In this document: positions 1 through 64,000 of the stretch, piece after piece
Position numbering within the stretch: the first letter of the stretch is position 1
How the letters are laid out: each line of letters begins with the position of its first letter
DNA from: Escherichia virus TH38
Length of the DNA stretch: 64,000 nucleotides
Reading direction: 5' to 3' (one strand)
Sequence record: MT446410.1
Translations under genes and position numbers: made by a program
The notes under the pieces: generated by a model
What the model saw: the letters and a program-made list of their open reading frames with translations, nothing else
Told to the model about the DNA's origin: nothing
The model's database searches: none

Positions 1-915
1 ACCGACCTTCTCGGTGAAAGCGATGAGCTTAAGTTCGAAGATGAAGATGGTTGGGAAGATCATGAAGAGGAAGGCGAAGTCGAAGAAGATGAGGAAGAAT
101 TTGATGAATCAGACGAAAGCTCTGAAGCAGATGAGGACGACTCAAGCGATGCAGGATATGAAGATGATTCTGCTGACGGTGAAGGTGAAGTCTTTGATGT
201 AGACTACGAAACCGTTATCACCCTTCCTGATGGACGTGAGATGACTATTGAAGAACTTTCTAATGGCTATCTTACTGGTGCTGATATGACAGAACGAGAA
301 TCAACTCTTCAGCGTCATATGGAAGCATTCGAGGAACGTGTAGTAGGTTTGAAGGATGTATTAGAACTAGCGTCTTTAGAAGCAGACCGAGTAATTGAAG
401 ATTATAACGGTTTTGATTGGGACAAGCTTGCAGTAGAAGATCCTCAAGCGTATGTTGAAAACAAACGTTTCCTAGAGAAGTACACAGCTCGCCGTCAACA
501 GCTTGAACAGGCTCAGATGCGTGTTAAGCAGGAAGCAGCAGCTAAAGAGCAGGAAGCTTTCCAAGCCAAGAGCATTGAATGTGTTAATATTCTGAAACGT
601 GAGATTCCAAATTGGGATGAAAACTTATATCAAAACTTAATGCAATACGCAATTGACTTAGGTGCTACTGAAGAAGAAGTATTGAAGGAAAACCGTCCGT
701 CTATTTTCCTAGCTCTCCATAAAGCATACCAATTTGATAAAGGTAAGCAACAGGTGATGGCTAAGATTAAACGTCCCGGTGCTCCACGCAAGGTTGTGAA
801 GTCTGATGCTGCAAAGTCTCGCACTTCCAATAAGCCCGACAACGCTAAGGTTGCCAAGGCATTCGCAGAGGGTCGCGTTAGTCACGAAGATGCATTCAAA
901 TTCCTCGTAGATTAA
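1..915 (+). CDS. scaffolding protein, 5'-truncated at window edge
   Basis: Frame open from position 1 to stop at 913-915 (listed ORF 241-915 is its in-frame tail); very acidic Asp/Glu-rich N-part, helical A/Q/K-rich C-part; directly upstream of capsid gene. Confidence 0.55.
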   Translation, partial: TDLLGESDELKFEDEDGWEDHEEEGEVEEDEEEFDESDESSEADEDDSSDAGYEDDSADGEGEVFDVDYETVITLPDGREMTIEELSNGYLTGADMTERESTLQRHMEAFEERVVGLKDVLELASLEADRVIEDYNGFDWDKLAVEDPQAYVENKRFLEKYTARRQQLEQAQMRVKQEAAAKEQEAFQAKSIECVNILKREIPNWDENLYQNLMQYAIDLGATEEEVLKENRPSIFLALHKAYQFDKGKQQVMAKIKRPGAPRKVVKSDAAKSRTSNKPDNAKVAKAFAEGRVSHEDAFKFLVD

Positions 916-955
916 TCGACAAATTAATTATTAATAGTATAGGAGCTAACATAAC

Positions 956-2014
956 ATGGCTAATCCAACTTTATTTGTATCGTATGACCAGAATGGTAAA
1001 AAACTTTCTTTTGCTAACTGGATTTCTGTTCTGTCCCCTCAGGATACCCCGTTCGTATCTATGACCGGTAAAGAGTCTATCAACCAGACTATCTTTAGCT
1101 GGCAGACCGATGCACTGGCAAGCGTTGACGGTAATAACGCACACGTCGAAGGCTCTCGTGCTGAAGACGGCGAAATGAAACCGACTGTTATCAAATCTAA
1201 CGTTACTCAGATTCTGCGTAAGGTTGTTCGTGTTTCTGATACTGCTAACACCACCGCTAACTACGGGCGTGGTCGTGAACTGATGTATCAGCTGGAGAAG
1301 AAAGGTAAAGAGATCAAGCGTGACCTCGAGAAAATCCTTCTGTCCGGTCAGGCTCGTACCGATGTTCTGGCTGACCAGTATCTGACTAACTCGGCAACTG
1401 ATCCTGCTGTTGTTGGTCTGAATGACACCCATGCAGCTCGTAAGACTGGTGCATTCCAGTTCCTGTGTGCTCACGGTGGTCTGGCTGGTGGCGTTGTTGA
1501 CAAGACCAAGAATGGTCCTGCTGACCCGGATACTGGTGCAGTAACTGTTAAAGTTGCACAGAATGCTTCTAACCCGACCACTAACATTGGTTTCGACGAA
1601 GCTGATATCTTTGATATGACTCTGCAACTGTATACCGCTGGTTCTGAAGCAGATATCATCATGATTAACCCGGCTCATGCTAAGATCTTCGCTGGTCTGC
1701 AAGAAAATACTCAGGGTTCACGTAAGCGTATCTTTGAGAACACCAAGCAGTTCATCTACGAAGTTAACAGCATCACTGACCCGCTGGGCCAGAGCTACAA
1801 AATCATCGTTAACCGTTGGATGCCTACTGATGCAGTTTACTTCTTCCGTAGCGCTGACTGGACTCAGATGGTTCTGCGTGCTCCGAAACGTACTGAACTG
1901 GCTAAAGACGGTTCTTACGAGAAGTGGATGATTGAAATGGAAGTTGGTCTGCGTCACCGCAACCCGTATGCTTCCGGAGTTCTGTTCACTGCTGCGGGAA
2001 AGGTGGTGGCGTAA
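956..2014 (+). CDS. major capsid protein
   Basis: 352-aa ORF with RBS aggag upstream; position after scaffold; followed by in-phase Ig-like extension and strong terminator. Confidence 0.8.
   Translation: MANPTLFVSYDQNGKKLSFANWISVLSPQDTPFVSMTGKESINQTIFSWQTDALASVDGNNAHVEGSRAEDGEMKPTVIKSNVTQILRKVVRVSDTANTTANYGRGRELMYQLEKKGKEIKRDLEKILLSGQARTDVLADQYLTNSATDPAVVGLNDTHAARKTGAFQFLCAHGGLAGGVVDKTKNGPADPDTGAVTVKVAQNASNPTTNIGFDEADIFDMTLQLYTAGSEADIIMINPAHAKIFAGLQENTQGSRKRIFENTKQFIYEVNSITDPLGQSYKIIVNRWMPTDAVYFFRSADWTQMVLRAPKRTELAKDGSYEKWMIEMEVGLRHRNPYASGVLFTAAGKVVA
1996..2002 (+). promoter_or_regulatory. candidate -1 programmed ribosomal frameshift slippery heptamer G_GGA_AAG
   Basis: X_XXY_YYZ heptamer in capsid zero frame 12 nt before capsid stop; -1 frame is open from 1936 to 2538. 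Confidence 0.55.
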
Positions 2015-2538
2015 CAGTAGACAGTGTGACTGTTAGCCCTGCGTCTTTAGCAAGCCTAGAGACAGGGGCTACTCGGCAGTTCACTGCAAGCGCGGAGAAA
2101 AGTGATGGTTCTACCGAAACAACTGGCTTTACTTGGTCAGTGACAGGAGGTGGTTCTATCACTCAGTCGGGTTTGTATACTGCTCCGAGTGCGTCTCAAT
2201 CCACTGATGTATCCATTACTGCAACTTTAGAAGGTGTTTCTGGTACAGCAACAATTTCAGAAATTGTTGCTCCTGCTCCTACTATTGTAGCTAAGGGTCC
2301 TATTACGGGTAAAACTGGTGGTTCCTCCACTAATTTCACTACCATGTTTACTGTAACTAACTCTGCTGCTGCGGATTACACGTTTGTTGTAACTCCTAAA
2401 GAAGCCGGTACAGTAAGCGCCGCTGGTGCGTTAACCTTAGATGCTGCTGCAAGTGGCGAAGTTACTGTTCAAGCAAGTTTGACAGCTGACCCGTCCATCA
2501 ATGCAACATGCACTTTTACTGGTGTAACACCTGCTTAA
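2002..2538 (+). CDS. capsid C-terminal Ig-like (BIG2-type) extension, expressed as capsid fusion after -1 frameshift
   Basis: -1 frame open through 2538; translation is Thr/Ser/Ala/Val-rich with Ig-like beta-strand pattern; listed ORF 2026-2538 begins at GTG with no RBS at proper spacing. Confidence 0.55.
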   Translation, partial: GGGVTVDSVTVSPASLASLETGATRQFTASAEKSDGSTETTGFTWSVTGGGSITQSGLYTAPSASQSTDVSITATLEGVSGTATISEIVAPAPTIVAKGPITGKTGGSSTNFTTMFTVTNSAAADYTFVVTPKEAGTVSAAGALTLDAAASGEVTVQASLTADPSINATCTFTGVTPA

Positions 2539-2545
2539 AACTAGA

Positions 2546-2569
2546 CCCTGCCTTCGGGCGGGGTTTTTT
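2546..2569 (+). terminator. rho-independent terminator after capsid module
   Basis: Stem CCCTGCC/GGCGGGG with TTCG loop followed by TTTTTT. Confidence 0.75.
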
Positions 2570-2597
2570 CGTTTTAAGACCTATACAAGCCAGTGTG

Positions 2598-2606
2598 TAA
2601 TGTATA
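2598..2606 (+). promoter_or_regulatory. TAATGTATA motif, candidate phage-specific promoter element
   Basis: Exact 9-mer recurs upstream of several operons on both strands; 33 nt before ATG at 2640. Confidence 0.4.
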
Positions 2607-2639
2607 TTCTTTGTCTACATATAACAAGGAGGACAACCT

Positions 2640-3152
2640 ATGGCAATGCCAGATTTCAGAGGAGCTTTTACATATAACCCAAATACAGGGCATCTTTTCT
2701 GGTCTATGAGTAATATATTCAATAAACAGAAAGGGCAACGTGCTGGATGTATTAATAATAAGGGATATCGTGTACTAACCTTCAAGAAGAAATCATACCT
2801 AGAGCACAGGGTCATAGCTGAACTCTTTCTTCCTAAAGTAGAAGGGAAGGACTATGTCAACCATAAGAATGGAATAAAAGATGACAACAGGATTGAGAAT
2901 CTAGAGTGGTGTACTCAACAAGAAAACTGTGTACATGCTTATGAAACAAAACTCTCAACACCAAGGAATCTTGAGGATAACCCTAATTCCAAGCTTACTA
3001 AAGAACAAGTTCTTTTCTGTTTAGAGAACTATAAACCGAGGGACAGACAGTTCGGAGCTAGAGCTTTAGCTAGGAAGTTTGGAGTCTCTTCAAGTACAAT
3101 AAGCCTGATAATCAATGGCACAAACTGGAAGGAGGTATCCTATGTTGCCTGA
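2640..3152 (+). CDS. HNH homing endonuclease (HNH_3-type)
   Basis: Motifs GYRVL, YLEHRVIAE, VNHKNGIKDDNRIENLEW; RBS aaggagg; inserted between capsid and tail genes. Confidence 0.8.
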   Translation: MAMPDFRGAFTYNPNTGHLFWSMSNIFNKQKGQRAGCINNKGYRVLTFKKKSYLEHRVIAELFLPKVEGKDYVNHKNGIKDDNRIENLEWCTQQENCVHAYETKLSTPRNLEDNPNSKLTKEQVLFCLENYKPRDRQFGARALARKFGVSSSTISLIINGTNWKEVSYVA

Positions 3153-3891
3153 CGTTCAATACCCCATCAATACCTATGGGTGGCTAAAGAAGGCCGTGGC
3201 CCTCTGGGCAGATAGGGACGATGACGAATTTGTTAATCAAATTCCAAACTTTATTAACTTTGCAGAGAAAGAGATTTATCGTAACTTACGTATTCCTCCT
3301 CTGGAAAAAGAAGTGTATTTAGATATTAAAGATGGAGTAGCTTACATTCCTCCTGATTACTTAGAAGCTCAATGGATGATGAGAGCCAAAGATGGCACAA
3401 TCTTCCAAGTAACCTCTCCTGAAGAGATTAGCTATCGTAGACAGCATGGAACAATTAACCCATCTCACTGGAATAACCAACCTGTCAACTTTGCTCGTTT
3501 CGGTAGTCGTTTCATTTTCTACCCTAGCATCGAAGCAGATACTCCGTACTACCCTGATGATGGAAGCCCTTTGATTCCAGCAGAAAACTCAGTGATTCTT
3601 AGCTATTATGCAGACCCACCGGAATTCCATGAAGATACAGATACTAGTACTATTCTTACTATAGCACCAGAACTTCTTCTGTACTTCACCCTACGTCATG
3701 CTTGTCTCTTTGTTCAAGATGATAATGGTGTTCAGAAATGGTCAGCATTAGGAAAAGCTATCCTTGATGAAATGGTAGAACAGAATAAGAAACAAGAGTA
3801 CTCAGGTTCACCTATCGCAATTCCGAATAACATGACTCGACTTCAGAGCAGCTTGCCTGATATTTATGGTATTCGTACTTCTCGTGTATAA
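3142..3891 (+). CDS. virion structural protein (possible adaptor/tail tubular protein)
   Basis: Start moved to ATG 3142 with RBS ggaggt; position in structural operon; no recognisable catalytic motif. Confidence 0.45.
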   Translation: MLPDVQYPINTYGWLKKAVALWADRDDDEFVNQIPNFINFAEKEIYRNLRIPPLEKEVYLDIKDGVAYIPPDYLEAQWMMRAKDGTIFQVTSPEEISYRRQHGTINPSHWNNQPVNFARFGSRFIFYPSIEADTPYYPDDGSPLIPAENSVILSYYADPPEFHEDTDTSTILTIAPELLLYFTLRHACLFVQDDNGVQKWSALGKAILDEMVEQNKKQEYSGSPIAIPNNMTRLQSSLPDIYGIRTSRV

Positions 3892-3900
3892 GGAGATAAT

Positions 3901-6681
3901 ATGATCGTTTATAATAACCAAGCACCTGATGCAGTGAATAACGTTGGGCAGTTTGGTGCTACTGAAGGCTCTATTGGAGCTTATAAGCAAGCCGCAGAAT
4001 ATGCAGCTGACTCCAAATATTGGGCACTGTTAGCAGAGTCTAAGTTTGGTACAATTGATGACCTGATCGCTGAAGTAGAACGTTTGTATCAGCAAGGTGT
4101 TCTGATGAAGCAGGATATCGAAGATCTTAAGCAGGACTTTAAAGATCAAGATGCTCGTCTGATGAGTTTGATTGCTCAAACTAACGCAGCGGTATCAGAT
4201 GCGAATAATGCTGTAGCTCTAATTAATCAGAAACTTATTGAAGTCCAGAACCAGCTTGACGTTCTGTTAGGAATGTCCGTTGATGTAACCACACTTCCTC
4301 CGGGAACTCCGGCTACTGGCTCTTTTAATCCGAACACTGGTGTAATCTCTCTAGGTATCCCAGAAGGTGATCCCGGAAAGGATGGTTCTGTTAAGGATTT
4401 GGATACAGCACCTACCGGTGTTCCAGAGTTAGGTGACTTGGGTTTCTATGTTGACAAAGATGATAATACTGTCCACAAGACTACTCTAGAGAACATTGCC
4501 AACTTAATCCCGTCTATTCGTTCTGTTTCTATTAACGGTGGTCCAGCTCTTGATGGAGAGGTTGCCTTAACAATCAACAAAGAGACGGTAGGTTTAGGGA
4601 ATGTTCTGAACGTTGCTCAGTATAGCCGTCAAGAGATTAACGACAAGTTTGACAAAACTACCAAGACATACCAATCAAAAGCAGAAGCTGATGCTGACGC
4701 TCAGTATCGTCAAGTTGGTGAGAAAGTCTTAGTCTGGGAAGCTACTAAGTATGAGTTCTACACTGTTGCTGCTAACAAAACATTAACTCCTGTTAAAACT
4801 GAAGGTAGGATCCTTACTGTTAACTCCCGTTCTCCAGATTCCAGTGGTAACATTGACGTTACTATTCCAACAGGAAACCCTTCTCTGTATCTTGGTGAGA
4901 TGGTGATGTTCCCTTATGACCCAACGAAGAATATCTCCTATCCGGGTGTTCTTCCAGCTGACGGTCGTCTAGTATCTAAAGAATCTGCTTCAGACTTAGG
5001 TCCATCTCTTGTCAGTGGACAACTTCCTGTTGTTTCTGAAACTGAATGGCAATCTGGTGCTCGTCAATATTTCTCTTGGGGTAAGCTGGCTGATGGTATA
5101 ACTGATGCAGATTCTACTAACTTTATAAGTATCCGACTTCCTGACTGGACTGGTGGTGAGGCTATCAGGTCTCCTGATTCAGATAAAGATGCTAATTACA
5201 AAGGTCGTGTTCAATCTCAGATTCCTTACATTGTAACCGTAAACGGAAAAGCCCCTGATGACGCTAATGGTAATGTAGTCCTCACAGCTGCTAATGTTGG
5301 GGCAGCATCTTCAGGCGCTAACTCTGATATCACATCCCTTAGTGGATTGACTACCCCTCTTTCTGTTGCTCAGGGTGGTACAGGTGTTACCGATATTGGC
5401 TCGCTTCGTAGGTCGGCGTTGGTCCAGGGGGTTTTATGTAATGATCAGGCTGATCCTCAATCTTATAACAGTTATAGATCTCCTAACGGGGAGTATGCTT
5501 TCAAAGTGGATAACTCGGGACTTGTTGCTTCTATTAATGCAGGGACGGAAGAAGTTGTACCTTTTGCTATAGAATCAGGTGGTACGGGAGCAACCACATT
5601 AAACGATGCTCGAATTAGCTTAAATTTGGAGAGATTTTTACAGCCTAGCAATGAAACCATAGTTATGGCTCCTAGTAAATCTTCATATTTAACAATTTCA
5701 GACACCTCTTGGGGGGCTTATAGTTCTGCTGACTCAGCATGGAGAGCTTTAGGGGTAGGACAAGGTGGTACAGGAGCGACCTCTGAGGCTGCTGCTCGTG
5801 TCAATCTGAAGGTGGATAAGCTTGTTCAAAGTTCAACAGACACAAAACTGCTGGATGGTTCTGGAGAACATACCTTCTTTATTACAGATGCAGATTGGGG
5901 GTATTTCAATAACTCTGATTCTTCTAGAATAGCCTTGCCAGTAATAAGTGGTGGTACTGGAGGGAAAACACCAGCTGAAGGTTCTGAAAAATTAGGAGCC
6001 ATGCATTGTCAGTATGGTCAATCAACTTTTTATGGCAGTGAAGATTTACCAACAGGTATTGGGTTCTATAGTCAAGACGTTTCCCCTTTCCCCGGAGGTA
6101 ATGGAGCGCCTTATTCTTATGCAGAGATTATGACTATATCAGAAGGAGGTCGCGGTGGTAACTGGTCTCAGATTGGTTTCTCTACTATTACCAACCAAGC
6201 TCCTCGGTATCGTCAAAGAACCAATGACCCAGCTTTGATTACTAACTGGAGAGATTTCTTAGTACGGGACTTGAACACCACTGTAGATGTTAATGGTTTT
6301 GTTAAAATTGCATCCCCTATAGTCAAACTAAAATCTGACGGGTCTTCTGAAGCTAATGACCAAGCCCAAGGAGTGACAACCGAAAGATTAGATGTTGGTG
6401 TCTATAAAATCTCAGGAGTCTTAGGGTTTAACTCAGATGCCTCTTGGGGTGGTAATGACGGTGGTTTTTCTATTCCTCAGAACTCTAACGGATTACCTCT
6501 TCTTTGGGTTGATTATGAAGTTGATGAAGAAGGTGATATTACTCTGAAAACTTACCATCGAACTCACGAGGGAGTTCCTTCTTTTGCAAGTAATGTAATA
6601 GAAGGTGTGGTGGATGGTGAACCAATTGATATCCCTTCTGGAAGATGGATTGACCTTCGTGTTGAGATGCCTTCTAAATGA
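3901..6681 (+). CDS. tail fibre protein
   Basis: 926 aa; N-terminal coiled coil; repeated GGTG(A/V)T fibre-repeat motifs (QGGTGVTD, SGGTGATT, GQGGTGATS, SGGTGGKT). Confidence 0.7.
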   Translation: MIVYNNQAPDAVNNVGQFGATEGSIGAYKQAAEYAADSKYWALLAESKFGTIDDLIAEVERLYQQGVLMKQDIEDLKQDFKDQDARLMSLIAQTNAAVSDANNAVALINQKLIEVQNQLDVLLGMSVDVTTLPPGTPATGSFNPNTGVISLGIPEGDPGKDGSVKDLDTAPTGVPELGDLGFYVDKDDNTVHKTTLENIANLIPSIRSVSINGGPALDGEVALTINKETVGLGNVLNVAQYSRQEINDKFDKTTKTYQSKAEADADAQYRQVGEKVLVWEATKYEFYTVAANKTLTPVKTEGRILTVNSRSPDSSGNIDVTIPTGNPSLYLGEMVMFPYDPTKNISYPGVLPADGRLVSKESASDLGPSLVSGQLPVVSETEWQSGARQYFSWGKLADGITDADSTNFISIRLPDWTGGEAIRSPDSDKDANYKGRVQSQIPYIVTVNGKAPDDANGNVVLTAANVGAASSGANSDITSLSGLTTPLSVAQGGTGVTDIGSLRRSALVQGVLCNDQADPQSYNSYRSPNGEYAFKVDNSGLVASINAGTEEVVPFAIESGGTGATTLNDARISLNLERFLQPSNETIVMAPSKSSYLTISDTSWGAYSSADSAWRALGVGQGGTGATSEAAARVNLKVDKLVQSSTDTKLLDGSGEHTFFITDADWGYFNNSDSSRIALPVISGGTGGKTPAEGSEKLGAMHCQYGQSTFYGSEDLPTGIGFYSQDVSPFPGGNGAPYSYAEIMTISEGGRGGNWSQIGFSTITNQAPRYRQRTNDPALITNWRDFLVRDLNTTVDVNGFVKIASPIVKLKSDGSSEANDQAQGVTTERLDVGVYKISGVLGFNSDASWGGNDGGFSIPQNSNGLPLLWVDYEVDEEGDITLKTYHRTHEGVPSFASNVIEGVVDGEPIDIPSGRWIDLRVEMPSK

Positions 6682-6690
6682 AACAATAAT

Positions 6691-6706
6691 GCTCCCTTCG
6701 GGGAGC
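6691..6706 (+). terminator. intergenic hairpin (weak terminator/attenuator)
   Basis: GCTCCC-TTCG-GGGAGC hairpin, only short T tract. Confidence 0.35.
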
Positions 6707-6721
6707 TTTAAGGAGAAATAA

Positions 6722-8890
6722 ATGTCTAGAGAATTAATGCCCAAATCTGGCATAATGATGCCCCACGTAGTTGTGACCAGAGATGCGGCAGTTGTTGGTG
6801 TTTCTACAGTAGATGGTCAGGCAGGGGCTGTGAATCTGACTGATAAGTACTTACAGAAAACCGATGCAGCTGCTACATACCAAACTAAAACAGAAGGTGC
6901 ATCTAAGGACTACGTGTTAGATTCAATTCAACCTCTTATGTCTGGTGCTTTATTCAGAGCAGACCCTTGGGTTGTGAATGATACACCTTTCCGATCTACT
7001 GGTGCTAATGGTGTAGAGTCTGTGGATATGATGAAGGTTACTCCCGATAACTCAATCAAGATTGGTAGCTATGCCTCTTCAGTTCAAGGTGTAGAGATTC
7101 ATTCTGCTGGTCGTCTTCAAGTAGTAGACCAGAACGACTCTGGAGTAGAAACTAAATATCCGGTCTATTCTAAACGGTATCGTCCAGAGATTGAGGATTT
7201 GCCTTTTGCTGCAATTGGTTCTTATGTCAAAGATTCCAAAGGTCGGACTATTGGTGTTACTCGTACAGGGATTAACTCTGATATCAAACAACTTACCCAG
7301 AAGGTAACCTTCACTCAACCCGTTACTGTTCCTGATGCAGTTGGAGATTATGATGCGGTTACACTGAGACAGCTCCGAAATAGTGGTGGTGGTTCTGGTG
7401 GTCCTACCATGAGTGGTATTTCTAACTTTGGTATTGGTGATTTCCACTTACGTGATAGTCGAGCTTTCATCCCAGCTTTTGAGGTTGTGTCGGATGGGCA
7501 GCTTTTGAATCGTGCTGACTACCCAGATTTATGGGCTTATGCACAACTGCTATCCCCAATTGAAGACTCTCTTTGGTTGTCTAATATCTATCAGAGGGGT
7601 AGGTATTCTACCGGAAACGGTACAACAACTTTCCGTGTTCCTGACCGAAATGGCATCCAAGAGGGGTCACTGAGAGCTTTATATGGCCGTGGTGATGGTG
7701 GTAATTCTGCTGCAAACGGTCAAGTGTTTGATTCTGCTGCACCGAACATCACATATGCGTCCCCTCACACAATGGTAACACTAGCCTCCGCTCCTGGGCA
7801 GGTGGCGACTGACGGGGCAATTCAATCAATCACCTCTACAGACGATGTGGCTCCAGTGGGGACTGGAGGTAAATACATATCCACAAACTTTGACGCATCG
7901 CGTTCCAGTCCTATTTATGGTCGCTCCACTGAGGAGATTCTGACCCGTAACTTTGTAGGTGTTTGGACTATTCGTGCGCATGGTGGTTTTACTGCTGCTA
8001 ACACCTCTTGGTCAGTTATTAACAGTGATGCAAACCGTCCTGCTGGTGGAACTAGGGTAACTAGCGGTTCAGTTGTTTCTGAATATAAAATAGGTTCAGA
8101 AGTAGAAGCCTCTACTACGCTCCAAACTGATGCTTATATCGACGGAGCTTATTATGGGATTATCAATGTTTATAATAAAACCAAAGGAGTTACCAAGCAA
8201 TTAGCTTTTGACGATTCTGGAACCCTGAACTCTGATAGATATGTTGCTCGGTCTAGAACATTGATGTCTTGGAGTGAAACAGGAAGTCGCAGAGGGACGT
8301 TTTCTATAGACAACCAAGGGGTTGGTGCTAACTACTCTTTTAACTCTATACTGAGTGCTTCCCAAGCATCCCGAGGTGGATACAAAACTACTACCCATGT
8401 AGGGATGATTCACAATGATGCTGGATCTTTTGCTGATTCCTGTTGGCATGTTTTGGGAGATGAAGACAACAAATATGGTTGTCGTTTAACTCTCCGACCA
8501 AACAGGAACGAGATTTACTACTACACTTGGCAGCCAAGTTCAACCGGAACTTATACTCTTGCTATGAATCCTGTGTCAGATGAAAGGTTGAAACACAACA
8601 TTCAAGATCTCTCGCCTGATGAAGCAATTCGTGCGATTAAAGGTTTGGACTTCAAATCATTCGTGTACAACAATGACGAACAAGGAAGAACTCGTCGTGG
8701 TATTATCGCACAGCAAGCAGAAAAGGTAGAACCTCTTTATGTTAAGACTCGTAAGTTCCATGACAACGACGGTGTAGAACAAGAACAGAAAGAGCTAGAC
8801 TCAGCTCCAATGCTCCTCGACACCATGCAAGTTGTTCAAGACCTGTTGAAACGTATTGAAGTTCTAGAAGCTAAGTTAGCAGAGAAGTAA
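6722..8890 (+). CDS. tail fibre/spike with C-terminal intramolecular chaperone (peptidase S74-like)
   Basis: C-terminal SDERLKHNIQDL...GLDFKSFVYNNDEQGRTRRGIIAQQ matches autoproteolytic chaperone domain of endosialidase-type fibres. Confidence 0.75.
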   Translation: MSRELMPKSGIMMPHVVVTRDAAVVGVSTVDGQAGAVNLTDKYLQKTDAAATYQTKTEGASKDYVLDSIQPLMSGALFRADPWVVNDTPFRSTGANGVESVDMMKVTPDNSIKIGSYASSVQGVEIHSAGRLQVVDQNDSGVETKYPVYSKRYRPEIEDLPFAAIGSYVKDSKGRTIGVTRTGINSDIKQLTQKVTFTQPVTVPDAVGDYDAVTLRQLRNSGGGSGGPTMSGISNFGIGDFHLRDSRAFIPAFEVVSDGQLLNRADYPDLWAYAQLLSPIEDSLWLSNIYQRGRYSTGNGTTTFRVPDRNGIQEGSLRALYGRGDGGNSAANGQVFDSAAPNITYASPHTMVTLASAPGQVATDGAIQSITSTDDVAPVGTGGKYISTNFDASRSSPIYGRSTEEILTRNFVGVWTIRAHGGFTAANTSWSVINSDANRPAGGTRVTSGSVVSEYKIGSEVEASTTLQTDAYIDGAYYGIINVYNKTKGVTKQLAFDDSGTLNSDRYVARSRTLMSWSETGSRRGTFSIDNQGVGANYSFNSILSASQASRGGYKTTTHVGMIHNDAGSFADSCWHVLGDEDNKYGCRLTLRPNRNEIYYYTWQPSSTGTYTLAMNPVSDERLKHNIQDLSPDEAIRAIKGLDFKSFVYNNDEQGRTRRGIIAQQAEKVEPLYVKTRKFHDNDGVEQEQKELDSAPMLLDTMQVVQDLLKRIEVLEAKLAEK

Positions 8891-8894
8891 GATA

Positions 8895-8910
8895 AGCCCC
8901 TTCGGGGGCT
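8895..8910 (+). terminator. intergenic hairpin (weak terminator)
   Basis: AGCCCC-TTCG-GGGGCT hairpin then short T tract. Confidence 0.35.
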
Positions 8911-8982
8911 TTAGTAGTAAGTACCCTTAGTAAGTAATGAAACTAATATATCCCAAGAGGTTAATTTATAGGAGACACTCAA

Positions 8983-9201
8983 ATGAAAATGATGAAACAA
9001 GCTGTATATGGTTTAGTTTGTTTAGGTGCAGGAGTCGTGGTATCTACTGCAATCCCTGTAAGCGCAGTTCATCCATTAGTTACAGCACCTGCTCCAGTAG
9101 AGAAACTTAGTTCTCAATGTAAGCAGCGAACCATTCAAAATAATCTAGTTGTTATTTGTCCTGATGCTGAATCTAACGCTCTGAGAAAGATACTACCTTA
9201 A
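8983..9201 (+). CDS. small exported/membrane protein (signal-peptide-like N-terminus)
   Basis: 72 aa; hydrophobic N-terminus AVYGLVCLGAGVVVSTAIPVSA; RBS ataggag; immediately upstream of lysozyme. Confidence 0.4.
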   Translation: MKMMKQAVYGLVCLGAGVVVSTAIPVSAVHPLVTAPAPVEKLSSQCKQRTIQNNLVVICPDAESNALRKILP

Positions 9202-9230
9202 TTTAAAGGGACCACAAAAGGAGGTTAGAA

Positions 9231-9722
9231 ATGGATAACGCCGCATTGCCACCTGTACAACTAAACTTAAGCCCAGCTGGAATGGAATTCATCATGAAGC
9301 ATGAGGGTATGAGAACCAAGGCTTATAAAGATTCCGCAGGTATCTGGACTATATGTGTAGGGGCTACGCGCGATATGAATGGTTATCCGGTTAGACAAGG
9401 ATTAACGTATTCTATAGAGGATTGTCTAGCTCTGCTAGATAGAGACACACAAGACTCTGTTCGTGCTACTCAGAAGAACATAAAGGTTCCTTTACTAGTT
9501 CATGAGTTTGATGCACTCACTTCTTTCAACTTCAACGTTGGCAGTGGTGCTTTGAGCACATCTAAGTTAAGGAAAGTAATCAATGGAGATGTTAAGGGGG
9601 ATGTTTATTCCGAATTTCTTCGTTGGGATAAAATAACGGTCAAGGGAGAGAAGCAGAGAAGTCAGGGTCTTCATAATAGAAGAGTTGCAGAAGCTAATCT
9701 TTACACCGAAGGTAAATATTAA
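9231..9722 (+). CDS. lysozyme (GH24, T4/lambda-R-like muramidase)
   Basis: EGMRTKAYKDSAGIWTICVGAT catalytic region typical of phage GH24 lysozymes; RBS aaaggagg. Confidence 0.8.
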   Translation: MDNAALPPVQLNLSPAGMEFIMKHEGMRTKAYKDSAGIWTICVGATRDMNGYPVRQGLTYSIEDCLALLDRDTQDSVRATQKNIKVPLLVHEFDALTSFNFNVGSGALSTSKLRKVINGDVKGDVYSEFLRWDKITVKGEKQRSQGLHNRRVAEANLYTEGKY

Positions 9723-9734
9723 TGGAGGTGCCTT

Positions 9735-10538
9735 TTGGCTATCGAAACTAATGCGGTAGTTATTACCGATTTAAACCCACTCTATCCTAGAGACAGGGAT
9801 TACATCTACGAAGGGGCGGCTCAAATCCGCCTCATTAAACAAACACTACAGAACACATTCCCCAATGTCACAGAGCCAGTTGATATTGATTCTGACACCT
9901 TTAAGATTATGTCAGAGAAGCTCAAGTTTACTGGTGATGCAATGGATGTTGGTGGTCTTATGATCAAGAACGTTACTCCGGGAACTGGTGACAAGGACGT
10001 TGTCACTAAAGGTCAGATGGAAGCGTTCATGAAGAACTGGATGGAGAATAAGCTCTATCGAATTGGCTCTTACTACATCACTGAAGAAGATATTAACCCC
10101 GGTGATTCTATCTCCTTAGGGTTTGGTTCTTGGGCTAAAGTGACTGGTGTCATTATGGGTACTGGTGTAGTAAACCCTGATGGCTCTGTCCCTAATGCTC
10201 AGAGAGTTGAGTTCCAAGCAGGTGGTACTGGTGGTCGTGTCTTCAATACCATTCGAACAGAGAACGTACCTTTGATGACAGTTAATGGCTCCAGCTTCTC
10301 CTTATCCAGTAACACCCACAGTCACAATATGGTATTTGGTCGTGGAGATGCTAGTGGTCATAACAGCTCACCAAACTGGTATAGTCCGGGTGGTGGTTAC
10401 AGTCAGAGAACTGATAACGACACGCATACTCATACAATCTCTGGTAGTGTAAGTCTTGGTCGTGATGATATCTCTCGTCAACCTATTAACACTTTGCCAC
10501 CATTCAGAGCAGCTCACATTTGGAGACGTATTAGCTAA
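9735..10538 (+). CDS. tail fibre-like structural protein
   Basis: 267 aa; Gly/Ser/His-rich C-terminus with HxH motifs (HSHNMVFG, HTHTISG) as in short tail fibres. Confidence 0.45.
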   Translation: MAIETNAVVITDLNPLYPRDRDYIYEGAAQIRLIKQTLQNTFPNVTEPVDIDSDTFKIMSEKLKFTGDAMDVGGLMIKNVTPGTGDKDVVTKGQMEAFMKNWMENKLYRIGSYYITEEDINPGDSISLGFGSWAKVTGVIMGTGVVNPDGSVPNAQRVEFQAGGTGGRVFNTIRTENVPLMTVNGSSFSLSSNTHSHNMVFGRGDASGHNSSPNWYSPGGGYSQRTDNDTHTHTISGSVSLGRDDISRQPINTLPPFRAAHIWRRIS

Positions 10539-10547
10539 GGAGGAATT

Positions 10548-13500
10548 ATGGCGCTGTATCCAATAAAGTCATTAGGTGCTGTAGGCGTTATCGCTGATCA
10601 GGCTCCGACAGACTTAGCTCCTAATGCTTTCTCTAATGCTATAAATGCTCGGTTTGTTGAGCAGAGAGTATTTAAGACGGGGGGCAATGCCCCTCTTTCT
10701 TATGTAGATGAAGATAAGGATTTAACCCCTCTGTCTTTCATTTCTATGCCTTTCGATTATTATAGCGCAGGTAATAGCTTTCTTGTTGTAGGTACGGATA
10801 AGAAGTTATATAAACTGACAGATGAAAGCTTGACTGATATTAGCCGTAAGGTTGCTACAGTCACTAAAAAGGCTTCTGCCTCAATTAAGATTTATCCGGT
10901 TGTTTCTCAGATTGTTCCTAAAGAATCAACCATCTCAATGAACTTCAATCAGACCAAGAATCTAGAGGTTTCTCTTCTTCCTGCTGATGCCAACAATACT
11001 GATCTTGTTTGGGAGGTTAGTAACTCATCTTATGGAAGTATTACAGTAGACCCTAGTGACTCTAAACTTGCTACTCTAACATCTTTTGAGAAAGAGGGTA
11101 ATCTTGTAGTAACTATCTCTACTGCCAATGAATCCGTAGTGGCTCAGATTGCTGTTAATATCATAGATGGTGATTCAGGCATCTTCTTGAGTCAAGATAC
11201 TGTTACAATTCGTAAGGGAGGGACTACTACTCTCACGGCTGTTACTGGCAAGACTCCTGTAACTTGGTCCAGCAGTAACGCTTCTATTGTATCCGTAACC
11301 CCTAACGCCAACTCTTTAACTGCTGTCATTACAGCGAATGGAGAAGGTAATGTAACAATCACTGCTGATAACGGGACTAAGACTGCTTCTTGTGAGATTG
11401 TTTCTATCCCTCAGATTGATAGTATCTCTTTAAGCCAGTCAGATGTTACTGTGAGTAGAGGTTCTCAGTACATCTTAACTGCTACCCTTTCTCCTGCTAA
11501 CGCCCCTAATCAAAATATTACTTGGACCTCTTCTAATCCAAATATTGCAACAGTATCAGGGACTAGTACACAAGGGACGATCAACGCTCTACTTGCTGGT
11601 TTTACTGAGATTACAGCTACCACTGAAGAAGGTAACAGAGTTGCTGTCTGTATTGTACGTGTGGATTTAGCTGGAAGGACAATGAGAACAAGTGCTATGG
11701 CATTTGCCGCTCCTGTGTCAGAGTCAGTAGAAACTCAAGAGGAAGAAGTAGTAACTCCTCCTGAAAGTGAAGAGACGGTTTATTTTGCTGAGCCTACATC
11801 CGGTATTGATACGTCAGGGATGTATGAAGGTAACAACTTCTACGACTACTCTAACGTGAATGACATTGAAGGTTTTGCAAGAGCTTCTTTACTCGCAACT
11901 CCTTTGTCATCTGTCACCTTAGATATTGTCAGCGCTTCTCTTGATGTTGGTGAAGAGATTGTTGTTACAGCCACAGCTTCTCCGGAAGGTGAGTACTCCT
12001 ATCAGTGGTCTGTTGATAAGACTGGTTATGTTTCTACAACCTCAGTTACTGGTAAATCTATCAAACTGGTTGCTCTTCGTAAAGGAGAGATTAACGTAAC
12101 TTGTACTGTTAGTCAGATGACTCAAAAAGATTACGATGCTTTTGATGACTATCCTTGGTATCATGCTGTTATCTCTAACTGTGCAGTTGCTACAACTCAC
12201 TATGAAACTCCTCAGGTAAAAGAATTCGAATCAGAATACTTTGTAGATCTTCCGGGATGGGGTGAGCAAACAGTTGTGGATAATGATGGAAACCCTTCAG
12301 TCAAGAAGTTTAACTGGAAATGTGAGAGAGTGAGATCTTTTAACAACCGTCTTTTTGCTCTGAATATGAGAGAAGCTAATGCTTCTGGTGTTACCACTAA
12401 CTATCCGCTTCGTCTTCGTTGGTCTAACTTTGCCAATGAGAACAAGGCTCCTACACTGTGGGATGACTTTGCCTATGATCGAGTTGTGTCTTCGGACTTA
12501 GCTTCTAACATCGTAGGTCAGACTCAGGCTCTAGAGAATGGGTATGCTGGTTATATTGATCTAGCAGATTCTAATGGTAGCTTGATTGATATCCTACCTC
12601 TTAAAGATTACTTGTTCGTTTATACAGAGTTTGAAACGTATATTGGTTCTCCGACTAATAACACGTACCAACCTCTAATGTTCAAGAAGCTCTTTAACGA
12701 CTCTGGTATCCTTGCTCCTGAGTGCGTGGTTGAAGTAGAAGGTAGTCATTTCGTAGTTACTCAGAATGATGTAATCTTGCATAATGGTGCAACCAAGAAG
12801 TCAATTGCATCTAACCGTGTCAAGAATATGCTGATTAACGAGGTGTGTCTGGTTAACCCTCTAGCAACTCGAGTGCACTTGCATCAGGATAAGAAAGAAG
12901 TTTGGGTTCTCTATGTAGGACCGGGGGAGCCAAAAGAAAGCTTCGCTTGTACTAAAGCTGCTGTATGGAACTACGAGTTTGATACTTGGTCTTTCCGTAC
13001 TATACCATATGCTCAGTGTATTGGTCTGGTTGATCCTCCTGTTTTAGAAAGAGGTCCAATCTGGTCTGACTTCCAAGAAATCACTTGGGATGACCCATCT
13101 ATTAAAGAACTCGTTTGGAGAAAGGATGCAACAAACTTTAGACAGAGGGTTACGATAGTAGGTTCATTCTTGAAGGGATTCTATCAAGTGGATGTAGGTG
13201 CTCTTGATTATTTCTATGACAGGCTAAATGATGTTGTTATAGAGAAGCCTCTGGAAATGAGGTTGGAGAGGACTGGTATAGATTTTGATAATGTGACTAA
13301 TGAGTGGAATCAGAAGCATATTAACAGGTTCCGGCCTCAGACAACCGGTTCAGGTACTTACATATTTGAAGCTGGTGGTAGTCAATTCTCAAATGAATAC
13401 GGACACCCACACACATCGAAGACTTATACAATTGGTGTTGACAGGCATGTCTCGGTGAGACTGAACCATCCATACCTTTTCTATAATGTTATAGATAATG

Positions 13501-13565
13501 ATGTTAACAGTAATGCTGCTATCAATGGTTTAACGATAGAGTTTGCTGTTGGCGGGCGGAGATAA
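10548..13565 (+). CDS. large virion structural protein with Ig-like (BIG2) domains
   Basis: 1005 aa; repeated Ig-like segments (VTIRKGGTTTLTAV, ITADNGTKTASCEIV, TATTEEGNRVAVCIV). Confidence 0.55.
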   Translation: MALYPIKSLGAVGVIADQAPTDLAPNAFSNAINARFVEQRVFKTGGNAPLSYVDEDKDLTPLSFISMPFDYYSAGNSFLVVGTDKKLYKLTDESLTDISRKVATVTKKASASIKIYPVVSQIVPKESTISMNFNQTKNLEVSLLPADANNTDLVWEVSNSSYGSITVDPSDSKLATLTSFEKEGNLVVTISTANESVVAQIAVNIIDGDSGIFLSQDTVTIRKGGTTTLTAVTGKTPVTWSSSNASIVSVTPNANSLTAVITANGEGNVTITADNGTKTASCEIVSIPQIDSISLSQSDVTVSRGSQYILTATLSPANAPNQNITWTSSNPNIATVSGTSTQGTINALLAGFTEITATTEEGNRVAVCIVRVDLAGRTMRTSAMAFAAPVSESVETQEEEVVTPPESEETVYFAEPTSGIDTSGMYEGNNFYDYSNVNDIEGFARASLLATPLSSVTLDIVSASLDVGEEIVVTATASPEGEYSYQWSVDKTGYVSTTSVTGKSIKLVALRKGEINVTCTVSQMTQKDYDAFDDYPWYHAVISNCAVATTHYETPQVKEFESEYFVDLPGWGEQTVVDNDGNPSVKKFNWKCERVRSFNNRLFALNMREANASGVTTNYPLRLRWSNFANENKAPTLWDDFAYDRVVSSDLASNIVGQTQALENGYAGYIDLADSNGSLIDILPLKDYLFVYTEFETYIGSPTNNTYQPLMFKKLFNDSGILAPECVVEVEGSHFVVTQNDVILHNGATKKSIASNRVKNMLINEVCLVNPLATRVHLHQDKKEVWVLYVGPGEPKESFACTKAAVWNYEFDTWSFRTIPYAQCIGLVDPPVLERGPIWSDFQEITWDDPSIKELVWRKDATNFRQRVTIVGSFLKGFYQVDVGALDYFYDRLNDVVIEKPLEMRLERTGIDFDNVTNEWNQKHINRFRPQTTGSGTYIFEAGGSQFSNEYGHPHTSKTYTIGVDRHVSVRLNHPYLFYNVIDNDVNSNAAINGLTIEFAVGGRR

Positions 13566-13570
13566 CAACA

Positions 13571-13590
13571 AGGGGCTTCGTGCCCCTTTT
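13571..13590 (+). terminator. rho-independent terminator
   Basis: AGGGGC-TTCGT-GCCCCT followed by TTTT. Confidence 0.6.
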
Positions 13591-13608
13591 ATTGTTTTGG
13601 AGGAACTT

Positions 13609-14577
13609 ATGGGTGCAGGTGGTTTTCGTAAGAATACTGGTCGCAACAACACCACACTCCCGTACAACGTTGGGTTTCTCAATAATGTACAGGACACAGA
13701 AACATATAACGTAGCCGTGTATGATGAATTACAAAAAGTTAGCACAGCTACTAACCAAATGTTCCAAGCTATAGATGAAATTCACGAAGAGATTGATGTT
13801 CGTATTAAAGCTCTTAATGCAATGAATCTACAATTTGATGAGCTTGAGAATAGAATTACTACAGAGATAGAAACAGCTATTGCAGATATCCAAACCCAGA
13901 TGGGGAACCTGTCCACTGAGGACATTTGGGATAATTCTGTTCAACCCCCTGTGAAGCTAGAAAGCACTGTATCTGGTTTTAAGACCAGCATCGAAGGTAA
14001 CACAACTAAAATTCAGACAGTAGAAGGTATTGTTAACGATCAAGGTCAAGAGATTGCTCTTGTTCAGACAGAACTACAAAATATCAACGGAAGCCTTTCT
14101 CAGTATATGAAACTCTCTGAGTATGAAGCTACGTGGGGTATTAACTCTACAGTCAACGGAAGATATGCTGGGGTCAAGTTAACTAATAATGGTACAAACA
14201 GTCAATTCCAAGTAACAGCTAACAAATTTATTGTTGGTGATGGTAGCTCTGGGAATACTCCCTTCGTGTTTGAGGGTGGGCGAGCTAGGATGGAATTTGC
14301 TGATATAAAGAATGTCAATATCACAACAGCTCAGATTGCTAACGCTAGAATCCAATGGGCACAGATCGATAACGTATCCATCTCCAATGCTCAGATTCAG
14401 AACTTGTCAGCGGATAAGATTACTGCTGGCTCTATGTGGGGTTCTAACTGGAGACTTACTGTTGGTGGGGACTTTGTTATGGGTGGCACAGGTGGGGCAC
14501 AATTGTGGATGAATGGTAACAGAATAGACTTCTACGATGGAAGCGGTGCTCTGAGAATCAGGATAGGGAGTTGGTAA
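13609..14577 (+). CDS. tail fibre / tail tip protein
   Basis: Start at ATG 13609 after terminator with RBS ggagg; coiled-coil N-part; C-part repeats NITTAQIANARIQWAQIDNVSISNAQIQNLSADKITAG. Confidence 0.5.
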   Translation: MGAGGFRKNTGRNNTTLPYNVGFLNNVQDTETYNVAVYDELQKVSTATNQMFQAIDEIHEEIDVRIKALNAMNLQFDELENRITTEIETAIADIQTQMGNLSTEDIWDNSVQPPVKLESTVSGFKTSIEGNTTKIQTVEGIVNDQGQEIALVQTELQNINGSLSQYMKLSEYEATWGINSTVNGRYAGVKLTNNGTNSQFQVTANKFIVGDGSSGNTPFVFEGGRARMEFADIKNVNITTAQIANARIQWAQIDNVSISNAQIQNLSADKITAGSMWGSNWRLTVGGDFVMGGTGGAQLWMNGNRIDFYDGSGALRIRIGSW

Positions 14578-14578
14578 T

Positions 14579-15610
14579 ATGGCATACGGAATATGGACAC
14601 AACCAGTAGGGCCGGGGCCAGCAACCCCCGCTCCCTTATTTATTGATAGCGGAAGCACTTTCCCTCAGTTCAAGAATAGTATAAGAGGGAGTTTTAACTT
14701 TAATGGGGCTGGGAGATCTTTCCCTATTAGTGGATGGGATGGCAGTGGTCAGATAGTTATTGTTCCTACCGGTTCTTTATGTTGGCAATGGGAAGTCCCT
14801 CCTAACCTAGTTCCTGATGTTTATTGTGTGAATAATATCTACGTAGAAAACAGTTCCTCTTTTAGAGTTACTCTGAATCAGAACCCCGGCAGTAACCCCT
14901 TATTTGACTGTGGGTTCAACGTATATCAAATATGGCCTAGAGCGGATAGGAATTACGGAATTACCTTTTCTAATACAGCAGACTACTTCTCGATATCTGA
15001 TAGTGGGGTCGTCGGTCAATGTATTTGGGCTTGGCAGGGGACCATAAACAATGCCCTTCAGATACCAAATATCGGTGGGTTCAATATGACCAATGCTGTT
15101 GTGTTTGCTAATTGGTCTGATGGAGGGATAGGACTATCTTATACCTCTGATGACAGGGTTATTCGTGTTTATCAGAACAGACCTTACATAAACGGCAACA
15201 CTAATGAGGGTGGTTCTGTCTTTGCGAGGGTTGCCGTATTCTGTAACGGAGCTGGTGTTCCTGAGCATAATGGAGGTTTGAATATTTACTCTCCGGGTAC
15301 CACGCAATGTGTCTTCTCTACTAACAGAACACCTTTCACTGTTGATACTTTTATAGGCTCAGGAGGTGGTAACACAGGAATGGCATACCCCATGATACCT
15401 CTTACCTCTGGAATAGGTGCAATAAAAGGACAAGGCAGTGGATGGAGATATCAGCAAATGAGATCTCACACCATGAGTGGTTCTACGATAGGAACTGGCT
15501 ATGGAAGGTATCTGTTTCAGTGGGATCAAAATTACGACCTAGGAGCTGACACTGTAGTTAATTTATCAGTTCCTGTAATAAATGCAGCTAAGGTTTTTGC
15601 TGGACTATAA
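14579..15610 (+). CDS. virion structural protein (Gly/Asn-rich, receptor-binding-like)
   Basis: 343 aa; start overlaps preceding stop (taATGg); beta-rich composition. Confidence 0.45.
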   Translation: MAYGIWTQPVGPGPATPAPLFIDSGSTFPQFKNSIRGSFNFNGAGRSFPISGWDGSGQIVIVPTGSLCWQWEVPPNLVPDVYCVNNIYVENSSSFRVTLNQNPGSNPLFDCGFNVYQIWPRADRNYGITFSNTADYFSISDSGVVGQCIWAWQGTINNALQIPNIGGFNMTNAVVFANWSDGGIGLSYTSDDRVIRVYQNRPYINGNTNEGGSVFARVAVFCNGAGVPEHNGGLNIYSPGTTQCVFSTNRTPFTVDTFIGSGGGNTGMAYPMIPLTSGIGAIKGQGSGWRYQQMRSHTMSGSTIGTGYGRYLFQWDQNYDLGADTVVNLSVPVINAAKVFAGL

Positions 15611-15622
15611 CAAGGAGATATT

Positions 15623-16405
15623 ATGGCAATTAAAATGGGTATTGAAGAACTAGACCCAATGGTTCAACAGGCTTCAAAGAAGTATGGGATTCCTGCTGCT
15701 TTGATTCATGCTGTAATCCAAAGGGAGTCTAGTGGTCGTCCTACAGTGGCTTCTGGAACTGGTCCTGTAGGTTTAATGCAGATCAGTAAAGGGTTGGCTA
15801 AAGACTATGGTTATAAGCTGGAAGATAGACTTGACCCAGCAAAGAATATCGATATGGGTGCTCGTTACATAAGAGATAACCTGAAAGCTTTCAATGGTGA
15901 TGTTAAGAAGGCAATGGTAGGTTACTCAGAAGGAACCGGTGGTGCTAAACAAATGTTCGCTGGTAAGAAAGGGTTTACTCCACAAGCTCTTGACTCCATG
16001 AACAATAAACACTTTCTTCCTTTCTACGGTGATGCAGCTTCTCAGATTGCTAACCCTATTGGAGCTTTGCAAGCTGTTCAACCAGTCAACCAATTTAGTC
16101 CTGATACTCTTGATAGAGAGAAGGCTGCTCAAGCTCCAACTCAGGCAGAAATTGCTGCTTCTAAGACTGGTGCTTTAGGTGGTAATCCAGTAGAGTTTTA
16201 CTCTGATGAAGTGCAGGAAGGGGAAGATCAGAAGCCTCAGCAGAACTTTGGTAATGCAGTATTAGGAGTAGCTGCTATGCTTGCTGGTAAACCTCCTACT
16301 TCTCAAACAGTTCAGAGGGCAAGTGCACCACATGCAGCAGGTTCTCAGTACAGTCCACAAACACAAGCAGTGCTCAGGCGTTTGGCTAGCATTGGTATAA
16401 AGTAA
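15623..16405 (+). CDS. lytic transglycosylase (SLT domain) virion protein
   Basis: IHAVIQRESSGRPTVASGTGPVGLMQI...MGARYI motif set of SLT domain. Confidence 0.8.
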   Translation: MAIKMGIEELDPMVQQASKKYGIPAALIHAVIQRESSGRPTVASGTGPVGLMQISKGLAKDYGYKLEDRLDPAKNIDMGARYIRDNLKAFNGDVKKAMVGYSEGTGGAKQMFAGKKGFTPQALDSMNNKHFLPFYGDAASQIANPIGALQAVQPVNQFSPDTLDREKAAQAPTQAEIAASKTGALGGNPVEFYSDEVQEGEDQKPQQNFGNAVLGVAAMLAGKPPTSQTVQRASAPHAAGSQYSPQTQAVLRRLASIGIK

Positions 16406-16424
16406 TAATCTTTAAGGAGGACTT

Positions 16425-17477
16425 ATGTCTTTATTTGGAAAATCAGCTTCTAGCAAAACCACAGTGGCCCCTTCCTCTCAGGTTGATGCCCTGCTGAAGC
16501 AGATTGTTGCTAATGCTCAGAATATGCAGAACAACGATCCGGGATTCATCTCCCAACAGCTGGCTGGGTTTAATGGCAATCAACAAGGTGCTCTGAACAA
16601 CTTAGCAGCTTCTACTACTCAGAAGCAATTGGCTGATATGTACACGCCTCGTACACAGCAAGGGTTAGACCAATTAAACTCTCTTGCACAGCAGTATCAG
16701 AATATTGTCAACGGTGGTGGTTTAACTGCTGATGGTGTTAATAACTTCAGTAAAGGATTGAATAGCTCGGCTCTTGCTCAAGCGACCAGTAAGGCAGCTT
16801 CCAATGTATCTCTCGGAAATGGTTCTGATTCAGGCTCTCTCCGTAGAGCTGCTGCTCAAGGTGCTGCTCTGAACAGTGCTAATACAAACTTAGCTCGTAC
16901 TATCAGTGGCAAGAATATGGGAATCAGTGCTCTTCAACAAGACCAAAACTTCCAGAGAGGTTTACTTGGTGCTCAGTCAGGATTGGCTGGACAGAATCTC
17001 AACCTAGGTGCTCAAGGTGTTCAGGCAACTCAACAAGCTATCCAGAATCAACTCATGGCTGGTAATCTACAACAGCAACAAGCCCAAGCTCAAGCTGATA
17101 TTAATTGGCAGAACGCTATTGGCTCTCAGCAGTATGGGTGGAATCAGCTTAACAACCAACTTAATGTATTAAATAGTGTAAGCCCAATGGCTGGGTATAC
17201 AATTAAGAATGCTGCTCCGGGTGTTAATACTGGACAACAGCTCCTAGGTGCTGGTATCACTGGTTTAGGTATTGCAGGTCGTATGGGTGCTTTCTCTCCT
17301 AATCAACAGACTCAGAATGCTTGGAGTTCCTATAACAACTCAGGTGGGCAATCTGGAATGGCTGGACCTATGATTGGAGGTTCTAATCTTTCTCAACAGA
17401 GAGGTCAGTCTAACTGGTTATCCACAGCAGGTAGTAATATCTTAGGTGGTGTCTTAGGGGCATTTGGAGCAAACTAA
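16425..17477 (+). CDS. internal virion protein, Q/N-rich, glycine-zipper C-terminus
   Basis: 350 aa low-complexity Gln/Asn-rich; paralogous to next gene (shared GFN.NQ..ALNNLA motif). Confidence 0.45.
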   Translation: MSLFGKSASSKTTVAPSSQVDALLKQIVANAQNMQNNDPGFISQQLAGFNGNQQGALNNLAASTTQKQLADMYTPRTQQGLDQLNSLAQQYQNIVNGGGLTADGVNNFSKGLNSSALAQATSKAASNVSLGNGSDSGSLRRAAAQGAALNSANTNLARTISGKNMGISALQQDQNFQRGLLGAQSGLAGQNLNLGAQGVQATQQAIQNQLMAGNLQQQQAQAQADINWQNAIGSQQYGWNQLNNQLNVLNSVSPMAGYTIKNAAPGVNTGQQLLGAGITGLGIAGRMGAFSPNQQTQNAWSSYNNSGGQSGMAGPMIGGSNLSQQRGQSNWLSTAGSNILGGVLGAFGAN

Positions 17478-17489
17478 AGGAGATTTGAT

Positions 17490-18458
17490 ATGGGACTTTT
17501 CGGAGGCGGGGGTAGTAAAACTACTTCCCAAATGATTCGCCCTGAATACATTCAACAGTATATTGACCAGCTTAACCAGCAGATCGGTAATACTAGTTCA
17601 GGGGATTATGTTTATCGAGATAATGTAGGGTTTAATAATAATCAGACAGAGGCACTTAACAACCTAGCACAATCTGGCGCTTTGGGCACTCTCTCACAGC
17701 AATACATGGATGCAGCAGGTCAAGGCTTGGGTTATCTAGATAATGCCTATAAAGGCTATCAGAGCCTCTCTGGACAAGGTGGGATTACTGGAGAACAGAT
17801 TGGTGCTCTCGCTGGTCAACTGTATGATGATGACGCTGTGCAAGCAGCCATTACAGCTAATAATGAACAGGTTCAACAGAACTTGGCACGTAATGCTCTT
17901 CCTCAGTTAGCTCAACAGTTTGCTGGTCAACAAGGTTCAGGTGCTCGTATGGCTAAATCTTTTGCCCAAGGTGATGCTCTGAATCAGATGCAAGGCCAAG
18001 CAACAGATATTACCAATAGTGCCTATAACTCGGCTATTAGCCAAGCTGAAAGCATCCTCTCTGGTAATCGACAGAATCAGGCAGCTGCTCTCTCTGGTCT
18101 TTCTAATATTGGTTCTAACCTTTCTAACCTAGGTCAGCAGGGTGCTAATTTGTCTCAACAGCAAATAATGAATCAATGGAATGCAGGGTTGCAGCAACAA
18201 CAGCAACAACAGAATGAATATGATAATGCCTACCAGAATGCTCAGAACGCAGCTAATTGGGGATGGCAAGATATCAATAACCAACTCGGTGCAGCAGGTG
18301 TACTTAACGGTGCTCTCGGACAAACTACAACTACTAAAACATCTGGTGGCAAAGGTGGTTTCCTTGGTGGAGCTATGAGTGGTGCAGCAGCTGGCTCTTC
18401 CTTTGGGCCTTGGGGTGCATTAGCTGGGGGTGTAATCGGTGGGTTGGCTAGTACTTAA
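17490..18458 (+). CDS. internal virion protein, Q/N-rich paralog
   Basis: 322 aa; shares N-terminal motif and Gly-rich hydrophobic C-terminus with 16425-17477. Confidence 0.45.
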   Translation: MGLFGGGGSKTTSQMIRPEYIQQYIDQLNQQIGNTSSGDYVYRDNVGFNNNQTEALNNLAQSGALGTLSQQYMDAAGQGLGYLDNAYKGYQSLSGQGGITGEQIGALAGQLYDDDAVQAAITANNEQVQQNLARNALPQLAQQFAGQQGSGARMAKSFAQGDALNQMQGQATDITNSAYNSAISQAESILSGNRQNQAAALSGLSNIGSNLSNLGQQGANLSQQQIMNQWNAGLQQQQQQQNEYDNAYQNAQNAANWGWQDINNQLGAAGVLNGALGQTTTTKTSGGKGGFLGGAMSGAAAGSSFGPWGALAGGVIGGLAST

Positions 18459-18471
18459 TTAGGAGATAAAT

Positions 18472-20121
18472 ATGCAACAGACAACTTACGCTCAGGTCAG
18501 AAGTCGTGACCCGAGAAATACTTTCTATGGTGTTAATCCGGGAGCGGCTTCGGCCTCTCCTTATATGGCTAGACCAACTCAGACAGCAGATATTTCTATG
18601 TATCAACGTCCTGCTATACCTGCTGGGCTTTCCTCTCTTGTAGGTCAAACTTCAGTAGATTATCAGAATATGTTGAATCCTGTTCAGAGTAATGGTCTTC
18701 CTTCTGATATCCCAAATGATGTACAACCTCAAGCACAACAGGATGTAACTCTTCCTGAGTTTGAGAATCAAGAAACCATGCAAGCTGCTGGACTTTCTCC
18801 TTCTTCTATTCCTCCAGAATCAGAACCTCTTCCGGTAACACCTCCTACTAAACCGTTAGAAGCTGGTCCTATGGAGTTTACTCCTTCTCAGGTTGAACAG
18901 GCACAAGGTGTGATTAATACTCTTGCTCAAGGACAAGACGCTGGTGATGGAATGACTGCTGCTACTCGTGCTAAAGATCAGGAACGTGTTAACAACGATA
19001 TCTTGCAAGTTGCGAAAGCTAAAGACCCTTCGGAAGCTTGGAACAAACTACAGAAAGAACCATTCTATCAGAACTCTAGTTTCTACACAGGTTTGATGGG
19101 TGTAGGTCTTTCCATTATGTCAGGTAAGTCTCCTATTGAAGCTTTCCAGATTGGTCAGGGAATGGCTAATCAAGATGAGACTAAGAAGCAACTTGAAGCT
19201 AACCGTGATGCTCTGATTGAACAAGGCTTCTCTCAAGACTCGATCGCAGCTGCTATTGCTAACGGAGACCCATCTCTACTGAAGATGAGAGCTGTAGACC
19301 CTGCTCAGAAAGAAGCACTGTATGCTGCTCGTGAAGAACGACAAAATGCTGAATGGGATAGACGTCAACAGATTCAAGAGCAAACTATGCGTGAGCGTGC
19401 TGATGAAACTCGTCGTGCCGCTGAAGAAAGGGCTAACATGAACTTTGAACGTCAGAAAGAGTTGATTGGTTATCGTGATAAGGTTAAGGCTGAACGTGCT
19501 GAGCAAGCTGCTCAGAGTTTTAACTTTAACCCGAAAGAAGTTCGTCTTGCTCAGAACACAGCTGAAGGTACGGTTGCTAAGCAGTGGGCAGAGAAAGGTG
19601 GCCTGTTTAACCAGTCTAACAAAGACTTGGATTTGGCTGATAAGGCTGTTAAGGATAAAGACTATCAGACAGCTCGTTCTGCTTACATGCAGGCTATCAT
19701 GAACTCCGCAAGGGCTGAAATCGGTGCTACTCGTTCTCTTACCGAAGAAGACTTAGGGCACTTTGCAGAAGACCCATCAATCTTCGTTCGTGTTGGCAAC
19801 AAGTTTGCACTGAAATCTGGATGGCGTCCTACTGACTCTGCTCTTGCTTATGCTCGTAAGCAAGCTAACGTTGGTCACACCTCTGCAATGAAAGGTGTTG
19901 CTGATGCTAAGAGAGCTACGATTGAAGCTTACATCGGTTCTGGTATGGATAAGAAGAGAGCTACTGCATTGGTTAACCGTGCAATCCCTTCTGGTGGTTT
20001 CTATGACCCTCTAGGTGTTTTCTCTGAACAAGCAGAAGAAGCAGTTGGTGGTGCAGCAACCAATCCTAAGCTTAATGGTGCTTTATCAGCTGTCGAAGAC
20101 ACTAGCTGGTTTACTCAATAA
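18472..20121 (+). CDS. internal virion protein (coiled-coil)
   Basis: 549 aa; Pro/Gln-rich N-part, charged helical C-part; structural operon. Confidence 0.45.
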   Translation: MQQTTYAQVRSRDPRNTFYGVNPGAASASPYMARPTQTADISMYQRPAIPAGLSSLVGQTSVDYQNMLNPVQSNGLPSDIPNDVQPQAQQDVTLPEFENQETMQAAGLSPSSIPPESEPLPVTPPTKPLEAGPMEFTPSQVEQAQGVINTLAQGQDAGDGMTAATRAKDQERVNNDILQVAKAKDPSEAWNKLQKEPFYQNSSFYTGLMGVGLSIMSGKSPIEAFQIGQGMANQDETKKQLEANRDALIEQGFSQDSIAAAIANGDPSLLKMRAVDPAQKEALYAAREERQNAEWDRRQQIQEQTMRERADETRRAAEERANMNFERQKELIGYRDKVKAERAEQAAQSFNFNPKEVRLAQNTAEGTVAKQWAEKGGLFNQSNKDLDLADKAVKDKDYQTARSAYMQAIMNSARAEIGATRSLTEEDLGHFAEDPSIFVRVGNKFALKSGWRPTDSALAYARKQANVGHTSAMKGVADAKRATIEAYIGSGMDKKRATALVNRAIPSGGFYDPLGVFSEQAEEAVGGAATNPKLNGALSAVEDTSWFTQ

Positions 20122-20141
20122 GACCTAAGTCCTGCCTTCTA

Positions 20142-20150
20142 TAATGTATA
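20142..20150 (+). promoter_or_regulatory. TAATGTATA promoter motif
   Basis: Exact 9-mer 38 nt upstream of ATG 20189. Confidence 0.4.
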
Positions 20151-20188
20151 TAGGGGGTAGGACATTTTTATTTATAAAAGGAGACGTT

Positions 20189-23100
20189 ATGGCTAACATT
20201 AAACCGTGGGAAGAAGCTTCCAAAGCTCCTGCGTATCTGAATGCCTCTCCGGAGCAACAAGCTCAAATGAGAGAACAATATAAGGCAGCAGGTGGCTCTA
20301 TTCCTGAGGAACAACCAGTAGCACAACCACAACAAGAAGAACGTGGTGCTATAGGTGAGTTTGCTCAAGGTGTGTCAAATGCTCTTCAATCTGGTGGTGC
20401 AAATATTGCAGCTAGTGCTGCTAAAGGTATTGGTGGTTTAGTTGAGATTGGTGAGAATCTAGCTGGAGCACAAACTAGTTATGGTAAGCGTATCCAAGAG
20501 AACTCTCAGAACCTTCTGAAAGAACGTATGGATAAGATTGAGGATGGGATTGGTAAAACTGTCGGTCAGTATGCTGGCGTTGCTGGTGATATCGGTTTGA
20601 CAGTTGCTAACCCATTGGCTGCTGCTGCTATCATCGCAGGTCGTGAGACAGGTCGTGCATATGCAGACCAAACCCCTGAAGAGGGAGAAGATAAGTCTAT
20701 TCTAGATGCAGCCTTAGTTGGTGGTGCTAACTATGCGGCTCAGAGAATCCTTCCAGGTGCTGTCGGTACAGCTGAGTCCACACTTGGACGTATTGGTCAG
20801 AACGTTGCTAGTAACGCAGTGGCTGGTGCTAAAGGTGGTGCTCTTGTGGGTGCTGCTGAAGCTCAGAATAAGCACGGAGATGACACAACCTTTGCCAATG
20901 TATTAGAAGGTGCTATCGAAGAAGGTGCTATGGGTGCTGCATTCGGTGGTGCAGTTGGTGGGGTTCATGGTTTGATTAGCCGTCCGGATTCTGCTGTCTT
21001 CAAGAATACTCCAGAGTATGCGAAGACTGATATTGCTGCTGATGATGAACTAATTCGTAGTGCTAAGAATATTGATGAACTGAAAGAAGCTTACTCTAAA
21101 GCTGAAACTGCTAACGCTGCTTCTGCTCTTAACCTTCTGGATGAGAATGGATTCCGTATTACAGATGCTGTTGCTGTAGATTCTCCTGCTGCTCAGCGTA
21201 TTCTTAATACTGACCAAGTTCGTGCTGAGAAAGCTGCTTCTGTTCAGAAAGAACATTCCAACATTCCGGGCCTTAATCCTTTAGCTTCTCCTGCTAAGAC
21301 TCGTGGTAAAGCATTTGCTGATAATGAGCACAACCAGAAGCAGGCTGTTGCTATGAAGGATGCAATGGCTGACTACACCAAAGACAACACGAAAGCTCTT
21401 ACAGATGTTCTAGATAACCTAGACCGTGAATTAACTTCTCTCCGAGCTTCTGGTGATTTTACTGGTAGTCCGATTGATATTAAGAATCGTACACAAGCTG
21501 ACCGTGATTTCATTGATGCTTACAAGACTTTCTACAATGAAGCAAATCGATTCAAAGCTCGTGAAGGTGAAGATTTTAATAACTTTGTAGAGAAAGCTAC
21601 TGAACTACAGAAGATGGCTGATAATGTTTCTCCAGAGATGAAGAAAGCTATCGGTGGGTTGAAGAAACTGAAAGGTATGCCTGAAGGTTTTAATCCTATT
21701 CAAGATGCTTACACTCTGAACAATACAGCTAAATTCATGAGCAACCAAGATCGTGGTTGGACTTCCTTGACTGATGATGGATTCCGTGAGGCTTCTTCTC
21801 CTAGTCTGGTGATGAACACTCTCGGTGCTGCTAAATATGCTCTGAATCGCTTCTCTTCTCAGCGTGCCCGTTCTCAACGTGTTAAGCAACAAGAGTCTAA
21901 TAGTGAAGCTATCCGCTCTCTGGCTCGTGGTGATTTGGAAGTTGCTCGTGCTAAATCTACTGCTGATGAAGCTCGTGCTAAGATGGAAGAAGAACCAGTT
22001 GTTGATGACATTAAATTTAAGACGCAAAATGACGTGGAAACCGAACCGGTTCGGGAGCCTTCTTCTAGTACTGTGACGGAAGAAAATCTTCCTTCTTCTA
22101 CTCCTCAAGAAACCCCTCTCACAGCTCGTGATTTAGTTGCGCAAAGACGCGCTATCCGTCAGGCTGAACAGCGTCGCGCTGAAGAAGAGGCAGCAGCAGC
22201 TCAAGAAGCTCCGGTCGAACAAGCTCCACAGGCTGAACCTCTCCCTGCTCGTAACCCTCTAGAGGAGCGTCGTGCAATGGAACAGCAACGTGCTCAAGAA
22301 GAGGCCGCACAGGCTCCAGAACCAACCGTAGAGGAACCAACAGTCAAAGCTGAGCCATTACCTGCTCGTGCTCCTAAAGCTCCTAAGGAAGCTGTACAGG
22401 ACGTTAAACCGGCAAGTGGTGTAGAACGTTTAGCTGCTATGTCTAGTGCTGCTCGTCAGGCTACTAAAGATCGTGCAGAACGCTTTGCTCGTTCTCTGTA
22501 CTCTAAGGCTGCTAAAGCTAAAGCTACTGCTGAAAACTTCTTGGCTTATAAAGGCGATCCTAAGGAACTGATGCGTCGTATTCGTCAGGAAGATAATGCT
22601 ATCAACACTGAACGTCATGAAGAAATGGCTCGTAACCAGCTGGCCTCTCAGCAAGGTATTGCTACTGCTAAGAACAACACTGTACGAACTAATTTTGCTG
22701 AATGGGTTAAAGAACGTGGTCTGCCAGAAGACATTGCTACTAAGGCATTACGTGCTGAAGAGAAAGGTTTAGGTGGGAACGTAACTAACTTGGATAGTCT
22801 GAAACGTCGTGCTGAAAGGTTGTATCAGAAGCAGCGTGAGGATGAGTTTGATAGACTGTACCAACAAGCTCTAGAAGAGAACAAAGCTTTCGATAAGAAA
22901 GATGCTCCTAAACTGGTTGATCAGAAGAAAGAGCTTCAGTCTGAGATTGATGCTTTGATTGATTCAGAACCTTTACGTCCTGCTCAGAAAGATGCTATGC
23001 GTAAGCTGATGAATGACTTTGTAGATGGGAAGTTTAAATCTTCAGAGAAGGCTGGTAGGGAAGAGGCTTTGGAAGTTGGTCAGATGAAGGATATTTGGGA

Positions 23101-24610
23101 TGGGTTTATTAACACCTACAACAGAGAAGTGAATGCCTTCAACAAAGCTAACAAGAACTCTCAGTACGAAGCTGCTGCTAAGCACTTACAGGCTCGTGAA
23201 GAACGTCTTGCTACTCTGAAAAACAAAGCTCAGGCTCGTTCAGATGCTAAGGCTGCTGTTGAGAATGAACGTAAAACTCTAGAGGCTATTGCAGCTCAGA
23301 AGAGTGAGATTGAGAAGATGATGGAAGGTTTACCTAAACCTGTTCGTGAGGCTCAGGAATCTCGTACATTGAAACAGTTGGCTGCTCACCATGACAAGAA
23401 CTCTCCAGTTCCTCCAGAGAAGTTCCGTAGTTACATTGAACGTATCCACAACGCCGAGTCAGATTACCTTGATCGTCAGCGTCGTTTAACTGATGCAGAG
23501 GAAGATGCTCGTCAGGCCAAGTGGAACAAGATGTATGAGCAAGCGGAAGAAATGAACCGTAAGTTTGATGTGGACAAGAGAGTTAAGCGCAGTGAAGAGC
23601 TTAAAGCGGCCCAAGAGCGTGAGAATGACCTTATGGCAGTACAACGTCAACGTGATGACATTCATCGCCGCCTGATGCGTACTATGGAAGATAAGGGCAT
23701 ATCTAGAGAGGATGCTGAAGCATTTGCTGGTTCCTATATGGATAACCGTTATGCACTTCTTGAGAAGCCTATGACTCCTACTGAACATCAGAATGCTCGT
23801 TCTCGTATCGAAGCTGATGTTGAGAAGTTTGCTAAGAAGTATGAATCAATGACCCCTATCGAGAAAGAGATTGTTAAGGTTACTGGAGATACTGAAGGTA
23901 AGCTTGATAACTTGGATGCGGATACCAGGAAGGCTATTGAGGAGGCTCAGAAGGTTGACTCTGATATTAAGAAACTGCAAGAGGAAGAGTTGGAGATGGA
24001 GAAGATTCGTTCTGCTCTGCCTGATGATGAAAGATCTCAAGCAAATTCTGATATCTTGGAAAGCATTAAACAACAGGAAGAGGTCTTTGCTGATAAAGTA
24101 GAGAAAGCTTTCTTGAGTGGGAAAAGCTTGGATGAGTTGGTTAGTGTGGCTGAAGTTTTAGACAGGGTTCATGGTGCAGATAAGGCTGGTAACAACCGTC
24201 GCTTTGTACGTGCATTGCAGACTGCTGCTGAAAACAAGAAGAAGTATGGTGATAATCCAGTAGCTTGGTTTAGTGCTGATGATTACTCTGCCATTGCTAA
24301 ACTTGGTGCTTCTTCCGCAGGTGGTAACAAATCCAGAGCACTGGAGAAAATCTTTGGTTCTACAGCTGAACAGGCTAAGAGTAAGTTGCTTGGTAGGGAT
24401 GATGTAGCGAAGATGAGACGTGTAATTGAAGAGAACCCTGATATTAAGATTCCTTCTTACAAGACAACCAATCGTACTGAGTACTTGCAGTTCTTGGAGA
24501 AGTTTAATGACGAAGGGAAGCCGAAGATTAAACGTGGCTCATTGTCAGAGAAGCTTGAACGCAGTAAGCGTCAATCGAGACTCCGTGTAAGAGTTCGACC
24601 TAAGGAGTGA
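20189..24610 (+). CDS. giant internal virion / ejection-type protein
   Basis: Start moved to ATG 20189 with RBS aaaggag; ~1473 aa, E/K/A/R-rich coiled coil with short repeats (AEPLPAR x2); last gene of + block. Confidence 0.55.
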   Translation: MANIKPWEEASKAPAYLNASPEQQAQMREQYKAAGGSIPEEQPVAQPQQEERGAIGEFAQGVSNALQSGGANIAASAAKGIGGLVEIGENLAGAQTSYGKRIQENSQNLLKERMDKIEDGIGKTVGQYAGVAGDIGLTVANPLAAAAIIAGRETGRAYADQTPEEGEDKSILDAALVGGANYAAQRILPGAVGTAESTLGRIGQNVASNAVAGAKGGALVGAAEAQNKHGDDTTFANVLEGAIEEGAMGAAFGGAVGGVHGLISRPDSAVFKNTPEYAKTDIAADDELIRSAKNIDELKEAYSKAETANAASALNLLDENGFRITDAVAVDSPAAQRILNTDQVRAEKAASVQKEHSNIPGLNPLASPAKTRGKAFADNEHNQKQAVAMKDAMADYTKDNTKALTDVLDNLDRELTSLRASGDFTGSPIDIKNRTQADRDFIDAYKTFYNEANRFKAREGEDFNNFVEKATELQKMADNVSPEMKKAIGGLKKLKGMPEGFNPIQDAYTLNNTAKFMSNQDRGWTSLTDDGFREASSPSLVMNTLGAAKYALNRFSSQRARSQRVKQQESNSEAIRSLARGDLEVARAKSTADEARAKMEEEPVVDDIKFKTQNDVETEPVREPSSSTVTEENLPSSTPQETPLTARDLVAQRRAIRQAEQRRAEEEAAAAQEAPVEQAPQAEPLPARNPLEERRAMEQQRAQEEAAQAPEPTVEEPTVKAEPLPARAPKAPKEAVQDVKPASGVERLAAMSSAARQATKDRAERFARSLYSKAAKAKATAENFLAYKGDPKELMRRIRQEDNAINTERHEEMARNQLASQQGIATAKNNTVRTNFAEWVKERGLPEDIATKALRAEEKGLGGNVTNLDSLKRRAERLYQKQREDEFDRLYQQALEENKAFDKKDAPKLVDQKKELQSEIDALIDSEPLRPAQKDAMRKLMNDFVDGKFKSSEKAGREEALEVGQMKDIWDGFINTYNREVNAFNKANKNSQYEAAAKHLQAREERLATLKNKAQARSDAKAAVENERKTLEAIAAQKSEIEKMMEGLPKPVREAQESRTLKQLAAHHDKNSPVPPEKFRSYIERIHNAESDYLDRQRRLTDAEEDARQAKWNKMYEQAEEMNRKFDVDKRVKRSEELKAAQERENDLMAVQRQRDDIHRRLMRTMEDKGISREDAEAFAGSYMDNRYALLEKPMTPTEHQNARSRIEADVEKFAKKYESMTPIEKEIVKVTGDTEGKLDNLDADTRKAIEEAQKVDSDIKKLQEEELEMEKIRSALPDDERSQANSDILESIKQQEEVFADKVEKAFLSGKSLDELVSVAEVLDRVHGADKAGNNRRFVRALQTAAENKKKYGDNPVAWFSADDYSAIAKLGASSAGGNKSRALEKIFGSTAEQAKSKLLGRDDVAKMRRVIEENPDIKIPSYKTTNRTEYLQFLEKFNDEGKPKIKRGSLSEKLERSKRQSRLRVRVRPKE

Positions 24611-24617
24611 TAAAAGA

Positions 24618-24649
24618 AAAGCCCTCAAGGAGAAATCCAAGAGGGCTTT
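24618..24649. terminator. bidirectional terminator at convergent junction
   Basis: Stem AAAGCCCTC/GAGGGCTTT with 14-nt loop, T/A-rich on both flanks; between last + gene and first - gene. Confidence 0.55.
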
Positions 24650-24975
24650 ATTTGTTTCTAAGTTTTAAAAACCATCAAATTCGTCATACATCCCAATTCT
24701 CTTCAGAAGTCTGGATGTTCATCTTCAAAGCATCCTGAGATGCCTCCGTAGAACCAATCTGATTTACTTCCAAGAATAACAACTTCTTCATTCATATAAC
24801 TCCCCCTAGATTGTGTTTATAAAATTAGTAAGTTTCTCTTCACTTTCATCAAAAGCTTTTCCAGCTGCTTCCATCTCCCAAGTATCGGCATTGTCAATAA
24901 AGCTCTGAGCTTCTAGTAGGTCATGGATTAAGTCGAAGAGTTTATTTTTATCTGCTTGTGTGATCATGTCAGTTC

Positions 24976-25203
24976 CTAGATTAAATCATAATACTGAATA
25001 ATGTCAGAGAGTTTGAATTCTCGAATCTCATCTTTCTCTACATCTATTGCTGTCATAATCCAACAAGGTTTGCCACCGTTATGAAAACGGGAGCTAGCAA
25101 CGGAGGTTCGGAGTGGAATAACGGACCGGTCAGAAACCTCGCCTCTCCAATTGCGATAGCGAAAGCGAAGCACTTGTTGCGTAGATTTTTGATCATCACT
25201 CAT
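24976..25203 (-). CDS. hypothetical protein
   Basis: Start taken at internal ATG (MSDDQ...) overlapping upstream stop; 75 aa. Confidence 0.4.
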   Translation of the reverse strand: MSDDQKSTQQVLRFRYRNWRGEVSDRSVIPLRTSVASSRFHNGGKPCWIMTAIDVEKDEIREFKLSDIIQYYDLI

Positions 25204-25597
25204 TTCCTTTTTTGAATTGTTTTCTTGCATCATTCTCTTCTTTTGTTTTAATCTTATGACAAGGGTCTTTACACAGAACCTGAAAACCTTCTTTCTCACA
25301 CAGAGCACGAGAGATGATCTCATCCCAAGTTGCTTCGTGGTCAAGAGGAACTATAGGTTCTATGTGGTCAATAGCCATATCCTTTACAGGGTGGTCAGAA
25401 CCACACATGGCACACTTAAAGTGCATTGCCAGTCTACCTGTCTTTGGATTAATCTTCTGCTCTGTCTTGGCGTCTGCTAGTGCATCGAACATGGGCTTCC
25501 ACTTTCTAGTCAGAGAACGAATCCCTGACTTGATGAAAGAGTTGTAACGAGCTTCAGTCCACATTCCACTACAGCGAGTCTTCTCAGACTTCGCCAT
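25196..25597 (-). CDS. HNH endonuclease
   Basis: CAMCGSDHPVKDMAIDHIEP...CHKIK zinc/HNH motif. Confidence 0.75.
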   Translation of the reverse strand: MAKSEKTRCSGMWTEARYNSFIKSGIRSLTRKWKPMFDALADAKTEQKINPKTGRLAMHFKCAMCGSDHPVKDMAIDHIEPIVPLDHEATWDEIISRALCEKEGFQVLCKDPCHKIKTKEENDARKQFKKGNE

Positions 25598-25763
25598 AAT
25601 CAGCTTCTTCCCAAACTCGTTTGTTTACACGATGGCTCACCTTACCCTCACGAGGAATACGACCAGTTCTCTGATCAAACAGTTGATGTTTAATCTTTTG
25701 GTCTTTACGAGATTCACGGTTGGAGTAGTTTTCATCATATGAACGATAATCAAATTTACCCAT
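25584..25763 (-). CDS. small hypothetical protein (59 aa)
   Basis: ORF below 60-aa cutoff found by eye; overlaps HNH start by 14 nt. Confidence 0.3.
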   Translation of the reverse strand: MGKFDYRSYDENYSNRESRKDQKIKHQLFDQRTGRIPREGKVSHRVNKRVWEEADYGEV

Positions 25764-25776
25764 TATAATATCCTTA

Positions 25777-26619
25777 TTACCAAGATTTATCTAACCATGT
25801 CCAGTCGAACAGGTCTTCAGGAGTCTGACCAACAAAGAGCAGCCGCGCATTCTCAAGCATCTTCTCTTCATCTTCAGTATCGAACTTCTTATAATATTCC
25901 ATTCGTACTATATGATACATGGTCCACTTATCTGTAACACCAGCTAGTAATTTAGCTGCTGCCTTCTTCCCTACTCCTTGACGTCGAAGCTGAAGCTTAC
26001 CACCCCACATGACTTCTTCACGTTCCCCACATCCGGGAATATTATCCGTACCGTCTCCAATCAACATTTGATAGAAGAAGTTTTGCCATGAGACTAAATC
26101 AGATACATAGTGAGGAGGGACTTCTTTCTGCCTTTCTCCACAAGCCCAGCGATAATGCCATCCGGGAGTTATCAACAAATCCTTGTCTCTGGTACAGATG
26201 ATAGTATTCTTATCCCTACGTTGCCTTTCAGCTAGTGCATCATCAGCTTCTCTCCCAAAGACCTCAATGTATTCGTACTTGGCTTTAATGTAATCACCAA
26301 CGTTTTGCCAATGAAAAGGTCTTTCTCCGGGAGGTCTGTTTGCCTTGTAGTCTTGTTGCTTAGCAACATCGAAACGGAAGTTACCACCTTCGCTGAAGTA
26401 GAATACAACCTTACTGCAACCTGAGCGAGATATGATCGTATCAATCTTGTACTGAAGTCGTTCAATCATGAAATTGTAATCAACTGGAACACGTCCTGTG
26501 TCAAGAAAAGGATGCTCCTGAGTAAGAGCACCCACTTCATATCGAAGAACGTCAGCATCCACTAGAGCAACTTCAGGGAGCTTAACTTCTTCCATAAATA
26601 TCATCCCGAGCTTGATCAA
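25777..26619 (-). CDS. 5'-3' exonuclease / flap endonuclease
   Basis: Motifs YKANR, GREADDALA, DKDLLI, IGDGTDNIPG; true start may be internal ATG at 26595. Confidence 0.75.
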   Translation of the reverse strand: MIKLGMIFMEEVKLPEVALVDADVLRYEVGALTQEHPFLDTGRVPVDYNFMIERLQYKIDTIISRSGCSKVVFYFSEGGNFRFDVAKQQDYKANRPPGERPFHWQNVGDYIKAKYEYIEVFGREADDALAERQRRDKNTIICTRDKDLLITPGWHYRWACGERQKEVPPHYVSDLVSWQNFFYQMLIGDGTDNIPGCGEREEVMWGGKLQLRRQGVGKKAAAKLLAGVTDKWTMYHIVRMEYYKKFDTEDEEKMLENARLLFVGQTPEDLFDWTWLDKSW

Positions 26620-27183
26620 TAATCCAATCTAGATCTAACACTGCTGATTCAACAGTTGAGTCATTATACAGTAGATATGTTTTTCTCTGCTCACCTTCAA
26701 TATATGAGCGAGAATCTCCCTCAAAAGAGCAACCATCTCTAAGAACTTGGACAACTTGGACATGGAAATTCTTTTCTAGTTCTCGTACCTCTGCATCAAA
26801 ACCTCCGTCAGTAAACACGACAATATCATCCTGACCTAGCCCTTCTTGTTTGATGCTCTTTACAGCAAGAGTCCCCATATGATTATTGCCAAACATAGGT
26901 TTTAAGAAGTCTTCACTTGTAGAAATCATCAGATCTCTTACAGACTTCCCTCCCCATTCTGATCTAGGTTTTTCTTTCCATTCACGATCTTCATAGCGTG
27001 CTAGAAAGTTTTCTAGAGGTATGCCTAGTGCAGCAGCAGCTACCTTATACATTGGCTCCTTGAAGGATTTGGTTAAATAGCCATGATGGTAAGAGTGTGC
27101 ATTTACCCAAGCACTAGCTATCGTATCTTTACCACAACCCGGAGGTCCATTGAGAATTACTACTAAGGGTTTAGACTCACTAA

Positions 27184-27193
<10 letters not shown>
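26582..27193 (-). CDS. P-loop kinase (dNMP/nucleoside kinase-like)
   Basis: Walker A GPPGCGKDT near N-terminus; size ~200 aa. Confidence 0.55.
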
Positions 27194-28679
<1,486 letters not shown>

Positions 28680-28680
<1 letters not shown>

Positions 28681-28940
28681 TATTTTATTCCACGCTCTTT
28701 CAGAGCTTCTAACAATCCATTGTGATTAGCAGCACATTCTGTGTACTGGTCCTGATACCACTCCAACGTAGTGGCTAGTGCCTTTCCTTGAGCACTCTCT
28801 AAAAGAGGTAGGTCAACCCTACATTCAGCTTTTAGGTTTGTTGGTAAGGGCATTGATTGCCTGCTGTTGTCGCTCATTGAACAAGCTGACATACTCATCA
28901 CTAGCGCAGACATTATAAAAAACTGGTTTAGTTTTCTCAT
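28680..28940 (-). CDS. o-spanin-like lipoprotein
   Basis: Start at internal ATG (MRKLNQFFIMSALVMSMSAC...) with signal peptide and Cys; start lies inside 3' end of the i-spanin-like ORF. Confidence 0.45.
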
Positions 28941-29175
28941 AATGCATCTCTTTATAAACGGTTTCCGTGTTCTTCTTCCAGTTAGATATACCGGTAAGAA
29001 CCCTCTGAGCAACTTCATCAGCTGCCCTACTTCTTTCAATCTCTAACTCTTGCTGGTGCTTCTCTTTGTCCAGATTACTGCTATCTGTTCTGTACTCATT
29101 AAACTTCATACCACCAAAGAATACAAGAGCTGAGAAGATAACAAATCCTAGATTATCACTTAAAGTGCTTTGCAT
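28825..29175 (-). CDS. i-spanin-like protein
   Basis: N-terminal TM (LGFVIFSALVFFGG) plus charged coiled-coil; start set to ATG 29175 after terminator. Confidence 0.45.
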   Translation of the reverse strand: MQSTLSDNLGFVIFSALVFFGGMKFNEYRTDSSNLDKEKHQQELEIERSRAADEVAQRVLTGISNWKKNTETVYKEMHYEKTKPVFYNVCASDEYVSLFNERQQQAINALTNKPKS

Positions 29176-29188
29176 ATTGACTCCAACG

Positions 29189-29211
29189 AAAAAAGCCACC
29201 CGGAGGTGGCT
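29189..29211 (-). terminator. rho-independent terminator (- strand) after SSB gene
   Basis: AGCCACC-TCCG-GGTGGCT followed by TTTTT on - strand. Confidence 0.65.
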
Positions 29212-29232
29212 AAGCTATAACAAGGAGAGTTA

Positions 29233-29979
29233 TTAGAATGGGCTATCGTTGTCGTCTTCGTAAGTAGAAGCAGGCTCTTTATCAATCGTAGGGATTGAAG
29301 GAGTAGCTTCTTTCTGCTCTGTTTCAGAAGCACGAGTAATTTCACGACCAGCCAGAGGCATGTTCTTAGCGTCATTAGCTTGAGTAAGCAGGTTGCGCTG
29401 GAACGGGAACATCAGTTGATAGGATGCTACGTTCTCATCGGTTTCAGCATACGGTTCGAAGAATACCAGAGGACTACGAGCTTCACCAACTGCTGCACGA
29501 TATTTGGTTGGGATTGGAGAAATGGTCTTGATGGAGTTTTTAACTTCACCAGCTTTGTTAGTGTAAGAGTTAACCAGAATGTTAACAGGCTGACCTAACA
29601 GAACATCCTTGAACCAAGACAGATCACCTTTCAGTGCTTGAATACTTGGGTCAATCATCTTGCAAAGATCAAGAATACCAGAGTTCTTAGCTCGTGGGTT
29701 TACATCATAGCTCTTGAACTGGCAAGCCGGACGTGGTTCTAATGCCTTACCATCGGAATCTTTACCAGTAGCATCAACACCAATCAGCTCGAAAGCTAAA
29801 TCCATACGGAAAGCCGGATTCTTAGGAGTTACTGCTTTGGTCTTCGGGTCAATCCAAGGGTCACGATTGTGAACACCCAAACCTACCACACGAACGATAC
29901 GTGCTTCGTATTCACCATCAGGGATTACATCGTAGTTGGATTTACGGGAAGCAGTTGCGATAGTTGGAATCATAGACAT
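29233..29979 (-). CDS. ssDNA-binding protein (T7 gp2.5-like)
   Basis: 248 aa with acidic C-terminal tail ending ...EDDNDSPF (terminal Phe), hallmark of gp2.5-type SSBs. Confidence 0.55.
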   Translation of the reverse strand: MSMIPTIATASRKSNYDVIPDGEYEARIVRVVGLGVHNRDPWIDPKTKAVTPKNPAFRMDLAFELIGVDATGKDSDGKALEPRPACQFKSYDVNPRAKNSGILDLCKMIDPSIQALKGDLSWFKDVLLGQPVNILVNSYTNKAGEVKNSIKTISPIPTKYRAAVGEARSPLVFFEPYAETDENVASYQLMFPFQRNLLTQANDAKNMPLAGREITRASETEQKEATPSIPTIDKEPASTYEDDNDSPF

Positions 29980-30038
29980 ATTTTAATTTCCTTATTTAAT
30001 TTGAAAGATTGTTGCTCTCTTTGAGCGGTTATGTATAG

Positions 30039-30047
30039 TATACATTA
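30039..30047 (-). promoter_or_regulatory. TAATGTATA promoter motif (- strand)
   Basis: Exact motif on - strand upstream of SSB operon. Confidence 0.35.
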
Positions 30048-30110
30048 CGCTTATACCGATAAGAGTACTATATAATATAAGTATCTTTGGTAGTAGATAT
30101 AACACACTAG

Positions 30111-30119
30111 TAATGTATA
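30111..30119 (+). promoter_or_regulatory. TAATGTATA promoter motif (+ strand, divergent)
   Basis: Exact motif on + strand in same intergenic region, pointing away from SSB gene. Confidence 0.35.
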
Positions 30120-30216
30120 TATTGTATAGCTGATAAAGTTATTGCAGGCTTGTATATTGGGCAATTCACAGAATCCCTTGCAAGTACCGAAGGGCAGGAG
30201 CCACCTGCGAGATAAA

Positions 30217-30280
30217 AATAGAGAATTAAGGAATCCTTGATTTAGGTTGTAGGGACTCCTAGGGACTTTGATTCTCTATT
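30217..30280 (+). repeat. 10-bp perfect inverted repeat (AATAGAGAAT / ATTCTCTATT) enclosing two AGGGACT direct repeats
   Basis: Read directly in 415-bp AT-rich intergenic region. Confidence 0.5.
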
Positions 30281-30395
30281 TAAAAGAATATTAATTACTT
30301 ATTACCTAAATAATTAACTAACTTACTTAAACCAAATTCAAGAATAATAGATAAAAAGATTATTCCTAAGAAAGCTAAAAAGTAAAGGATATAAG

Positions 30396-30560
30396 TTACC
30401 ATTCTAGTAAACCTTTAAAGTTAGTTTGTTCTACTATCCTCTGATAACGAAGATTAGAATCAGCTTGTTTCTTTAACATCTCATTATATTGATCTCTGAT
30501 AGAGTCTTTATGTACTACAGGTTCTTTAAATAATGAGATCTTGTTCTTTTCTTCTTTCAT
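30396..30560 (-). CDS. hypothetical protein (54 aa)
   Basis: Internal ATG start after phosphoesterase stop. Confidence 0.35.
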   Translation of the reverse strand: MKEEKNKISLFKEPVVHKDSIRDQYNEMLKKQADSNLRYQRIVEQTNFKGLLEW

Positions 30561-31029
30561 CAAAGACCTTCCTAATCTCTTGCAGAGAAACAGCTTTATA
30601 GTTAATTTGCTCCATTGATGTACAGAAATATCTCCAATCATCAATTACATGGTTATGAGTATGAGCATAAATATTAAACTTCCCTCTCATTTCATCAGTG
30701 TGAATAGGAATATGAGTTACCCAAAACTCTTTATATTTATAATCACCAGAGATTCTACGGAAGACTTTCATCATATCAGGGAGAAGTTCTAACCTGTCAT
30801 GGTTCCCTAAGACTAGATGCTTCTCTCCTTTTACTTCAGCGATGATATCAAGGGCATACTTTTCAAACACCCAATCACCGGTAAAGAAGATTTTGTCTCG
30901 CTTAGTTACATGATCAAATGCAGCTAGAATTGCTTTGTCATGTTCTTCGATGGTTTTAAATTGCTTACGAAAACTACAGATGTTGCGATGACCTAAGTGA
31001 CCATCTCCTGCAAAATAAACTTCAGCCAT
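30526..31029 (-). CDS. metallophosphoesterase (calcineurin-like)
   Basis: GDGHLGH, FTGDWV, LGNHD, HTHNH motifs. Confidence 0.75.
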   Translation of the reverse strand: MAEVYFAGDGHLGHRNICSFRKQFKTIEEHDKAILAAFDHVTKRDKIFFTGDWVFEKYALDIIAEVKGEKHLVLGNHDRLELLPDMMKVFRRISGDYKYKEFWVTHIPIHTDEMRGKFNIYAHTHNHVIDDWRYFCTSMEQINYKAVSLQEIRKVFDERRKEQDLII

Positions 31030-31038
31030 AAAGACCTC

Positions 31039-31254
31039 TTAGATAGTACACCCATCACAAGTTAAGTCACCTAGCAGGGACAGGGAAAGTAATCTGGATT
31101 GCTCATCGCTGTATAGTTGATCAATCTCTTCTTTAAGTTTTGCCAACTCCATAAAGTTAATGAGCTGACCATGTTCGAGGCAGTCTGTTTTTAGTACGAA
31201 CAAAACTTCAGCGTTGGTTGAGTCTTCGCTTGAGTATTTATCGATATATTCCAT
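31039..31254 (-). CDS. hypothetical protein
   Basis: 71-aa acidic ORF in operon. Confidence 0.4.
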   Translation of the reverse strand: MEYIDKYSSEDSTNAEVLFVLKTDCLEHGQLINFMELAKLKEEIDQLYSDEQSRLLSLSLLGDLTCDGCTI

Positions 31255-31270
31255 TTTACACTCCCTATCA

Positions 31271-31414
31271 TTATGACCAAGATTTAGCTTTTACTTCAAC
31301 ATATGTTTTAACTTCACCTTTCAATACTTCCTGAGAGGCATTTGCACTTTCTTCAGAGTGATGTACAACGGTGATCTCTTTCTTTCCAATCTTATAAGTG
31401 TGAATCCAAATCAT
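31271..31414 (-). CDS. small hypothetical protein (47 aa)
   Basis: By-eye ORF with RBS gaggaagagg; ATGA overlap with upstream stop. Confidence 0.3.
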   Translation of the reverse strand: MIWIHTYKIGKKEITVVHHSEESANASQEVLKGEVKTYVEVKAKSWS

Positions 31415-31578
31415 ACCTCTTCCTCATATTCCCAATTTCTTTCATAATACCCAGAGTTGTAGTTTAGGGCGCACTTCTCGGCCTCTTCTATGTCGTCAGT
31501 GTTTAGGATATTTACCCATCCTCCAACTTCATCAAAACCTTCTTCTACTTCGTTAAACCATACACTATACTTTTTCAT
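31411..31578 (-). CDS. hypothetical protein (55 aa)
   Basis: Start at internal ATG (MKKYSVWF...) overlapping upstream stop (ATGA). Confidence 0.35.
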   Translation of the reverse strand: MKKYSVWFNEVEEGFDEVGGWVNILNTDDIEEAEKCALNYNSGYYERNWEYEEEV

Positions 31579-31751
31579 CGAGAAGTTCTTCCCCAATCTT
31601 TTACATAGCATCGACCGTTAACCCACTTTGTCTCTGACTTAAATTCCTGAGACAATCTCACCTCACAGTCTTCTCTACTGGCATCTCCTCCGATATCAAT
31701 CAGATACAGGAATAGAGCTATACCTAAAGCCCAAAGAATTATCTTCTTCAT
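31575..31751 (-). CDS. small membrane/secreted protein (58 aa)
   Basis: By-eye ORF MKKIILWALGIALFLYLIDIGG...; ATGA overlaps at both ends. Confidence 0.35.
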   Translation of the reverse strand: MKKIILWALGIALFLYLIDIGGDASREDCEVRLSQEFKSETKWVNGRCYVKDWGRTSR

Positions 31752-32140
31752 CGAATCACCAAAGGCTCTTCAGAGTACACAGGAGCGGCTATTTCTACAG
31801 GAGGTGCTGCCCTAAGGTCATTAAGTCTTACGCCCTTCAGCATACCGTCTAGGTGGTCCTTTTTGGGGATTCCAACAGGGAAGTCGTCAATCCAAACATC
31901 GACGAAGAAACCTAGCTGTCGACAGACCTCATCCTTCTGTACACCATTACAAAAGATAATAGGAATCTGCAAACACTCTGCATCAATCTTAATGTCGTGG
32001 TTATCGTACCCATTAGGCTCTGCAAAGCGATAAGTTACAAAGCGTACATCGTAGCCCTTTTCTTGCATTAATGCCACCACAGAGCGCCACAGCTTTTTAT
32101 CTGAGGTGTAAGTGTCATCGTAATCTAAACCAATATTCAT
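31748..32140 (-). CDS. HAD-superfamily hydrolase (nucleotidase-like)
   Basis: N-terminal MNIGLDYDDT (DxD motif); start set at ATG 32140 with RBS aaagga. Confidence 0.45.
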   Translation of the reverse strand: MNIGLDYDDTYTSDKKLWRSVVALMQEKGYDVRFVTYRFAEPNGYDNHDIKIDAECLQIPIIFCNGVQKDEVCRQLGFFVDVWIDDFPVGIPKKDHLDGMLKGVRLNDLRAAPPVEIAAPVYSEEPLVIR

Positions 32141-32159
32141 GTCAAATCCTTTAGACAAG

Positions 32160-32185
32160 AAAAGCCGCCCGAAGGCAGCTTCTTA
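32160..32185 (-). terminator. rho-independent terminator (- strand)
   Basis: AGCTGCC-TTCG-GGCGGCT followed by TTTTCTT on - strand. Confidence 0.55.
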
Positions 32186-32186
32186 T

Positions 32187-32363
32187 TTAACTGTTCACTT
32201 TAGCTTCAAGTGTTTCGTTTTCAATACTCAAGTCAATCACTACACCAGTAAGCTCAACGACTGCTTGGCGAAGGGCATCTTTACCCATAGAGTGTACTTG
32301 AGATAAGAAGAAAGCTTTACCTTCTTCAGTGGAGAGGGTTTCTTTTAATTCAGAAGCAGTCAT
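32187..32363 (-). CDS. small hypothetical protein (58 aa)
   Basis: By-eye ORF MTASELKETL... ending just before terminator. Confidence 0.3.
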   Translation of the reverse strand: MTASELKETLSTEEGKAFFLSQVHSMGKDALRQAVVELTGVVIDLSIENETLEAKVNS

Positions 32364-32372
32364 TGATATTCC

Positions 32373-32567
32373 TTATGCTATGTTATAAATTCGCATGATT
32401 GTACCACCATTGGCTTCAATAGCAGCAACCATTTGGTTTCGTTCTTCATCCGTGTAAACTAACACACTTCTAAACTCGCCTGTTGCATCAGTATAAAGGA
32501 TGTTATATTTTGGAGGCGGTTTACGGTAAATACCTTCCATCACTCTTTCTCCTCTCGTTCTTTCCAC
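32373..32567 (-). CDS. hypothetical protein
   Basis: 64-aa ORF in operon. Confidence 0.35.
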   Translation of the reverse strand: MERTRGERVMEGIYRKPPPKYNILYTDATGEFRSVLVYTDEERNQMVAAIEANGGTIMRIYNIA

Positions 32568-32723
32568 AGTTCGGCTAGCTCTAGATAGAACTCAGCCTCA
32601 TCAGGACGACCTTGTTCATTACAGATGGCGCTCTGACGATAACACCAATCCGATGGCATCTCTTCCACTTCAATCTCCTTGTTACGAACCAATCAATAAG
32701 AATAGTTCATTCGTCTTATTTAT

Positions 32724-32918
32724 TCACTCTACCAATGCAGGTACTTCTATCCTTTTAACTGTGAATGTCTTGTTTGGAAACTTTCGAACTAGCTCTGCTG
32801 CTTTGGTTATTGCTAAGTTCTCTGTCTCAAAGATACACAGTTGACCATTTAATGCTACGAGAGTGGAGCCACCGCTGAAGACGGCCCAAGATTCATAATA
32901 ACCACGAACACTCATCAC
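32724..32918 (-). CDS. hypothetical protein
   Basis: 64-aa ORF; stop overlaps next start. Confidence 0.35.
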   Translation of the reverse strand: MMSVRGYYESWAVFSGGSTLVALNGQLCIFETENLAITKAAELVRKFPNKTFTVKRIEVPALVE

Positions 32919-33283
32919 TCAACCTCAATACTGTATAGAGTTTTCAGTGTATCTTTAATCCAAGCCCGTCGTTTTGGATTCTTATGATGTGCCCCGTTTT
33001 CCCTATCTCTAAAATATTGATCACATCCGAATGGGTATGTTGGGTCCAAAAACTTTTCTTGATTAAACATATTCTTCATGTCGTCAATATCTAAATGCTT
33101 TGTGAAATAGTAATACCTCTTATAACAGCGAAAGTTGAAGCATAATCCGTGATCTTCACTAAACCATTTTGGATAAATTCCAGTCTTAGTTATTTCATAA
33201 TATTGGAGGAGGAAATCCTCCATCCCCCTCTCTTTAGCTAAACATCTCAATGTTCTGTAGATGATATTGGTTTCTTTCATCAC
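32915..33283 (-). CDS. hypothetical protein
   Basis: 122-aa ORF immediately downstream of DNA polymerase gene. Confidence 0.4.
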   Translation of the reverse strand: MMKETNIIYRTLRCLAKERGMEDFLLQYYEITKTGIYPKWFSEDHGLCFNFRCYKRYYYFTKHLDIDDMKNMFNQEKFLDPTYPFGCDQYFRDRENGAHHKNPKRRAWIKDTLKTLYSIEVE

Positions 33284-33288
33284 TCACC

Positions 33289-35133
33289 TTAGTGTGTATG
33301 CATCCAGTTAAGTCCAATCTGACAATCAGATGCCAGAGGACATTCCATGTTCAGATACTCGCCAGCTTTCTTAACACAAAGCTCAGTGTGCTCTTTGAGT
33401 TTCTGTACATCATTACGGTTTACTGAGAATTGACCTTCATCGTGCATATCAATTACCTTAGCACAACGAACCTTATCTTTCTCAATCCACTTGTTAAGGA
33501 ACATCATAGCATATTTCATAACAACAGCACCAGCACATTGCAGGAGTGTGTTAAGGGCTTTATGAACCATAACCTTACCAGTGGCATCCCGTCTCATTGT
33601 AATCTTACGACCATCAACTCCAATCAAGTATCCTTGAGCAGCTTTCTCTGTCATACGATCAATGAGGATTGCAATACATGGGTTCTCTGCTAAGAAACGT
33701 GCTCGCATCACTGAACCTTCGTCAGCCCCACCACCTACAATTGAACCAAGCTTAGCATCGCCAGCACCGTAGTTGAATGCATAGATAAATGTCTTAGCGT
33801 TGTCACGAGTAGGAAGACCAGCAAGTTTCTGGTTGTGGGAGTGGATATCACCTTCAAGGAGAATATCACGATACATAATAGCAGAAGCTAAACCACGTTC
33901 TGCCAGAGCTTTCTTAGCTGGGTTGTTCTCTTCAATTGCTTCAGCAAGCATATCCCTACACTCTTTAATGAGGTAGTGAGCGAGCATACGAAGTTCCAGT
34001 CCAGAACCATCATACCCTAAGAATACTTCTTTACCAGCGGGTATGTAATATTTGTAAGCGCCTACAGGTTTGTCTTTCTTCCCCGGCTTACCTTTCTCGT
34101 AAATTACGTTAGTACCTTTTCGTATATAACAACCATCAGGAACAACGTTAGTAATAACGAAAGGACGAGAGTGATCACTGTCTGAGTTATAGTCAGACTC
34201 AAACAAACTGCGACACTCGTGACCAAACAGACCACGGGAGGGAATATTAACCACGATACGATGTTTGAATCGAAAAGTCGGCGTAGCGCAGCTGTTAGCT
34301 TCTGCCGAAAGTTTACCATCTTCGCGTTCCTTTGCTATGAGTCCACTGATAAGACCTAGCCTGTGAGCCGCCACAACGCGTCTCTTAAGCAAACTTCCGA
34401 CACTCCCTAGCTCACCCCCTAACCCTTCTTCAAGAGTCTCCTCGAGGTTTGTAGGAGCTGTAGGCCACTTGTTTGATGTGGCTAGTGCTTTCTTAATCTC
34501 ATCAAACGTTACAGGATTACGGCGATTAGGGTTTAATCCCAAACCAAATACGTAAGCCTTCATATAATTCTTAGTTTTAAACCTGAAATGCTTTTCTAAG
34601 AACTTCTTAATATCAGCGTCAACCATCTCGGCTGTCTGCTTCTGCTTAGCATTGCCTCGCATCCAAGCAGTATACCATGCTTGGTATGTTCCATACTTTC
34701 TCATATCTTTCTTAATTTCGAAAGTATTCCAAGGCTTCTTAGATACGTTAAACTCTGGAGGAAGAAAGCCCTCATCCATAAGAGCTTCTTTAACTCGTGC
34801 ATCTTTCGATGGGTCAAAGTCTACGTATTCGACACAGGTGAAAGCTCCACCAATATCTTCTCTCTTCAGCCCAACCCTATCACAATAGGATTGAGGCCAC
34901 TTCTGTAAAGCTCCAGACTTCTTAAATGGCTTCATATAAGTAGAGCCATCTAATCTCATCTTAGGTAAGAGAGGAATCAGTTCTTTGTCAATATTAACAA
35001 TAATCTCTTTAAGGAGGTGAACATACCACCGAGCATTTCTTCGGTTGAAACTCACTCCGTGCTTCGCTTGCTTAGAGATTATATCAGCGACAGTCATCTC
35101 TGTCAAAAATGGGAGAGCGTCCGGGTTGCTCAC
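33289..35133 (-). CDS. DNA polymerase, family A, polymerase domain only
   Basis: Motif A DGSGLELR, motif B KTFIYAFNYGAG, motif C VIDMHDEGQ; no 3'-5' exonuclease motifs in this ORF. Confidence 0.85.
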   Translation of the reverse strand: MSNPDALPFLTEMTVADIISKQAKHGVSFNRRNARWYVHLLKEIIVNIDKELIPLLPKMRLDGSTYMKPFKKSGALQKWPQSYCDRVGLKREDIGGAFTCVEYVDFDPSKDARVKEALMDEGFLPPEFNVSKKPWNTFEIKKDMRKYGTYQAWYTAWMRGNAKQKQTAEMVDADIKKFLEKHFRFKTKNYMKAYVFGLGLNPNRRNPVTFDEIKKALATSNKWPTAPTNLEETLEEGLGGELGSVGSLLKRRVVAAHRLGLISGLIAKEREDGKLSAEANSCATPTFRFKHRIVVNIPSRGLFGHECRSLFESDYNSDSDHSRPFVITNVVPDGCYIRKGTNVIYEKGKPGKKDKPVGAYKYYIPAGKEVFLGYDGSGLELRMLAHYLIKECRDMLAEAIEENNPAKKALAERGLASAIMYRDILLEGDIHSHNQKLAGLPTRDNAKTFIYAFNYGAGDAKLGSIVGGGADEGSVMRARFLAENPCIAILIDRMTEKAAQGYLIGVDGRKITMRRDATGKVMVHKALNTLLQCAGAVVMKYAMMFLNKWIEKDKVRCAKVIDMHDEGQFSVNRNDVQKLKEHTELCVKKAGEYLNMECPLASDCQIGLNWMHTH

Positions 35134-35149
35134 TTTATACTCCTTTAAA

Positions 35150-35572
35150 TTATTGGTAAAGTAAATCTGTAAATGCTTGGTTATCTTCTATCACATCTAA
35201 CACGGTAGCTTCATAACTGTAAGCCCTAACCGCCCCGTTAACAACTATCCGAGGAGTAGGTGGAGGTGGTGCATGATTAGCCCTAGCTTCACGAGGTTGC
35301 TCTCGTACTAAATGAGCCACAACCCTTTGGTTAGCGACTTCTTCTCTTTCTCGGATAGCTCTCTGGATATAAGCCAACTTCATACCCCAAGCTTCTTCAA
35401 ACTCTTGAGGGTGCTTATCACTGATAACTACATACTGACGTTCAGAGATACCAGATCGAATTTCTGATAAAAGTTCATGGAACAAGTCCAGTTCATGTTC
35501 AGTGAGATTCATTTCAATATCATCCCACTTTAGAACTAGGAAACGGTTTTGGTGTCTAGCTGGTAATGGCAT
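35150..35572 (-). CDS. hypothetical protein
   Basis: 140-aa ORF. Confidence 0.4.
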   Translation of the reverse strand: MPLPARHQNRFLVLKWDDIEMNLTEHELDLFHELLSEIRSGISERQYVVISDKHPQEFEEAWGMKLAYIQRAIREREEVANQRVVAHLVREQPREARANHAPPPPTPRIVVNGAVRAYSYEATVLDVIEDNQAFTDLLYQ

Positions 35573-35575
35573 AAC

Positions 35576-35860
35576 TCAACCTCTTGGGAATGGCATCAAA
35601 AATTCCACAGCAGATTTAATTTCATTATTGATTCTTGAATCACGATAAGAGATAAACTTACCTTTGCTATCACGTAACATCACATTAGTTCTGGCTGTTT
35701 TGTGAGGGAGTAATGTGACACTAGTTGGAATAGTATCAATCCCTACAGCGTATTTGTCAATAGTCTTACTTTCAGCCAACAGATAAGACCAAGTACGCGG
35801 TTTCTGCTCCGGGCGGTTAGGGTATGTGTCCCGAATTTGAACCATAGCTAACTTATTCAT
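35576..35860 (-). CDS. hypothetical protein, tandem paralog A
   Basis: Shares ARTNV.LR...GKFISY...A.E.L.PFP.G with next gene. Confidence 0.45.
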   Translation of the reverse strand: MNKLAMVQIRDTYPNRPEQKPRTWSYLLAESKTIDKYAVGIDTIPTSVTLLPHKTARTNVMLRDSKGKFISYRDSRINNEIKSAVEFLMPFPRG

Positions 35861-35861
35861 A

Positions 35862-36116
35862 TTAAACTCCTTTAGGGAATGGGATGAGATTTTCTACTGC
35901 AACACGGAAAGATTTTTCTACGTTCTTATTCTTATAAGAGATAAATTTTCCATCAGCTCCGCGAAGGAGTACGTTAGTGCGAGCTGTATTTGGGTTTTGT
36001 TGAATCATAGAACGAATGATGTTCTCTGAACCTCTATGCTTATTGGTGAATTTCCAACTGATAGTTTTACCGGTACGAGTTACATCAATAATATTTACAA
36101 TTTTTACAATAGACAT
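35862..36116 (-). CDS. hypothetical protein, tandem paralog B
   Basis: Paralog of 35576-35860. Confidence 0.45.
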   Translation of the reverse strand: MSIVKIVNIIDVTRTGKTISWKFTNKHRGSENIIRSMIQQNPNTARTNVLLRGADGKFISYKNKNVEKSFRVAVENLIPFPKGV

Positions 36117-36150
36117 ATTTATTACCTAAGAAATTTAATTTGGTTTATAT

Positions 36151-36180
36151 AAAAGAAAAGGCCACCCATTTGGGTAGCCT
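36151..36180 (-). terminator. rho-independent terminator (- strand)
   Basis: 9-bp stem (1 mismatch) then TTTTCTTTT on - strand. Confidence 0.6.
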
Positions 36181-36184
36181 CATA

Positions 36185-36502
36185 TTACGATGAGCTTAAA
36201 GCTCCTTTGCGTGCTCCAGCTGCTTTTCCAGCTCGATCACCACTTTTGCCGCCGTTTGAACGGTTTGAGCTGACTGATTCAACACGTAAGTTGCTTGACG
36301 CATTAGAACCTCCAGACTTGACAGCTCGTTTGTGTCCAACGTCTTTACCTCTGACAGCAGCTTTTCCATCGCGCTTTTCAACGATGCGACGTGCACGGTG
36401 GCGCTGAGCATCTCCGCTCTTGCTCCCAACGCCTGTCTCACCACGGGCAATTGCGGTACGTCTTTCTTGTGCATAATCTCTCTTTCCTACATGATCTGCC
36501 AT
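36185..36502 (-). CDS. small basic Gly/Ser/Lys/Arg-rich protein (stress-protein/KGG-like)
   Basis: Strong RBS aaggag 6 nt before ATG; TAATGTATA motif 37 nt upstream; low-complexity basic composition. Confidence 0.45.
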   Translation of the reverse strand: MADHVGKRDYAQERRTAIARGETGVGSKSGDAQRHRARRIVEKRDGKAAVRGKDVGHKRAVKSGGSNASSNLRVESVSSNRSNGGKSGDRAGKAAGARKGALSSS

Positions 36503-36538
36503 TTAAAACTCCTTAATATATCAGTGTACACTAAGGAG

Positions 36539-36547
36539 TATACATTA
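36539..36547 (-). promoter_or_regulatory. TAATGTATA promoter motif (- strand)
   Basis: Exact motif 37 nt upstream of ATG 36502. Confidence 0.4.
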
Positions 36548-36558
36548 TAAGTTACTGT

Positions 36559-37296
36559 TTAAGCTTTCTTTTCCATTGCTTTAACAATCGCCTTACAGAA
36601 ACCAGAACGAACAATATCATCTGATTCACCATCTACAATCTCAGCAAACTCATACAGATCATGTTCATCAATAAAGTTAGTAGCCCAAGTAAGACCACTC
36701 TCACGACCACGCATATCATGCTGGTTAGTATCACCCATGCAGAACAGCTGAGAGGTTTCTCCCAATCGAGTCATGATCGAGAAGGCTTCATCTTTAGTGG
36801 TGTTCTGGAATTCATCAACAATAACAATAGCATCATTGAAAGAACGACCACGGAGATATTCCAGAGGTACGAACTCAATGTTACTATTACCGAGCTGGCA
36901 TTCATAGAACCCCTTACCATATCGCTGAGTAATAACATCAATTATAGGCATCAGGTAAGGTTCAAACTTCTCACGCATTCCTCCCGGAAGTAACCCAAGA
37001 GAATTGCCCATGCCAACTGAAGGGCGACTCAGAATGATCTTCTGAATCTTACCGCTCTTCAGTGCATCAATAACTGTGGAAGTGATTACAAAGGTCTTAC
37101 CACAGCCCGCAGGAGCGTCTGTGAACACAACTTGTTTAGTCTTGATAGCATTGAGTAGCTCAGACTGAAACTGGTTCTGAGGGACTACAGGCTTTGCTAA
37201 AACCACCTCTTCATACTCTCGCTTACCCTTACGAGTAACAAGTGCTTCTCGACGAAGGTCTTTCCGTGATTCTTTCCGTGATTGACGACGACTCAT
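36559..37296 (-). CDS. phoH: PhoH-like ATPase
   Basis: Walker A DAPAGCGKTF plus LGLLPGGMREKFEPYLMP PhoH signature. Confidence 0.8.
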   Translation of the reverse strand: MSRRQSRKESRKDLRREALVTRKGKREYEEVVLAKPVVPQNQFQSELLNAIKTKQVVFTDAPAGCGKTFVITSTVIDALKSGKIQKIILSRPSVGMGNSLGLLPGGMREKFEPYLMPIIDVITQRYGKGFYECQLGNSNIEFVPLEYLRGRSFNDAIVIVDEFQNTTKDEAFSIMTRLGETSQLFCMGDTNQHDMRGRESGLTWATNFIDEHDLYEFAEIVDGESDDIVRSGFCKAIVKAMEKKA

Positions 37297-37478
37297 TTAC
37301 GCTCTCCAATTTCTTCGTAATGACACTCAGTAGTTAAACAGTCTTTACAGATTGCTGTATAAACCCTGACGTTAGTAAATCGTTTGTTCTTCCCTTTGGT
37401 TGGAGAGCCTTTGGCAAGCTCTCTGATAATCTTGTTACTTAAATGAAGGTTTGTTCCTTCACATTTAGAGCACTTCAT
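37293..37478 (-). CDS. small zinc-ribbon protein
   Basis: CSKCEG ... CKDC cysteine pairs. Confidence 0.4.
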   Translation of the reverse strand: MKCSKCEGTNLHLSNKIIRELAKGSPTKGKNKRFTNVRVYTAICKDCLTTECHYEEIGERK

Positions 37479-37794
37479 GGTTCATATCTTTATGAATCCT
37501 GTAAACAGCTGTCGCCATACAAGCAACAGCCTCATTGTGTGGGAGATGCATTCCTGTAGAACCATCCCAATCTTTGAACTCATTGTCAAAGACTCCGGTA
37601 GGCTCTGGATACAGAGCTTGCAGCTCCACTAGATCATTAGCAACTTGTTGCCATTTATCATCAGACCAGATAGGGTCATCCAACCAGTAATACAAATAGG
37701 AATGGATGATCAATTGCCTTCTATGCCGATTGATTACTTCAGCGGGACTTATTTCACTTCCATTTGAAGTCCTAAATGTATTACTGTCAATCAT
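37465..37794 (-). CDS. standalone protein resembling NAD-dependent DNA ligase domain Ia
   Basis: RQLIIHSYLYYWLDDPIWSDDKWQQVANDLVELQALYPE matches LigA N-terminal helix pattern (L..H...YY..D.P.ISD..YD.L..EL..LE..YPE). Confidence 0.4.
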   Translation of the reverse strand: MIDSNTFRTSNGSEISPAEVINRHRRQLIIHSYLYYWLDDPIWSDDKWQQVANDLVELQALYPEPTGVFDNEFKDWDGSTGMHLPHNEAVACMATAVYRIHKDMNHEVL

Positions 37795-37976
37795 TTCACA
37801 ACCTTAAATTTGAATGTTGTTGGGTGATAATAATGCAATCTATTGATAGTGTGTTTTGTTTCAAGATATATCCTGCAAGAGTGGCACATGACATGGGTCA
37901 GACCAGTTACAGGATTAGGTTTAAAGTTGGCGACAGTCTTCTCTTTATTACAGAAGCTACAGACTTTCTTTTCCAT
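37791..37976 (-). CDS. small zinc-ribbon protein
   Basis: Start at internal ATG (MEKKVCSFC...); CSFC ... CHSC. Confidence 0.35.
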   Translation of the reverse strand: MEKKVCSFCNKEKTVANFKPNPVTGLTHVMCHSCRIYLETKHTINRLHYYHPTTFKFKVVK

Positions 37977-38190
37977 CTTTTCTCCAGTGGTCAACGAATT
38001 GCTGAAACACTTTACGATCAAATGTGAAATTACGAGCAATTCCGCATTCTCTAAAAGTGGCAGGCATATAATCTACATCACCTTCAGATGTATGACCATA
38101 GACTTGAATAAGCTTCTTAATCTTATCTTTCTCTCTTCGAGGAAGCATTCTAAATGCCTCCTGAATATCTGTAATATGTTTTATCTTCAT
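37957..38190 (-). CDS. hypothetical protein
   Basis: 77-aa ORF. Confidence 0.35.
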   Translation of the reverse strand: MKIKHITDIQEAFRMLPRREKDKIKKLIQVYGHTSEGDVDYMPATFRECGIARNFTFDRKVFQQFVDHWRKDGKESL

Positions 38191-38202
38191 AAGGAATTCC
38201 TG

Positions 38203-38337
38203 CTAATCCTCTGAGTTGTGGGAACAGCAATATTCACATACTCCGCAACATGGACAAATTTCTACACTTGGGTCATATGCATCATCAACTGTCATCCCAC
38301 ACTTGGTGCAGAACACATCGTCGTCTTCTTCCAACAT
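38203..38337 (-). CDS. small Cys-rich protein (44 aa)
   Basis: By-eye ORF MLEEDDDVFCTKCGMTVDD...CPCCGVCEYCC; start overlaps upstream stop (TAATG). Confidence 0.35.
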   Translation of the reverse strand: MLEEDDDVFCTKCGMTVDDAYDPSVEICPCCGVCEYCCSHNSED

Positions 38338-38585
38338 TAATTCTCCAAACAAGAATCATTCATCAGTAGCTCCAAACTATCAAGTGTGTAGTAATAACCA
38401 AAGAATGGGGCTGTTGACTTGGAAACCTTTTTATCAAAAAGAGATTGAGAAAGATTTATTTCTACTCCAGCATCTTCAAGCTGTTGTTTTGTGGGGTATG
38501 TAATGAAAGAGCAAAGCACTTCTGTGTACTCCCCTCTGTCTGTCTCTTCAACACGACTCAGAATCCAAATACTTTTACTAGCCAT
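38337..38585 (-). CDS. hypothetical protein
   Basis: 82-aa ORF. Confidence 0.35.
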   Translation of the reverse strand: MASKSIWILSRVEETDRGEYTEVLCSFITYPTKQQLEDAGVEINLSQSLFDKKVSKSTAPFFGYYYTLDSLELLMNDSCLEN

Positions 38586-38586
38586 T

Positions 38587-39243
38587 TTAACTCTCCAAAG
38601 TTTTCTTCAGAGCTGCCCACGAGATTGGGTAGAGTTTAGCCATCTCTTCATCTAGAGATTTAGCAAACACTCGAACTTCATATTGAGCGTGAGAGGAGAG
38701 TCGCTGACGGCACAACTCAAACCAGCCATACAAAGAACCAGTCCACACCCACTCAGTGATCATCCCCTGAGGAAGAACAAATCGAGCTTGCTCTGGTGCA
38801 ATAAATTCAATCAACTTGTCATATGCTGCTAGAGAAGCTTCATATGCATCATTAATCAACATTAATGCTTCAGCTCGCTCTCCGTCGAGGAGTTGAATCC
38901 CTGAACCTGCATGGAGGTCCGAAGGTCTCGCAAAAATCTCTTTAGGGATGAAGACTTCAACTGCTCCATCTTTATACCGCCGGGACATTTCGTTCCACGA
39001 GAATCCAACCTGATGCTTGCCCAACTGTCTCGCAATTGCGATAGGTGCTTTGCATCGGAAACTGACTTGCGGGTGTCGGAATGGAGTACAGTGTTTTTCC
39101 CGTGCAAGGAAGTTGATAAGTTTTGTGTCTCTCTCATTTAAGTCGCCTTCTCGAACAACACCGAAAGATACTCTAGCTGCATTGACTACAGATTTGTCAC
39201 TACCCATTGCTTCAATCAGTGTTGCTTGTAGTTGTTCGTTCAA
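38587..39243 (-). CDS. thyX: flavin-dependent thymidylate synthase (ThyX-like)
   Basis: ThyX-like core (HCTPFRHPQVSF...ARQLGKHQVGFSWNEMSRRY); canonical RHR motif appears as KHQ. Confidence 0.65.
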   Translation of the reverse strand: MNEQLQATLIEAMGSDKSVVNAARVSFGVVREGDLNERDTKLINFLAREKHCTPFRHPQVSFRCKAPIAIARQLGKHQVGFSWNEMSRRYKDGAVEVFIPKEIFARPSDLHAGSGIQLLDGERAEALMLINDAYEASLAAYDKLIEFIAPEQARFVLPQGMITEWVWTGSLYGWFELCRQRLSSHAQYEVRVFAKSLDEEMAKLYPISWAALKKTLES

Positions 39244-39682
39244 TTAAAAGTTCCTTTTTTCGATTCATGTAAACTTGATGAGCTTCTTCGGCAGTTCCAT
39301 ACATACCTAGATGTATATCTACTTTATCAATACAAATAACAGCCCTATATCTGATAGTTCCTGATCTGTATTTGACAACCTTAACACCTTGAAGCCCTGT
39401 TTCCTTGTTTGATACTCTAGCCCCGAACTGGTTGTGGCAGTTTGTCGAGGTGTCCACCAATCTCAAGTTCTGTATTGAGTTGTTCTTCTTATTTCTATCG
39501 ATATGATCTATCTGAGAAGAAGGCCATTCTCCATAATAAAAGAACCATGCCACTTTATGAGCTTTGTGTACTTTCCCTTTAAACCGCAGGGTTATGTACT
39601 TACTTCGAGTTCCTCCTAATTTCTTACCTTTTCGAAAGAACTCTCCAGTCTCAGGGATATACTCTAAATCATCGATTACCAT
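39212..39682 (-). CDS. HNH homing endonuclease with AP2-like DNA-binding domain
   Basis: KAHKVAWFFYYGEWP...IDHIDRNKKNNSIQNLRL HNH_3 motif and AP2-like YRAVICID...LGMYGTAEEA; inserted between thyX and thioredoxin. Confidence 0.7.
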   Translation of the reverse strand: MVIDDLEYIPETGEFFRKGKKLGGTRSKYITLRFKGKVHKAHKVAWFFYYGEWPSSQIDHIDRNKKNNSIQNLRLVDTSTNCHNQFGARVSNKETGLQGVKVVKYRSGTIRYRAVICIDKVDIHLGMYGTAEEAHQVYMNRKKELLIERTTTSNTD

Positions 39683-39947
39683 TCAGAGCTGTATCTAAAA
39701 ATGCTTTCAGGTTTGCTTCAGTCTGCATACCAGAGAGGCTGTAGTGTGTACCGCTGTTACGGTCAGGCACAACGAAAGCAGGGATACTTCGTACACCATA
39801 CTTAACAGCTTGTTCACGACCATCACCTTCAAGGATGTTAATCTCTTCCACTTCTACATCAAACTCCTTAACAACCTTCTCAAAGGTAGGAGCCATTGCT
39901 TTACATGGAGCACACTGATCGCTATAAAACTTAATTACTTTAGACAT
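39669..39947 (-). CDS. thioredoxin
   Basis: CAPC active site in thioredoxin-fold context (FYSDQCAPCKAMAP). Confidence 0.85.
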   Translation of the reverse strand: MSKVIKFYSDQCAPCKAMAPTFEKVVKEFDVEVEEINILEGDGREQAVKYGVRSIPAFVVPDRNSGTHYSLSGMQTEANLKAFLDTALNGNR

Positions 39948-39955
39948 GTAAATCC

Positions 39956-40135
39956 TTATGCAGTCAAGAGGTGAAGCAGGAACGGGATAACAACAGCTAC
40001 GATAACCATGATAGTTGATGCTGTTTGAATCTCACCTTTCTTATCAGGAGTTTCTTCAATAAGCTTACCAGAAGCCCAATAAATACCACCACCAATAAAG
40101 ATAGCCCAAATACCCCATACGATTGCTGATAACAT
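39956..40135 (-). CDS. small two-TM membrane protein (59 aa)
   Basis: By-eye ORF MLSAIVWGIWAIFIGGGIYWASGKL...MVIVAVVIPFLLHLL; RBS aagga. Confidence 0.4.
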   Translation of the reverse strand: MLSAIVWGIWAIFIGGGIYWASGKLIEETPDKKGEIQTASTIMVIVAVVIPFLLHLLTA

Positions 40136-40195
40136 ATATCTATATCCTTATAAATAAGTTCTCCCCACCTCGGGTTAGGAGACAGGGCGGAGGTT

Positions 40196-49003: not shown

Positions 49004-51034
49004 TTAACCTCTATTCAATGAACATTTAGGAGAATTACAATAAACTTGATTCATAGAACCAAGCGTACAACTTTCAGCATCGCGCCACGGAATCTGCTTA
49101 AAACACTCTGAGCAGTATCCGAGGGTTGACCACATGGCTTTGGTGAAGTCAGTGCTTCGGTTTCCGTCGAAGCTGACAACAGTTTTGCGGAGAGCTGTTC
49201 GTGATTCAGGAAACACACCTGCTTTCTCAGCAGGTTCCTCCTTTTTTGGCTTAGTTGAGATTGCAAAAATACTGTTGCTACGTTTCTCAACATAAGCATC
49301 AACAACATCCTCCAGAGTGATGCCTGTCTGTTTCGCTGAGGAAGGTAATACAGTCATACGACCGATCATTTCTTCAGTTACACGTAAAGCAAACTCAGGA
49401 CGACGGGCGTTTGTTGTATCTGTTGCTTTAATCCAGACATAACCATCTTTGATTGTAGCATTAGATACTTTCTTCTTTACTTCTACAGCGCAGGTTTTAC
49501 AGATATCTTCACCACGAAGACGACTAAGTTCATCATCGAACTCATTTTCTGTTTTAACTTCACCGCAGATTTCACAAACACCAATAGGAGTTTCCTCCTC
49601 CTCTTCCTCTTTAGGTTTAGTCAAACCTTCCAGACATTCAGGATGCCAATAGCACTGATATGCGAAGACTGCTTTAGGTGCATCCTTCCAATCAATGTGC
49701 TTGTCACAACCACCACAATCACCATGAGAGTGTGCTTCCCAGAATTTACGAGTGATAGTAACGCCATTCTTGTTGACGAAACTATCATTCATATCAAAAG
49801 GGATATCATCATCGAAGTCAGCAGTAGTTGACTCAGGCTCCTTTTTCTCCAGAGATGGGTCAACAAAACGACCTGCTGTGATCACTAAACGGACCATAGC
49901 ATTGACTTCGGAGATGCAGGATACTGTCCCACGGTAAACAATTTTAGGGTCTTTCAGTGCATCCTGATAAGCCTTAATGTCTACGTTATGAACATCACCT
50001 TCGATGTACTCTTGAGACTTCTCATCGTAGATATAGCCAATCATCTTACCACGAGAAGGAACAGCACCAGCAGTTGCATAAGGAACAAACTCATGCGGAG
50101 TGATTTCCACAGTCATATCGCGGCGAATATCAATGTTTCGATCGCTTGCGATTTTGTTTTGACTTACCACTGCGTTTCTTCGACGAACGTCTGCCGCTGT
50201 CACTCCCGGCTTCGTGTCGTAAGGATTGCTTGTACTGCTTTTTGAGGAACTTTGATAATTGCTTTGGCTGTAGTTGTTCGAGTAGTAATTGCCCCAACGA
50301 TTGATTACCGTAAAAACCGGAAGCTCGTGGGCGACCTCTTCAACTAGAGTCATACTGTTGTTTGACATGTCAAAGATATACTCTGTACCAACTTTACATT
50401 CAAAGTGCTCGTCAATTCGGTTTTTGTGAGACTTAGAACGCTTCAGAATCCACATCAACATATCTTCTTCAGAAGCACCAAACCAATCTCTGTTACAACG
50501 TGCGAGATGGAAAGGACGCTCTTCGTTACGGATGATATGAAGACGGTTGTCAGAAGCATCATGCCAGATTAAGGTGAAAGCACCATCCAGCTTTTGAATA
50601 GTCTCTGCTGCACCAATAGTGTTAATAGAGTGGCAGATGTTCTCACTGTCTACCTCGAAGTTTTTGCTGTCAGGTAACAGATCTTGGTCCATCAAGGTTC
50701 CGTTATGAACCAGAGTGATGTTACCATGTTGGAAAGGATGGGCGTTCTTGGCGTTAACTGCACCTTTCGTTGCATGACGGCTGTGACCAACAATCCATGA
50801 AGGCGCTACAGTGTACGCTGTTTCACCAGTGGTATGCTTCTTGTACTCATCTTGTAGGATGAATGCGAAAGAAGGAAGAGCTTCTTTATAAGTGAAGACT
50901 TCCTTAGTGCTTTTACGCTGACCAAAGATACCGGAGGAATGTTGTCCTCGGAATACTCCAGCATAAAAGAGTTGGTTGAATACGTCTAAATCAGTGCTTG
51001 ACAGATTACCGCCAGCTAATACGATGCCACAAAT
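49004..51034 (-). CDS. class-II glutamine amidotransferase (Ntn) fused to Cys-rich C-terminal domain; probable ATT start
   Basis: Frame open 113 codons upstream of listed TTG start to in-frame stop at 51038-40; translation begins (ATT)-CGIVLAGG...RGQHSSGIFG...GHSRHATKG...NAHPF...VHNGTL = GATase-II motif set with Cys directly after initiator; RBS AGGTGG 8 nt upstream of ATT. Confidence 0.6.
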   Translation of the reverse strand: MCGIVLAGGNLSSTDLDVFNQLFYAGVFRGQHSSGIFGQRKSTKEVFTYKEALPSFAFILQDEYKKHTTGETAYTVAPSWIVGHSRHATKGAVNAKNAHPFQHGNITLVHNGTLMDQDLLPDSKNFEVDSENICHSINTIGAAETIQKLDGAFTLIWHDASDNRLHIIRNEERPFHLARCNRDWFGASEEDMLMWILKRSKSHKNRIDEHFECKVGTEYIFDMSNNSMTLVEEVAHELPVFTVINRWGNYYSNNYSQSNYQSSSKSSTSNPYDTKPGVTAADVRRRNAVVSQNKIASDRNIDIRRDMTVEITPHEFVPYATAGAVPSRGKMIGYIYDEKSQEYIEGDVHNVDIKAYQDALKDPKIVYRGTVSCISEVNAMVRLVITAGRFVDPSLEKKEPESTTADFDDDIPFDMNDSFVNKNGVTITRKFWEAHSHGDCGGCDKHIDWKDAPKAVFAYQCYWHPECLEGLTKPKEEEEEETPIGVCEICGEVKTENEFDDELSRLRGEDICKTCAVEVKKKVSNATIKDGYVWIKATDTTNARRPEFALRVTEEMIGRMTVLPSSAKQTGITLEDVVDAYVEKRSNSIFAISTKPKKEEPAEKAGVFPESRTALRKTVVSFDGNRSTDFTKAMWSTLGYCSECFKQIPWRDAESCTLGSMNQVYCNSPKCSLNRG

Positions 51035-51113
51035 TTTCTAATCCACCTGAAGGGTAAACCCTTTCATCTAATTAACCTTTAAATTGTGCCCCTTTATCAG
51101 AGGCACCCATTGA

Positions 51114-52217
51114 TTACAGCGCTTGCTCTAACTGATTTTCCAGATGGTCTGGAATGTACCCTGTGATATTGCTATCACTGTGACCTGACTCACGTAGTAA
51201 GTCAAAAATAGCACGGATACGCTGTTCTGGAGCGTGTCTTACTTGAGATAGGTCTGCTGTACGAAGCATAACCAGAATCTCTTGGTACAAATTGTTAGCG
51301 TTCCCTCGGACATATCCAAGGAATCCGTAGAAGTCTGACATATGACGTAAGTCAACAAGAACATCTCCGTTGGAGTTAGTTCTACGTAAACGAATACGAC
51401 CAGACTGTTCTACTTCATGAGAACGGCAATACAAAACATCACGGGCCATACAATACCCTGAATGCAAATCAGATTCATCCAGATTGTAATCTAGAGGAAG
51501 ATAAGGAAGCATTGGGGCGAATCGTACAGTATTTAAATGCTCAACAAACTGATCGTTGCTCATATCTGCGTTATCTAAAGCCAGCTTCTTCAACATCAAG
51601 AATCGGTTAACCAGATTGAGAAGTTGACCACGTTTCCACTTAGGCTCGCTGATACGGAACTCAATCGAACCGTATTGGGCAAGTGGCAGAAGGTTCAGGG
51701 ATGTATACTTATCCCATGAACGAACCAGACGGTTGAAGAACTCTTCACCATCGTAGTTAAATGCGTCAGAGGCATTCATTACCTGTGCTTGTACCACTGC
51801 AAATGCAGGGCAGAAGTTGCTACGGTAACGATGGTAGCCTGAACACTTGAACAACATCTTTTCATAGAAGGTCCAAGCGAGAATGGTTTTCTTGAGGATA
51901 TTACTATCAGCATCCCTCATATCCATATGAACGTGAGTAGAGCAACGCCAAGTCCCCTCGGCGTGCGATTCAGCTACTGCTTCACTCAGGTTGTTGATAG
52001 CGTCTAACAACTCCTGTCCGTTGTAAGGTCGTGAACATACCATTTCACAACCGTTACGCAGGGAACCATCCTCTGTGCAATCCCACATATCTGCTTCGAT
52101 ATGTTCAGAACCTTCGAGTTCAAGTTCAATACCGACACCGCACTGAAGTGCAATTGAACTATGCGCCTCAGTTAAACGACCTTCTCGATATCCAAAAGTT
52201 TGCGCTACAGTTGTCAT
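51114..52217 (-). CDS. GS-like amidoligase (COOH-NH2 ligase family) candidate
   Basis: GVGIELELEG (GxExExE) and EDGSL motifs; 367 aa. Confidence 0.4.
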   Translation of the reverse strand: MTTVAQTFGYREGRLTEAHSSIALQCGVGIELELEGSEHIEADMWDCTEDGSLRNGCEMVCSRPYNGQELLDAINNLSEAVAESHAEGTWRCSTHVHMDMRDADSNILKKTILAWTFYEKMLFKCSGYHRYRSNFCPAFAVVQAQVMNASDAFNYDGEEFFNRLVRSWDKYTSLNLLPLAQYGSIEFRISEPKWKRGQLLNLVNRFLMLKKLALDNADMSNDQFVEHLNTVRFAPMLPYLPLDYNLDESDLHSGYCMARDVLYCRSHEVEQSGRIRLRRTNSNGDVLVDLRHMSDFYGFLGYVRGNANNLYQEILVMLRTADLSQVRHAPEQRIRAIFDLLRESGHSDSNITGYIPDHLENQLEQAL

Positions 52218-52831
52218 AACGAATCCACCAACGTAATATTATAATTGCTAAGGTTTTCAGAGATGTGATGAAAATGTTCCAGAAGTCGCATCGGTTGTTG
52301 ACCGTAAGAGTCACGAGGCGCTTCCAGATCTACCTGACCTACCAGTGCACCTTTATAATGCACTTTACCATCTGTAGGATTGATGTAAATATAACGAGTA
52401 ACCAATCCATCAAATTCAGGATTGAACAGACTGTAAACCATTTCACCAGAGATCGAACGACCAATCCCCGGAGCGTTTCGAATCTTGTTACCCATCAAAC
52501 CCTTCGCTCTCTGACGAACAGGATTGATATGAGTCCAGCTTACAGTGTTACCGTTATGGAACAGATAACCAACATCAGGTGATTCGAGAATCAAGGTTGG
52601 GTCGAACACTGGAATATTCATCGTAGTGTTTCGGAGATTCCCATGCTCGTTCTTGTACCACTGCTCTACAACAAAGTACAGAGCCTGTTCTGCTTCATGT
52701 GAGAAGTCATCGCTGCGGAAGTTACCGCTCTGCTCAACACCAATCACAAAACACGGAAGGTTGATATTACCTGCTCGTTTAGCAATCCATGTACCATTAT
52801 AGTAATGAGAAAAATCAGCTATTAAGCTCAC
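52214..52831 (-). CDS. hypothetical protein in ligase operon
   Basis: 205-aa ORF, start overlaps upstream stop. Confidence 0.4.
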   Translation of the reverse strand: MSLIADFSHYYNGTWIAKRAGNINLPCFVIGVEQSGNFRSDDFSHEAEQALYFVVEQWYKNEHGNLRNTTMNIPVFDPTLILESPDVGYLFHNGNTVSWTHINPVRQRAKGLMGNKIRNAPGIGRSISGEMVYSLFNPEFDGLVTRYIYINPTDGKVHYKGALVGQVDLEAPRDSYGQQPMRLLEHFHHISENLSNYNITLVDSL

Positions 52832-52840
52832 GATAACCTC

Positions 52841-53647
52841 TTATGCTACCTGAAGGAGTTTGATCTGCTGGTCCGCTTCTTTAACGTTGTTGCCGTTAAT
52901 GATTTCATGAAGCTTCTCAATCGGAAGGCGAGAGTGCAATGCCATCAGAGTGGACATATCACACTGCTGAACAACCTTGTCAACCTGATCGTAAACAAAC
53001 TTACGGTTTTCACGATCACTAATCCAGAAGTTAGACAGTGAACGGTATTCAATACCATAGTCTTTATAACGGATTGCAGAAGCTTTGCCGTACAGTTCTT
53101 TACGGCGAGTATCTTTATCCATAATAACTGCTGGGAGTGACAGGAAGTAGTCACACAGCACACCCAGCATCATCTGAGTTTGCAAAGTGATATCCAAAGC
53201 ACCAACTACGCCAAGATGTACGTGACCACCGGCAGTACGAAGCCCTTTATTCTGAGAAGTCGGGGATGGATTCTTCTGACCAGTGAAAGCGTTAAAATCA
53301 GGAGTGCATCCGAAGATGAACGCTGATTCATTGAAAGTCTTCATCTCTTCTTCAGTGAAGATGTGAGAGCTAACACCCGGAGCTGTTTCCATGTCCAGTT
53401 TGTTCAGGACATTGTTGGTGAGATCGATACCACGTTGCATGTTATCGTTAAACGCTTCAAAACCGCTCTGTGGGTCAATATCAAACTCAGCCAGTACATT
53501 GTCCTCTTGAAGACGAACATCCTTAGCCAGAGTGATCTTATCATCCTTAGAACAACCTAACAGACCAGCTACAGAGGTGATAATACCATTACTGGTACGA
53601 ACAAACATTTCAGGGTCAGAGCCGATAAGGAATTTGCGCTTAGTCAT
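52841..53647 (-). CDS. possible second amidoligase-like protein
   Basis: N-terminal FLIGSDPEMF resembles G-x-E-x-E strand; otherwise unassigned. Confidence 0.3.
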   Translation of the reverse strand: MTKRKFLIGSDPEMFVRTSNGIITSVAGLLGCSKDDKITLAKDVRLQEDNVLAEFDIDPQSGFEAFNDNMQRGIDLTNNVLNKLDMETAPGVSSHIFTEEEMKTFNESAFIFGCTPDFNAFTGQKNPSPTSQNKGLRTAGGHVHLGVVGALDITLQTQMMLGVLCDYFLSLPAVIMDKDTRRKELYGKASAIRYKDYGIEYRSLSNFWISDRENRKFVYDQVDKVVQQCDMSTLMALHSRLPIEKLHEIINGNNVKEADQQIKLLQVA

Positions 53648-54611
53648 TGTAATACTCCACTAGTTCAGAAAAGAGAGATGAGATTGTGTTACCAACTTCT
53701 TCAAGAGTAAGACCGGAATCTGCTCCAGTTCTTTGAATCAGTCGGGCTGTAAAGTTTTGTACTGTAATGTTTCCCAACTTGTCGTCTATTGCTTCACGTT
53801 TGTGACCATAACAGTTGGACCAGAGTCTTAACCACTCTGACATTGTTTCATACTCGTCCGGGTCTTGATCTTTAGCACGAGCAAATCTTCGTAAGGCATC
53901 TTGGTTATGGTTACGAACATAACCGTTCTCGTTGTCGCCAACACCGAAGGGGTTTTGAACCCATACTTGCTTCGTGTATTCATCAGAGTCTACAACCAAA
54001 GGAAGGAATGCTGCTGCTGACATATTGTTGTTAATAACAATAGAGGTGCTCTCACTACTCCCATTGGCTCTTCCTCGTTGAGACCATCCACCGAAGAAGT
54101 CACGACCCAACCCAGCTAACACTAGAGCGATGCCGATGCGTTTACGCTTCAGCCACTCTTCCCTGTCTTCAATTCCTTCTGCTAGGAAATCCATTCCACG
54201 ATATTGCCCTTCCAGAATACTACGAAAGAGCATAAGTCCTGTGAAGATCTGATCTGCTGGATGCTCACGAAGGTTGACAGCAACACTATTCGCTGAAGTG
54301 ATCGTAAATACGTTACGATAGCAAGACATAGAGTTCATAACGTCTGCTGTTTCAACCAACCTCTCTTCAATATCAGATGTATCATAACCGTGAAAAGAGT
54401 GAGTCCAGTAATTCAACATCTCCAGCTGCAAGTTGATATCACGGTTGAAGCGTCTCCAACGCCCATCTTCCGAGATAACTTCACCATTAATGTCATTTAC
54501 ACACTGGCCTTGCATGTAGTTGTGGATACCGAAGCACCCACGACCTAAGAACTTCTGTTCCCCTAAATCCTGTTGAAGATTAAGAGGTACGATCGTTGTG
54601 GAGATTGACAT
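53640..54611 (-). CDS. hypothetical protein in ligase operon
   Basis: 323-aa ORF. Confidence 0.4.
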   Translation of the reverse strand: MSISTTIVPLNLQQDLGEQKFLGRGCFGIHNYMQGQCVNDINGEVISEDGRWRRFNRDINLQLEMLNYWTHSFHGYDTSDIEERLVETADVMNSMSCYRNVFTITSANSVAVNLREHPADQIFTGLMLFRSILEGQYRGMDFLAEGIEDREEWLKRKRIGIALVLAGLGRDFFGGWSQRGRANGSSESTSIVINNNMSAAAFLPLVVDSDEYTKQVWVQNPFGVGDNENGYVRNHNQDALRRFARAKDQDPDEYETMSEWLRLWSNCYGHKREAIDDKLGNITVQNFTARLIQRTGADSGLTLEEVGNTISSLFSELVEYYND

Positions 54612-54621
54612 AACTAACCTT

Positions 54622-55815
54622 TTATTTTCCTAAAAATAATCCGCTCATAACACCATCCCACTCAGAGGATGGAATCACTGAATACTCCGAACTTTGGTCC
54701 AGAGTTCCGCTACTGAATCGCTGAACAATATTATAAATATTGAACATATCTTTAGTCTCAGCGCGATAAGCGTAGACTAATCTGTCAGCTGTTCTTTCAT
54801 CTTTAGATACCCGACGAGCAAAGGTAACCAGAAGGTTGTCACCTTTGAGTATTTCTGACTCATCTTTTACTAGATCAGGGTGCATAACCGGCAAGAACAT
54901 TGAGTTGTTCACTCGTAACTCTGCTGTTTCGTCGTTCTCATAATGAATCCACTTAAAATCTTCATCACGAAAGTGACCGCATCCATCTCTGTATGACTGT
55001 TGACGCCAAGGAACTTGAAATGCTTCAGCGTATTTATCAGCCATGCCGACTGTAAACAGCGACGCTGGGAAGATACAAGCATCCCAATCGTTACCAACCA
55101 GAGTTGCTTTCGTTTCCCCTAAGAGGTTAGTGTAAGTACTAACCATTCGTGAGTAAACGTAAGCCTGAAGAATTGTCCAGCCTTCAACCAACCATTTATG
55201 GAGGAAGGTTTCAACTTGACTCTCTTCATCTTCACAATAGAAGGTTCGGTCTAACATCAAATAGAACAGACAGCGATCAGCAGGGATGTTCTCAGTTGCT
55301 ACCCCCATAAAACCTTTTTCGTGCCAGCGTAAACAGGAGGGACGATCTTTGTCCACAAATGCTTCCATAGCTTCCAGTACAGCACGAGGTGTGGTTCGAT
55401 GTTCAGGGTTTTTGTCGTTCCAATGTTCGATGTTATTTTTAAGCTCGCCTTCGTAATCAATAGCACCCCAACCTAAAGCTGCGGATACAGGTTTTTCGTC
55501 ACGCCAACGTCTAAAACCTAACATCTTCATGTGAGTTCCGGAGTTCCAGATATGCTTGATTTTACACATATCCATCTCTCTGCTTAGCAGGAACTCTTCC
55601 CCATCAGCACTACGAACGTTAGCTTCTTCGTGCCACACTCGAACGTGCATATTCCATCCATGAGTTGCCTCATACATGTTAGGGTCGAAGTATTCATCTT
55701 CGTCATCATCTTCATCAACGCCACCATTATAGTTGCGAAGTTGAAGGAACCCATAACAAGGAGGGTTGACCGTTAAAACATTACCTTCAGTATCTTCTAA
55801 TGTTACTGGAAACAT
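54622..55815 (-). CDS. hypothetical protein in ligase operon
   Basis: 397-aa ORF, first large gene of operon. Confidence 0.4.
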   Translation of the reverse strand: MFPVTLEDTEGNVLTVNPPCYGFLQLRNYNGGVDEDDDEDEYFDPNMYEATHGWNMHVRVWHEEANVRSADGEEFLLSREMDMCKIKHIWNSGTHMKMLGFRRWRDEKPVSAALGWGAIDYEGELKNNIEHWNDKNPEHRTTPRAVLEAMEAFVDKDRPSCLRWHEKGFMGVATENIPADRCLFYLMLDRTFYCEDEESQVETFLHKWLVEGWTILQAYVYSRMVSTYTNLLGETKATLVGNDWDACIFPASLFTVGMADKYAEAFQVPWRQQSYRDGCGHFRDEDFKWIHYENDETAELRVNNSMFLPVMHPDLVKDESEILKGDNLLVTFARRVSKDERTADRLVYAYRAETKDMFNIYNIVQRFSSGTLDQSSEYSVIPSSEWDGVMSGLFLGK

Positions 55816-55826
55816 TATACCAACCT

Positions 55827-56189
55827 CTATTGGTTTTTAATCAACTCGATCGATTTACGGATATAGAGAATATCTCGGAAGTTTCGATAGTTGTTCATAA
55901 ATTGATGCTTCTGGAACTCAGCTTCTTCCAGAGCTTTCTTTGCTTCTGCGTAGTTTTTACGGGCAAGATGTACAACCCGCTCTGGTAACACGTTTGCACG
56001 ATGGATTAGGTACTTATGAGCTTTCATGTTACTTTGCTCACGAGCAATCTTACCTTTAGCAACCTTGATACCATTTGCAATCCAAGCAAGTTCTTGCTCA
56101 AGCTCATCGTTGGACATTCCACCGAGGTTTGATGCAACCTTGTTCAGAGTTTCAATATTAACGTTGCCCTTGATGGGACGTGTATTCAT
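55827..56189 (-). CDS. hypothetical protein
   Basis: 120-aa basic helical ORF with RBS aggag. Confidence 0.4.
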   Translation of the reverse strand: MNTRPIKGNVNIETLNKVASNLGGMSNDELEQELAWIANGIKVAKGKIAREQSNMKAHKYLIHRANVLPERVVHLARKNYAEAKKALEEAEFQKHQFMNNYRNFRDILYIRKSIELIKNQ

Positions 56190-56191
56190 AC

Positions 56192-56344
56192 TTACTCCTG
56201 TTGTTTACACTCGTCAATAACCCACTGATAAGTGGATTGCCCAGAAAAGAAACACTGAATAAATCCAGATGTTCTCTGCGTTACCAGTGCTAGTGCACAA
56301 ATCACTACCGCTGCTGCTAGCAGTTTTAAATCTAATTTAGACAT
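56192..56344 (-). CDS. small membrane/secreted protein (50 aa)
   Basis: By-eye ORF MSKLDLKLLAAAVVICALALV...; RBS gagg. Confidence 0.3.
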   Translation of the reverse strand: MSKLDLKLLAAAVVICALALVTQRTSGFIQCFFSGQSTYQWVIDECKQQE

Positions 56345-56361
56345 ATTTCCTCTCGTTGAAT

Positions 56362-56388
56362 TTAAAAAAGGACTCTCCGAAAAGAGTC
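56362..56388 (-). terminator. rho-independent terminator (- strand)
   Basis: GACTCT-TTTCGG-AGAGTC then TTTTTT on - strand. Confidence 0.7.
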
Positions 56389-56575
56389 AAGCTTTAAATA
56401 CAAAAAGATATTACCCAATATCTGTGGATAACCTGCTCTTAAAATATCTATCCGACGGATGTTCGAGGAATATTCCTCTCCCTAGCATCGGCCCCATACG
56501 GGAAATATATTAAGATTAGGTTAGTTGAGTCAGAATAACTCATATAGCCCTCCGAAGAAGGCTATAGATGTTACT

Positions 56576-56818
56576 CTATTTATTCCCACCAAATGCGAGA
56601 TAAGCATCCTTGATCTCAGTAACCTGTGAATCAGGTTTGAATGCAGATAGGTGTCCTGTGTTCAGGTTAACTGCGTTGGCAGGGATGATGCAACCCTCTA
56701 CTTTAGTGTCAGGGATTTTCATGTAGTAACTTGAAAAGTGCTCTGCTGAGAAAACTTCCCCAATAGAGATATCACTAATCTTCGCTAGAACATCCTTAGT
56801 TGGTTGCCCTATTTTCAT
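56576..56818 (-). CDS. small protein, GDVF-family paralog
   Basis: ISIGEVFSAEH motif shared with paralogs. Confidence 0.4.
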   Translation of the reverse strand: MKIGQPTKDVLAKISDISIGEVFSAEHFSSYYMKIPDTKVEGCIIPANAVNLNTGHLSAFKPDSQVTEIKDAYLAFGGNK

Positions 56819-57051
56819 TACTCACCTTTCTTAGCACGATCTTTGGCAGTTTTGCCAGTTCGGATGCGATGGGAAACGTTAACCAGAGTGCCACCTTCAA
56901 CAATGGTAACGCTCTTGTTCTTGGCAATGTCAAACACAGTTTTCTCTGTACCGCCCAGACGAATCTGTTTAGGTTCGCTGAAGGTTTGGGTTGATTTGGA
57001 TTGGAACTGGAACGGCTGGCGGATTTCATCGATTGCGCTTACTTTAGACAT
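56818..57051 (-). CDS. hypothetical small protein
   Basis: 77-aa ORF. Confidence 0.35.
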   Translation of the reverse strand: MSKVSAIDEIRQPFQFQSKSTQTFSEPKQIRLGGTEKTVFDIAKNKSVTIVEGGTLVNVSHRIRTGKTAKDRAKKGE

Positions 57052-57078
57052 AGGGGAAATTCCTTAAAAAGTTATGGC

Positions 57079-57102
57079 TGCGTAGAGGGAATTCCCTACG
57101 CA
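57079..57102 (-). terminator. palindromic hairpin / terminator
   Basis: TGCGTAGAGGGAATTCCCTACGCA perfect palindrome, T-run on - strand side. Confidence 0.5.
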
Positions 57103-57285
57103 AATTGGGACGCCCACAGAGAGGCGTCATAGTACTAAAAGAGGTACAGAAACAGGGGTTATTTAGCTACCTTTTTCTGTCCGTTTATGAACCAGATAAT
57201 TGAACCGTCAGGCTGTCGTTGACCGAAGCCTTTCTGGTTAATCATATCGTCATAAGAATATGCTTTACGTCTCATTTGTTTTCCC

Positions 57286-57531
57286 TTACATTGGAGTTAA
57301 GATGATCTCTGCTTTGGCAAACTTCTCACCGACTTCGAGAGTATCAGCAACAGGACGAGGTACACCAGTACCCAAACAAACAGCCCTTCGATACCCACCA
57401 GATGCAGTCATCATCAAATAAATGACCTGATTATCATCTTCTTTTAAAGTGAAGATATCAGCGATTGACAGGTCTTTAACAAAGAGTTTCTTTTCTTCTT
57501 TGTGACGAACCTTGATATGTATTGTGCTCAT
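57286..57531 (-). CDS. small protein, GDVF-family paralog
   Basis: LSIADIFTL motif. Confidence 0.4.
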   Translation of the reverse strand: MSTIHIKVRHKEEKKLFVKDLSIADIFTLKEDDNQVIYLMMTASGGYRRAVCLGTGVPRPVADTLEVGEKFAKAEIILTPM

Positions 57532-57533
57532 AC

Positions 57534-57821
57534 CTACTCCTGAACCACAGACATACGAATCATTTCCACCGGAGTGTCACCCTTCATAACACCCAGCACA
57601 CCAGTAAGTAGATTAACTGTAGTAATCCAACCCTCTTCTACAGAGATCTTGTTGGACACGTTATTAACACGCATATAATACTGAGGTGATGCCGTGCCCC
57701 GCTGAACTACGAAAGGGTTTCCGGGGATGATGGTATCTAGTGGATACGTGTTATCTTTAATCTTAGGGATAATTTTCATATTATTTACCCTGAATAATAA
57801 GTTTGGATTCGAATAGCTCAA
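57534..57821 (-). CDS. hypothetical protein
   Basis: 95-aa ORF. Confidence 0.35.
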   Translation of the reverse strand: MSYSNPNLLFRVNNMKIIPKIKDNTYPLDTIIPGNPFVVQRGTASPQYYMRVNNVSNKISVEEGWITTVNLLTGVLGVMKGDTPVEMIRMSVVQE

Positions 57822-58011
57822 CAGTATTGGTCAGAGGAACTGGAAAGAAAATATCTTTAGAGTTCCGAACACCCATTGCAGAGTGATCCCCTGTTTTTAT
57901 CCAGAATTTAGCGATTACGTCGTTACCAGTAAAACGGAAAACATCTCCATTCTCTAGGTCAGAGAAAGTCTTGGAGGGTGCTTTGCTTTTTGGTACTAGC
58001 TCAAAGTTCAT
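57781..58011 (-). CDS. small protein, GDVF-family paralog
   Basis: LENGDVFRF motif. Confidence 0.4.
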   Translation of the reverse strand: MNFELVPKSKAPSKTFSDLENGDVFRFTGNDVIAKFWIKTGDHSAMGVRNSKDIFFPVPLTNTVELFESKLIIQGK

Positions 58012-58019
58012 ATTGATTC

Positions 58020-58331
58020 CTATTTAAGTTTGAGGCTAATGTTAAGGTGCATACATGCCCTGTTCTGTACAGCAGCATAACTTCTACCGAGCATGTCTGC
58101 CATTCTCTGAATAGGCATGAACCCAGCATTACGGATAAGGAACTGGTCTTCTTCTTCAGACCACTTAACTCGGATTGAAGCTCTTGATATTCCGAATTTA
58201 GTGCAAGCTGTGTTAACAGCATTCTCCGTTACATTCATAATCTGAGCAACTTCTTGAACCGAGTACTCTTTGATTAGTCTCCGAAGATTTTCAATCTGCA
58301 TCGGAGTCCATATAGTTCTTCGAGCTTTCAT
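58020..58331 (-). CDS. HTH DNA-binding protein (putative transcriptional regulator)
   Basis: Two HTH-like segments (YSVQEVAQIMNVTENAV; MADMLGRSYAAVQNR). Confidence 0.45.
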   Translation of the reverse strand: MKARRTIWTPMQIENLRRLIKEYSVQEVAQIMNVTENAVNTACTKFGISRASIRVKWSEEEDQFLIRNAGFMPIQRMADMLGRSYAAVQNRACMHLNISLKLK

Positions 58332-58621
58332 ACATCCTCCAATTAAATATTTATGTAAGACTTGCTTAGATAAAGATTCAATAAAATAGGGGGAGGGGAC
58401 GAATCCTCCCTTATCCTATTAGTTAATATTGCATGTAAGATCTAACAATCGGTTGCCTTTGTAGGAATAAGCGTAAAGCCAATCCAGCACTAAACTCCCG
58501 CCCCCTTAGTGGGCTGGGTTATTAAAGGGTAACGCCCTTATGGGCTAGTTACATGAATGTTAGTTTGATAGGAGATCTGAAGTCCTATCTCAAAGGACTC
58601 TCGTAAGAATCCTTCACGATA

Positions 58622-58879
58622 TTACTTAAAGATAAAATGCATAACTGCGTCATATGCTTTAAACAGAAGCCAACCTATTGGATAAAAAACTCCTGCCAGT
58701 ATTGAGATAGGCCACAACACAATTAAGAGCACAACCATCATCTCATCAGGTTCAGAGCTGGTAGACCCTGTTGTAATGACCCCTTTTAGTAGACCTTTCT
58801 TGTATAGCAGTTTCAGCACTAAAACAGAAAGGAATACTCCAATAAAGTAAACTGAGATAAAAATATCAAGTAAACCCAT
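58622..58879 (-). CDS. small membrane protein (2 TM)
   Basis: Hydrophobic segments FISVYFIGVFLSVLVLKLL and VVLLIVLWPISILAGVF. Confidence 0.45.
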   Translation of the reverse strand: MGLLDIFISVYFIGVFLSVLVLKLLYKKGLLKGVITTGSTSSEPDEMMVVLLIVLWPISILAGVFYPIGWLLFKAYDAVMHFIFK

Positions 58880-59031
58880 TTAATCGTCTCTTACTTATTC
58901 ATCTCTCGTCGGCTATCTCTCCAAGCCAACCAAGTGTAGGTTTTCAGTTCTTCAAAGTCTTCTGGAGAGAAGAGATAATCTTTGAAGGTGTCCCCAAACC
59001 ACTCTAAAAATTCTTCAGTCATAAGATTCTC

Positions 59032-59205
59032 TTAACAAGATTGATCACAAGGCTGATCTCCACATGTTTTACAGATCACTGGTGAGTAACTACAGGCAGG
59101 ATATACTGACACCCCATCAAATGTCTCACACCCACAATCAGGGCATGTACCGTTGGATTCCATGTCATCATCGTCATCTACTTCACCGCCACCAAAACAA
59201 CTCAT
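59032..59205 (-). CDS. small Cys-rich zinc-binding protein (57 aa)
   Basis: By-eye ORF with strong RBS aaggag; MSCFGGGEVDDDDD...CPDCGCE...CKTCGDQPCDQSC. Confidence 0.4.
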   Translation of the reverse strand: MSCFGGGEVDDDDDMESNGTCPDCGCETFDGVSVYPACSYSPVICKTCGDQPCDQSC

Positions 59206-59214
59206 ACAGGCTCC

Positions 59215-59505
59215 TTAGTAAACTAAACCTACAACCTTTGCGTTGGATTGAGGAGTGACTTCAGCGGCTGGACGAAATCCGTCAACAACGCCGTTGCAGA
59301 TGTTGATGCAGGTAATATACCCTCCAACCTCTTGGTCGCCCTTAATCCAAAAACCATTATCATGTCTAAAAGCACTCCCACTAAGAAGTGTAGACAAAGG
59401 AACTACTGGTAATGTTTGCTTAGCTTCAAATAACATAATAACCTCAATTATCGTAGCATGTATCCCAATACATGTAGTTAACATATGTTCTCGGTTTGAG
59501 TCCAT
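59215..59505 (-). CDS. hypothetical protein
   Basis: 96-aa ORF; overlaps next ORF so true start may be internal. Confidence 0.3.
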   Translation of the reverse strand: MDSNREHMLTTCIGIHATIIEVIMLFEAKQTLPVVPLSTLLSGSAFRHDNGFWIKGDQEVGGYITCINICNGVVDGFRPAAEVTPQSNAKVVGLVY

Positions 59506-59698
59506 ATATGATGAAGTGAGTCTTCTTAATCCTTTCTTTCAAGGTATAATAAAGTCCATCACTGAAGTTACCAATCTTTACTTGGAAACGTAAAGAGCGG
59601 GCATCCATTCGAAGCATGGAGTTTAACTGGAACTTACTACCCCCAGCCATCTCTTCAAGAAGCTTCTTTGTATTCCAATAATGAGCTGTCATATACAC
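59444..59698 (-). CDS. hypothetical protein
   Basis: 84-aa ORF. Confidence 0.3.
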   Translation of the reverse strand: MYMTAHYWNTKKLLEEMAGGSKFQLNSMLRMDARSLRFQVKIGNFSDGLYYTLKERIKKTHFIIYGLKPRTYVNYMYWDTCYDN

Positions 59699-59862
59699 CT
59701 CAATGTCTTAGGGTTACTGATGAAAGATCTCCTACTGAGTACTCAAGAACCTCTTTCACAGGGTATTCATTCCCTGAAGGTTCTTCGATGTAGACGATAG
59801 CATCTGGACCACAAGTAACAGATAAGTTTTCAAGAGTTCTAATGAGTTCTTCAATAGTCACA

Positions 59863-60162
59863 TTACCACTCCTTACCGGTTGTTGTTACAGAACCGCCAC
59901 ACCACAACGCTGTATCGATCACAACATTGTCTGGCGTAGACTTCTCTTCGTTGATAGAAGGGTTAGCATTAGAGCAGGTTGCCCCGTTGTAGCGCATATC
60001 AATATCACCACTAGGAATCTTGTTTCCTGAATGCCAGCGAGATACACAAATACCATCCACTGCTACTGCACACCACCCATCAGGGCGGCTCTGTACGCAG
60101 CCTGTAAGGGCCACACAGACAAGGAAGATACAGATTAAGGATATTACACCACCCCAACTCAT
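59863..60162 (-). CDS. Cys-rich lipoprotein
   Basis: Signal peptide with lipobox LTGC (ISLICIFLVCVALTGC); 99 aa. Confidence 0.5.
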   Translation of the reverse strand: MSWGGVISLICIFLVCVALTGCVQSRPDGWCAVAVDGICVSRWHSGNKIPSGDIDMRYNGATCSNANPSINEEKSTPDNVVIDTALWCGGSVTTTGKEW

Positions 60163-60182
60163 AATTAACTCCTATTAGATTT

Positions 60183-60260
60183 GGTGGACTATCTGGAATC
60201 GAACCAGAAGCTCACTAAGAAAGTAATTCCCACTGTTATAAAAGCACTTGCCTCAACAGG
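60183..60260 (-). tRNA. tRNA-like element (T-arm plus acceptor 3' strand plus CCA); full cloverleaf not resolved by eye
   Basis: - strand TCTGG-TTCGATT-CCAGA T-arm and ...CCACCA 3' end; no matching 5' acceptor strand found by hand. Confidence 0.25.
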
Positions 60261-60303
60261 GATACACTAACTCTGGTGCCGCACCCATACTAGCCCTAAA
60301 TGT

Positions 60304-60380
60304 GGTGCGCCCTACAGGACTCGAACCTGTAACCAATAGCTTAGAAGTAAAGTTTCTATCCTTGTAATGAAGTTTTCATT
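60304..60380 (-). tRNA. tRNA-like element / possible degenerate tRNA-Arg copy
   Basis: - strand ACAGG-TTCGAGT-CCTGT T-arm, acceptor AGGGCGC-A-CCA, anticodon-loop-like CTTCTAA identical to neighbouring tRNA-Arg; 5' half does not fold. Confidence 0.25.
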
Positions 60381-60381
60381 G

Positions 60382-60456
60382 TGGCGTTCCCTCGTGGAAT
60401 CGAACCACGAATAAGAGCTTAGAAGGCTCCAGTTATATCCGTTTAACTAAGGGAAC
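60382..60456 (-). tRNA. tRNA-Arg (anticodon UCU)
   Basis: Hand-folded cloverleaf: acceptor GTTCCCT/AGGGAAC, D-stem GTTA/TAAC, anticodon stem GGAGC/GCTCT with loop CTTCTAA, T-arm CGTGG-TTCGATT-CCACG, encoded CCA. Confidence 0.7.
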
Positions 60457-60462
60457 ATTACA

Positions 60463-60813
60463 ATGAAAACTTGCACAACCTGTCACACCCAAAAGGAAGA
60501 TTCAGATTTTTACAAGAAAGGAGATCGACTTCATTCTATGTGTAAACAATGCTTCAATGCCTACTGTATTGAACGTTGGAGACAAAGAAAGACTCAAGCG
60601 GTTAAAGATTTCGGAGGTAAGTGTCATGACTGCAACCAAGAGTACCCAGATGCAGTCTTTGATTTCCACCACCTAGATCCCTCTGAAAAAGATTTTGATT
60701 GGAATAAACTTAGACTCCGATCTATTGACTCTATCAGAGAAGAGTTAAGCAAGTGCGTAATGCTCTGTGCTAACTGCCACCGTATTCGTCACATTGATTG
60801 CTCTGTCCATTGA
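60463..60813 (+). CDS. HNH endonuclease
   Basis: CTTCH...CKQC zinc finger and FDFHHLDP...CANCHRIRH HNH motif; only + strand gene within - strand block, next to tRNAs. Confidence 0.7.
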   Translation: MKTCTTCHTQKEDSDFYKKGDRLHSMCKQCFNAYCIERWRQRKTQAVKDFGGKCHDCNQEYPDAVFDFHHLDPSEKDFDWNKLRLRSIDSIREELSKCVMLCANCHRIRHIDCSVH

Positions 60814-60833
60814 GCTAAGGGTGCTAGATTTGT

Positions 60834-61043
60834 TTAACTAAAGATACGAATGGCTACATCGTGACCAATATGACCGGGAACTTTATGCTGTTCTATTTTC
60901 AAACAGTGTTTACAGATACGAGATACACGAGATTCTTTTCTCTCGACCGGAGTGTCTTTAGCGTGGGTGATATGTAGGTTCTCAGTGATCACCCACTCAT
61001 GTTTGCACTCAGAATCTTTGGGCTTTTTCTTACGAAAGAACAT
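60834..61043 (-). CDS. small zinc-ribbon protein, tandem family member
   Basis: Start at internal ATG (MFFRKKKPKDSECKHEW...ICKHC). Confidence 0.4.
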   Translation of the reverse strand: MFFRKKKPKDSECKHEWVITENLHITHAKDTPVERKESRVSRICKHCLKIEQHKVPGHIGHDVAIRIFS

Positions 61044-61051
61044 AACACCCC

Positions 61052-61216
61052 TTAGATCAGATCTGTTTTCTTGTGCAGACCACACACTTTACAGCGAGAG
61101 TAGATACGCAACCCTTGTCGCTCTCTGTCAGTAAGTTTATTTGTGATCGTCAGTTCATAAGTATGAAGATCTTCCCACTCATGGAAATGAAATAGACGTT
61201 TGAACCGTTTAATCAT
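61052..61216 (-). CDS. small zinc-ribbon protein, tandem family member (54 aa)
   Basis: By-eye ORF MIKRFKRLFHFHEW...CKVCG; RBS aagga. Confidence 0.4.
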   Translation of the reverse strand: MIKRFKRLFHFHEWEDLHTYELTITNKLTDRERQGLRIYSRCKVCGLHKKTDLI

Positions 61217-61225
61217 AATGATTCC

Positions 61226-61387
61226 TTAGATTACATCACGATGACTAACATCACCACACACCTTACACTGGATAATGTAACGTGTGCCCTTGTCATTGTT
61301 CCCATCTGAATCTGTATAGACCAGAGGACGGGTGTTAATAATCTTCCAATCATGACAATGGAAGACACGCTTTAGCCACTTGAACAT
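61226..61387 (-). CDS. small zinc-ribbon protein, tandem family member (53 aa)
   Basis: Start at internal ATG (MFKWLKRVFHCHDW...CKVCG). Confidence 0.4.
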   Translation of the reverse strand: MFKWLKRVFHCHDWKIINTRPLVYTDSDGNNDKGTRYIIQCKVCGDVSHRDVI

Positions 61388-61394
61388 ATTAACC

Positions 61395-61646
61395 TCAAGC
61401 ACAAGCAGGGAGAGTGATGATTTTATACTGACCTTCGAACTCTCCAAACAAACCCAAGAATGTAGGACTGTAAGTACCAGTACAAACAAACTCATCAAAC
61501 AGTGCGTTATAACTAGGCTTGATCTTCCAAGCCCATACATAGCCCATCTTGTCAATTGCAATGTAACGAGTGTTCAGAGGAACAGTCATCATTACACCGT
61601 CAACTTCGATCACTTTAGTGATTGGTGCAGCTTGAAAGTTTTTCAT
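61395..61646 (-). CDS. hypothetical protein
   Basis: 83-aa ORF. Confidence 0.4.
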   Translation of the reverse strand: MKNFQAAPITKVIEVDGVMMTVPLNTRYIAIDKMGYVWAWKIKPSYNALFDEFVCTGTYSPTFLGLFGEFEGQYKIITLPACA

Positions 61647-61819
61647 ACTTTACCTTTAATAAAAATATCATTGCCACAGACACAGCATGAACGAACAACA
61701 GTAGCGCCACGCTGAACGATACGAACCTCTTCTTTAACCAGATTAACACGAGCACCGCAGCAAGGGGAGTTGACATAAGAGTAACCAGCTTGCGTATGTT
61801 TGATTGTTTGCTTAGACAT
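61643..61819 (-). CDS. small zinc-ribbon protein (58 aa)
   Basis: By-eye ORF ...SPCCGARV...SCCVCGND; stop overlaps next ATG. Confidence 0.35.
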   Translation of the reverse strand: MSKQTIKHTQAGYSYVNSPCCGARVNLVKEEVRIVQRGATVVRSCCVCGNDIFIKGKV

Positions 61820-61873
61820 TTTAGCTTCCTCTTGTTAGTTTAAGTAAGAGTTGTCCCTTAATTAAAACAACAA

Positions 61874-61893
61874 AGGCCGCCCGAAGGCAGCCT
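61874..61893 (-). terminator. rho-independent terminator (- strand)
   Basis: AGGCTGCC-TTCG-GGCGGCCT then T-rich tract on - strand. Confidence 0.6.
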
Positions 61894-61897
61894 CTCT

Positions 61898-62149
61898 TTA
61901 TTGACTCACACCACGAATCAGATGATTCTGTAGCGTACCGTCTTCTGCATTATACAGGAATGCGAACATCAACTCCTTAGCCACATCTCTTGAGCAATTA
62001 AGACACTTAGAGATTTGAGTTAGTTGCATGTTACGTTCAGTGTGTTCCATCAAGGCAATGCGAATGATCTCTCGCATACCTATTACATGAACTGTTTTAA
62101 CCGGCATAGGTCCAATTACCTTGCTTGTTACGAATGGCTGACATTGCAT
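61898..62149 (-). CDS. hypothetical protein
   Basis: 83-aa ORF. Confidence 0.4.
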   Translation of the reverse strand: MQCQPFVTSKVIGPMPVKTVHVIGMREIIRIALMEHTERNMQLTQISKCLNCSRDVAKELMFAFLYNAEDGTLQNHLIRGVSQ

Positions 62150-62595
62150 GAATCCAGAAGCCTTCCAGTTTCAGAGCACCGTTAGCTACTGCATCCATAC
62201 GTTCAGGGCGGTTCATACGTTTGGTTGATACTTTCATACCTATCTCTCTTTGTTAGTGGAGGCATTATTGCCAGTTGATATAAGGGATAGCCCTAGTCAG
62301 TAGACTAATCCTGACCGCGTACTCATTGCCGACCCTCTCTGCCTAAGAGTTCAGGTTCTAGAGCTATCTCTTATTCCAACTGGTGAAGACTCCCTACCCC
62401 TAGGAAGTCTCCTGAATCCCAAACTAATACGTACCCCTACATATCAGAAAGTCTTTCGAAAATTAACAGGTTTTAGTCTAGCACCGGATGTTCGAGCAAG
62501 CTCTCCCTAGCGGTGTGGCATATGCCTGAATTAATAAGTTAATGAGGAACACCCTCACATAGCCCTCTGATAAACACAAGGGCTATAAGTCGGTG

Positions 62596-62814
62596 TTACT
62601 TTTGGGATAAACACAGATCGGGACGTGGCATAACAGTGGTTGATAGACCGAAGACTTCAACATAACCACTGCTCAAGTTAGCAGCCTTACACAAACCATC
62701 AGGGGTTTTATCTTCTAGCATCAGCCAGAAACGTTTATCGTAAGAGAAAACATCACCACCTTTAACATCTTCTGCATTTGCATATTTAGGATAATCAACT
62801 ACTTTAATTTCCAT
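62596..62814 (-). CDS. small protein, GDVF-family paralog
   Basis: VKGGDVFSY motif. Confidence 0.4.
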   Translation of the reverse strand: MEIKVVDYPKYANAEDVKGGDVFSYDKRFWLMLEDKTPDGLCKAANLSSGYVEVFGLSTTVMPRPDLCLSQK

Positions 62815-62824
62815 CTACTTACCT

Positions 62825-63043
62825 TTATTGATTGATGGTTAGATGAACTAACTTATTAACATGGGCGAAGTTAGGAAGGATTTGCATCTCGTTGTTAAGG
62901 ATATTAAAACAACGAACCCCGCCCTCTACAGCATAGGCAGATTTCTGAAACAAGCTACCTCTCCACACAAATACATCATGTGTTTCAAGAGATCGCAACT
63001 GAACAGCTTCATCATCAATCTTTTTCTCAATGTTCATATTCAC
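62825..63043 (-). CDS. small protein, GDVF-family paralog
   Basis: LETHDVFVW motif. Confidence 0.4.
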   Translation of the reverse strand: MNMNIEKKIDDEAVQLRSLETHDVFVWRGSLFQKSAYAVEGGVRCFNILNNEMQILPNFAHVNKLVHLTINQ

Positions 63044-63294
63044 TTCCGATTAGTAATAACAACGTCATGAAGAAGAACAACCTTGCTTTTCGAGCTAAGT
63101 TTAAGGACTTGCTTATTTGTCAGACTAAGGACGACACAACCCCCATCAGAAGGCTTGGTCTCTTCAATCTGTGAGGTAAATAGCTGAACAACCATGTAGA
63201 AATCTGCTCGTGTTTCCCTGATTTGGAATACATCCCCAAGTTTGAGATCACCAACACACAAAGACGGTTCATTTACTTCAAGATTAATCTTCAT
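63040..63294 (-). CDS. small protein, GDVF-family paralog
   Basis: LKLGDVFQI motif. Confidence 0.4.
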   Translation of the reverse strand: MKINLEVNEPSLCVGDLKLGDVFQIRETRADFYMVVQLFTSQIEETKPSDGGCVVLSLTNKQVLKLSSKSKVVLLHDVVITNRK

Positions 63295-63544
63295 CTTTAG
63301 CCTCTATGTTGGTTATATGGAGATCACTGCGTACTTGGCAAACTTCATCCCGTTTAAAAGGCATGAGCTTTCCAGTTACCACATCAACACAGTTGACATA
63401 ATTGTCTGCGTACAATGTGTCGGTTCTGATGTAAAGGGATTCTTTACGCTCAAACAGAACCCCCGGCTTCATGTTATTTAATCGAAGCATTGTACGATCA
63501 GATTTAATATTAACTTTCACTGTTAATCTCCTGCTGCTTAGCAA
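63284..63544 (-). CDS. small protein, GDVF-family-like paralog
   Basis: MKPGVLFER motif (divergent). Confidence 0.35.
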   Translation of the reverse strand: MLSSRRLTVKVNIKSDRTMLRLNNMKPGVLFERKESLYIRTDTLYADNYVNCVDVVTGKLMPFKRDEVCQVRSDLHITNIEAKDED

Positions 63545-63806
63545 TAGCTACTCGCAAGTCTTCATTAGCACGAGCAAGTCGTAATACTTCATGGTTGAGG
63601 TTCTGAAGACGCTCATTTCTGTCTTCAACTTGCATAATAAGATCATTAAGTGTTACTTTAACTTTCTCATTATACATCTCATCCACTCGGACTAGAGATT
63701 TATACATTCTCTCCCAGCTTGCTGCTTTGTTTCTGAGAACAATAAACCCTATAACGCTGATAGTTAAACAGCTTACAAAAAGGAATTTATATACCTCTAA
63801 AGTCAT
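63510..63806 (-). CDS. small membrane-anchored coiled-coil protein
   Basis: N-terminal TM (FLFVSCLTISVIGFIVL) followed by charged helix. Confidence 0.4.
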   Translation of the reverse strand: MTLEVYKFLFVSCLTISVIGFIVLRNKAASWERMYKSLVRVDEMYNEKVKVTLNDLIMQVEDRNERLQNLNHEVLRLARANEDLRVAIAKQQEINSES

Positions 63807-64000
63807 ATTATTTACCCTTTATCAGAGATTAAAAGTAATATTATTTAAGTAAGTTATATTTAGTAAACTTATTTTCTAAGAAATTTTCAAAGGGTCTATA
63901 TACAGAGCATTACCCATAGTCCCAGAATACTACCATCTTTTTCAATAAATTTACTAAGTGGTTGGTTTATAAAGGAATTTAGTTTGTCAAATCTGGCACT

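Follow-up and report, generated by a model that had tools for sequence, protein, structure and literature searches.

The major capsid protein (MCP) gene of Escherichia virus TH38 ends inside a second open reading frame, which is shifted by -1 and encodes Ig-like sequence. The question raised by this locus is whether the second frame is a gene of its own or the C-terminal part of a longer capsid protein. The initial annotation, made from the letters alone, had proposed the latter: a programmed -1 ribosomal frameshift that fuses the MCP to an Ig-like domain, in an arrangement like that of T7 10A/10B. We analyzed the locus in the window, which is the whole stretch of 64,000 nucleotides taken from record MT446410.1 (coordinates in Table 1).

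The window contains a Kuravirus (phiEco32-like) capsid module. This assignment is based on nucleotide identity, on Pfam matches to SU10_MCP and SU10_adaptor and on the gene order of annotated records. Among the Kuravirus genomes (Escherichia podophages), the stretch 900-2600 is 99.0% identical to EK5, 98.3% to phiEco32 and 98.0% to SU10. The MCP reading frame matched Pfam PF17236 (SU10_MCP, E=9e-77) and PHROG 1328 (major head protein), and its amino acid sequence is 99.7-100% identical to the MCPs of phiEco32 and DE5. A scaffold gene lies upstream of the MCP gene. Downstream of the MCP/Ig region follow an HNH endonuclease gene (2640-3152), a SU10-type adaptor gene and a gene for a 926-aa tail fibre. 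The HNH gene sets the window apart from phiEco32, SU10 and EK5, which do not have it there.

Table 1. Features of the capsid locus, with positions counted from the first letter of the window
Feature	Position	Strand	Details
MCP gene, zero frame	956..2014	+	352 aa, 38.7 kDa; HK97-fold SU10_MCP family
Slippery heptamer G_GGA_AAG	1996..2002	+	phased in MCP zero frame; read from sequence
Zero-frame TAA stop of short capsid form	2012..2014	+	read from sequence
-1 frame extension	2002..2538	+	178 codons plus TAA; from translation
GGG linker, then predicted Ig-like domains 1 and 2	domain 1 about 2011-2265; domain 2 about 2275-2535	+	
Hairpin 1 (GGC.UAACAGU / ACUGUUA GCC)	2008..2038	+	5 nt past heptamer; candidate frameshift stimulator
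Stem-loop 2	2026..2084	+	20 bp, 59 nt; 23 nt from slip site; contains GTG 2026
Intrinsic terminator ending capsid transcription unit	2543..2576	+	stem 2543-2566, then T-run

The 3' end of the MCP gene reads ACT GCT GCG GGA AAG GTG GTG GCG TAA. The slip codons in the MCP frame are GGA (1997-1999) and AAG (2000-2002), and three sense codons (V V A) stand between the heptamer and the TAA, AAG being the fourth codon before the stop, as had been read in the initial annotation. The motif GGGAAAG itself was found 8 times on both strands of the window versus 7.4 expected. Because this count is at chance level, it is no evidence in itself, and the weight is put on phase, position and conservation. Among the 352 codons of the MCP gene, the copy at 1996-2002 is the only in-frame X_XXY_YYZ heptamer. 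What goes beyond chance is the combination of a sole in-frame heptamer, its closeness to the stop, the 178-codon open -1 frame and conservation down to 57% MCP identity. G_GGA_AAG is also among the heptamers that are highly shift-prone in E. coli (PMC5009743). No Shine-Dalgarno-like stimulator of the kind found upstream of the dnaX site was visible in 1975-1995.

The -1 frame is open over exactly the range that had been claimed for it: after a TGA at 1933-1935, it runs from 1936 to the TAA at 2536-2538. Past the slip site its translation reads GGGVTVDSVTVSPASLASLETGATRQF..., and this extension matched PHROG 13745 ('Ig domain containing protein') with E=2e-80. Pfam Big_2 (PF02368) matched at 2017-2250 with 24.6 bits against a gathering cut-off of 22.8, a small margin that concerns domain 1 only. 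Domain 2 gave no match in the Pfam search and is therefore Ig-like by fold only. The extension was modelled with AlphaFold2 from an alignment of 22 sequences, with homologues taken from the protein database. The model is all-beta, with a mean pLDDT of 96.7 and two domains (residues ~4-88 and 92-178). Its top PDB match in Foldseek was the tandem Big_2 structure of Leptospira LigA (8gyr, E=3e-11, TM 0.58). The model was also matched to pb6, the tail tube protein of T5, to the phi29 prohead (entry 6qvk) and to chains from structures of the SU10 tail and virion (7z4f, 7z4b and 7z47). In the model, the extension forms two Big_2-type Ig-like domains in tandem. The Ig-like fold that had been suggested thus stands, but the single domain of ~170 aa gives way to two predicted domains within 178 aa.

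The locus was then compared among 14 annotated phages and 11 IMG/VR contigs. GGGAAAG is present in the same phase in phiEco32, EK5, MN05, Bas87, Bas92, KBNP1711, EP335 and the contigs L015-L019. It is also present in Proteus phage Privateer and Cronobacter phage CsaP_009, whose MCPs are 57% identical and whose C-terminal codons differ. Among the relatives carrying GGGAAAG, the heptamer lies zero to five codons from the MCP stop. The extension past the slip site varies in length among the relatives (169, 178-180, 372 and 455 aa), and that of Privateer is a different pair of Ig domains. The slip signal is retained while the extension cargo changes. The Aeromonas-type relatives (L020-L023 and phage 4_4572) carry G_GUA_AAG, with a GC-rich hairpin, at the same place and appear to reach their Ig extension through this non-canonical site.

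If the Ig-like frame were a separate gene, it would start at GTG 2026 and encode a free decoration protein of 170 aa. Many records, most of those in GenBank, do annotate a 170-aa CDS at this GTG. The -1 frame has no ATG, GTG or TTG before it, and the first ATG comes at 2344. However, none of GGAG, GAGG and AGGA was found in the 20 nt before GTG 2026 (GTGGCGTAACAGTAGACAGT), so the codon is indeed, as had been noted, a sole start candidate without a Shine-Dalgarno sequence. The AAGGTGGTGG past the slip site was considered as a Shine-Dalgarno sequence for this GTG and rejected, as the spacing of ~16-19 nt is too long. The GTG is also base-paired within stem-loop 2, the most stable of the local RNA folds. 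Residue 9 of the extension is the one encoded by this GTG, and domain 1 as modelled enters its first beta-strand (residues 6-12) before that point.

The relatives point the same way. Their amino acid sequences are conserved (GKGGGVTVDSVTVSPAS...) from the slip site on, before any start codon is reached, and the stretch conserved there reads GK-GGG-VTVDSVTVSP. The start codons move or vanish, yet this upstream peptide is kept. The first -1 frame start is an ATG 35 codons past the heptamer in EP335 and a GTG 62 codons past the heptamer, inside a domain, in Privateer. KBNP1711 and Bas87 have -1 frame starts only upstream, inside the capsid gene. Taken together, the moving start codons, the conserved upstream peptide and the early beta-strand argue against independent initiation.

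Protein data from the relatives bear on the same question. In the cryo-EM paper on SU10, gp10 is treated as what may be a minor capsid protein of its own (PMC9509320). Against this, mass spectrometry of SU10 listed 38.5- and 55.4-kDa forms, the latter as a CDS9+10 entry (PMC4281155), and Privateer showed two capsid bands on the gel together with mass spectrometry (PMC7881722). With these results, we consider it quite improbable that the Ig-like frame is a gene with its own start.

The capsid frameshift is not new, as it is already described for Kuravirus-like phages. In SU10, GGGAAAG was noted in CDS9, with a predicted fusion to the Ig-like CDS10 'as in phage phiEco32' (PMC4281155). In Privateer the frameshift is annotated, and the paper on that phage adds that phiEco32 and SU10 had been seen to make both products (PMC7881722). 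According to the YF01 paper, the slippage is shared by the Kuravirus-like group, in which long forms reach up to 892 aa in total, and the extension of YF01 itself has about 540 aa (PMC9965538). All three papers (PMC4281155, PMC7881722, PMC9965538) cite phiEco32 (2008). More generally, frameshifting that adds Ig-like domains at the C-terminus recurs in phages, for example in T3, A2 and Listeria phages (PMC5009743).

With a probability of about 0.9, we conclude that a programmed -1 ribosomal frameshift on G_GGA_AAG yields a minor long capsid subunit in this phage, both products being known from the literature on its relatives. The comparative evidence that fits it is threefold: the relatives keep the slip site, differ in the extension cassette, and share protein sequence from the slip site on. 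The frameshift fusion that had been put forward therefore holds up, in that its structural elements are present, the comparative evidence fits and the proteomics of relatives report both products.

By this mechanism, most ribosomes would read GGA AAG GTG GTG GCG TAA and terminate there, which gives the 352-aa major capsid protein. A small minority would move one base back on the heptamer, with tRNA-Gly shifting from GGA to GGG and tRNA-Lys from AAG to AAA. From there, the shifted ribosomes would continue in the -1 frame with GGT GGT GGC GTA ACA... and stop at the TAA at 2536-2538. In the resulting protein, capsid residues 1-349 would be followed by a Gly-Gly-Gly linker and the two tandem Big_2-type Ig-like domains, with the predicted junction ...TAAGKGGGVTVD..., and it would co-assemble as a minor capsid subunit. 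The computed fusion has 527 aa and 55.6 kDa (short form: 352 aa, 38.7 kDa), which agrees with the long capsid variant of ~56 kDa that had been anticipated. The predicted extension peptide GGGVTVDSVTVSPASLASLETGATR begins upstream of GTG 2026.

In lambda G/G-T, the identical heptamer G_GGA_AAG, which is read by E. coli ribosomes, is not known to depend on a strong downstream structure, so a stimulatory element may not be strictly necessary. Its shift rate is cited as about 3.5% in PMC9965538. By analogy with this heptamer, the shift efficiency at the capsid site is probably a few percent. As the SU10 head contains 715 MCP copies (PMC9509320), such an efficiency would put a few tens of subunits with Ig domains into each virion. 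By comparison with other phage Ig-like domains (PMC9965538, PMC5009743), the domains are presumably displayed on the outside of the head and may help the virion to adhere weakly to carbohydrates or to cell surfaces. The lambda gene differs from the capsid gene in that it is a tail assembly chaperone gene, whose product is no virion component and has no Ig domain.

The closest known systems are phiEco32 gp11/gp12, SU10 CDS9/CDS10 and YF01 gp8. They belong to the same gene family and have GGGAAAG at the same codons, followed by the GGG linker. The two-domain extension of phiEco32 closely matches that of the window. Nothing substantial sets the window apart from these systems; the linker shows one synonymous difference between the window (GGT GGT GGC) and the phiEco32 group (GGT GGC GGC). 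Privateer has a SU10_MCP-type capsid protein (57% identity), GGGAAAG, an Ig-like -1 extension of ~170 aa and a terminator after it. It differs in that its heptamer abuts the stop codon, its extension domains are not alignable with those of the window, and it belongs to the family Grimontviridae. Salmonella phage 7-11 has a related capsid family (56% identity) and likewise a short form and a long form with a C-terminal extension. In this phage, however, each form has a gene of its own (313 and 585 aa), and the long form is an in-frame fusion without a slip site.

As in the arrangement proposed here, T7 10A/10B and T3 gene 10 use a -1 frameshift close to the 3' end of the capsid gene to make a minor, longer subunit. 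The slip site of T7 gene 10 differs from G_GGA_AAG. No T7-like phages were found among the listed tblastn matches to the MCP. The extension of T3 is Ig-like, whereas that of T7 is not (PMC5009743). The T7-like arrangement named in the initial annotation is thus kept as a functional analogy, and membership of the T7 family is not claimed.

The main value of these results lies in annotation. Most deposited Kuravirus genomes, the closest ones included, list the Ig frame as separate or hypothetical, and among the compared records only Privateer has a joined capsid CDS. The long capsid form is also a natural display scaffold, and the relatives exchange its cassette freely (169 to 455 aa in those sampled). 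This bears on how phages adhere to surfaces or mucus and on the engineering of capsid display on prolate phages. What is added here to the published record is small, namely hairpin 1, stem-loop 2 and G_GUA_AAG in the Aeromonas-type relatives.

The extension could also be a dispensable relic or a frame that is not expressed here, with the heptamer kept only for the capsid C-terminal Gly-Lys. SU10 speaks for such a reading, since this phage is viable although its open -1 frame has been lost (PMC9965538). In the deposited SU10 sequence we confirmed an insertion of 1 nt, owing to which the -1 frame ends after 11 codons, whereas that of the window stays open, and PMC9965538 places the stop in the SU10 record 39 nt downstream. 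The SU10 cryo-EM reconstruction has no extra capsid density (PMC9509320), and according to PMC9965538 the long-form band was absent on SDS-PAGE in that study. The closed frame would explain the missing density and band, and it also means that the long form is dispensable in the laboratory. In addition, the relatives Vp_R1, APT65 and L024 have neither the heptamer nor the extension.

On the other side, the 178-codon frame is intact here, and the open frame is intact in all other sequences of the Kuravirus group that were examined except SU10. Substitutions among the relatives keep a well-folded two-domain protein. The nucleotides of the heptamer are invariant despite synonymous Gly and Lys codons, while the neighbouring codons vary. 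We therefore regard a relic or an unexpressed frame as highly improbable and retain the programmed frameshift.

Slippage during transcription is typically seen on homopolymer runs far longer than those present here. A fusion made by RNA polymerase, with one base deleted in the mRNA, would have the same protein outcome as ribosomal slippage, and both mechanisms are known in phage genes (PMC5009743), but the longest runs at this site are three G and three A, and the heptamer is a perfect ribosomal slip site in the correct phase, which makes this origin of the fusion extremely improbable.

RNA folding downstream of position 2002, which had been suggested as a check on the frameshift, gave two structures (Table 1). 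The one next to the slip site, hairpin 1, folds weakly (-10.8 kcal/mol, z = -1.95). It is pairable in 9 of 9 distinct relatives, with 94% of cells paired, and Privateer and L020 have hairpins beginning 6 nt past their own sites. The covariation test on the nine distinct relatives showed no compensatory change, so hairpin 1 cannot be called a proven stimulator. The power of the RNA covariation tests is limited by the IMG/VR search for diverse relatives, which yielded 11 loci.

A stem-loop that includes the slip site itself (CTGCTGC...GGCGGCGG) was proposed for SU10 (PMC4281155). We folded the equivalent stretch 1985-2030 and rejected it, as it was no better than shuffled sequence (-11.2 kcal/mol, z = -0.66).

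Stem-loop 2 is the stronger fold, with -27.8 kcal/mol and z = -3.5; the homologous stretch reached z = -5.3 in Bas87 and -4.1 in EP335. It is also the RNAalifold consensus, and 98% of its cells are paired across eight distinct sequences. Three pairs are changed on both sides, and the covariation score was 0.200 versus 0.108 for shuffled alignments, with 0 of 500 shuffles reaching it. This covariation is suggestive, as the sequences are related and the independent events few. Hairpin 1 and stem-loop 2 both use positions 2029-2035 and are mutually exclusive. It is possible, though rather doubtful, that stem-loop 2 is an undescribed functional RNA element of the capsid mRNA. Such an element might act as a switch that tunes frameshifting, or might block internal initiation of free Ig domains. 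An Rfam scan of 1900-2700 gave only sub-threshold chance matches, mostly over the terminator, and none at the slip site or at either structure.

The terminator past the Ig frame, which the initial annotation had called strong, was confirmed as such. Its stem has 10 bp, 6 of them G-C, with the loop UUCG, and folds at -19.2 kcal/mol (z = -3.7), with none of 200 shuffles as good. Only its coordinates changed, from 2546-2569 to a stem at 2543-2566. The SU10 record has an annotated terminator at this place.

The Ig-coding region contains a second RNA structure, a stable 20-bp stem-loop that buries GTG 2026, the first start codon of the Ig ORF in the -1 frame. It is kept among the relatives, and both sides are altered in three of its pairs. 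This stem-loop and hairpin 1, the hairpin beside the slip site, cannot form together. No mention of it was found in the publications consulted.

The capsid genes of Aeromonas phage 4_4572 and of four relatives from IMG/VR (57-66% MCP identity) end with CTG AAG GTA AAG GCG/CCC TAA. They have no canonical heptamer, and G_GUA_AAG lies in the zero frame at the place homologous to the slip site. Their -1 frames encode Ig-like domains (92 or 171-173 aa; sequence GKGVSAPTGVTVSP...), these frames lack an SD-preceded start, and a terminator-like hairpin with a T-run follows. In L020-L022, three of the IMG/VR loci, a GC-rich hairpin starts 6 nt 3' of G_GUA_AAG. G_GUA_AAG may act as a non-canonical slip site in these phages. 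The Ig-like -1 ORF of 4_4572 is annotated in its record as a 75-aa 'tail protein'.

Coordinates of features at the capsid loci of TH38 (window) and its relatives (each locus in its own numbering)
Feature	Locus	Position	Remarks
Stem-loop, 20 bp	window	2026-2084	within Ig-coding region; -27.8 kcal/mol, z = -3.5
HNH_3 endonuclease ORF, 170 aa	window	2640-3152	between capsid terminator and adaptor gene
1-nt insertion, SU10 (KM044272)	L001	about 2625-2640	ACACTGTCTACTG vs ACAGTGTGACTG
-1 frame Ig region, Aeromonas phage 4_4572	L007	3912-4190	
-1 frame Ig region, four IMG/VR relatives	L020-L023	3912-4433	
Two tandem capsid genes, Salmonella phage 7-11	L006	1982-4758	short 313 aa; long 585 aa
Three tandem capsid paralogues, Aeromonas phage APT65	L008	1069-3927	
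A_AAA_AAG and -1 extension, IMG/VR UViG 3300033688_000038	L025	3920-4055	heptamer in zero frame, one codon upstream of capsid stop

Other capsid arrangements were also observed. The long gene of Salmonella phage 7-11 is a capsid with the extension fused in-frame, and because neither capsid gene of this phage carries a slip site, the same two products are reached via gene duplication. Three tandem paralogues occur in APT65. The heptamer of L025, an IMG/VR contig, is dnaX-type and is followed by just 42 aa of -1 extension.

In the SU10 record, one nucleotide is inserted 25-30 nt downstream of the slip site. The -1 frame is therefore closed after 11 codons, in agreement with PMC9965538, and the Ig ORF is shifted into the capsid's own frame, 3' of TAA and TAG. 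Either the loss is genuine or the inserted base is a sequencing error.

In GenBank, the Ig ORF has a CDS of its own in nearly all deposited Kuravirus-group genomes, with inconsistent starts: either a GTG adjoining the stop or, as for SU10, KBNP1711 and EP335, an internal ATG. Among the relatives' records, a joined CDS was found only in Privateer. The PHROG 1328 profile ('major head protein') has 583 positions, of which the short MCP matches only 6-308.

Downstream of the capsid terminator, the end of the HNH_3 ORF overlaps the adaptor ORF (3115..3891). At the corresponding place, phiEco32, SU10, EK5 and MN05 lack the HNH_3 ORF; of 85 related records, 10 carry it, including TH06 (99.8%), XT32, XT18, IME267, MLP3 and PAS59. 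This ORF is apparently a mobile homing endonuclease.

Follow-up and report, generated by a model that had tools for sequence, protein, structure and literature searches.

A probable Rz/Rz1-type spanin gene pair of overlapped architecture, distant from the holin–endolysin genes, in a Kuravirus genome

Gene content of the spanin locus

Two overlapping genes on the minus strand, at 28680–29175 of the window (the whole 64,000-nt stretch of Escherichia virus TH38 DNA analysed here), encode a predicted i-spanin and a predicted o-spanin. They belong to a leftward run of genes whose features, in the order of reading, are as follows:

30039..30047, minus strand: gp36-sigma promoter element TAATGTATA, exact match, at the position of P40 in phiEco32
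29233..29979, minus strand: gene for a 248-aa protein, phi32_40 homologue, presumed first gene of the transcription unit (gene order)
29194..29211, minus strand: intrinsic-terminator-like hairpin and T-run between the gene 40 homologue and the i-spanin gene
28825..29175, minus strand: predicted i-spanin gene, phi32_39 homologue (ORF, PHROG 1152, family alignment and AF2 model)
28825..28940, minus strand: 116-nt dual-coding stretch shared by the end of the i-spanin gene and the start of the o-spanin gene, +1 frame offset
28680..28940, minus strand: predicted o-spanin gene, full-length form of phi32_38 (lipobox ORF, relatives, phage Paul gp035, Kongari 2018)
28240..28680, minus strand: Macro-domain gene, phi32_37 homologue, whose ATG overlaps the o-spanin stop (TAATG)
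27573..28220, minus strand: phage sigma factor gene, phi32_36 homologue, downstream in the leftward run (gene order)

The DNA derives from a Kuravirus, i.e., a phiEco32/SU10-like coliphage (~97% nucleotide identity). The 4 kb around the spanin locus share 96–97% nucleotide identity with Escherichia phages FS2B, SU10, DE5, and MN03; in this comparison, 98 records matched in total, almost all from coliphages. The two closest annotated RefSeq records retrieved, those of MN03 and SU10, assign both phages to the genus Kuravirus of the Gordonclarkvirinae. The gene order matches that of phiEco32 one-to-one, and two distant relatives from metagenomes also keep the synteny. Late structural genes, read rightward, extend up to about 24.6 kb, and a leftward block of middle and early genes makes up the rest; a GC-skew switch near 24 kb fits this change of direction.

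The i-spanin gene product

The i-spanin ORF runs from an ATG at 29175 to a stop at 28825 on the minus strand and encodes 116 residues. A hydrophobic stretch, LGFVIFSALVFFGGM, is located near the N-terminus (residues 9–23) and forms the single predicted N-terminal transmembrane domain (TMD) that is typical of i-spanins. It reaches a value of 1.9 in a 17-residue Kyte–Doolittle window; it is short, with about 15 residues, and falls below the threshold of 1.6 in a 19-residue scan. In the phage Paul record, the corresponding TMD is placed at residues 8–23 by TMpred, with a score of 1694. The AF2 model, of moderate confidence (mean pLDDT of 63), consists of a helix (residues 3–77), a break (78–92), and a second helix (93–111). 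The break coincides with the best-conserved motif of the family, a KPxFYNxC linker that includes the invariant Cys90. The putative periplasmic domain is therefore mainly α-helical in the predicted model, and the tables of Kongari 2018, whose unlabelled columns are interpreted here, give a helix content of about 61% for the phiEco32 i-spanin and contain no coiled-coil entry for it. The locus had been described from its sequence as encoding a TM segment plus a coiled coil; the TM segment was recovered at residues 9–23, but only a high helix content is supported in place of the coiled coil.

The assignment of the protein is based on its match to PHROG 1152, annotated as “Rz-like spanin” (E = 1.7e-36), the same label that RefSeq gives to the homologues in phiEco32 (phi32_39), SU10, and MN03. 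It shares 94.8% amino acid identity with the phiEco32 protein. Searching PDB sequences with a profile of the i-spanin returned nothing meaningful (best E of 0.27), and no Pfam model matched either the i-spanin or the o-spanin.

The N-terminal tail, MQSTLSDN, contains no Lys or Arg and carries a net charge of −1, and K24 and R29 come after the TMD; thus, a naive positive-inside rule does not favor an N-in/C-out orientation. The same remark on the charge of the N-tail is made for NJ01 in a table of Kongari 2018, and one K or R is present in the N-tail of relatives. We infer an N-in/C-out topology with a periplasmic C-terminal domain because of the predicted lipoprotein partner and the invariant Cys90, not because of charge rules.

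A hydropathy screen of the small ORFs in the window revealed no other spanin candidate. A 98-aa ORF with a TMD and a helix (63510–63806) was considered as a second i-spanin and rejected, as it belongs to a different PHROG and has no nearby lipobox ORF in the small-ORF screen.

The o-spanin gene product

The o-spanin ORF runs from an ATG at 28940 to a stop at 28680 on the minus strand, in the +1 frame relative to the i-spanin, and encodes 86 residues. Its N-terminus, MRKLNQFFIMSALVMSMSA/CSM, comprises a basic n-region and a hydrophobic core. Lipobox inspection, which had been proposed as a check of the original prediction, found the lipobox MSAC with Cys20 and Ser at position +2. A lipobox Cys without Asp at +2 predicts sorting to the outer membrane, as would be expected for an o-spanin. 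The mature part would comprise 67 residues, with further cysteines at positions 40 and 69. In agreement with these features, phage Paul gp035 is annotated as “o-spanin, SpII site 19/20” with a LipoP SpII score of 18.0, and the supplement of Kongari 2018 lists the phiEco32 o-spanin with 86 residues in total and 67 in the mature form. The window protein is 98.8% identical to that of phiEco32 at the amino acid level. It matches PHROG 2425, which is unannotated, and weakly PHROG 456, “Rz-like spanin” (E = 0.009). Predicted periplasmic cysteines that could form disulfides are present in both partners, Cys90 of the i-spanin and Cys69 of the o-spanin being invariant; Cys40 of the o-spanin is conserved within the Kuravirus-like group.

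The RefSeq records of phiEco32, SU10, MN03, and KM01 give the o-spanin only 57 aa: the ORF called there begins at Met22, an internal residue, and is without the signal. Indeed, many RefSeq/GenBank Kuravirus records and a 2025 Kuravirus paper carry this signal-less miscall; the ORF should be called from the ATG at 28940 instead.

Conservation of the overlap

The 3′ end of the i-spanin gene and the 5′ end of the o-spanin gene share 116 nt, which makes the architecture overlapped and not embedded. This corrects the earlier wording of an “embedded/overlapping” lipoprotein gene, of which the second term (116 nt, +1 frame) holds and the first does not. An o-spanin gene that is embedded in, overlaps, or directly follows the i-spanin gene is the usual arrangement, and the second of these forms is found here.

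A +1-frame lipobox ORF was present in all relatives examined, namely KBNP1711, SU7, KM01, two metagenomic contigs, and a Felixounavirus. Over the same colinear segment, the i-spanins of the two metagenomic contigs share just 52% and 68% identity. All these relatives retain the lipobox Cys, the Ser at +2, and Cys69. At the nucleotide level, the overlap was the most conserved of three segments in all seven comparisons. Among close relatives, it is 99–100% identical, compared with 91% and 96% in the flanking single-coding parts; the corresponding values are 94% versus 82/74% for KBNP1711, 80% versus 68/68% for L010, and 72% versus 55/62% for L009. Such a conservation peak is the pattern expected from dual coding, and the retention of a lipobox ORF in the frame overlapping the i-spanin is, judging from these alignments, far beyond chance.

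KM01, SU7, and Bas86 carry an HNH endonuclease insert of about 540 nt within the overlap, at a point equivalent to ~28890 of the window. Both spanin ORFs remain intact: the i-spanin has a new C-terminal tip, and the o-spanin has a replacement lipoprotein signal, the coding sequence of which overlaps the 3′ end of the endonuclease gene. The insert thereby changes the architecture from overlapped to separated. In KM01 and SU7, it was considered as a group I intron, a reading that was rejected since the endonuclease ORF fills nearly all of the insert and no splicing is needed to complete either spanin ORF. Because the split loci of KM01 and SU7 acquired a replacement lipoprotein signal, this signal is under selection.

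These data bear on the possibility that the 86-aa lipobox ORF arose in the alternative frame by chance and that only the 116-aa protein, perhaps together with the 57-aa RefSeq ORF, is real. The RefSeq calls for phiEco32, SU10, MN03, and KM01, which contain only the signal-less form, would agree with it. However, the start codon, basic n-region, lipobox Cys, and Ser at +2 are kept down to relatives with a 52%-identical i-spanin, the overlap is the slowest-evolving segment, the signal was replaced when the HNH cassette split the KM01/SU7 locus, and expert annotation (phage Paul, Kongari 2018) uses the 86-aa form. A chance ORF is thus scarcely credible, and the 86-residue reading of the o-spanin is used below.

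Endolysin, putative holin, and other cell-wall genes

The remaining genes with a known or proposed connection to the cell wall or to lysis are located elsewhere in the window:

8983..9201, plus strand: gene for a 72-aa putative holin, phi32_16 homologue (Paul gp014); PHROG 11161 “holin”, E = 2.3e-48
9231..9722, plus strand: gene for a soluble GH24 endolysin, phi32_17 homologue; PF00959, E = 3.7e-32
15623..16405, plus strand: gene for an SLT lytic transglycosylase domain protein, phi32_22/SU10 gp20 homologue; PF01464, E = 4.5e-24
39956..40135, minus strand: 59-aa ORF with two predicted TMDs; PHROG 9296, unknown function
58622..58879, minus strand: 85-aa ORF with two predicted TMDs; no match in the PHROG search

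Residues 6–156 of the endolysin align to the PDB endolysin 8app, including the hEG/fEG motif. No hydrophobic segment emerged from a 19-residue Kyte–Doolittle scan of the protein, which is therefore predicted to lack a SAR or signal sequence. The protein therefore combines the fold, the catalytic Glu, and the lack of an N-terminal signal that characterize a canonical non-SAR GH24 endolysin. Since it is soluble and not of the SAR type, it needs a holin of the large-hole kind.

The original prediction named this gene as the only recognizable muramidase. Its PF00959/GH24 identity is clear, but the SLT domain (PF01464) at 15623–16405 had been overlooked. The SU10 homologue of the SLT protein, the ejection protein gp20, is credited in the SU10 structure paper with transglycosylase activity and with degrading cell-wall peptidoglycan during genome delivery (PMC9509320). 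This suggests that the SLT protein, rather than the GH24 lysozyme, may act as the entry enzyme.

As had been noted for the muramidase gene, it follows a gene for a small signal-peptide-like protein. This 72-aa ORF has one N-terminal hydrophobic segment (Kyte–Doolittle value of 2.13) and ends 29 nt before the endolysin start, i.e., it encodes a small TMD protein next to an endolysin, as a holin gene commonly does. The gene also directly precedes a PF00959 lysozyme gene in one distant relative (58–59% identity). The absence of a canonical holin was part of the original prediction; it must be qualified, because the gene at 8983–9201 is an annotated holin gene (phi32_16, Paul gp014, PHROG 11161), although this label derives from position alone and can be traced to a “putative holin”. 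The two ORFs with two TMDs that were put forward instead (39956–40135 and 58622–58879) both exist, but nothing supports a holin role for either of them. The genome papers of phages Paul and SU7 do not mention lysis genes. The site TAATTTATA at 8962–8970 was considered as a dedicated late holin promoter and rejected: it contains one mismatch to the promoter element, sites of this kind are about as common as expected by chance (19 observed, 18.6 expected), and the site is too near the ATG, as a start site 6–8 nt downstream would fall beyond the ribosome-binding site.

The 72-aa protein is most likely a putative single-TMD holin. Its sequence also contains a PVSA/V signal-peptidase-like site, a Pro-rich linker, and an invariant C-x12-C segment, which could be read differently, namely as an exported and cleaved periplasmic peptide, e.g., a lysis regulator, with the true holin being a small TMD protein encoded in the early/middle block. 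The anatomy is that of a classic signal peptide, with MKMMKQ, an 18-residue hydrophobic core, and PVSA/V, in which P25, V26, and A28 are invariant. Its best-conserved part is the C-terminal CKQRTIQNNLVVICPD, for which a low-confidence AF2 model shows a hairpin bracketed by Cys46 and Cys59, suggesting an extracytoplasmic disulfide. The positional origin of the holin label, a literature search that found no experimental paper on the 72-aa holin, and the requirement of a soluble endolysin for a large-hole holin also agree with this reading. On the other hand, the gene directly precedes the endolysin gene in the window, in phiEco32 and Paul, and also in the single distant relative that was examined; Y9, G10, C13, and G17 are invariant within the hydrophobic segment, which is unusual for a mere signal peptide; and the alternatives with two TMDs lack annotation or supporting context. 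Moreover, the T4 holin T has a single TMD, an N-in/C-out topology, and a periplasmic domain with a disulfide. A periplasmic peptide with the holin encoded in the early/middle block is therefore rather unlikely. The fuller version, in which the protein is Sec-exported, processed by signal peptidase, and disulfide-stapled, with the GH24 endolysin released otherwise or via a holin elsewhere, appears quite unlikely; if true, it would, together with middle-expressed spanins, mean a lysis program organized quite differently from the lambda paradigm. The single-TMD holin is the reading retained in the following.

Genomic position and expression of the spanin genes

The holin and endolysin genes (8983–9722, plus strand) are part of the rightward late structural block, whereas the spanin genes (28680–29175, minus strand) lie in the leftward middle-gene block behind a middle-type promoter. 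The spanin pair and the GH24 endolysin gene are 18,958 bp apart on opposite strands, which bears out the contrast originally drawn between a spanin pair in the leftward middle block and a lysozyme in the late structural operon. The lysis genes are thus not adjacent within one late unit, as they would be in a lambda-type contiguous cassette. A general dispersal of lysis functions had also been proposed. The spanin genes are indeed far from the lysozyme gene; however, since the small protein upstream of the lysozyme is the annotated holin, the lysis genes form two clusters, holin–endolysin and spanins, and are not scattered singly.

The leftward cluster, with the DNA polymerase, nucleotide-metabolism genes, and sigma factor, is described as middle class in published work, and in SU10, CDS 25–68 are middle class, a range that includes the spanin homologues gp034/035. 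The assignment of genes 38/39 to the middle class is inferred from their position inside this cluster. Promoters dependent on gp36 (consensus tAATGTAtA) precede phiEco32 genes 6, 13, 26, 40, 58, and 68 (PMC8948821). The corresponding element of the window (30047–30039) lies about 60 nt upstream of the gene for the 248-aa gene 40 homologue. Between this gene and the i-spanin gene, the hairpin at 29211–29194 has a 7-bp GC-rich stem whose end lies 18 nt before the i-spanin ATG; the phage Paul record likewise carries an annotated terminator here. Because the gap between hairpin and ATG is too small for a promoter, the spanin genes are probably expressed by read-through. They would probably be transcribed from the P40-type promoter together with the Macro-domain and sigma genes, and probably at a level below that of gene 40.

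This setting raises the question of whether the pair forms an envelope-spanning complex with a main job other than lysis, such as superinfection exclusion or envelope remodeling, the outer membrane being disrupted otherwise. The location among middle genes, by a sigma factor gene and a Macro-domain gene and away from the lysis genes, would agree with such a role, as would the net negative N-terminus of the i-spanin and the lack of a listed coiled coil. In addition, all spanin labels throughout the phiEco32-type family are bioinformatic, and a literature search found no experimental study of this spanin family. Nevertheless, an overlapped +1-frame lipoprotein gene within the gene of a TMD protein is a hallmark of spanins and is kept as far as Felixounavirus, the 116-aa protein matches PHROG 1152, and the phage would otherwise lack a spanin, as judged from the hydropathy screen of small ORFs. 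Distance from the holin and endolysin genes is not decisive either, because the T4 spanin genes are likewise away from both (Kongari 2018, Fig. 8 legend). A main function outside lysis is accordingly very improbable.

Proposed function

Collectively, these features indicate that the locus very probably encodes an Rz/Rz1-type two-component spanin of a Kuravirus with an overlapped architecture. The ORFs, signals, conservation, and gene order were observed directly; the topology, complex formation, timing, and function outlined below are predictions.

By analogy with lambda and T4, the N-terminal TMD would hold the 116-aa product in the inner membrane, with the mostly helical domain reaching into the periplasm. 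The 86-aa product would be lipidated at Cys20 and sorted to the outer membrane, as Ser and not Asp occupies position +2, where it may bind the C-terminus of the i-spanin. The resulting complexes would bridge the periplasm and would probably be stabilized by intermolecular disulfides via Cys90 and Cys40/Cys69. They are expected to be inert while trapped in the peptidoglycan mesh; once the putative holin (8983–9201) lets the GH24 endolysin degrade the wall, the spanins could disrupt the outer membrane. Middle-class expression and separation from the holin–endolysin genes are likely tolerated because spanins are inert until peptidoglycan is degraded. The locus adds to the cases in which spanin genes do not have to share regulation with those for the holin and endolysin, in line with a model in which intact peptidoglycan keeps spanins inactive.

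Comparison with known systems

The closest counterpart is the phiEco32 pair gp39/gp38, also found in SU10, NJ01, and Paul, with the same genes, lengths (116/86 aa), 116-nt overlap, neighbors, and upstream terminator. Only point substitutions distinguish the window from phiEco32, e.g., R29 in the window versus Q, and nothing differs structurally. The supplementary tables of Kongari 2018 give the phiEco32 coordinates and list the pair as overlapped, with a 116-nt overlap and lengths of 116 and 86 aa. In the same work, the PhiEco32 i-spanin is placed in the overlapped family “JH2” together with Felix O1-like phages, and the o-spanin is grouped with those of NJ01, ECBP2, and KBNP1711. The phage Paul RefSeq record has the holin (gp014) and the endolysin (gp015) within the structural block and also annotates the o-spanin, the i-spanin, and the upstream terminator, and the 2025 Kuravirus paper lists the holin, endolysin, and o-spanin about 19 kb apart. 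Since Kongari 2018 and the phage Paul annotation record the same features, the existence of the spanin pair, the overlap of its genes, and their distance from the holin–endolysin genes are already known for phiEco32-like phages, and the finding is an ordinary one, with little significance beyond correct annotation.

Phages of the Felix O1 type have an i-spanin of the same family. In Felixounavirus BPS15Q2 (gp108/109), a 68-nt core shares 80% nucleotide identity with the window, a KPxFYNVC motif is kept, and the o-spanin gene is likewise overlapped in the +1 frame, with an MSGC lipobox. The Felixounavirus spanin genes also have non-structural neighbors: a PseT-like polynucleotide kinase gene is two genes away, and an rIIB gene four. 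Differences are present in the amino acid identity, which is only 24% (i-spanin) and 28% (o-spanin), in the o-spanin, which has no Cys40 equivalent, and in the phage itself, which is a myovirus.

The spanin genes of T4, PseT.3/PseT.2, are likewise not near those of the holin (t) or endolysin (e) (Kongari 2018, Fig. 8 legend). The products have similar sizes, 117/83 aa, and a predicted C-terminal helix of the o-spanin is listed as a further likeness, but the T4 architecture is separated.

A parallel to the KM01/SU7 insert is found between T5 and Shivani/phiR201, in which a homing-endonuclease gene lies between the spanin genes (Kongari 2018, section 11). In that case, only the C-terminal tip of the i-spanin and the signal peptide of the o-spanin are changed, as they are in KM01/SU7 relative to the window. 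The endonuclease is of the GIY-YIG type in the T5-type case and of the HNH type in KM01/SU7; the two are independent events in unrelated spanin families.

Distinctively, no sequence similarity to lambda Rz/Rz1 was detectable, the match to PHROG 456 reaching only E = 0.009. In lambda, Rz1 is fully embedded, and the Rz/Rz1 pair ends the contiguous S-R-Rz/Rz1 late cassette. The spanin genes of the window, in contrast, are overlapped and lie 19 kb from the endolysin gene, on the other strand, in the middle block.

Promoter elements and gene starts

Exact copies of the element TAATGTATA, recognized by the phage sigma factor gp36, and of the late-promoter element were located as follows:
20142-20150 (+), TAATGTATA, the equivalent of phiEco32 P26
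30039-30047 (-), TAATGTATA
30111-30119 (+), TAATGTATA
2598-2606, late-promoter element, just before the 170-aa ORF 2640-3152 (+)

The second and third copies are oppositely oriented and fall within 80 bp, in a 315-bp, AT-rich intergenic stretch that precedes the gene-40 homologue, and the plus-strand copy would be antisense in direction to the middle genes. The mechanical start of the 1488-aa gene (ORF 20144-24610) falls within the element at 20142-20150 (+). Since its phiEco32 counterpart, phi32_26, is 15 residues shorter, the true start codon is probably located ~15 codons downstream.

Small ORFs and their labels

The following small ORFs were considered:
2640-3152 (+), 170-aa ORF whose motifs (…NNKGYRV…HRVIAE…NHKNGIKDDN) look HNH-like, as judged by eye only
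8983-9201 (+), annotated holin
59863-60162 (-), 99-aa ORF of the early region, PHROG 4281, unknown function
63510-63806 (-), 98-aa ORF, TMD at the N-terminus (8-24) plus a long helix rich in heptads

The HNH-like ORF has an Ig-domain ORF (2026-2538) on one side and the gp13 homologue on the other. In phiEco32, this site carries no gene. In appearance, the annotated holin combines a Sec-type signal peptide with a Pro-rich linker and a C-x12-C hairpin; its PVSA|V site has invariant P25, V26, and A28, and the hairpin is nearly invariant. The holin label is based on position only, and no experimental test was found. The 99-aa ORF reads MSWGGVISLICIFLVCVALTGC|VQS..., in which LTGC resembles a lipobox and the mature part is rich in Cys; its product is a candidate early lipoprotein, possibly involved in superinfection exclusion. 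The 98-aa ORF is labeled "DNA helicase" (PHROG 12154), which looks implausible for a protein with these features.

The spanin overlap

The 86-aa o-spanin lipoprotein starts at a conserved ATG (28940), upstream of Met22:
28680-28940 (-), full-length o-spanin
28680-28853 (-), short call

In the RefSeq/GenBank records of phiEco32, SU10, MN03, and KM01, o-spanin is called as 57 aa from the internal Met22, without the signal peptide (short calls include phi32_38, ACQ52_gp034, and PQC56_gp043), and a 2025 paper gives the same short form, an "o-spanin" of 174 nt.

In KM01 (PV018827.1), SU7 (NC_070980.1), and Bas86, an HNH homing-endonuclease cassette of ~540 nt is inserted within the 116-nt spanin overlap, at a point corresponding in KM01 and SU7 to ~28888-28895 of the window. 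Both the i-spanin and o-spanin ORFs are intact in all three relatives: the C-terminal tip of i-spanin is replaced by a new one, and the 3′ end of the HNH gene is overlapped by a new o-spanin lipoprotein signal. This arrangement is an independent parallel to the GIY-YIG case of T5 versus Shivani (Kongari 2018).

Follow-up and report, generated by a model that had tools for sequence, protein, structure and literature searches.

The model phage for redirection of the host RNA polymerase by a phage-encoded sigma factor is phiEco32. Its factor is gp36, and the promoters it serves share a single tAATGTAtA element with transcription starting 6-8 nt downstream (PMC4331800; PMC8948821). Six gp36 promoters have been published, before genes 6, 13, 26, 40, 58 and 68 (PMC4331800; Table S3 of PMC8948821), and in these promoters AATGTA is centred at -11.5 (PMC12276001). 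The cryo-EM structure of the P68 open complex shows the C-terminal domain of gp36 in contact with -37G and -34A, and transcription is abolished when these contacts are mutated (PMC12276001). With these six promoters the map is regarded as complete. If the reading we propose below is true, a seventh gp36 promoter, gene-less and antisense, adds a non-coding product to the phiEco32 programme.

A short non-coding RNA transcribed from its own promoter against the surrounding operon, beside the replication genes, and ending at a hairpin is familiar from phage lambda, whose oop RNA has a length of 77 nt, comes from a promoter of the sigma-70 holoenzyme and has an overlap with the 3' end of cII. A role as replication primer was at one time suggested for oop, and it later proved to be an antisense RNA working through RNase III. 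The RNA that we predict would be about twice as long as oop, multi-domain and dependent on the phage sigma factor, and it would stop ~10 nt short of its neighbour, the dispensable gene 41. Orphan promoters are also tied to replication origins, as with phiOL and phiOR of T7 and the middle promoters at ori(34) and ori(uvsY) of T4. These resemble the promoter considered here, which we call Panti, in being phage-specific, in having no gene to express and in the company of a T7-like replication gene set. However, the T7 and T4 origins rely on AT-rich unwinding DNA, whereas here we find a conserved, covarying and folded predicted transcript of ~160 nt and no skew signal.

Transcriptomics has brought to light small non-coding RNAs in virulent phages. 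The four of phage PA5oct (PMC7318152) are similar to the predicted RNA in that they are described as intergenic, structured and phage-encoded, with hairpins at the 5' and 3' ends. There is no sequence or Rfam relationship between the two, and the RNA predicted in phage TH38 differs further in being known from comparative genomics alone and in its modular construction from constant and variable parts.

The region upstream of gene 40

The window analysed here is a stretch of 64,000 nucleotides from Escherichia virus TH38 (MT446410.1). It is a Kuravirus (phiEco32/SU10-like) genome with 98% identity to the SU10/DE5 type; the 2.2 kb around the locus is 96-98.5% identical to Kuravirus phages (DE5, SU10, phiEco32), and 98 phage records match. 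Every gene adjoining the gap lies on the minus strand. An earlier note on this DNA had described a 415-bp intergenic region, which is too long: a minus-strand gene of 35 aa, the homologue of phi32_41, fills 30295-30402, and the non-coding gap is therefore 29980-30294 only. The features of the region are as follows.

29233-29979, minus strand: gene 40 (phi32_40 homologue, 248 aa), with an OB-fold, SSB-like product and an acidic C-terminus, ...YEDDNDSPF
29980-30032, minus strand: predicted 5' UTR of gene 40, 53 nt, beginning at the P40 start (~A30032)
30031-30045, no strand assigned: palindrome ATGTATA-G-TATACAT, its right arm the P40 -10 element and its left arm P40 ~-5 to +2
30039-30047, minus strand: -10-like element TAATGTATA of P40, a known gp36-dependent middle promoter (PMC4331800; Table S3 of PMC8948821)
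30087-30100, plus strand: upstream box TTGGTAGTAGATAT of the putative promoter Panti, 14 bp, at -39 to -26, the same as the P68 box
30111-30119, plus strand: -10-like element TAATGTATA of Panti, with a predicted start at A30126
30295-30402, minus strand: gene 41 (phi32_41) homologue, 35 aa, strongly hydrophobic, MVTYILYFLAFLGIIFLSIILEFGLSKLVNYLGNK, PHROG 24970, outside the RNA element

The neighbouring gene had been called an SSB gene, and rightly so by its appearance: the gene 40 product looks SSB-like, combining an OB fold with an acidic tail that ends in PF. Conserved in the 5' UTR of gene 40 is a small hairpin, GCUC-AAAGA-GAGC (30014-30026), and the Shine-Dalgarno sequence there is AAGGAAA. 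This block is invariant in alignment A1, where KBNP1711 differs in one loop base only. A canonical terminator follows gene 40 at 29211-29194 (-) and, having its own promoter (P40) as well as its own terminator, gene 40 is therefore a separate, self-contained unit. In SU10, WFI101126 and others (e.g., at 1735-2148 of locus L001), gene 40 and its terminator are separated by an inserted gene for an HNH homing endonuclease. The gene 41 homologue is present or absent between close relatives and is missing from many phages that keep the RNA element described below; the gene 41 flank is replaced in ECBP2, Bas88, Bas86, EK010, Paul, XT18 and LAMP.

The motif TAATGTATA is the published -10-like element of gp36 promoters. 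It occurs five times in the window against 0.65 expected (0 of 100 shuffles reached 5), and beside gene 40 it lies in both orientations, at 30039-30047 (-) and 30111-30119 (+), just as had been reported. The promoter reading given to this pair seems sound for both orientations, with the amendment that the minus-strand copy is the known P40 and the plus-strand copy would belong to a P68-like promoter, Panti. In P40, the -10-like element is invariant in the 17 phages of alignment A1, and its start is placed at ~A30032 because AATGTA is centred at -11.5 (PMC12276001). P40 has A at -37 and A at -34, and the A at -37 means that only one of the two gp36 contacts (-37G, -34A) is matched. A palindrome had also been pointed out here, and it exists at 30031-30045; it is best read as the P40 -10 element plus the P40 start region. 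Suseptimavirus phages have it in the shifted form TGTATA-CTA-TATACA, and it is lost in the distant L042/L048/L051 clade.

The plus-strand site has the same design as P68, a gp36/gp79-dependent promoter (PMC12276001) with the same 14-bp box, 10-bp spacer and WAATGTATATA. When all copies of the motif in the window were aligned, Panti and P68 both read TTGGTAGTAGATAT-N10-WAATGTATATA, and the 11-mer core of the box, GGTAGTAGATA, has exactly two copies in the 64 kb, one at Panti and one at P68, with the same spacing. Panti has both -37G and -34A (in the numbering used here), inside the 14-mer that is identical to that of P68. The two differ in that P68 serves a protein gene and has been confirmed in vitro, whereas Panti faces away from every gene and is known from sequence alone. 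Each of the six published gp36 promoters has a middle or late gene downstream, whereas Panti has none. Primer extension and macroarrays yielded only those six, Panti not being among them (PMC4331800; PMC8948821), and an earlier examination of the site in the original phiEco32 papers is possible.

The conservation of Panti was assessed in 29 close loci (three genera and metagenomes); six further, diverged contigs carry variants. In all of the close loci the GGTAGTA core is invariant and stands at a fixed distance from the -10 element. The -10 element itself is invariant in the 17 phage genomes of alignment A1 and is kept in 28 of the 29 close loci, the exception being a metagenome contig (L029) that has TAATATATA in its place. 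Between these boxes the spacer occurs in ~8 unrelated sequence versions, and fixed boxes with a variable spacer are the signature of a two-element promoter. The diverged L042/L048/L051 clade has the box core GGTAGT and the -10 element TAATGAATA, with the spacing off by 1 nt. P40 and Panti are divergent and non-overlapping, and their predicted starts are 94 bp apart. On this evidence, Panti looks like a genuine seventh gp36 promoter.

It had been noticed that no plus-strand gene follows the plus-strand motif, and we agree, having found only TTG-started plus-strand ORFs of 32 and 21 aa. Both are broken in relatives by 1-3-nt indels and a 26-28-nt module swap. A small-ORF reading is ruled out, as indels and module swaps break every frame. 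In ES17-type phages an insertion of ~150 bp with a 47-aa ORF lies between P40 and Panti; it is found at 906-1049 of locus L014 (ES17) and also in L025, L029, L031, L033, L037 and L038.

Structure and conservation of the predicted RNA

We consider it probable, from comparison of the related genomes, that P40 and Panti form a back-to-back pair used by E. coli RNA polymerase with gp36, and that Panti makes a conserved, folded non-coding RNA of ~160 nt. P40 would run leftward from ~A30032 to express gene 40, and Panti would run rightward from A30126, transcribing against all of the neighbouring genes. The parts of this RNA are listed below.

30126-30284, plus strand: predicted non-coding RNA of ~156-160 nt, from comparative genomics (152 to ~187 nt with other module types)
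30126-30142, plus strand: P1, the 5'-terminal hairpin AUAGCU-GAUAA-AGUUAU, its first base being the predicted +1
30147-30188, plus strand: P2, the variable arm (type A here), swapped wholesale between phages
30189-30284, plus strand: constant 3' domain, 96 nt, consisting of GAAGGG, P3, the A-rich linker GAGAUAAAAAU and P4
30194-30208, plus strand: P3, predicted hairpin GCAGG-AGCCA-CCUGC, with an invariant stem and a loop that varies C/A
30216-30281, plus strand: P4, predicted AU-rich hairpin of 66 nt, containing the inverted repeat of the earlier note
30250-30257 and 30260-30267, plus strand: two copies of TAGGGACT in upper P4, the first apical and the second in the 3' arm

A plus-strand RNA of ~150 nt ending at the 30217-30280 stem-loop had been offered as one possibility. 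The P68-like promoter, the covarying hairpin at the predicted +1 and the point at which conservation stops all favour such an RNA, and its 3' end at P4 is the weakest point of our model. Conservation stops at 30284, the foot of P4, in the most divergent records (query positions 7-325). The folding z-score of the whole RNA is only -2.4.

The 5' hairpin, P1, has seven sequence versions; the helix is kept in all of them, and all begin at the predicted +1. Three of these are AUAGCU/AGUUAU, AUAGCU/AGCUAU and AGAGUUA/UAACUCU; three more are AUAGUU/AACUAU, AUAGA/UCUAU and a loop variant of AUAGCU/AGUUAU; the seventh, ACAUC/GAUGU, belongs to the distant clade. Both sides have changed at four of the six pairs, and one pair alternates between G-C, G-U and U-A. 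A constant UUGCA (30142-30146) separates P1 from P2. The P2 arm is of type A in the TH38 window and in most phages and of type B in 12 of the 98 records, with types C and D found in metagenomic relatives. Types B, C and D are unrelated hairpins, alone or in combination, of 33-68 nt, and every type folds on its own. Across these four unrelated modules the P2 closing pair covaries (G-C in 11 sequences, C-G in 6 and U-A in 3), and within type B a change from U-A to C-G separates MN05 from ECBP2. For this analysis we aligned 20 sequences in which the P2 arms had been replaced by a 4-nt linker that kept two closing pairs; 96.7% of the cells are paired. The covariation score was 0.12, against 0.034 in shuffles (0 of 500 reached 0.12) and at most 0.018 with slid partners. 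Compensatory changes that preserve helices, by which a structured non-coding RNA is recognised, are thus present in P1 and in the P2 closing pair.

The constant 3' domain is 91-100% identical to that of Suseptimavirus and Nieuwekanaalvirus phages, for which the gene 40 coding sequence is ~80% identical, and its identity is still ~95% in contigs where that of the gp40 protein has dropped to 71%. The predicted RNA is more conserved than the neighbouring gene 40. As P3 and P4 are invariant, they are uninformative on covariation, and their structure is a purely thermodynamic prediction. P4 has a conserved lower stem of 12 bp (30220-30231/30266-30277) with two invariant G.U pairs; an invariant A-tract precedes the hairpin and a short U-rich tail of 3-4 nt comes after it. 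Its basal A-U pairs and the 3' tail vary, while the A-tract does not. The free energy of P4 is -22.5 kcal/mol on the plus strand versus -17.7 kcal/mol on the minus strand. The 10-bp inverted repeat previously noticed at 30217-30226/30271-30280 has no mismatch and can be lengthened to 11 bp (30216-30226/30271-30281), or to 14 nt at 93%. Of the two AGGGACT direct repeats reported alongside it, the number of copies and the distance of 10 nt are correct, but the unit is really 8 nt long, TAGGGACT; the window contains no copies beyond those two.

Some segments of the constant domain have more than one possible partner. The two TAGGGACT copies shorten together to AGGA in 7 phages, and in another clade the 5' segment that faces them changes from UCCU to UCCCU; both AGG(G)A copies are possible partners of this UCC(C)U segment. 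The 3' arm of P3, CCUGC, can alternatively pair with UUGCA at 30142-30146, the two helices being mutually exclusive, and in three sequences a G-to-A change turns a U.G of this long-range alternative into U-A. These dual pairings of CCUGC and UCC(C)U hint at alternative conformations. There are four conserved GGA motifs in the constant domain (CAGGAG, AAGGAA and two AGGGAC), of which at most one or two are in predicted loops; a sponge of the CsrB/RsmZ type has many GGA motifs exposed in hairpin loops.

We scanned 29500-31000 for Rho-independent terminators, taken to be short, GC-rich stems closed by a loop of 3-8 nt, with five or more U among the next 8 nt, and found none, P4 included. The tail of P4 is AUUUAAAA on the plus strand and AUUUUUAU on the minus strand. 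The real terminators of phage TH38 are short GC-rich hairpins, unlike P4.

Several observations bear on which strand is folded. In each of 21 unique sequences the plus-strand fold is the more stable of the two, and in 10 of these the minus strand is unable to form P1; in the commonest versions of P1 this is because a G.U pair becomes C.A. An A-to-G change in P4 of XT18 gives a third G.U pair, which is tolerated on the plus strand only. A common one-base A insertion is neutral for the plus-strand fold and weakens the upper P4 helix on the minus strand. The local GC skew is positive, as it is in the plus-strand genes of phage TH38.

Function of the RNA and alternative explanations

In the scheme that we suggest, RNA polymerase-gp36 would make the RNA from the middle phase onward, the terminal hairpins P1 and P4 would protect its two ends, and P4 with the short U tail would set the 3' end through weak termination or trimming. 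The invariant 3' domain would serve as a trans-acting, sequence-specific binding surface for a protein or nucleic-acid partner, with P2 as a tolerated peripheral arm. A trans-acting binding surface seems the most likely function because the 3' domain is conserved far beyond the needs of its helices. Provided that the RNA exists, we would give a trans-acting stable RNA a little under an even chance; a cis-antisense or insulator role is a tentative possibility, and a replication primer and any other function are each unlikely. One specific form of the trans-acting model, which we put forward just as tentatively as the cis-acting one, is that the 96-nt domain represents a new class of phage regulatory RNA, made via the phage sigma factor, that would titrate a host or phage protein such as a defence factor, an RNA-metabolism factor or RNA polymerase itself. 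The same proposal would include a possible two-conformation switch and an exchangeable arm that tunes specificity between lineages.

The locus is defined and easily mutated, and it is present in phages used for therapy and in the BASEL collection, whose phages of this group have been described as highly resistant to the defence systems tested.

Among the explanations that dispense with such an RNA acting in trans, a cis-acting insulator or antisense device survives best, with lambda oop, as a matter of general knowledge, for its precedent, and we regard it as rather unlikely. Transcription from Panti would collide with leftward transcripts arriving through gene 41 from P58, P68 and the early promoters, the 160-nt RNA, being fully complementary to the long mRNA between its cistrons, would pair with it there into a duplex that RNase III cuts, and P4 with its A-tract would be a two-way terminator, leaving gene 40 to rely on P40 alone. 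The layout is consistent with this to the extent that the minus strand has no canonical terminator from gene 41 to P40 and that gene 40 is equipped with a promoter and a terminator. In addition, the AUUUUUAU that comes after P4 on the minus strand makes a better U-tract than the plus-strand AUUU does, and it is the A-tract that is invariant while the basal pairs and the 3' tail vary. P4 may also stop leftward read-through, because the invariant A-tract reads AUUUUUAU on the minus strand. However, neither terminators nor antisense pairing need 91-100% identity, a covarying 5' hairpin or a swappable arm. The common A insertion disrupts the upper P4 helix of the minus strand and leaves the plus-strand fold unaffected, and the P4 hairpin does not resemble the genuine terminators of phage TH38.

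A replication origin was the other reading offered in the earlier note, and it gained no support here; in a transcription-primed form it is, in our view, improbable. The orphan transcript would act as an R-loop or primer for a T7-like replisome in the AT-rich DNA just beyond it, and the conserved block would bind replication proteins; were this primer role true, the RNA would show where replication starts in this phage group. A phage-specific promoter that lacks a downstream gene and is neighboured by an SSB-like gene invites this idea, as does the following 100-150 bp, which has the lowest GC content in the neighbourhood (21-24%), and so does the extreme conservation of DNA with two direct repeats one helical turn apart. 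Nevertheless, that AT-rich stretch is gene 41, which is replaced by unrelated sequence in other phages, and the repeats are only two copies of 8 bp, both inside an RNA hairpin, rather than an iteron array. The turning point of the cumulative GC skew coincides with the change of gene orientation at ~25 kb and is not at 30 kb. To judge by the covariation of P1 and of the P2 closing pair, selection has acted on a folded strand rather than duplex DNA, and phages 7-11, GAP52, Privateer and LAh_8 lack the element at the equivalent position.

The near-total sequence invariance of the 3' domain would fit a DNA-level function equally well. Even so, that the block is only a minus-strand 3' end or terminator of the upstream operon, or a double-stranded protein-binding DNA, with the plus-strand TAATGTATA no working promoter, is highly improbable: published promoter lists do omit the plus-strand site, the minus-strand P4 folds too (-14 to -19 kcal/mol) and is followed by a U-tract, and most of the block is without covariation, but the Panti boxes keep a fixed spacing over a variable spacer and match the P68 contacts, a helix begins exactly at the predicted +1 in both clades despite their different sequences, and only the plus-strand fold accommodates the G.U pairs and an A-to-G change.

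We also considered a type I toxin-antitoxin pair with gene 41, which is ruled out: at least seven phages have the RNA element but no gene 41. Nor do the two overlap, as the predicted RNA ends 10 nt short of gene 41.

Distribution, searches and related observations

The RNA element is present in all 98 related phage records (Gordonclarkvirinae) and in diverged metagenomic relatives, and within the window nhmmer finds the constant domain once only, at 30189-30283. The corresponding position in 7-11, GAP52, Privateer and LAh_8, where the gaps are only ~35-105 bp, does not have the element, and an nhmmer search of the loci of these four phages and of PJNS034 (gap ~200 bp) gave no constant-domain match. 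In IMG/VR, 35 nhmmer matches were rejected as chance, all of them being to an AT-rich 18-mer.

There is no Rfam 15 match over 30050-30300, even at E<=10, no tRNA or tmRNA found by ARAGORN in the region, and a sigma-70 promoter scan of the region stayed at chance level. No similarity to the RNA element was found in 5,426 E. coli genomes or in GTDB genomes; the RNA is therefore neither a host mimic nor prophage-derived. Elsewhere in the window, 10-12-mers complementary to the RNA are at or below the shuffle expectation on both strands, which leaves no obvious phage target in the window, and no complementary target was found in E. coli genomes. A literature search for phiEco32 or Kuravirus small RNA, antisense RNA or transcriptome work returned nothing. 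Panti and the RNA family behind it appear to be undescribed in the searchable literature, whereas P40 and the motif were already known.

Elsewhere in the window, the sole tRNA is a tRNA-Arg(TCT) at 60382-60456 (-), and a perfect sigma-70 consensus promoter (TTGACA-17-TATAAT, extended TG) lies at 35078-35106 (-), within the middle-gene region.

Contigs L044-L046 and L054 (Logan), in which gp40 is 63-69% identical, do not contain the element and have instead a different gap of 146 bp upstream of the gene 40 homologue. In this gap AATGTA does not occur, but AGCTA/AAGCTAAGCTAAGCTA tracts are repeated and there is a leader hairpin, suggesting that promoter specificity differs in these phages.

The gp36 promoters of the window fall into two classes by their -35 region, 2563-2606 and 20107-20150 (late) versus 41121-41154 and 30087-30119. 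The late promoters (2598, 20142) share TAAGACCTA at -38 to -30, and P68 and Panti have TTGGTAGTAGATAT in common at -39 to -26; an A at -34 is found in all six aligned promoters. The motif at 20142-20150, probably P26, lies inside a terminator-like hairpin of 15 bp followed by ATTTTTATTT (20129-20163, +), and the terminator of the upstream late operon and the next promoter (probably P26) seem to use the same DNA.

Follow-up and report, generated by a model that had tools for sequence, protein, structure and literature searches.

On the minus strand of the Kuravirus DNA examined here, a 105-residue reading frame, ORF A, is very probably a real, conserved gene standing in a single-gene transcription unit, and the 92-residue frame nested inside it, ORF B, a non-gene shadow in the +1 frame that arises from the composition of ORF A. 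The window, meaning the whole 64,000-nt stretch of Escherichia virus TH38 that was analyzed, comes from a Kuravirus (the phiEco32/SU10-like E. coli podophages), and the region in question shares 93-98% identity with Kuravirus genomes. ORF A (36185-36502, minus strand; 105 aa, net charge +15) and ORF B (36196-36474, minus strand; 92 aa) both start with ATG and both were found open over the same DNA, as the original prediction had said; the ORF B start lies 28 nt inside ORF A, in frame +1 relative to it. That prediction had offered two explanations for the pair, a frame artifact of the locally high GC or genuine overprinting. Stop counts, dN/dS, third-position GC, and homolog searches all point to the first.

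ORF A is the ortholog of phiEco32 gene 58 (phi32_58, YP_001671803) and of SU10 CDS56. Its product is 100% identical to the phiEco32 protein and matches phrog_4590 with an E value of 7.7e-41, residues 4-101 aligning to positions 2-99 of the 100 in the profile. Homologs fall into at least 200 clusters in a search among 5.8 billion proteins, are described by 322 representatives at 50% identity, and are present in 253 phage records. All 16 of the annotated GenBank records that we examined have the 105-aa frame as the sole one annotated. Gene 58 is a middle-class gene of the replication module, and SU10 CDS56 is among the few middle genes common to all five sequenced C3-morphotype phages (PMC4281155). 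The phiEco32 locus has the same position between PhoH and DNA polymerase and the same TAATGTATA promoter as that of ORF A; it differs in that one or two additional small ORFs separate PhoH from gene 58 in phiEco32 and some relatives, whereas in the window PhoH directly precedes ORF A. Both the annotation of ORF A, a conserved phage gene, and the mapping of its promoter predate this analysis.

Some of the labels carried by its orthologs are wrong, namely “Cas8 protein” in Ptacy1532 and Ptacy1479 (PQ863255/PQ863256) and “PhoH-like protein” in VTCCBPA_211 (PP989838). Similarity to the HNH domain of Cas8-HNH fusion proteins is the probable source of the Cas8 label; these fusion proteins are the best PDB sequence matches of the ORF A family profile.

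The expression signals attributed to ORF A in the original prediction are all present. A strong ribosome binding site, AAGGAG (36509-36514, minus strand), was read from the sequence 6 nt upstream of the ATG, and an RBS is annotated at the equivalent site in phages Paul and SU7. The promoter motif, TAATGTATA (36539-36547, minus strand), lies 37 nt from the ATG; it is a single-element promoter of the gp36 phage sigma factor and the counterpart of the phiEco32 gene 58 promoter. Gene 58 is one of six phiEco32 genes that stand behind experimentally identified gp36 promoters, and the consensus for the gp36 holoenzyme is the single element tAATGTAtA, with transcription starting 6-8 bp downstream (PMC8948821). 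Transcription of ORF A is expected to start at ~36531-36533. The window holds five exact copies of TAATGTATA, compared to 0.65 expected, at 2598-2606 and 20142-20150 on the plus strand, 30039-30047 on the minus strand, 30111-30119 on the plus strand, and at ORF A itself, where 20 relatives share, without a single change, the 22-nt run (36527-36548) that contains the promoter. Two of these copies, at 30039 and 30111, are separated by 72 nt and face different strands, an arrangement suggestive of a divergent promoter region that separates the late from the middle gene cluster.

On the other side of the gene, the terminator scan found an intrinsic terminator (36149-36181, minus strand) with a 10-bp stem that includes six G-C pairs, a 4-nt loop, and a T-run. 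The stem begins 4 nt past the ORF A stop codon (36181 to 36158), its 3' arm and T-tract (36149-36166, 18 nt) are invariant in 20 relatives, and a terminator is annotated at the equivalent site in phages 4E8 and SU7. The proposed unit would run from the gp36-sigma promoter TAATGTATA through the AAGGAG site and ORF A to the terminator, and ORF A is a compact, monocistronic middle-gene unit that is probably well expressed.

The two frames lie in a stretch that is richer in GC than its surroundings, with a GC fraction of 0.51-0.525 over 36200-36499 compared to ~0.31-0.45 in the flanks. The rise is explained by the Gly, Ala, and Arg codons of ORF A at codon positions 1 and 2: GC1/2/3 is 0.62/0.58/0.32 for ORF A, compared to 0.52/0.38/0.37 (standard deviations, 0.06/0.06/0.05) for the 53 long ORFs of the window. 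Horizontal transfer of foreign DNA was rejected as the source, since the excess lies at positions 1 and 2 and the GC3 of ORF A is typical of the phage (z of −1.1 relative to the window ORFs). The codon log-likelihood of ORF A, 0.230 per codon, is likewise in the range of the window genes (0.28 ± 0.15). The earlier description of this frame as basic and rich in Gly, Ser, Lys, and Arg agrees with its composition (G16 A15 R15 S14 K10, with Leu, Ile, Val, and Met totaling just 13), but the product is not low-complexity junk: it has 23 invariant columns among 36 diverse homologs and a predicted HNH-like fold. Three plus-strand ORFs of 41-72 aa (36207-36407, 36332-36550, and 36391-36516) are also open, antisense to ORF A; they fit the same stop-poor effect of composition rather than being genes.

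A stop codon in the +1 frame (TAA, TAG, or TGA) would require a frame A codon of the form NTA or NTG, encoding Leu, Ile, Val, or Met, followed by a codon that starts with a purine. Because Gly, Ala, Arg, Ser, and Lys make up most of protein A and those four residues are so few, its +1 frame is expected to be open. The numbers agree: among 35 unique homologs from widely different phages, 65 stops were observed in the +1 frame, compared to 65.3 expected from within-gene synonymous permutation, whereas resampling from locus-wide codon usage predicts 103. The family uses fewer NTA and NTG codons than its neighbors, without any context-specific avoidance of stops. When the sequence of protein A is held constant, 23% of within-gene synonymous permutations, and 7.8% of resamplings from the codon usage of the window, have a +1 frame that is open for 96 codons or more. 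The +1 frame is often open in relatives, but it is interrupted by three to seven stops in L022, L029, L031, L036, and L037. Selection that keeps frame B open was ruled out by the synonymous permutation.

Synonymous freedom in one frame only, the pattern that the original prediction had set against overprinting, is what the homolog alignments contain. In 20 unique Kuravirus/Suseptimavirus sequences, the variable columns are distributed 29/16/55 over the codon positions of frame A, and dN/dS (Nei-Gojobori, NG86) over the region shared by the two frames is 0.154 in frame A, with a pS of 0.24; frame B has 1.505 and the third (+2) frame has 3.25. The translation of frame B changes radically among close relatives, for example, KKDVPQLPVVRQALG in place of KNEELQSNVGRQVLV. 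Against 27 non-Kuravirus homologs, identity is 57% in frame A and 20% in frame B. Distant homologs draw on every synonymous codon at the family-invariant residues (S29, R34-R39, H35, and others), and their Ser codons switch between AGY and TCN. Programmed frameshifting from A into B was also considered; frame B shows no constraint.

Codon usage and homology lead to the same place. The GC3 of ORF B is 0.645, a z of +5.9 relative to the 53 window ORFs (GC3 standard deviation, 0.047; maximum, 0.486), and its codon log-likelihood is −0.046 per codon compared to the 0.28 ± 0.15 of window genes. No family in Pfam or PHROGs was matched by ORF B, and a search of 5.8 billion proteins returned just two clusters, 86-99% identical to it, and no independent homologs. 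These two clusters, from short metagenome contigs, are alternative-frame gene calls on the same DNA, and membership of ORF B in a protein family was rejected because nothing independent of Kuravirus DNA was found in any of the three collections.

The 92-aa frame had been noted earlier for a normal, helical composition. Its composition is indeed the more ordinary and helix-prone of the two, but the frame is very probably not a gene, and the helical character has a simple origin: the second codon position of ORF B is the AT-rich third position of ORF A, which makes its translation rich in Leu, Val, Glu, Lys, and Gln. This ordinary look is what would recommend the inverse assignment, with ORF B the real gene and the basic ORF A the artifact. 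We hold that assignment to be vanishingly unlikely, as conservation, dN/dS, codon usage, homology, annotation, and expression signals all favor ORF A and the homolog alignments refute it.

Overprinted gene pairs are well known in phages, as in the overlapping genes of phiX174 and the Rz/Rz1 pair of lambda, and these likewise have two long same-strand frames open over one stretch of DNA. Unlike them, ORF B has no purifying selection, no conservation above chance, no typical codon usage, and no independent homologs. In favor of an overprinting that is young and restricted to the clade, with ORF B functional only within Kuravirus, the frame is open with a conserved ATG in all 20 Kuravirus/Suseptimavirus sequences, and a synonymous cold spot falls inside the overlap. 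Even so, we consider it very improbable. Openness is expected by chance; the ATG, kept in only 5 of the 27 other homologs, needs a TAT codon (Tyr10) followed by a codon starting with G and is thus forced in Kuravirus by the conserved Tyr10-Ala/Glu11 of ORF A (TAT-G..). The Shine-Dalgarno sequence of ORF B is weak, as had been predicted, and is not conserved. Within the Kuraviruses themselves, frame B has its dN/dS of 1.5 with many radical replacements, and its GC3 and codon log-likelihood are as atypical as stated above. The cold spot, finally, takes in 27 of the 93 overlap codons, and the 17 N-terminal codons of ORF B are hypervariable (0.28). Genuine overprinting is not supported here, and we return to the reading in which ORF B is a shadow of ORF A.

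The cold spot itself deserves a closer description. A stretch of 47 nt within ORF A (36375-36421, minus strand) has no substitution in 20 Kuravirus/Suseptimavirus relatives and is the longest invariant run in 2.2 kb, followed by the promoter run of 22 nt and the terminator arm and T-tract of 18 nt. It forms the core of a wider zone of low synonymous change at ~36344-36424 (codons 27-53), so that the cold spot measures 47-81 nt, and the core encodes SKSGDAQRHRARRIVEK, the most conserved motif of the family. Along the overlap, third-position divergence starts at 0.28 over the first 17 codons, drops to 0.007 in codons 27-53, and returns to 0.14 in the 3' part, compared to 0.22-0.30 in PhoH and the three downstream genes; 15 consecutive codons have no synonymous change, while variation touches 51% of third positions. 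The effect could be taken for a sign of overprinting, but only this clade shows it, as distant homologs use all synonymous codons there. ORF B was rejected as its cause, as the zone covers only part of the overlap and the ORF B flanks are hypervariable.

The ORF A gene is a mosaic. In sequence L053, divergence is 18% on the 5' side and 0% on the 3' side; in L055, it is 1.3% and 12.9%, respectively; and all four gametes occur in 59% of the site pairs that join the 5' and 3' parts, compared to 23-34% within halves. The cold spot coincides with the recombination junction and is not coextensive with ORF B. Our reading is that crossovers concentrate in, and homogenize, the most protein-constrained stretch, the one that encodes SKSGDAQRHRARRIVEK. 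A functional element at the nucleotide level, such as the target of a homing endonuclease or a gene conversion tract, a protein-binding site, or an RNA element, would also account for an invariant run more than twice as long as the conserved promoter and for 15 codons in a row without a synonymous change, and HNH homing-endonuclease genes do lie directly 5' (Bas86) or 3' (4E8 and others) of the gene. We think such an element rather unlikely, however: alleles that lie beside a homing endonuclease have the same sequence here as the rest, distant lineages have no such constraint, and the independent assortment of the 5' and 3' halves implies that exchange can homogenize the segment without any extra function. 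An RNA element in particular was set aside, because the folding z of the stretch is +0.38, with no signal of structure, and no Rfam family was matched.

We place protein A in the HNH (beta-beta-alpha-Me) nuclease superfamily, on the basis of a structure prediction together with motif conservation and transitive Pfam matches. The predicted core (36245-36346, minus strand; codons 53-86) consists of a first strand at residues 53-57 that ends in H57, a GGSN loop, N71, a second strand at 72-76, and a helix at 77-86 that carries N80. The modeled topology is thus the beta-hairpin plus alpha-helix of the superfamily, with a His in the catalytic position at the end of the first strand, an Asn before the second, and an Asn/His metal-ligand position on the helix. 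These residues are highly conserved in the family (H57 in 137 of 137 members, N71 in 130, and N80 in 136, the remaining one having His), and HMMER aligned the family motif “vdHkkplksGGsnaksNl” with “vhHivplsqGGadsikNm” of Cas8-HNH. In the first model, the basic tail has a pLDDT of <50; in the second, it reaches 70-78. Small HNH nicking endonucleases were the best structural matches.

Other features of HNH domains are less regular in this family. The window protein lacks the acidic or His residue that directly precedes the catalytic His in the family generally: it has Gly56, as do all Kuraviruses, in a family that has D in 105, G in 17, H in 4, and E in 3 members at this position (n = 137). Among the Pfam HNH models (PF01844 and relatives), the window protein has no match above threshold; PF01844 is matched at E ≤ 0.01 by 11 of 46 family members, and the remote profile matches P0224 and P0215 exceed its gathering score, so that the Pfam link of the window protein to HNH is transitive only. 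Zn-binding CxxC pairs, which are found in many HNH domains although not in all, would not be available here, as Cys is absent from 130 of 137 members and no member reaches four. The close-family profile matched no sequence of a solved structure in the PDB, and a broad profile gave seven weak, subthreshold matches there, all of them HNH nucleases.

The most likely role of protein A, judged from the predicted fold, would be nicking or structure-specific cleavage of DNA by a metal-dependent enzyme, or DNA binding by a protein derived from such an enzyme, alongside the replication and recombination machinery of the phage. That it is indeed a metal-dependent enzyme of either kind, with phage DNA in replication or recombination as its substrate, is a tentative proposal, to which we give somewhat less than an even chance. 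A degenerate HNH domain, no longer a nuclease in Kuravirus and kept as an abundant basic protein that binds DNA or shapes its architecture, is a somewhat unlikely alternative. It would make sense of Gly56 in place of the Asp before the catalytic His, of the net charge and basic tail, and of the dedicated strong promoter, strong RBS, and terminator, which suggest high expression. It sits poorly with the intact H57, N71, and N80 under strong purifying selection, and the occurrence of Gly56 in 17 of the 137 members, across several sublineages, implies that the Asp may be dispensable in the family.

Known kinds of HNH protein can be set apart from the candidate nuclease. The small stand-alone nicking endonucleases (Geobacter Gme HNH, 4h9d; phage GVE2 HNH, 5h0o) share only 10-16% sequence identity with it and, unlike them, the ORF A family is almost free of Cys. 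The HNH genes of the GVE2 and HK97 gp74 type adjoin terminase and act in packaging; this terminase-associated role was rejected for ORF A, which lies in a replication and nucleotide metabolism module beside PhoH and DNA polymerase in five lineages. Free-standing HNH homing endonucleases (I-HmuI, 1u3e) are sporadic, whereas ORF A is present in all relatives and keeps one syntenic position, and it is far shorter than the bona fide homing endonucleases inserted beside it in some Kuraviruses. A homing role was rejected given the fixed synteny, strong purifying selection, and universal presence in relatives.

In the window, ORF A lies between PhoH and DNA polymerase, and in Kuravirus, LUZ24, Salmonella phage 7-11, Aeromonas phage LAh_8, and E. 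coli phage PJNS034 the gene is found on the same strand, 0.8-2 kb upstream of a family A DNA polymerase. The LUZ24 homolog, gp26, directly follows the polymerase exonuclease subunit gp25, and every LUZ24-like genome among the matches has the family gene beside this subunit. LUZ24-like and tf-like phages have strand-specific nicks at TACTRTGAC (PMC3517423, PMC11780129). The mini-HNH family (phiEco32 gp58/LUZ24 gp26) might be a nicking enzyme of the replication module, sequence or structure specific, and in LUZ24/tf-like Pseudomonas phages the nickase that makes them, with the Gly56 variant of Kuravirus having an altered or lost specificity, an idea that we mention as improbable. A nickase for these nicks is named in neither PMC3517423 (2012) nor PMC11780129 (2025), and among the papers that our literature search covered, none identified one for LUZ24-like phages. 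In the window, TACTRTGAC has two matches, one per strand, compared to 1.2 expected, with no strand-biased enrichment; a relaxed form of the motif has 4 matches compared to 7.8 expected, and an unbiased scan of the window for strand-asymmetric, overrepresented 8- to 10-mers found no further motif.

Several annotations in and around this neighborhood can be commented on. The family A polymerase of LUZ24 (L062 3492-7526) is annotated as split into the exonuclease subunit gp25 and a “part II” (gp34) ~2.3 kb apart, with eight small genes, another endonuclease included, in between; the note that gp26 “contains transmembrane domain” is unlikely for a very basic protein with an HNH fold. HNH homing-endonuclease genes lie directly 3' of the ORF A ortholog, before the terminator, or 5' of it in different Kuraviruses (3' in 4E8, L050 1355-1849; 5' in Bas86, L059 616-996; also present in EC.W14-3, YW01, TH34, EK010, and TH42), which makes the ORF A gene a place where mobile endonuclease genes insert repeatedly. 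SU10 has an unrelated extra gene, CDS55, at the 3' site (L001 2187-2480). The two genes just downstream of ORF A in the window, at 35862-36116 and 35576-35860 (minus strand; 84 and 94 aa), form a tandem pair of paralogs that both match phrog_6814 and are 55% identical over their C-terminal 40 residues (E value, 1e-15); the first of them is labeled “autotransporter adhesin” in several GenBank records and looks misannotated. An ORF of 109 aa at 37465-37794 (minus strand) matches phrog_6466, “DNA ligase,” and some relatives have it annotated under that name, a doubtful label for a protein far too short to be a complete ligase.

The locus is a worked negative example of overprinting: a long, clean, helix-prone nested ORF can arise simply from a protein that is rich in Gly, Ala, Arg, Ser, and Lys and lacks NTA and NTG codons, and the real gene can be the frame that looks less like a protein. 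What remains of value beyond this is an improved annotation of gene 58 and the Kuravirus-specific invariant core. The “hypothetical” product of phiEco32 gene 58 can be annotated, from its predicted structure, as a putative Cys-free mini-HNH-fold protein of ~100 aa in the replication module. The mini-HNH family is common to Kuravirus, LUZ24-like, 7-11-like, Lahexavirus, and other phages, and it is a reasonable candidate for replication-linked nicking.

Follow-up and report, generated by a model that had tools for sequence, protein, structure and literature searches.

The 109-residue protein encoded on the minus strand at positions 37465–37794 of the 64,000-nucleotide stretch of Escherichia virus TH38 DNA that we analyzed (MT446410.1; hereafter, the window) is best described, from its sequence and predicted structure, as a non-catalytic, standalone member of the solo Nlig-Ia family, in which a helical hairpin homologous to domain Ia of the NAD+-dependent DNA ligase LigA is followed by a family-specific loop and helix. 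The genomic context of the family in replication modules and the clamp-binding-type peptides found at the termini of relatives tilt its likely function towards the replisome and the host LigA. We tentatively favor a role in trans at the phage fork, in which nicotinamide-nucleotide binding would be coupled to nick sealing by host LigA.

An earlier note on this DNA had called a standalone 109-aa ORF at 37465–37794; the length proved exact, and the strand, which the note did not give, is the minus strand. The features of the gene and of its immediate flanks are as follows.

37465–37794, minus strand: coding sequence of the standalone Nlig-Ia protein (109 aa); the ORF is bounded by stops and is the ortholog of SU10 gp059 and ECBP2_0056
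37747–37794, minus strand: N-terminal peptide, residues 1–16 (MIDSNTFRTSNGSEIS), with Phe7 kept across the Kuravirus clade
37612–37746, minus strand: Ia-like helical hairpin, residues 17–61 (helices 17–38 and 45–61), the sole part superposable on LigA
37648–37692, minus strand: predicted nicotinamide-nucleotide site (Y35, Y36, D45, W48, Q49), from the profile register and invariance
37540–37578, minus strand: motif F73-x-D-W76-x-G78-x-T80-G81-x-H83-L84-P85 within loop 62–87, from invariant alignment columns
37477–37533, minus strand: C-terminal helix, residues 88–106, family-specific, as predicted in the AF2 model
37293–37478, minus strand: downstream 61-aa CxxC...CxxC zinc-ribbon ORF with a 14-nt overlap with the Ia gene (phrog_14369, unknown function)
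37791–37976, minus strand: upstream 61-aa zinc-ribbon ORF, the stop of which overlaps the Ia start (phrog_15951)

The start of the Ia gene overlaps the stop of the upstream ORF (ATGA) and its last 14 nt are shared with the start of the downstream ORF, as is common where phage genes are packed closely into an operon. The upstream zinc-ribbon ORF probably begins at Met22 of the 82-aa mechanical ORF, since phrog_15951 covers residues 22–82 and SU10 gp060 is 186 nt long. Comparison with the ECBP2_0056 ortholog (77% identical; dS 1.74, dN 0.18) yielded a dN/dS of 0.10 for the Ia gene, and the 109-aa ORF is a real gene under strong purifying selection.

Scanning the 109-aa protein against Pfam returned PF22745, Nlig-Ia ('DNA ligase-like N-terminal NAD+-binding domain'), with an E-value of 2.1e-35 and 121.7 bits (cutoff 27), over residues 16–102 of 109 and model positions 1–90 of 92; no other Pfam family exceeded its own cutoff. 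The protein also matched PHROG 6466 (phrog_6466) at E=2e-43. These two matches and a concordant fold search uphold the likeness to LigA domain Ia that the earlier note had seen, and the profile comparison by which it had proposed to check this likeness gave a significant match, at E=2e-35, to a dedicated Pfam family. The existing family description and Pfam entry go unmentioned in that note. NCBIfam contains no model for the solo Nlig-Ia family, and its LigA models remained below threshold (15.9 and 13.6 bits versus cutoffs of 369 and 444). As a single sequence, the window protein matched solved LigA structures marginally (E~0.05), and a profile of 58 family members searched against all PDB sequences aligned with E. 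coli LigA residues 2–53 at E=4e-4 to 7e-4. On these sequence comparisons, the resemblance to LigA domain Ia goes well past what chance could produce.

The AlphaFold2 model, which was built with an alignment (pLDDT 90.5, pTM 0.83), is predicted to comprise helices at residues 17–38, 45–61 and 88–106 and a long loop spanning residues 62–87. LigA accounted for essentially all of the top ~24 matches when this model was compared with the PDB using Foldseek (probability 0.96–1.0), and the hairpin superimposes on LigA (1dgs, 5tt5, 7k72), in several cases with deviations of 0.7–1.3 Å over ~47 residues. The Foldseek alignment is confined to the hairpin, and the C-terminal half has no LigA counterpart. 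The segment RQLIIHSYLYYWLDDPIWSDDKWQQVANDLVELQALYPE, in which the earlier note had recognized the domain-Ia helix pattern, corresponds to residues 26–64; that pattern stands for residues ~17–61, whereas residues 62–106 form the family-specific loop and helix.

In the register of the 58-member profile, H31-S-Y-L-Y35-Y36 of the solo protein is equivalent to H18-E-Y-L-Y22-H23 of E. coli LigA, and D45, W48 and Q49 are equivalent to LigA D32, Y35 and D36, respectively. On the LigA side, Y22, H23, D32, Y35 and D36 are what we take to be the required domain-Ia residues of Sriskanda and Shuman's study of 2002. Residues Y35, Y36, D45, W48 and Q49 are invariant across the 58 aligned family members. The W48–Q49 pair reads Y-D or F-D in the Arthrobacter, Clostridium and Enterococcus phage homologs, which belong to distant clades, and Y-D is the pair of LigA itself; because distant clades carry the LigA-type Y/F-D pair, the predicted ligand site evolves under LigA-like constraints. 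The putative NAD+/NMN-contacting positions are conserved in the window protein, the changes from Y to W and from D to Q being conservative replacements. In LigA, domain Ia orients the NMN leaving group and a tyrosine pair stacks on the nicotinamide (PMC7470946); the passage of that paper which cites Sriskanda & Shuman 2002 describes conserved domain-Ia residues as required. We infer that the solo protein would bind NAD+ or NMN through predicted stacking by Y35 and W48 and hydrogen bonds from D45 and Q49.

A second block, F.DW.G.TG.HLP (residues 73–85), is conserved as strongly as the Ia signature in the 58-member alignment, and a relaxed form, F.[DS][FW]...[ST]TG.[HD][LF]P, is retained in the Arthrobacter, Clostridium, Enterococcus and Erwinia phage homologs, the most distant ones from cultured phages. 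No LigA residue aligns with this motif in either the profile or the Foldseek alignments. The C-terminal helix (residues 88–106) is likewise reached by no LigA alignment, whereas the PF22745 match extends into it as far as residue 102. The invariant GSTG-H-L-P loop may complete a ligand pocket that in LigA is supplied by the NTase domain, for example by contacting phosphate.

The family is large and dispersed among phages. An exhaustive profile search (E<=1e-10) identified 586 solo Nlig-Ia clusters at 50% identity, nearly all of them 90–150 aa long, and a homolog is present in 252 phage records, which include Escherichia, Arthrobacter, Clostridium, Enterococcus and Rhodococcus phages and Erwinia and Salmonella jumbo phages. 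Bacterial and archaeal genomes, sampled at one per species (~185,000 species), contained only seven loci, in line with the published assessment of the solo form as essentially viral. No second Pfam domain was detected in ten longer family members; one member (P0226) is a tandem double Ia, and an uncharacterized C-terminal domain is common to two others (P0182 and P0207).

The 'DNA ligase' annotation found in many records despite a length of 109 aa could mark what is left of a decayed phage ligase gene, or be a functionless annotation artefact. To this explanation we give next to no chance: the dN/dS value and the family-wide conservation effectively refute a ligase remnant or pseudogene, the 586 diverged clusters are of similar small size, and the family possesses its own invariant C-terminal motif, absent from LigA. 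The similarity to any LigA is only weak (profile E~1e-4), which argues both against a remnant and for an old, independent family.

The phage itself appears to lack a ligase. Among 30 window ORFs, which included every minus-strand ORF of at least 150 aa, Pfam detected no DNA-ligase adenylation, OB, HhH, BRCT or ATP-dependent ligase domain, and the complete SU10 annotation lists no other ligase, Pfam and annotation being the two sources on which the absence of an ATP-dependent enzyme rests. When full-length E. coli LigA (MG1655) was searched against the six-frame translated window with tblastn, LigA residues 12–51 matched the Ia ORF alone and nothing else scored below E~1. The restriction of the similarity to this short segment, along with the 109-aa length, agrees with the statement in the earlier note that the ORF is missing an adenylation domain. 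[quoted passage not shown] These labels are a misnomer, since neither the window nor the SU10 annotation contains a ligase catalytic domain, and Kuraviruses are better regarded as ligase-less phages that depend on host LigA.

The 15 kb surrounding the Ia gene are 96–97.6% identical to Escherichia phages EC.W2-6, SU10 and relatives, and the window derives from a Kuravirus, a phiEco32-like podovirus. The gene lies in a minus-strand block of replication and nucleotide-metabolism genes that comprises a family-A DNA polymerase (33289–35133), small ORFs, PhoH (36559–37296), a Zn-ribbon ORF and the Ia gene, and continues beyond it with, in order, a Zn-ribbon ORF, ThyX, an HNH endonuclease, thioredoxin, a ferritin/Dps-like protein, dCTP deaminase, a CCA-adding-like nucleotidyltransferase, a polymerase exonuclease subunit and a primase-helicase. 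In a member from a Kuravirus-like contig (P0010), Ia is fused to a CxxC..CxxC domain; a Rosetta-stone link to the flanking zinc-ribbon ORFs was rejected, as this domain has no detectable similarity to either of them.

Comparable surroundings recur elsewhere. The Ia gene immediately follows DNA pol I in Arthrobacter phage DrManhattan, is flanked by NrdD and NrdG/primase in Clostridium phage CS06 and by thymidylate kinase and thymidylate synthase in the Erwinia jumbo phage Phobos, lies near RNase H, PhoH, gp59 and gp32 in a T4-like metagenomic contig, and comes immediately after ThyX in a Kuravirus-like contig. Replication or nucleotide-metabolism modules house the gene in four annotated phage groups, in this Kuravirus and in the T4-like metagenomic contig. 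Some metagenomic contexts are merely clusters of small ORFs and are uninformative, and no fixed partner gene was common to the contexts of four members compared (P0037, P0019, P0069 and P0077).

[quoted passage not shown] With this publication and an existing Pfam family, the gene itself is already known. Under the published proposal, which takes an example from the Kuravirus group, the protein would bind free cytoplasmic NAD+, either signalling that the host has deployed NADase effectors (such as TIR or SIR2) or protecting a pool of NAD+ from them, independently of any ligase. The conservation of the ligand-contacting residues in a phage without a ligase is in keeping with such a function, as is the status of NAD+ depletion as a major anti-phage strategy, against which many phage countermeasures are known. 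The same phage also encodes a Macro domain (28240–28680, Pfam E=3e-9) and a weak SLOG-family match (27184–27576, E=7e-5, below the Pfam cutoff); SLOG is named as another candidate NAD/ADP-ribose sensor domain in PMC9503650, and Macro belongs to the same network. Both genes, however, lie ~9 kb from the Ia gene. Moreover, it is difficult to envisage how a 109-aa protein that has neither an output domain nor a conserved partner gene would work as a sensor, and a stoichiometric binder would presumably make a poor shield for a millimolar metabolite. Neither the position in replication modules across unrelated phages nor the clamp-binding-type termini described below, present in about a third of the family, is explained by a sensor or shield, a function that we consider possible but on the unlikely side. 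NARP-type NAD+ resynthesis was also considered. The NARP1, NARP2 and NARP3 pathways rebuild NAD+ through Adps/Namat, Nampt/Nmnat and PnuC/NadR-like enzymes; none of the corresponding Pfam domains was found among the 30 window ORFs scanned, and this candidate was rejected.

Sequence features at the protein termini provide a new lead. In longer family members, a Pro/Ala-rich tail runs to the C-terminus, and its very last residues read QMSLF, QASLF, QMALF, QLSLF or a similar peptide. Across 205 core-containing sequences, which are not phylogenetically independent, and relative to 1000 shuffles of the same tails, a C-terminal Q..[LIM]F was observed 24 times (0.04 expected; maximum 1), [LM]F in the last three residues 33 times (1.7 expected; maximum 6) and [LMF]F in the first twelve residues 34 times (14.2 expected; maximum 27), the last of these being a modest enrichment. 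Contigs with a C-terminal QxxLF have a GC content of ~63%, and the Oxalobacteraceae (Betaproteobacteria) genomes of Janthinobacterium and Massilia carry copies ending in QGSLF and QMALF. In a separate clade the N-terminus reads (S/T)L(D/E)xFF(D/E)(D/E), as in MSATLDSFFDEP, TLDSFFDE and SLESFFDD, and one such member comes from a T4-like phage. The motif bearers are spread over several (at least three) separated groups in a neighbour-joining ordering, a weak tree computed from ~80 residues, a distribution that suggests repeated acquisition of the terminal peptides.

The C-terminal peptides can be compared with the published β-clamp-binding consensus QL(S/D)LF or QxxL(x)F (PMC4976356), and the N-terminal ones with the gp45-binding LDFLF of T4 polymerase and T4 ligase (PMC6212786). 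LigA is itself a β-clamp partner (PMC4976356), and its binding to the clamp is also stated in PMC4549789, citing its ref. 48. The window protein has no canonical clamp motif, as neither its N-terminus (MIDSNTFRT) nor its C-terminus (...KDMNHEVL) contains QxxL(x)F or LDxFF. Phe7 alone is conserved among the N-termini of its clade (MIDSNTF, MINDNTF, MLRPNLF, MITSELF, MVTDQTF). The N-terminus occupies the place of the clamp-binding-like LF/FF peptides of relatives and is predicted by AF2 to be ordered (pLDDT ~85). Our searches found no cultured phages bearing the clamp-motif subtypes, the best matches remaining Kuraviruses. Since about two thirds of the family are devoid of such peptides, clamp tethering cannot be a universal mechanism.

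Both the homology to domain Ia, which in LigA must close over the NTase site, and the clamp-binding-type peptides of relatives would also suit an inhibitor of host replication or repair. Such a protein could act as a dominant-negative decoy that displaces LigA's own Ia from the LigA NTase domain by docking there or, in the motif-bearing relatives, fills the clamp cleft; in both cases the host could no longer seal nicks, which would contribute to its shut-off. Small Staphylococcus phage polypeptides are said to compete for the sliding clamp and thereby to arrest host replication, a precedent attributed to Belley et al. in 2006. We regard a decoy as improbable: for a phage without its own ligase, blocking LigA would also stop the joining of its own lagging-strand fragments, and a steric decoy would have no need of strictly conserved NMN-contacting residues.

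A further explanation, which we deem very improbable, is that the protein reads NAD caps, binding at the fork to the exposed NMN of NAD-capped RNA, possibly including NAD-initiated primers. Domain Ia recognizes the NMN half of NAD+, and an NAD cap exposes this same half, so that recognition of the cap is conceivable, and the replication context and clamp peptides would bring the module close to primers. Julius et al. in 2020 reportedly observed primases initiating with NADH or FAD. The scheme, for which neither an RNA-binding surface nor a partner was identified, is more elaborate than the alternatives.

In the replisome- and LigA-linked role that we tentatively favor, the solo Ia protein would bind NAD+ or NMN and act in trans at the phage replication fork. 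Nick sealing for a ligase-less phage would have to come from host LigA, and the module would support or gate LigA adenylation rather than serve as a free cytoplasmic NAD+ buffer. Of the two functions put forward in the earlier note, both of them current hypotheses, NAD+ sensing coincides with the published proposal, and modulation of host LigA is indirectly supported by the replication-module context and by the clamp-binding-type peptides of relatives. We place the replisome- and LigA-linked role slightly ahead of the sensor or shield because a module that replaces a ligase function or acts on one would more readily account for the clamp-type peptides, the genomic context and the anticorrelation with phage ligases that has been reported. 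Several observations speak against it. Host LigA already has an Ia domain of its own, so that what a second one in trans would add is not obvious; the Kuravirus replisome is T7-like (family-A polymerase, primase-helicase and its own thioredoxin) and no clamp gene was detected; the window protein combines the lack of a canonical clamp motif with an N-terminus predicted to be ordered; some metagenomic contexts consist only of small unknown ORFs; and the Macro domain and weak SLOG match in the same phage fit the rival reading of an NAD/ADP-ribose conflict.

A bolder formulation, which we hold to be rather unlikely, would make solo Nlig-Ia proteins replisome-associated trans NAD+/NMN cofactor modules that take control of host LigA and that are tethered, in a lineage-specific manner, to the β clamp through a C-terminal QxxLF or to a gp45-type clamp through an N-terminal LDxFF. 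Control could be exerted, for instance, at nicks marked by a clamp, where the module would promote or gate LigA adenylation, above all under NAD+ shortage. If true, this would be the first ligase cofactor-binding domain to operate as a separate, virus-encoded subunit, and the replisome- and LigA-linked role, if correct, would directly connect NAD+-depletion immunity to Okazaki-fragment sealing. The clamp-binding-type termini offer a specific and low-cost means of telling a replisome- or LigA-linked factor from a free NAD+ sensor or shield. For work on this family of more than 580 diverged clusters, Kuraviruses of E. coli, including the BASEL-collection phages Bas87–92, constitute a tractable system.

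Our literature search found no experimental work on any solo Nlig-Ia member, the 2022 computational paper being the only study, and the phiEco32 temporal-class literature contained nothing specific to the Ia gene. The window gene belongs to the family described in PMC9503650, whose named example, ECBP2_0056, is its syntenic ortholog (77% identical and likewise beside PhoH), and nothing essential differs from that description: the protein is small and solo, the phage is ligase-less and the ligand residues are kept. That paper makes no mention of the sliding clamp, and the F.DW.G.TG.HLP motif, the replication-module context and the clamp-binding-type termini, all absent from its passages on the family, appear to be new.

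Set beside known clamp partners, the C-terminal peptides of relatives match the published QL[S/D]LF consensus represented by Pol II, Pol IV and LigA, making them candidate clamp binders by sequence, and the N-terminal LDxFF-type peptides are similar to the LDFLF of T4 gp43 and T4 ligase. Relative to the NAD+-dependent LigA enzymes, the window protein lacks the NTase domain with its motif I lysine, the similarity ending at about LigA residue 53, and the OB, Zn-finger, HhH and BRCT domains are absent from both the ORF and the six-frame translated window, whereas the N-terminal domain Ia is present. It is not joined to NTase, OB, Zn, HhH or BRCT domains; the 'SPTQRVG' segment of LigA is replaced by a 26-residue loop carrying the invariant motif and by an extra helix, and its clade has W and Q in place of Y35 and D36 (LigA numbering). 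The relationship is remote (single-sequence E~0.05; profile E~4e-4), and the element common to the window protein and to LigA domain Ia, as seen in E. coli (5tt5/2owo) and T. filiformis (1dgs), is the predicted two-helix hairpin.

The phage that carries the solo Nlig-Ia (Ia) gene encodes a Macro-domain protein, which is its second gene of the NAD/ADP-ribose network, and also a weaker candidate.

28240-28680, minus strand: Macro-domain protein of 146 aa (PF01661, E=2.8e-9)
27184-27576, minus strand: ORF of 130 aa that weakly matches the SLOG family YAcAr (PF10686, E=7e-5, 23 bits, under the 28.2 cutoff)

The Macro-domain protein is the ortholog of gp033 of the reference Kuravirus SU10, annotated as 'Appr-1-p processing'. 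Its gene lies ~9 kb away from the Ia gene and adjoins the phage sigma factor gene. SLOG is described as a further candidate NAD/ADP-ribose sensor domain of viruses by Iyer et al. 2022 (PMC9503650).

GenBank labels for the Ia ortholog are inconsistent, reading 'DNA ligase', 'NAD-dependent DNA ligase' or 'hypothetical protein', and a genome paper lists the ortholog as the DNA ligase of the phage (PMC9965538); the protein so listed carries no catalytic domain. Residues 32-67 of the Ia protein, which span its hairpin, also match Pfam Imm41 (polymorphic-toxin immunity protein 41) below threshold (E=3e-4, 21.2 bits, cutoff 26.9). Imm41 and the Ia fold may be remotely related, or the match may reflect a helical-hairpin coincidence.

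Family relatives outside the window include fused and tandem forms as well as a solo gene in a bacterium. P0182 (290 aa) and P0207 (315 aa) join Nlig-Ia to a shared C-terminal domain of ~200 aa, for which no Pfam match was found, and P0226 (321 aa) contains two tandem Nlig-Ia domains. Two further relatives have the following gene contexts:

L014 6001-6504, Kuravirus-like metagenomic contig: P0010, a fusion of the Ia module with a C-terminal CxxC...CxxC zinc ribbon
L017 3210-4529, Janthinobacterium sp. CG3: solo Ia gene, its protein ending in QGSLF, then an ORF whose Walker-A motif is ParA-like

The P0010 gene immediately follows ThyX and PhoH is absent from this locus; homology was not detectable between the P0010 zinc ribbon and either zinc-ribbon ORF flanking the Ia gene in the window. 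The solo Ia gene of Janthinobacterium sp. CG3 overlaps the next ORF by 124 nt. This ORF carries KGGVGKTT and, by this Walker-A motif, encodes a putative ParA, which suggests that the Ia gene is not chromosomal but resides on a mobile element such as a plasmid-prophage.

Elsewhere in the window, we identified the following genes.

46237-54611, minus strand: cluster of GGACT (gamma-glutamyl cyclotransferase), ATP-grasp-like, GATase, Amidoligase_2 and phiEco32-type COOH-NH2 ligase genes
35576-35860 and 35862-36116, minus strand: neighbouring small ORFs of 94 and 84 aa, both phrog_6814 (E~1e-37 to 1e-39)
33289-35133, minus strand: family-A DNA polymerase, polymerase gene
43676-44233, minus strand: its separate 3'-5' exonuclease gene
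39669-39947, minus strand: phage-encoded thioredoxin
39212-39682, minus strand: HNH endonuclease (PF13392, E=1.6e-13)

The cluster is the already known phiEco32 peptide or metabolite-modification module; when residues 127-190 of LigA were the tblastn query, a match within its COOH-NH2 ligase ORF was not significant (E 0.95). The two small ORFs share the pattern '...ARTNV(M/L)LR...GKFISY...PFP(R/K)G' and are a tandem duplication of one phrog_6814 gene, a family of unassigned function.

Two genes with ~8.5 kb between them encode the split family-A DNA polymerase, one for the polymerase and one for the 3'-5' exonuclease. No sliding-clamp gene was detected, and the thioredoxin may act as a T7-style processivity factor. 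The HNH endonuclease ORF overlaps the 5' end of the ThyX ORF and separates it from thioredoxin, whereas thioredoxin directly adjoins ThyX in SU10. The HNH gene is therefore a mobile-endonuclease insertion of ~410 nt, specific to this phage lineage.
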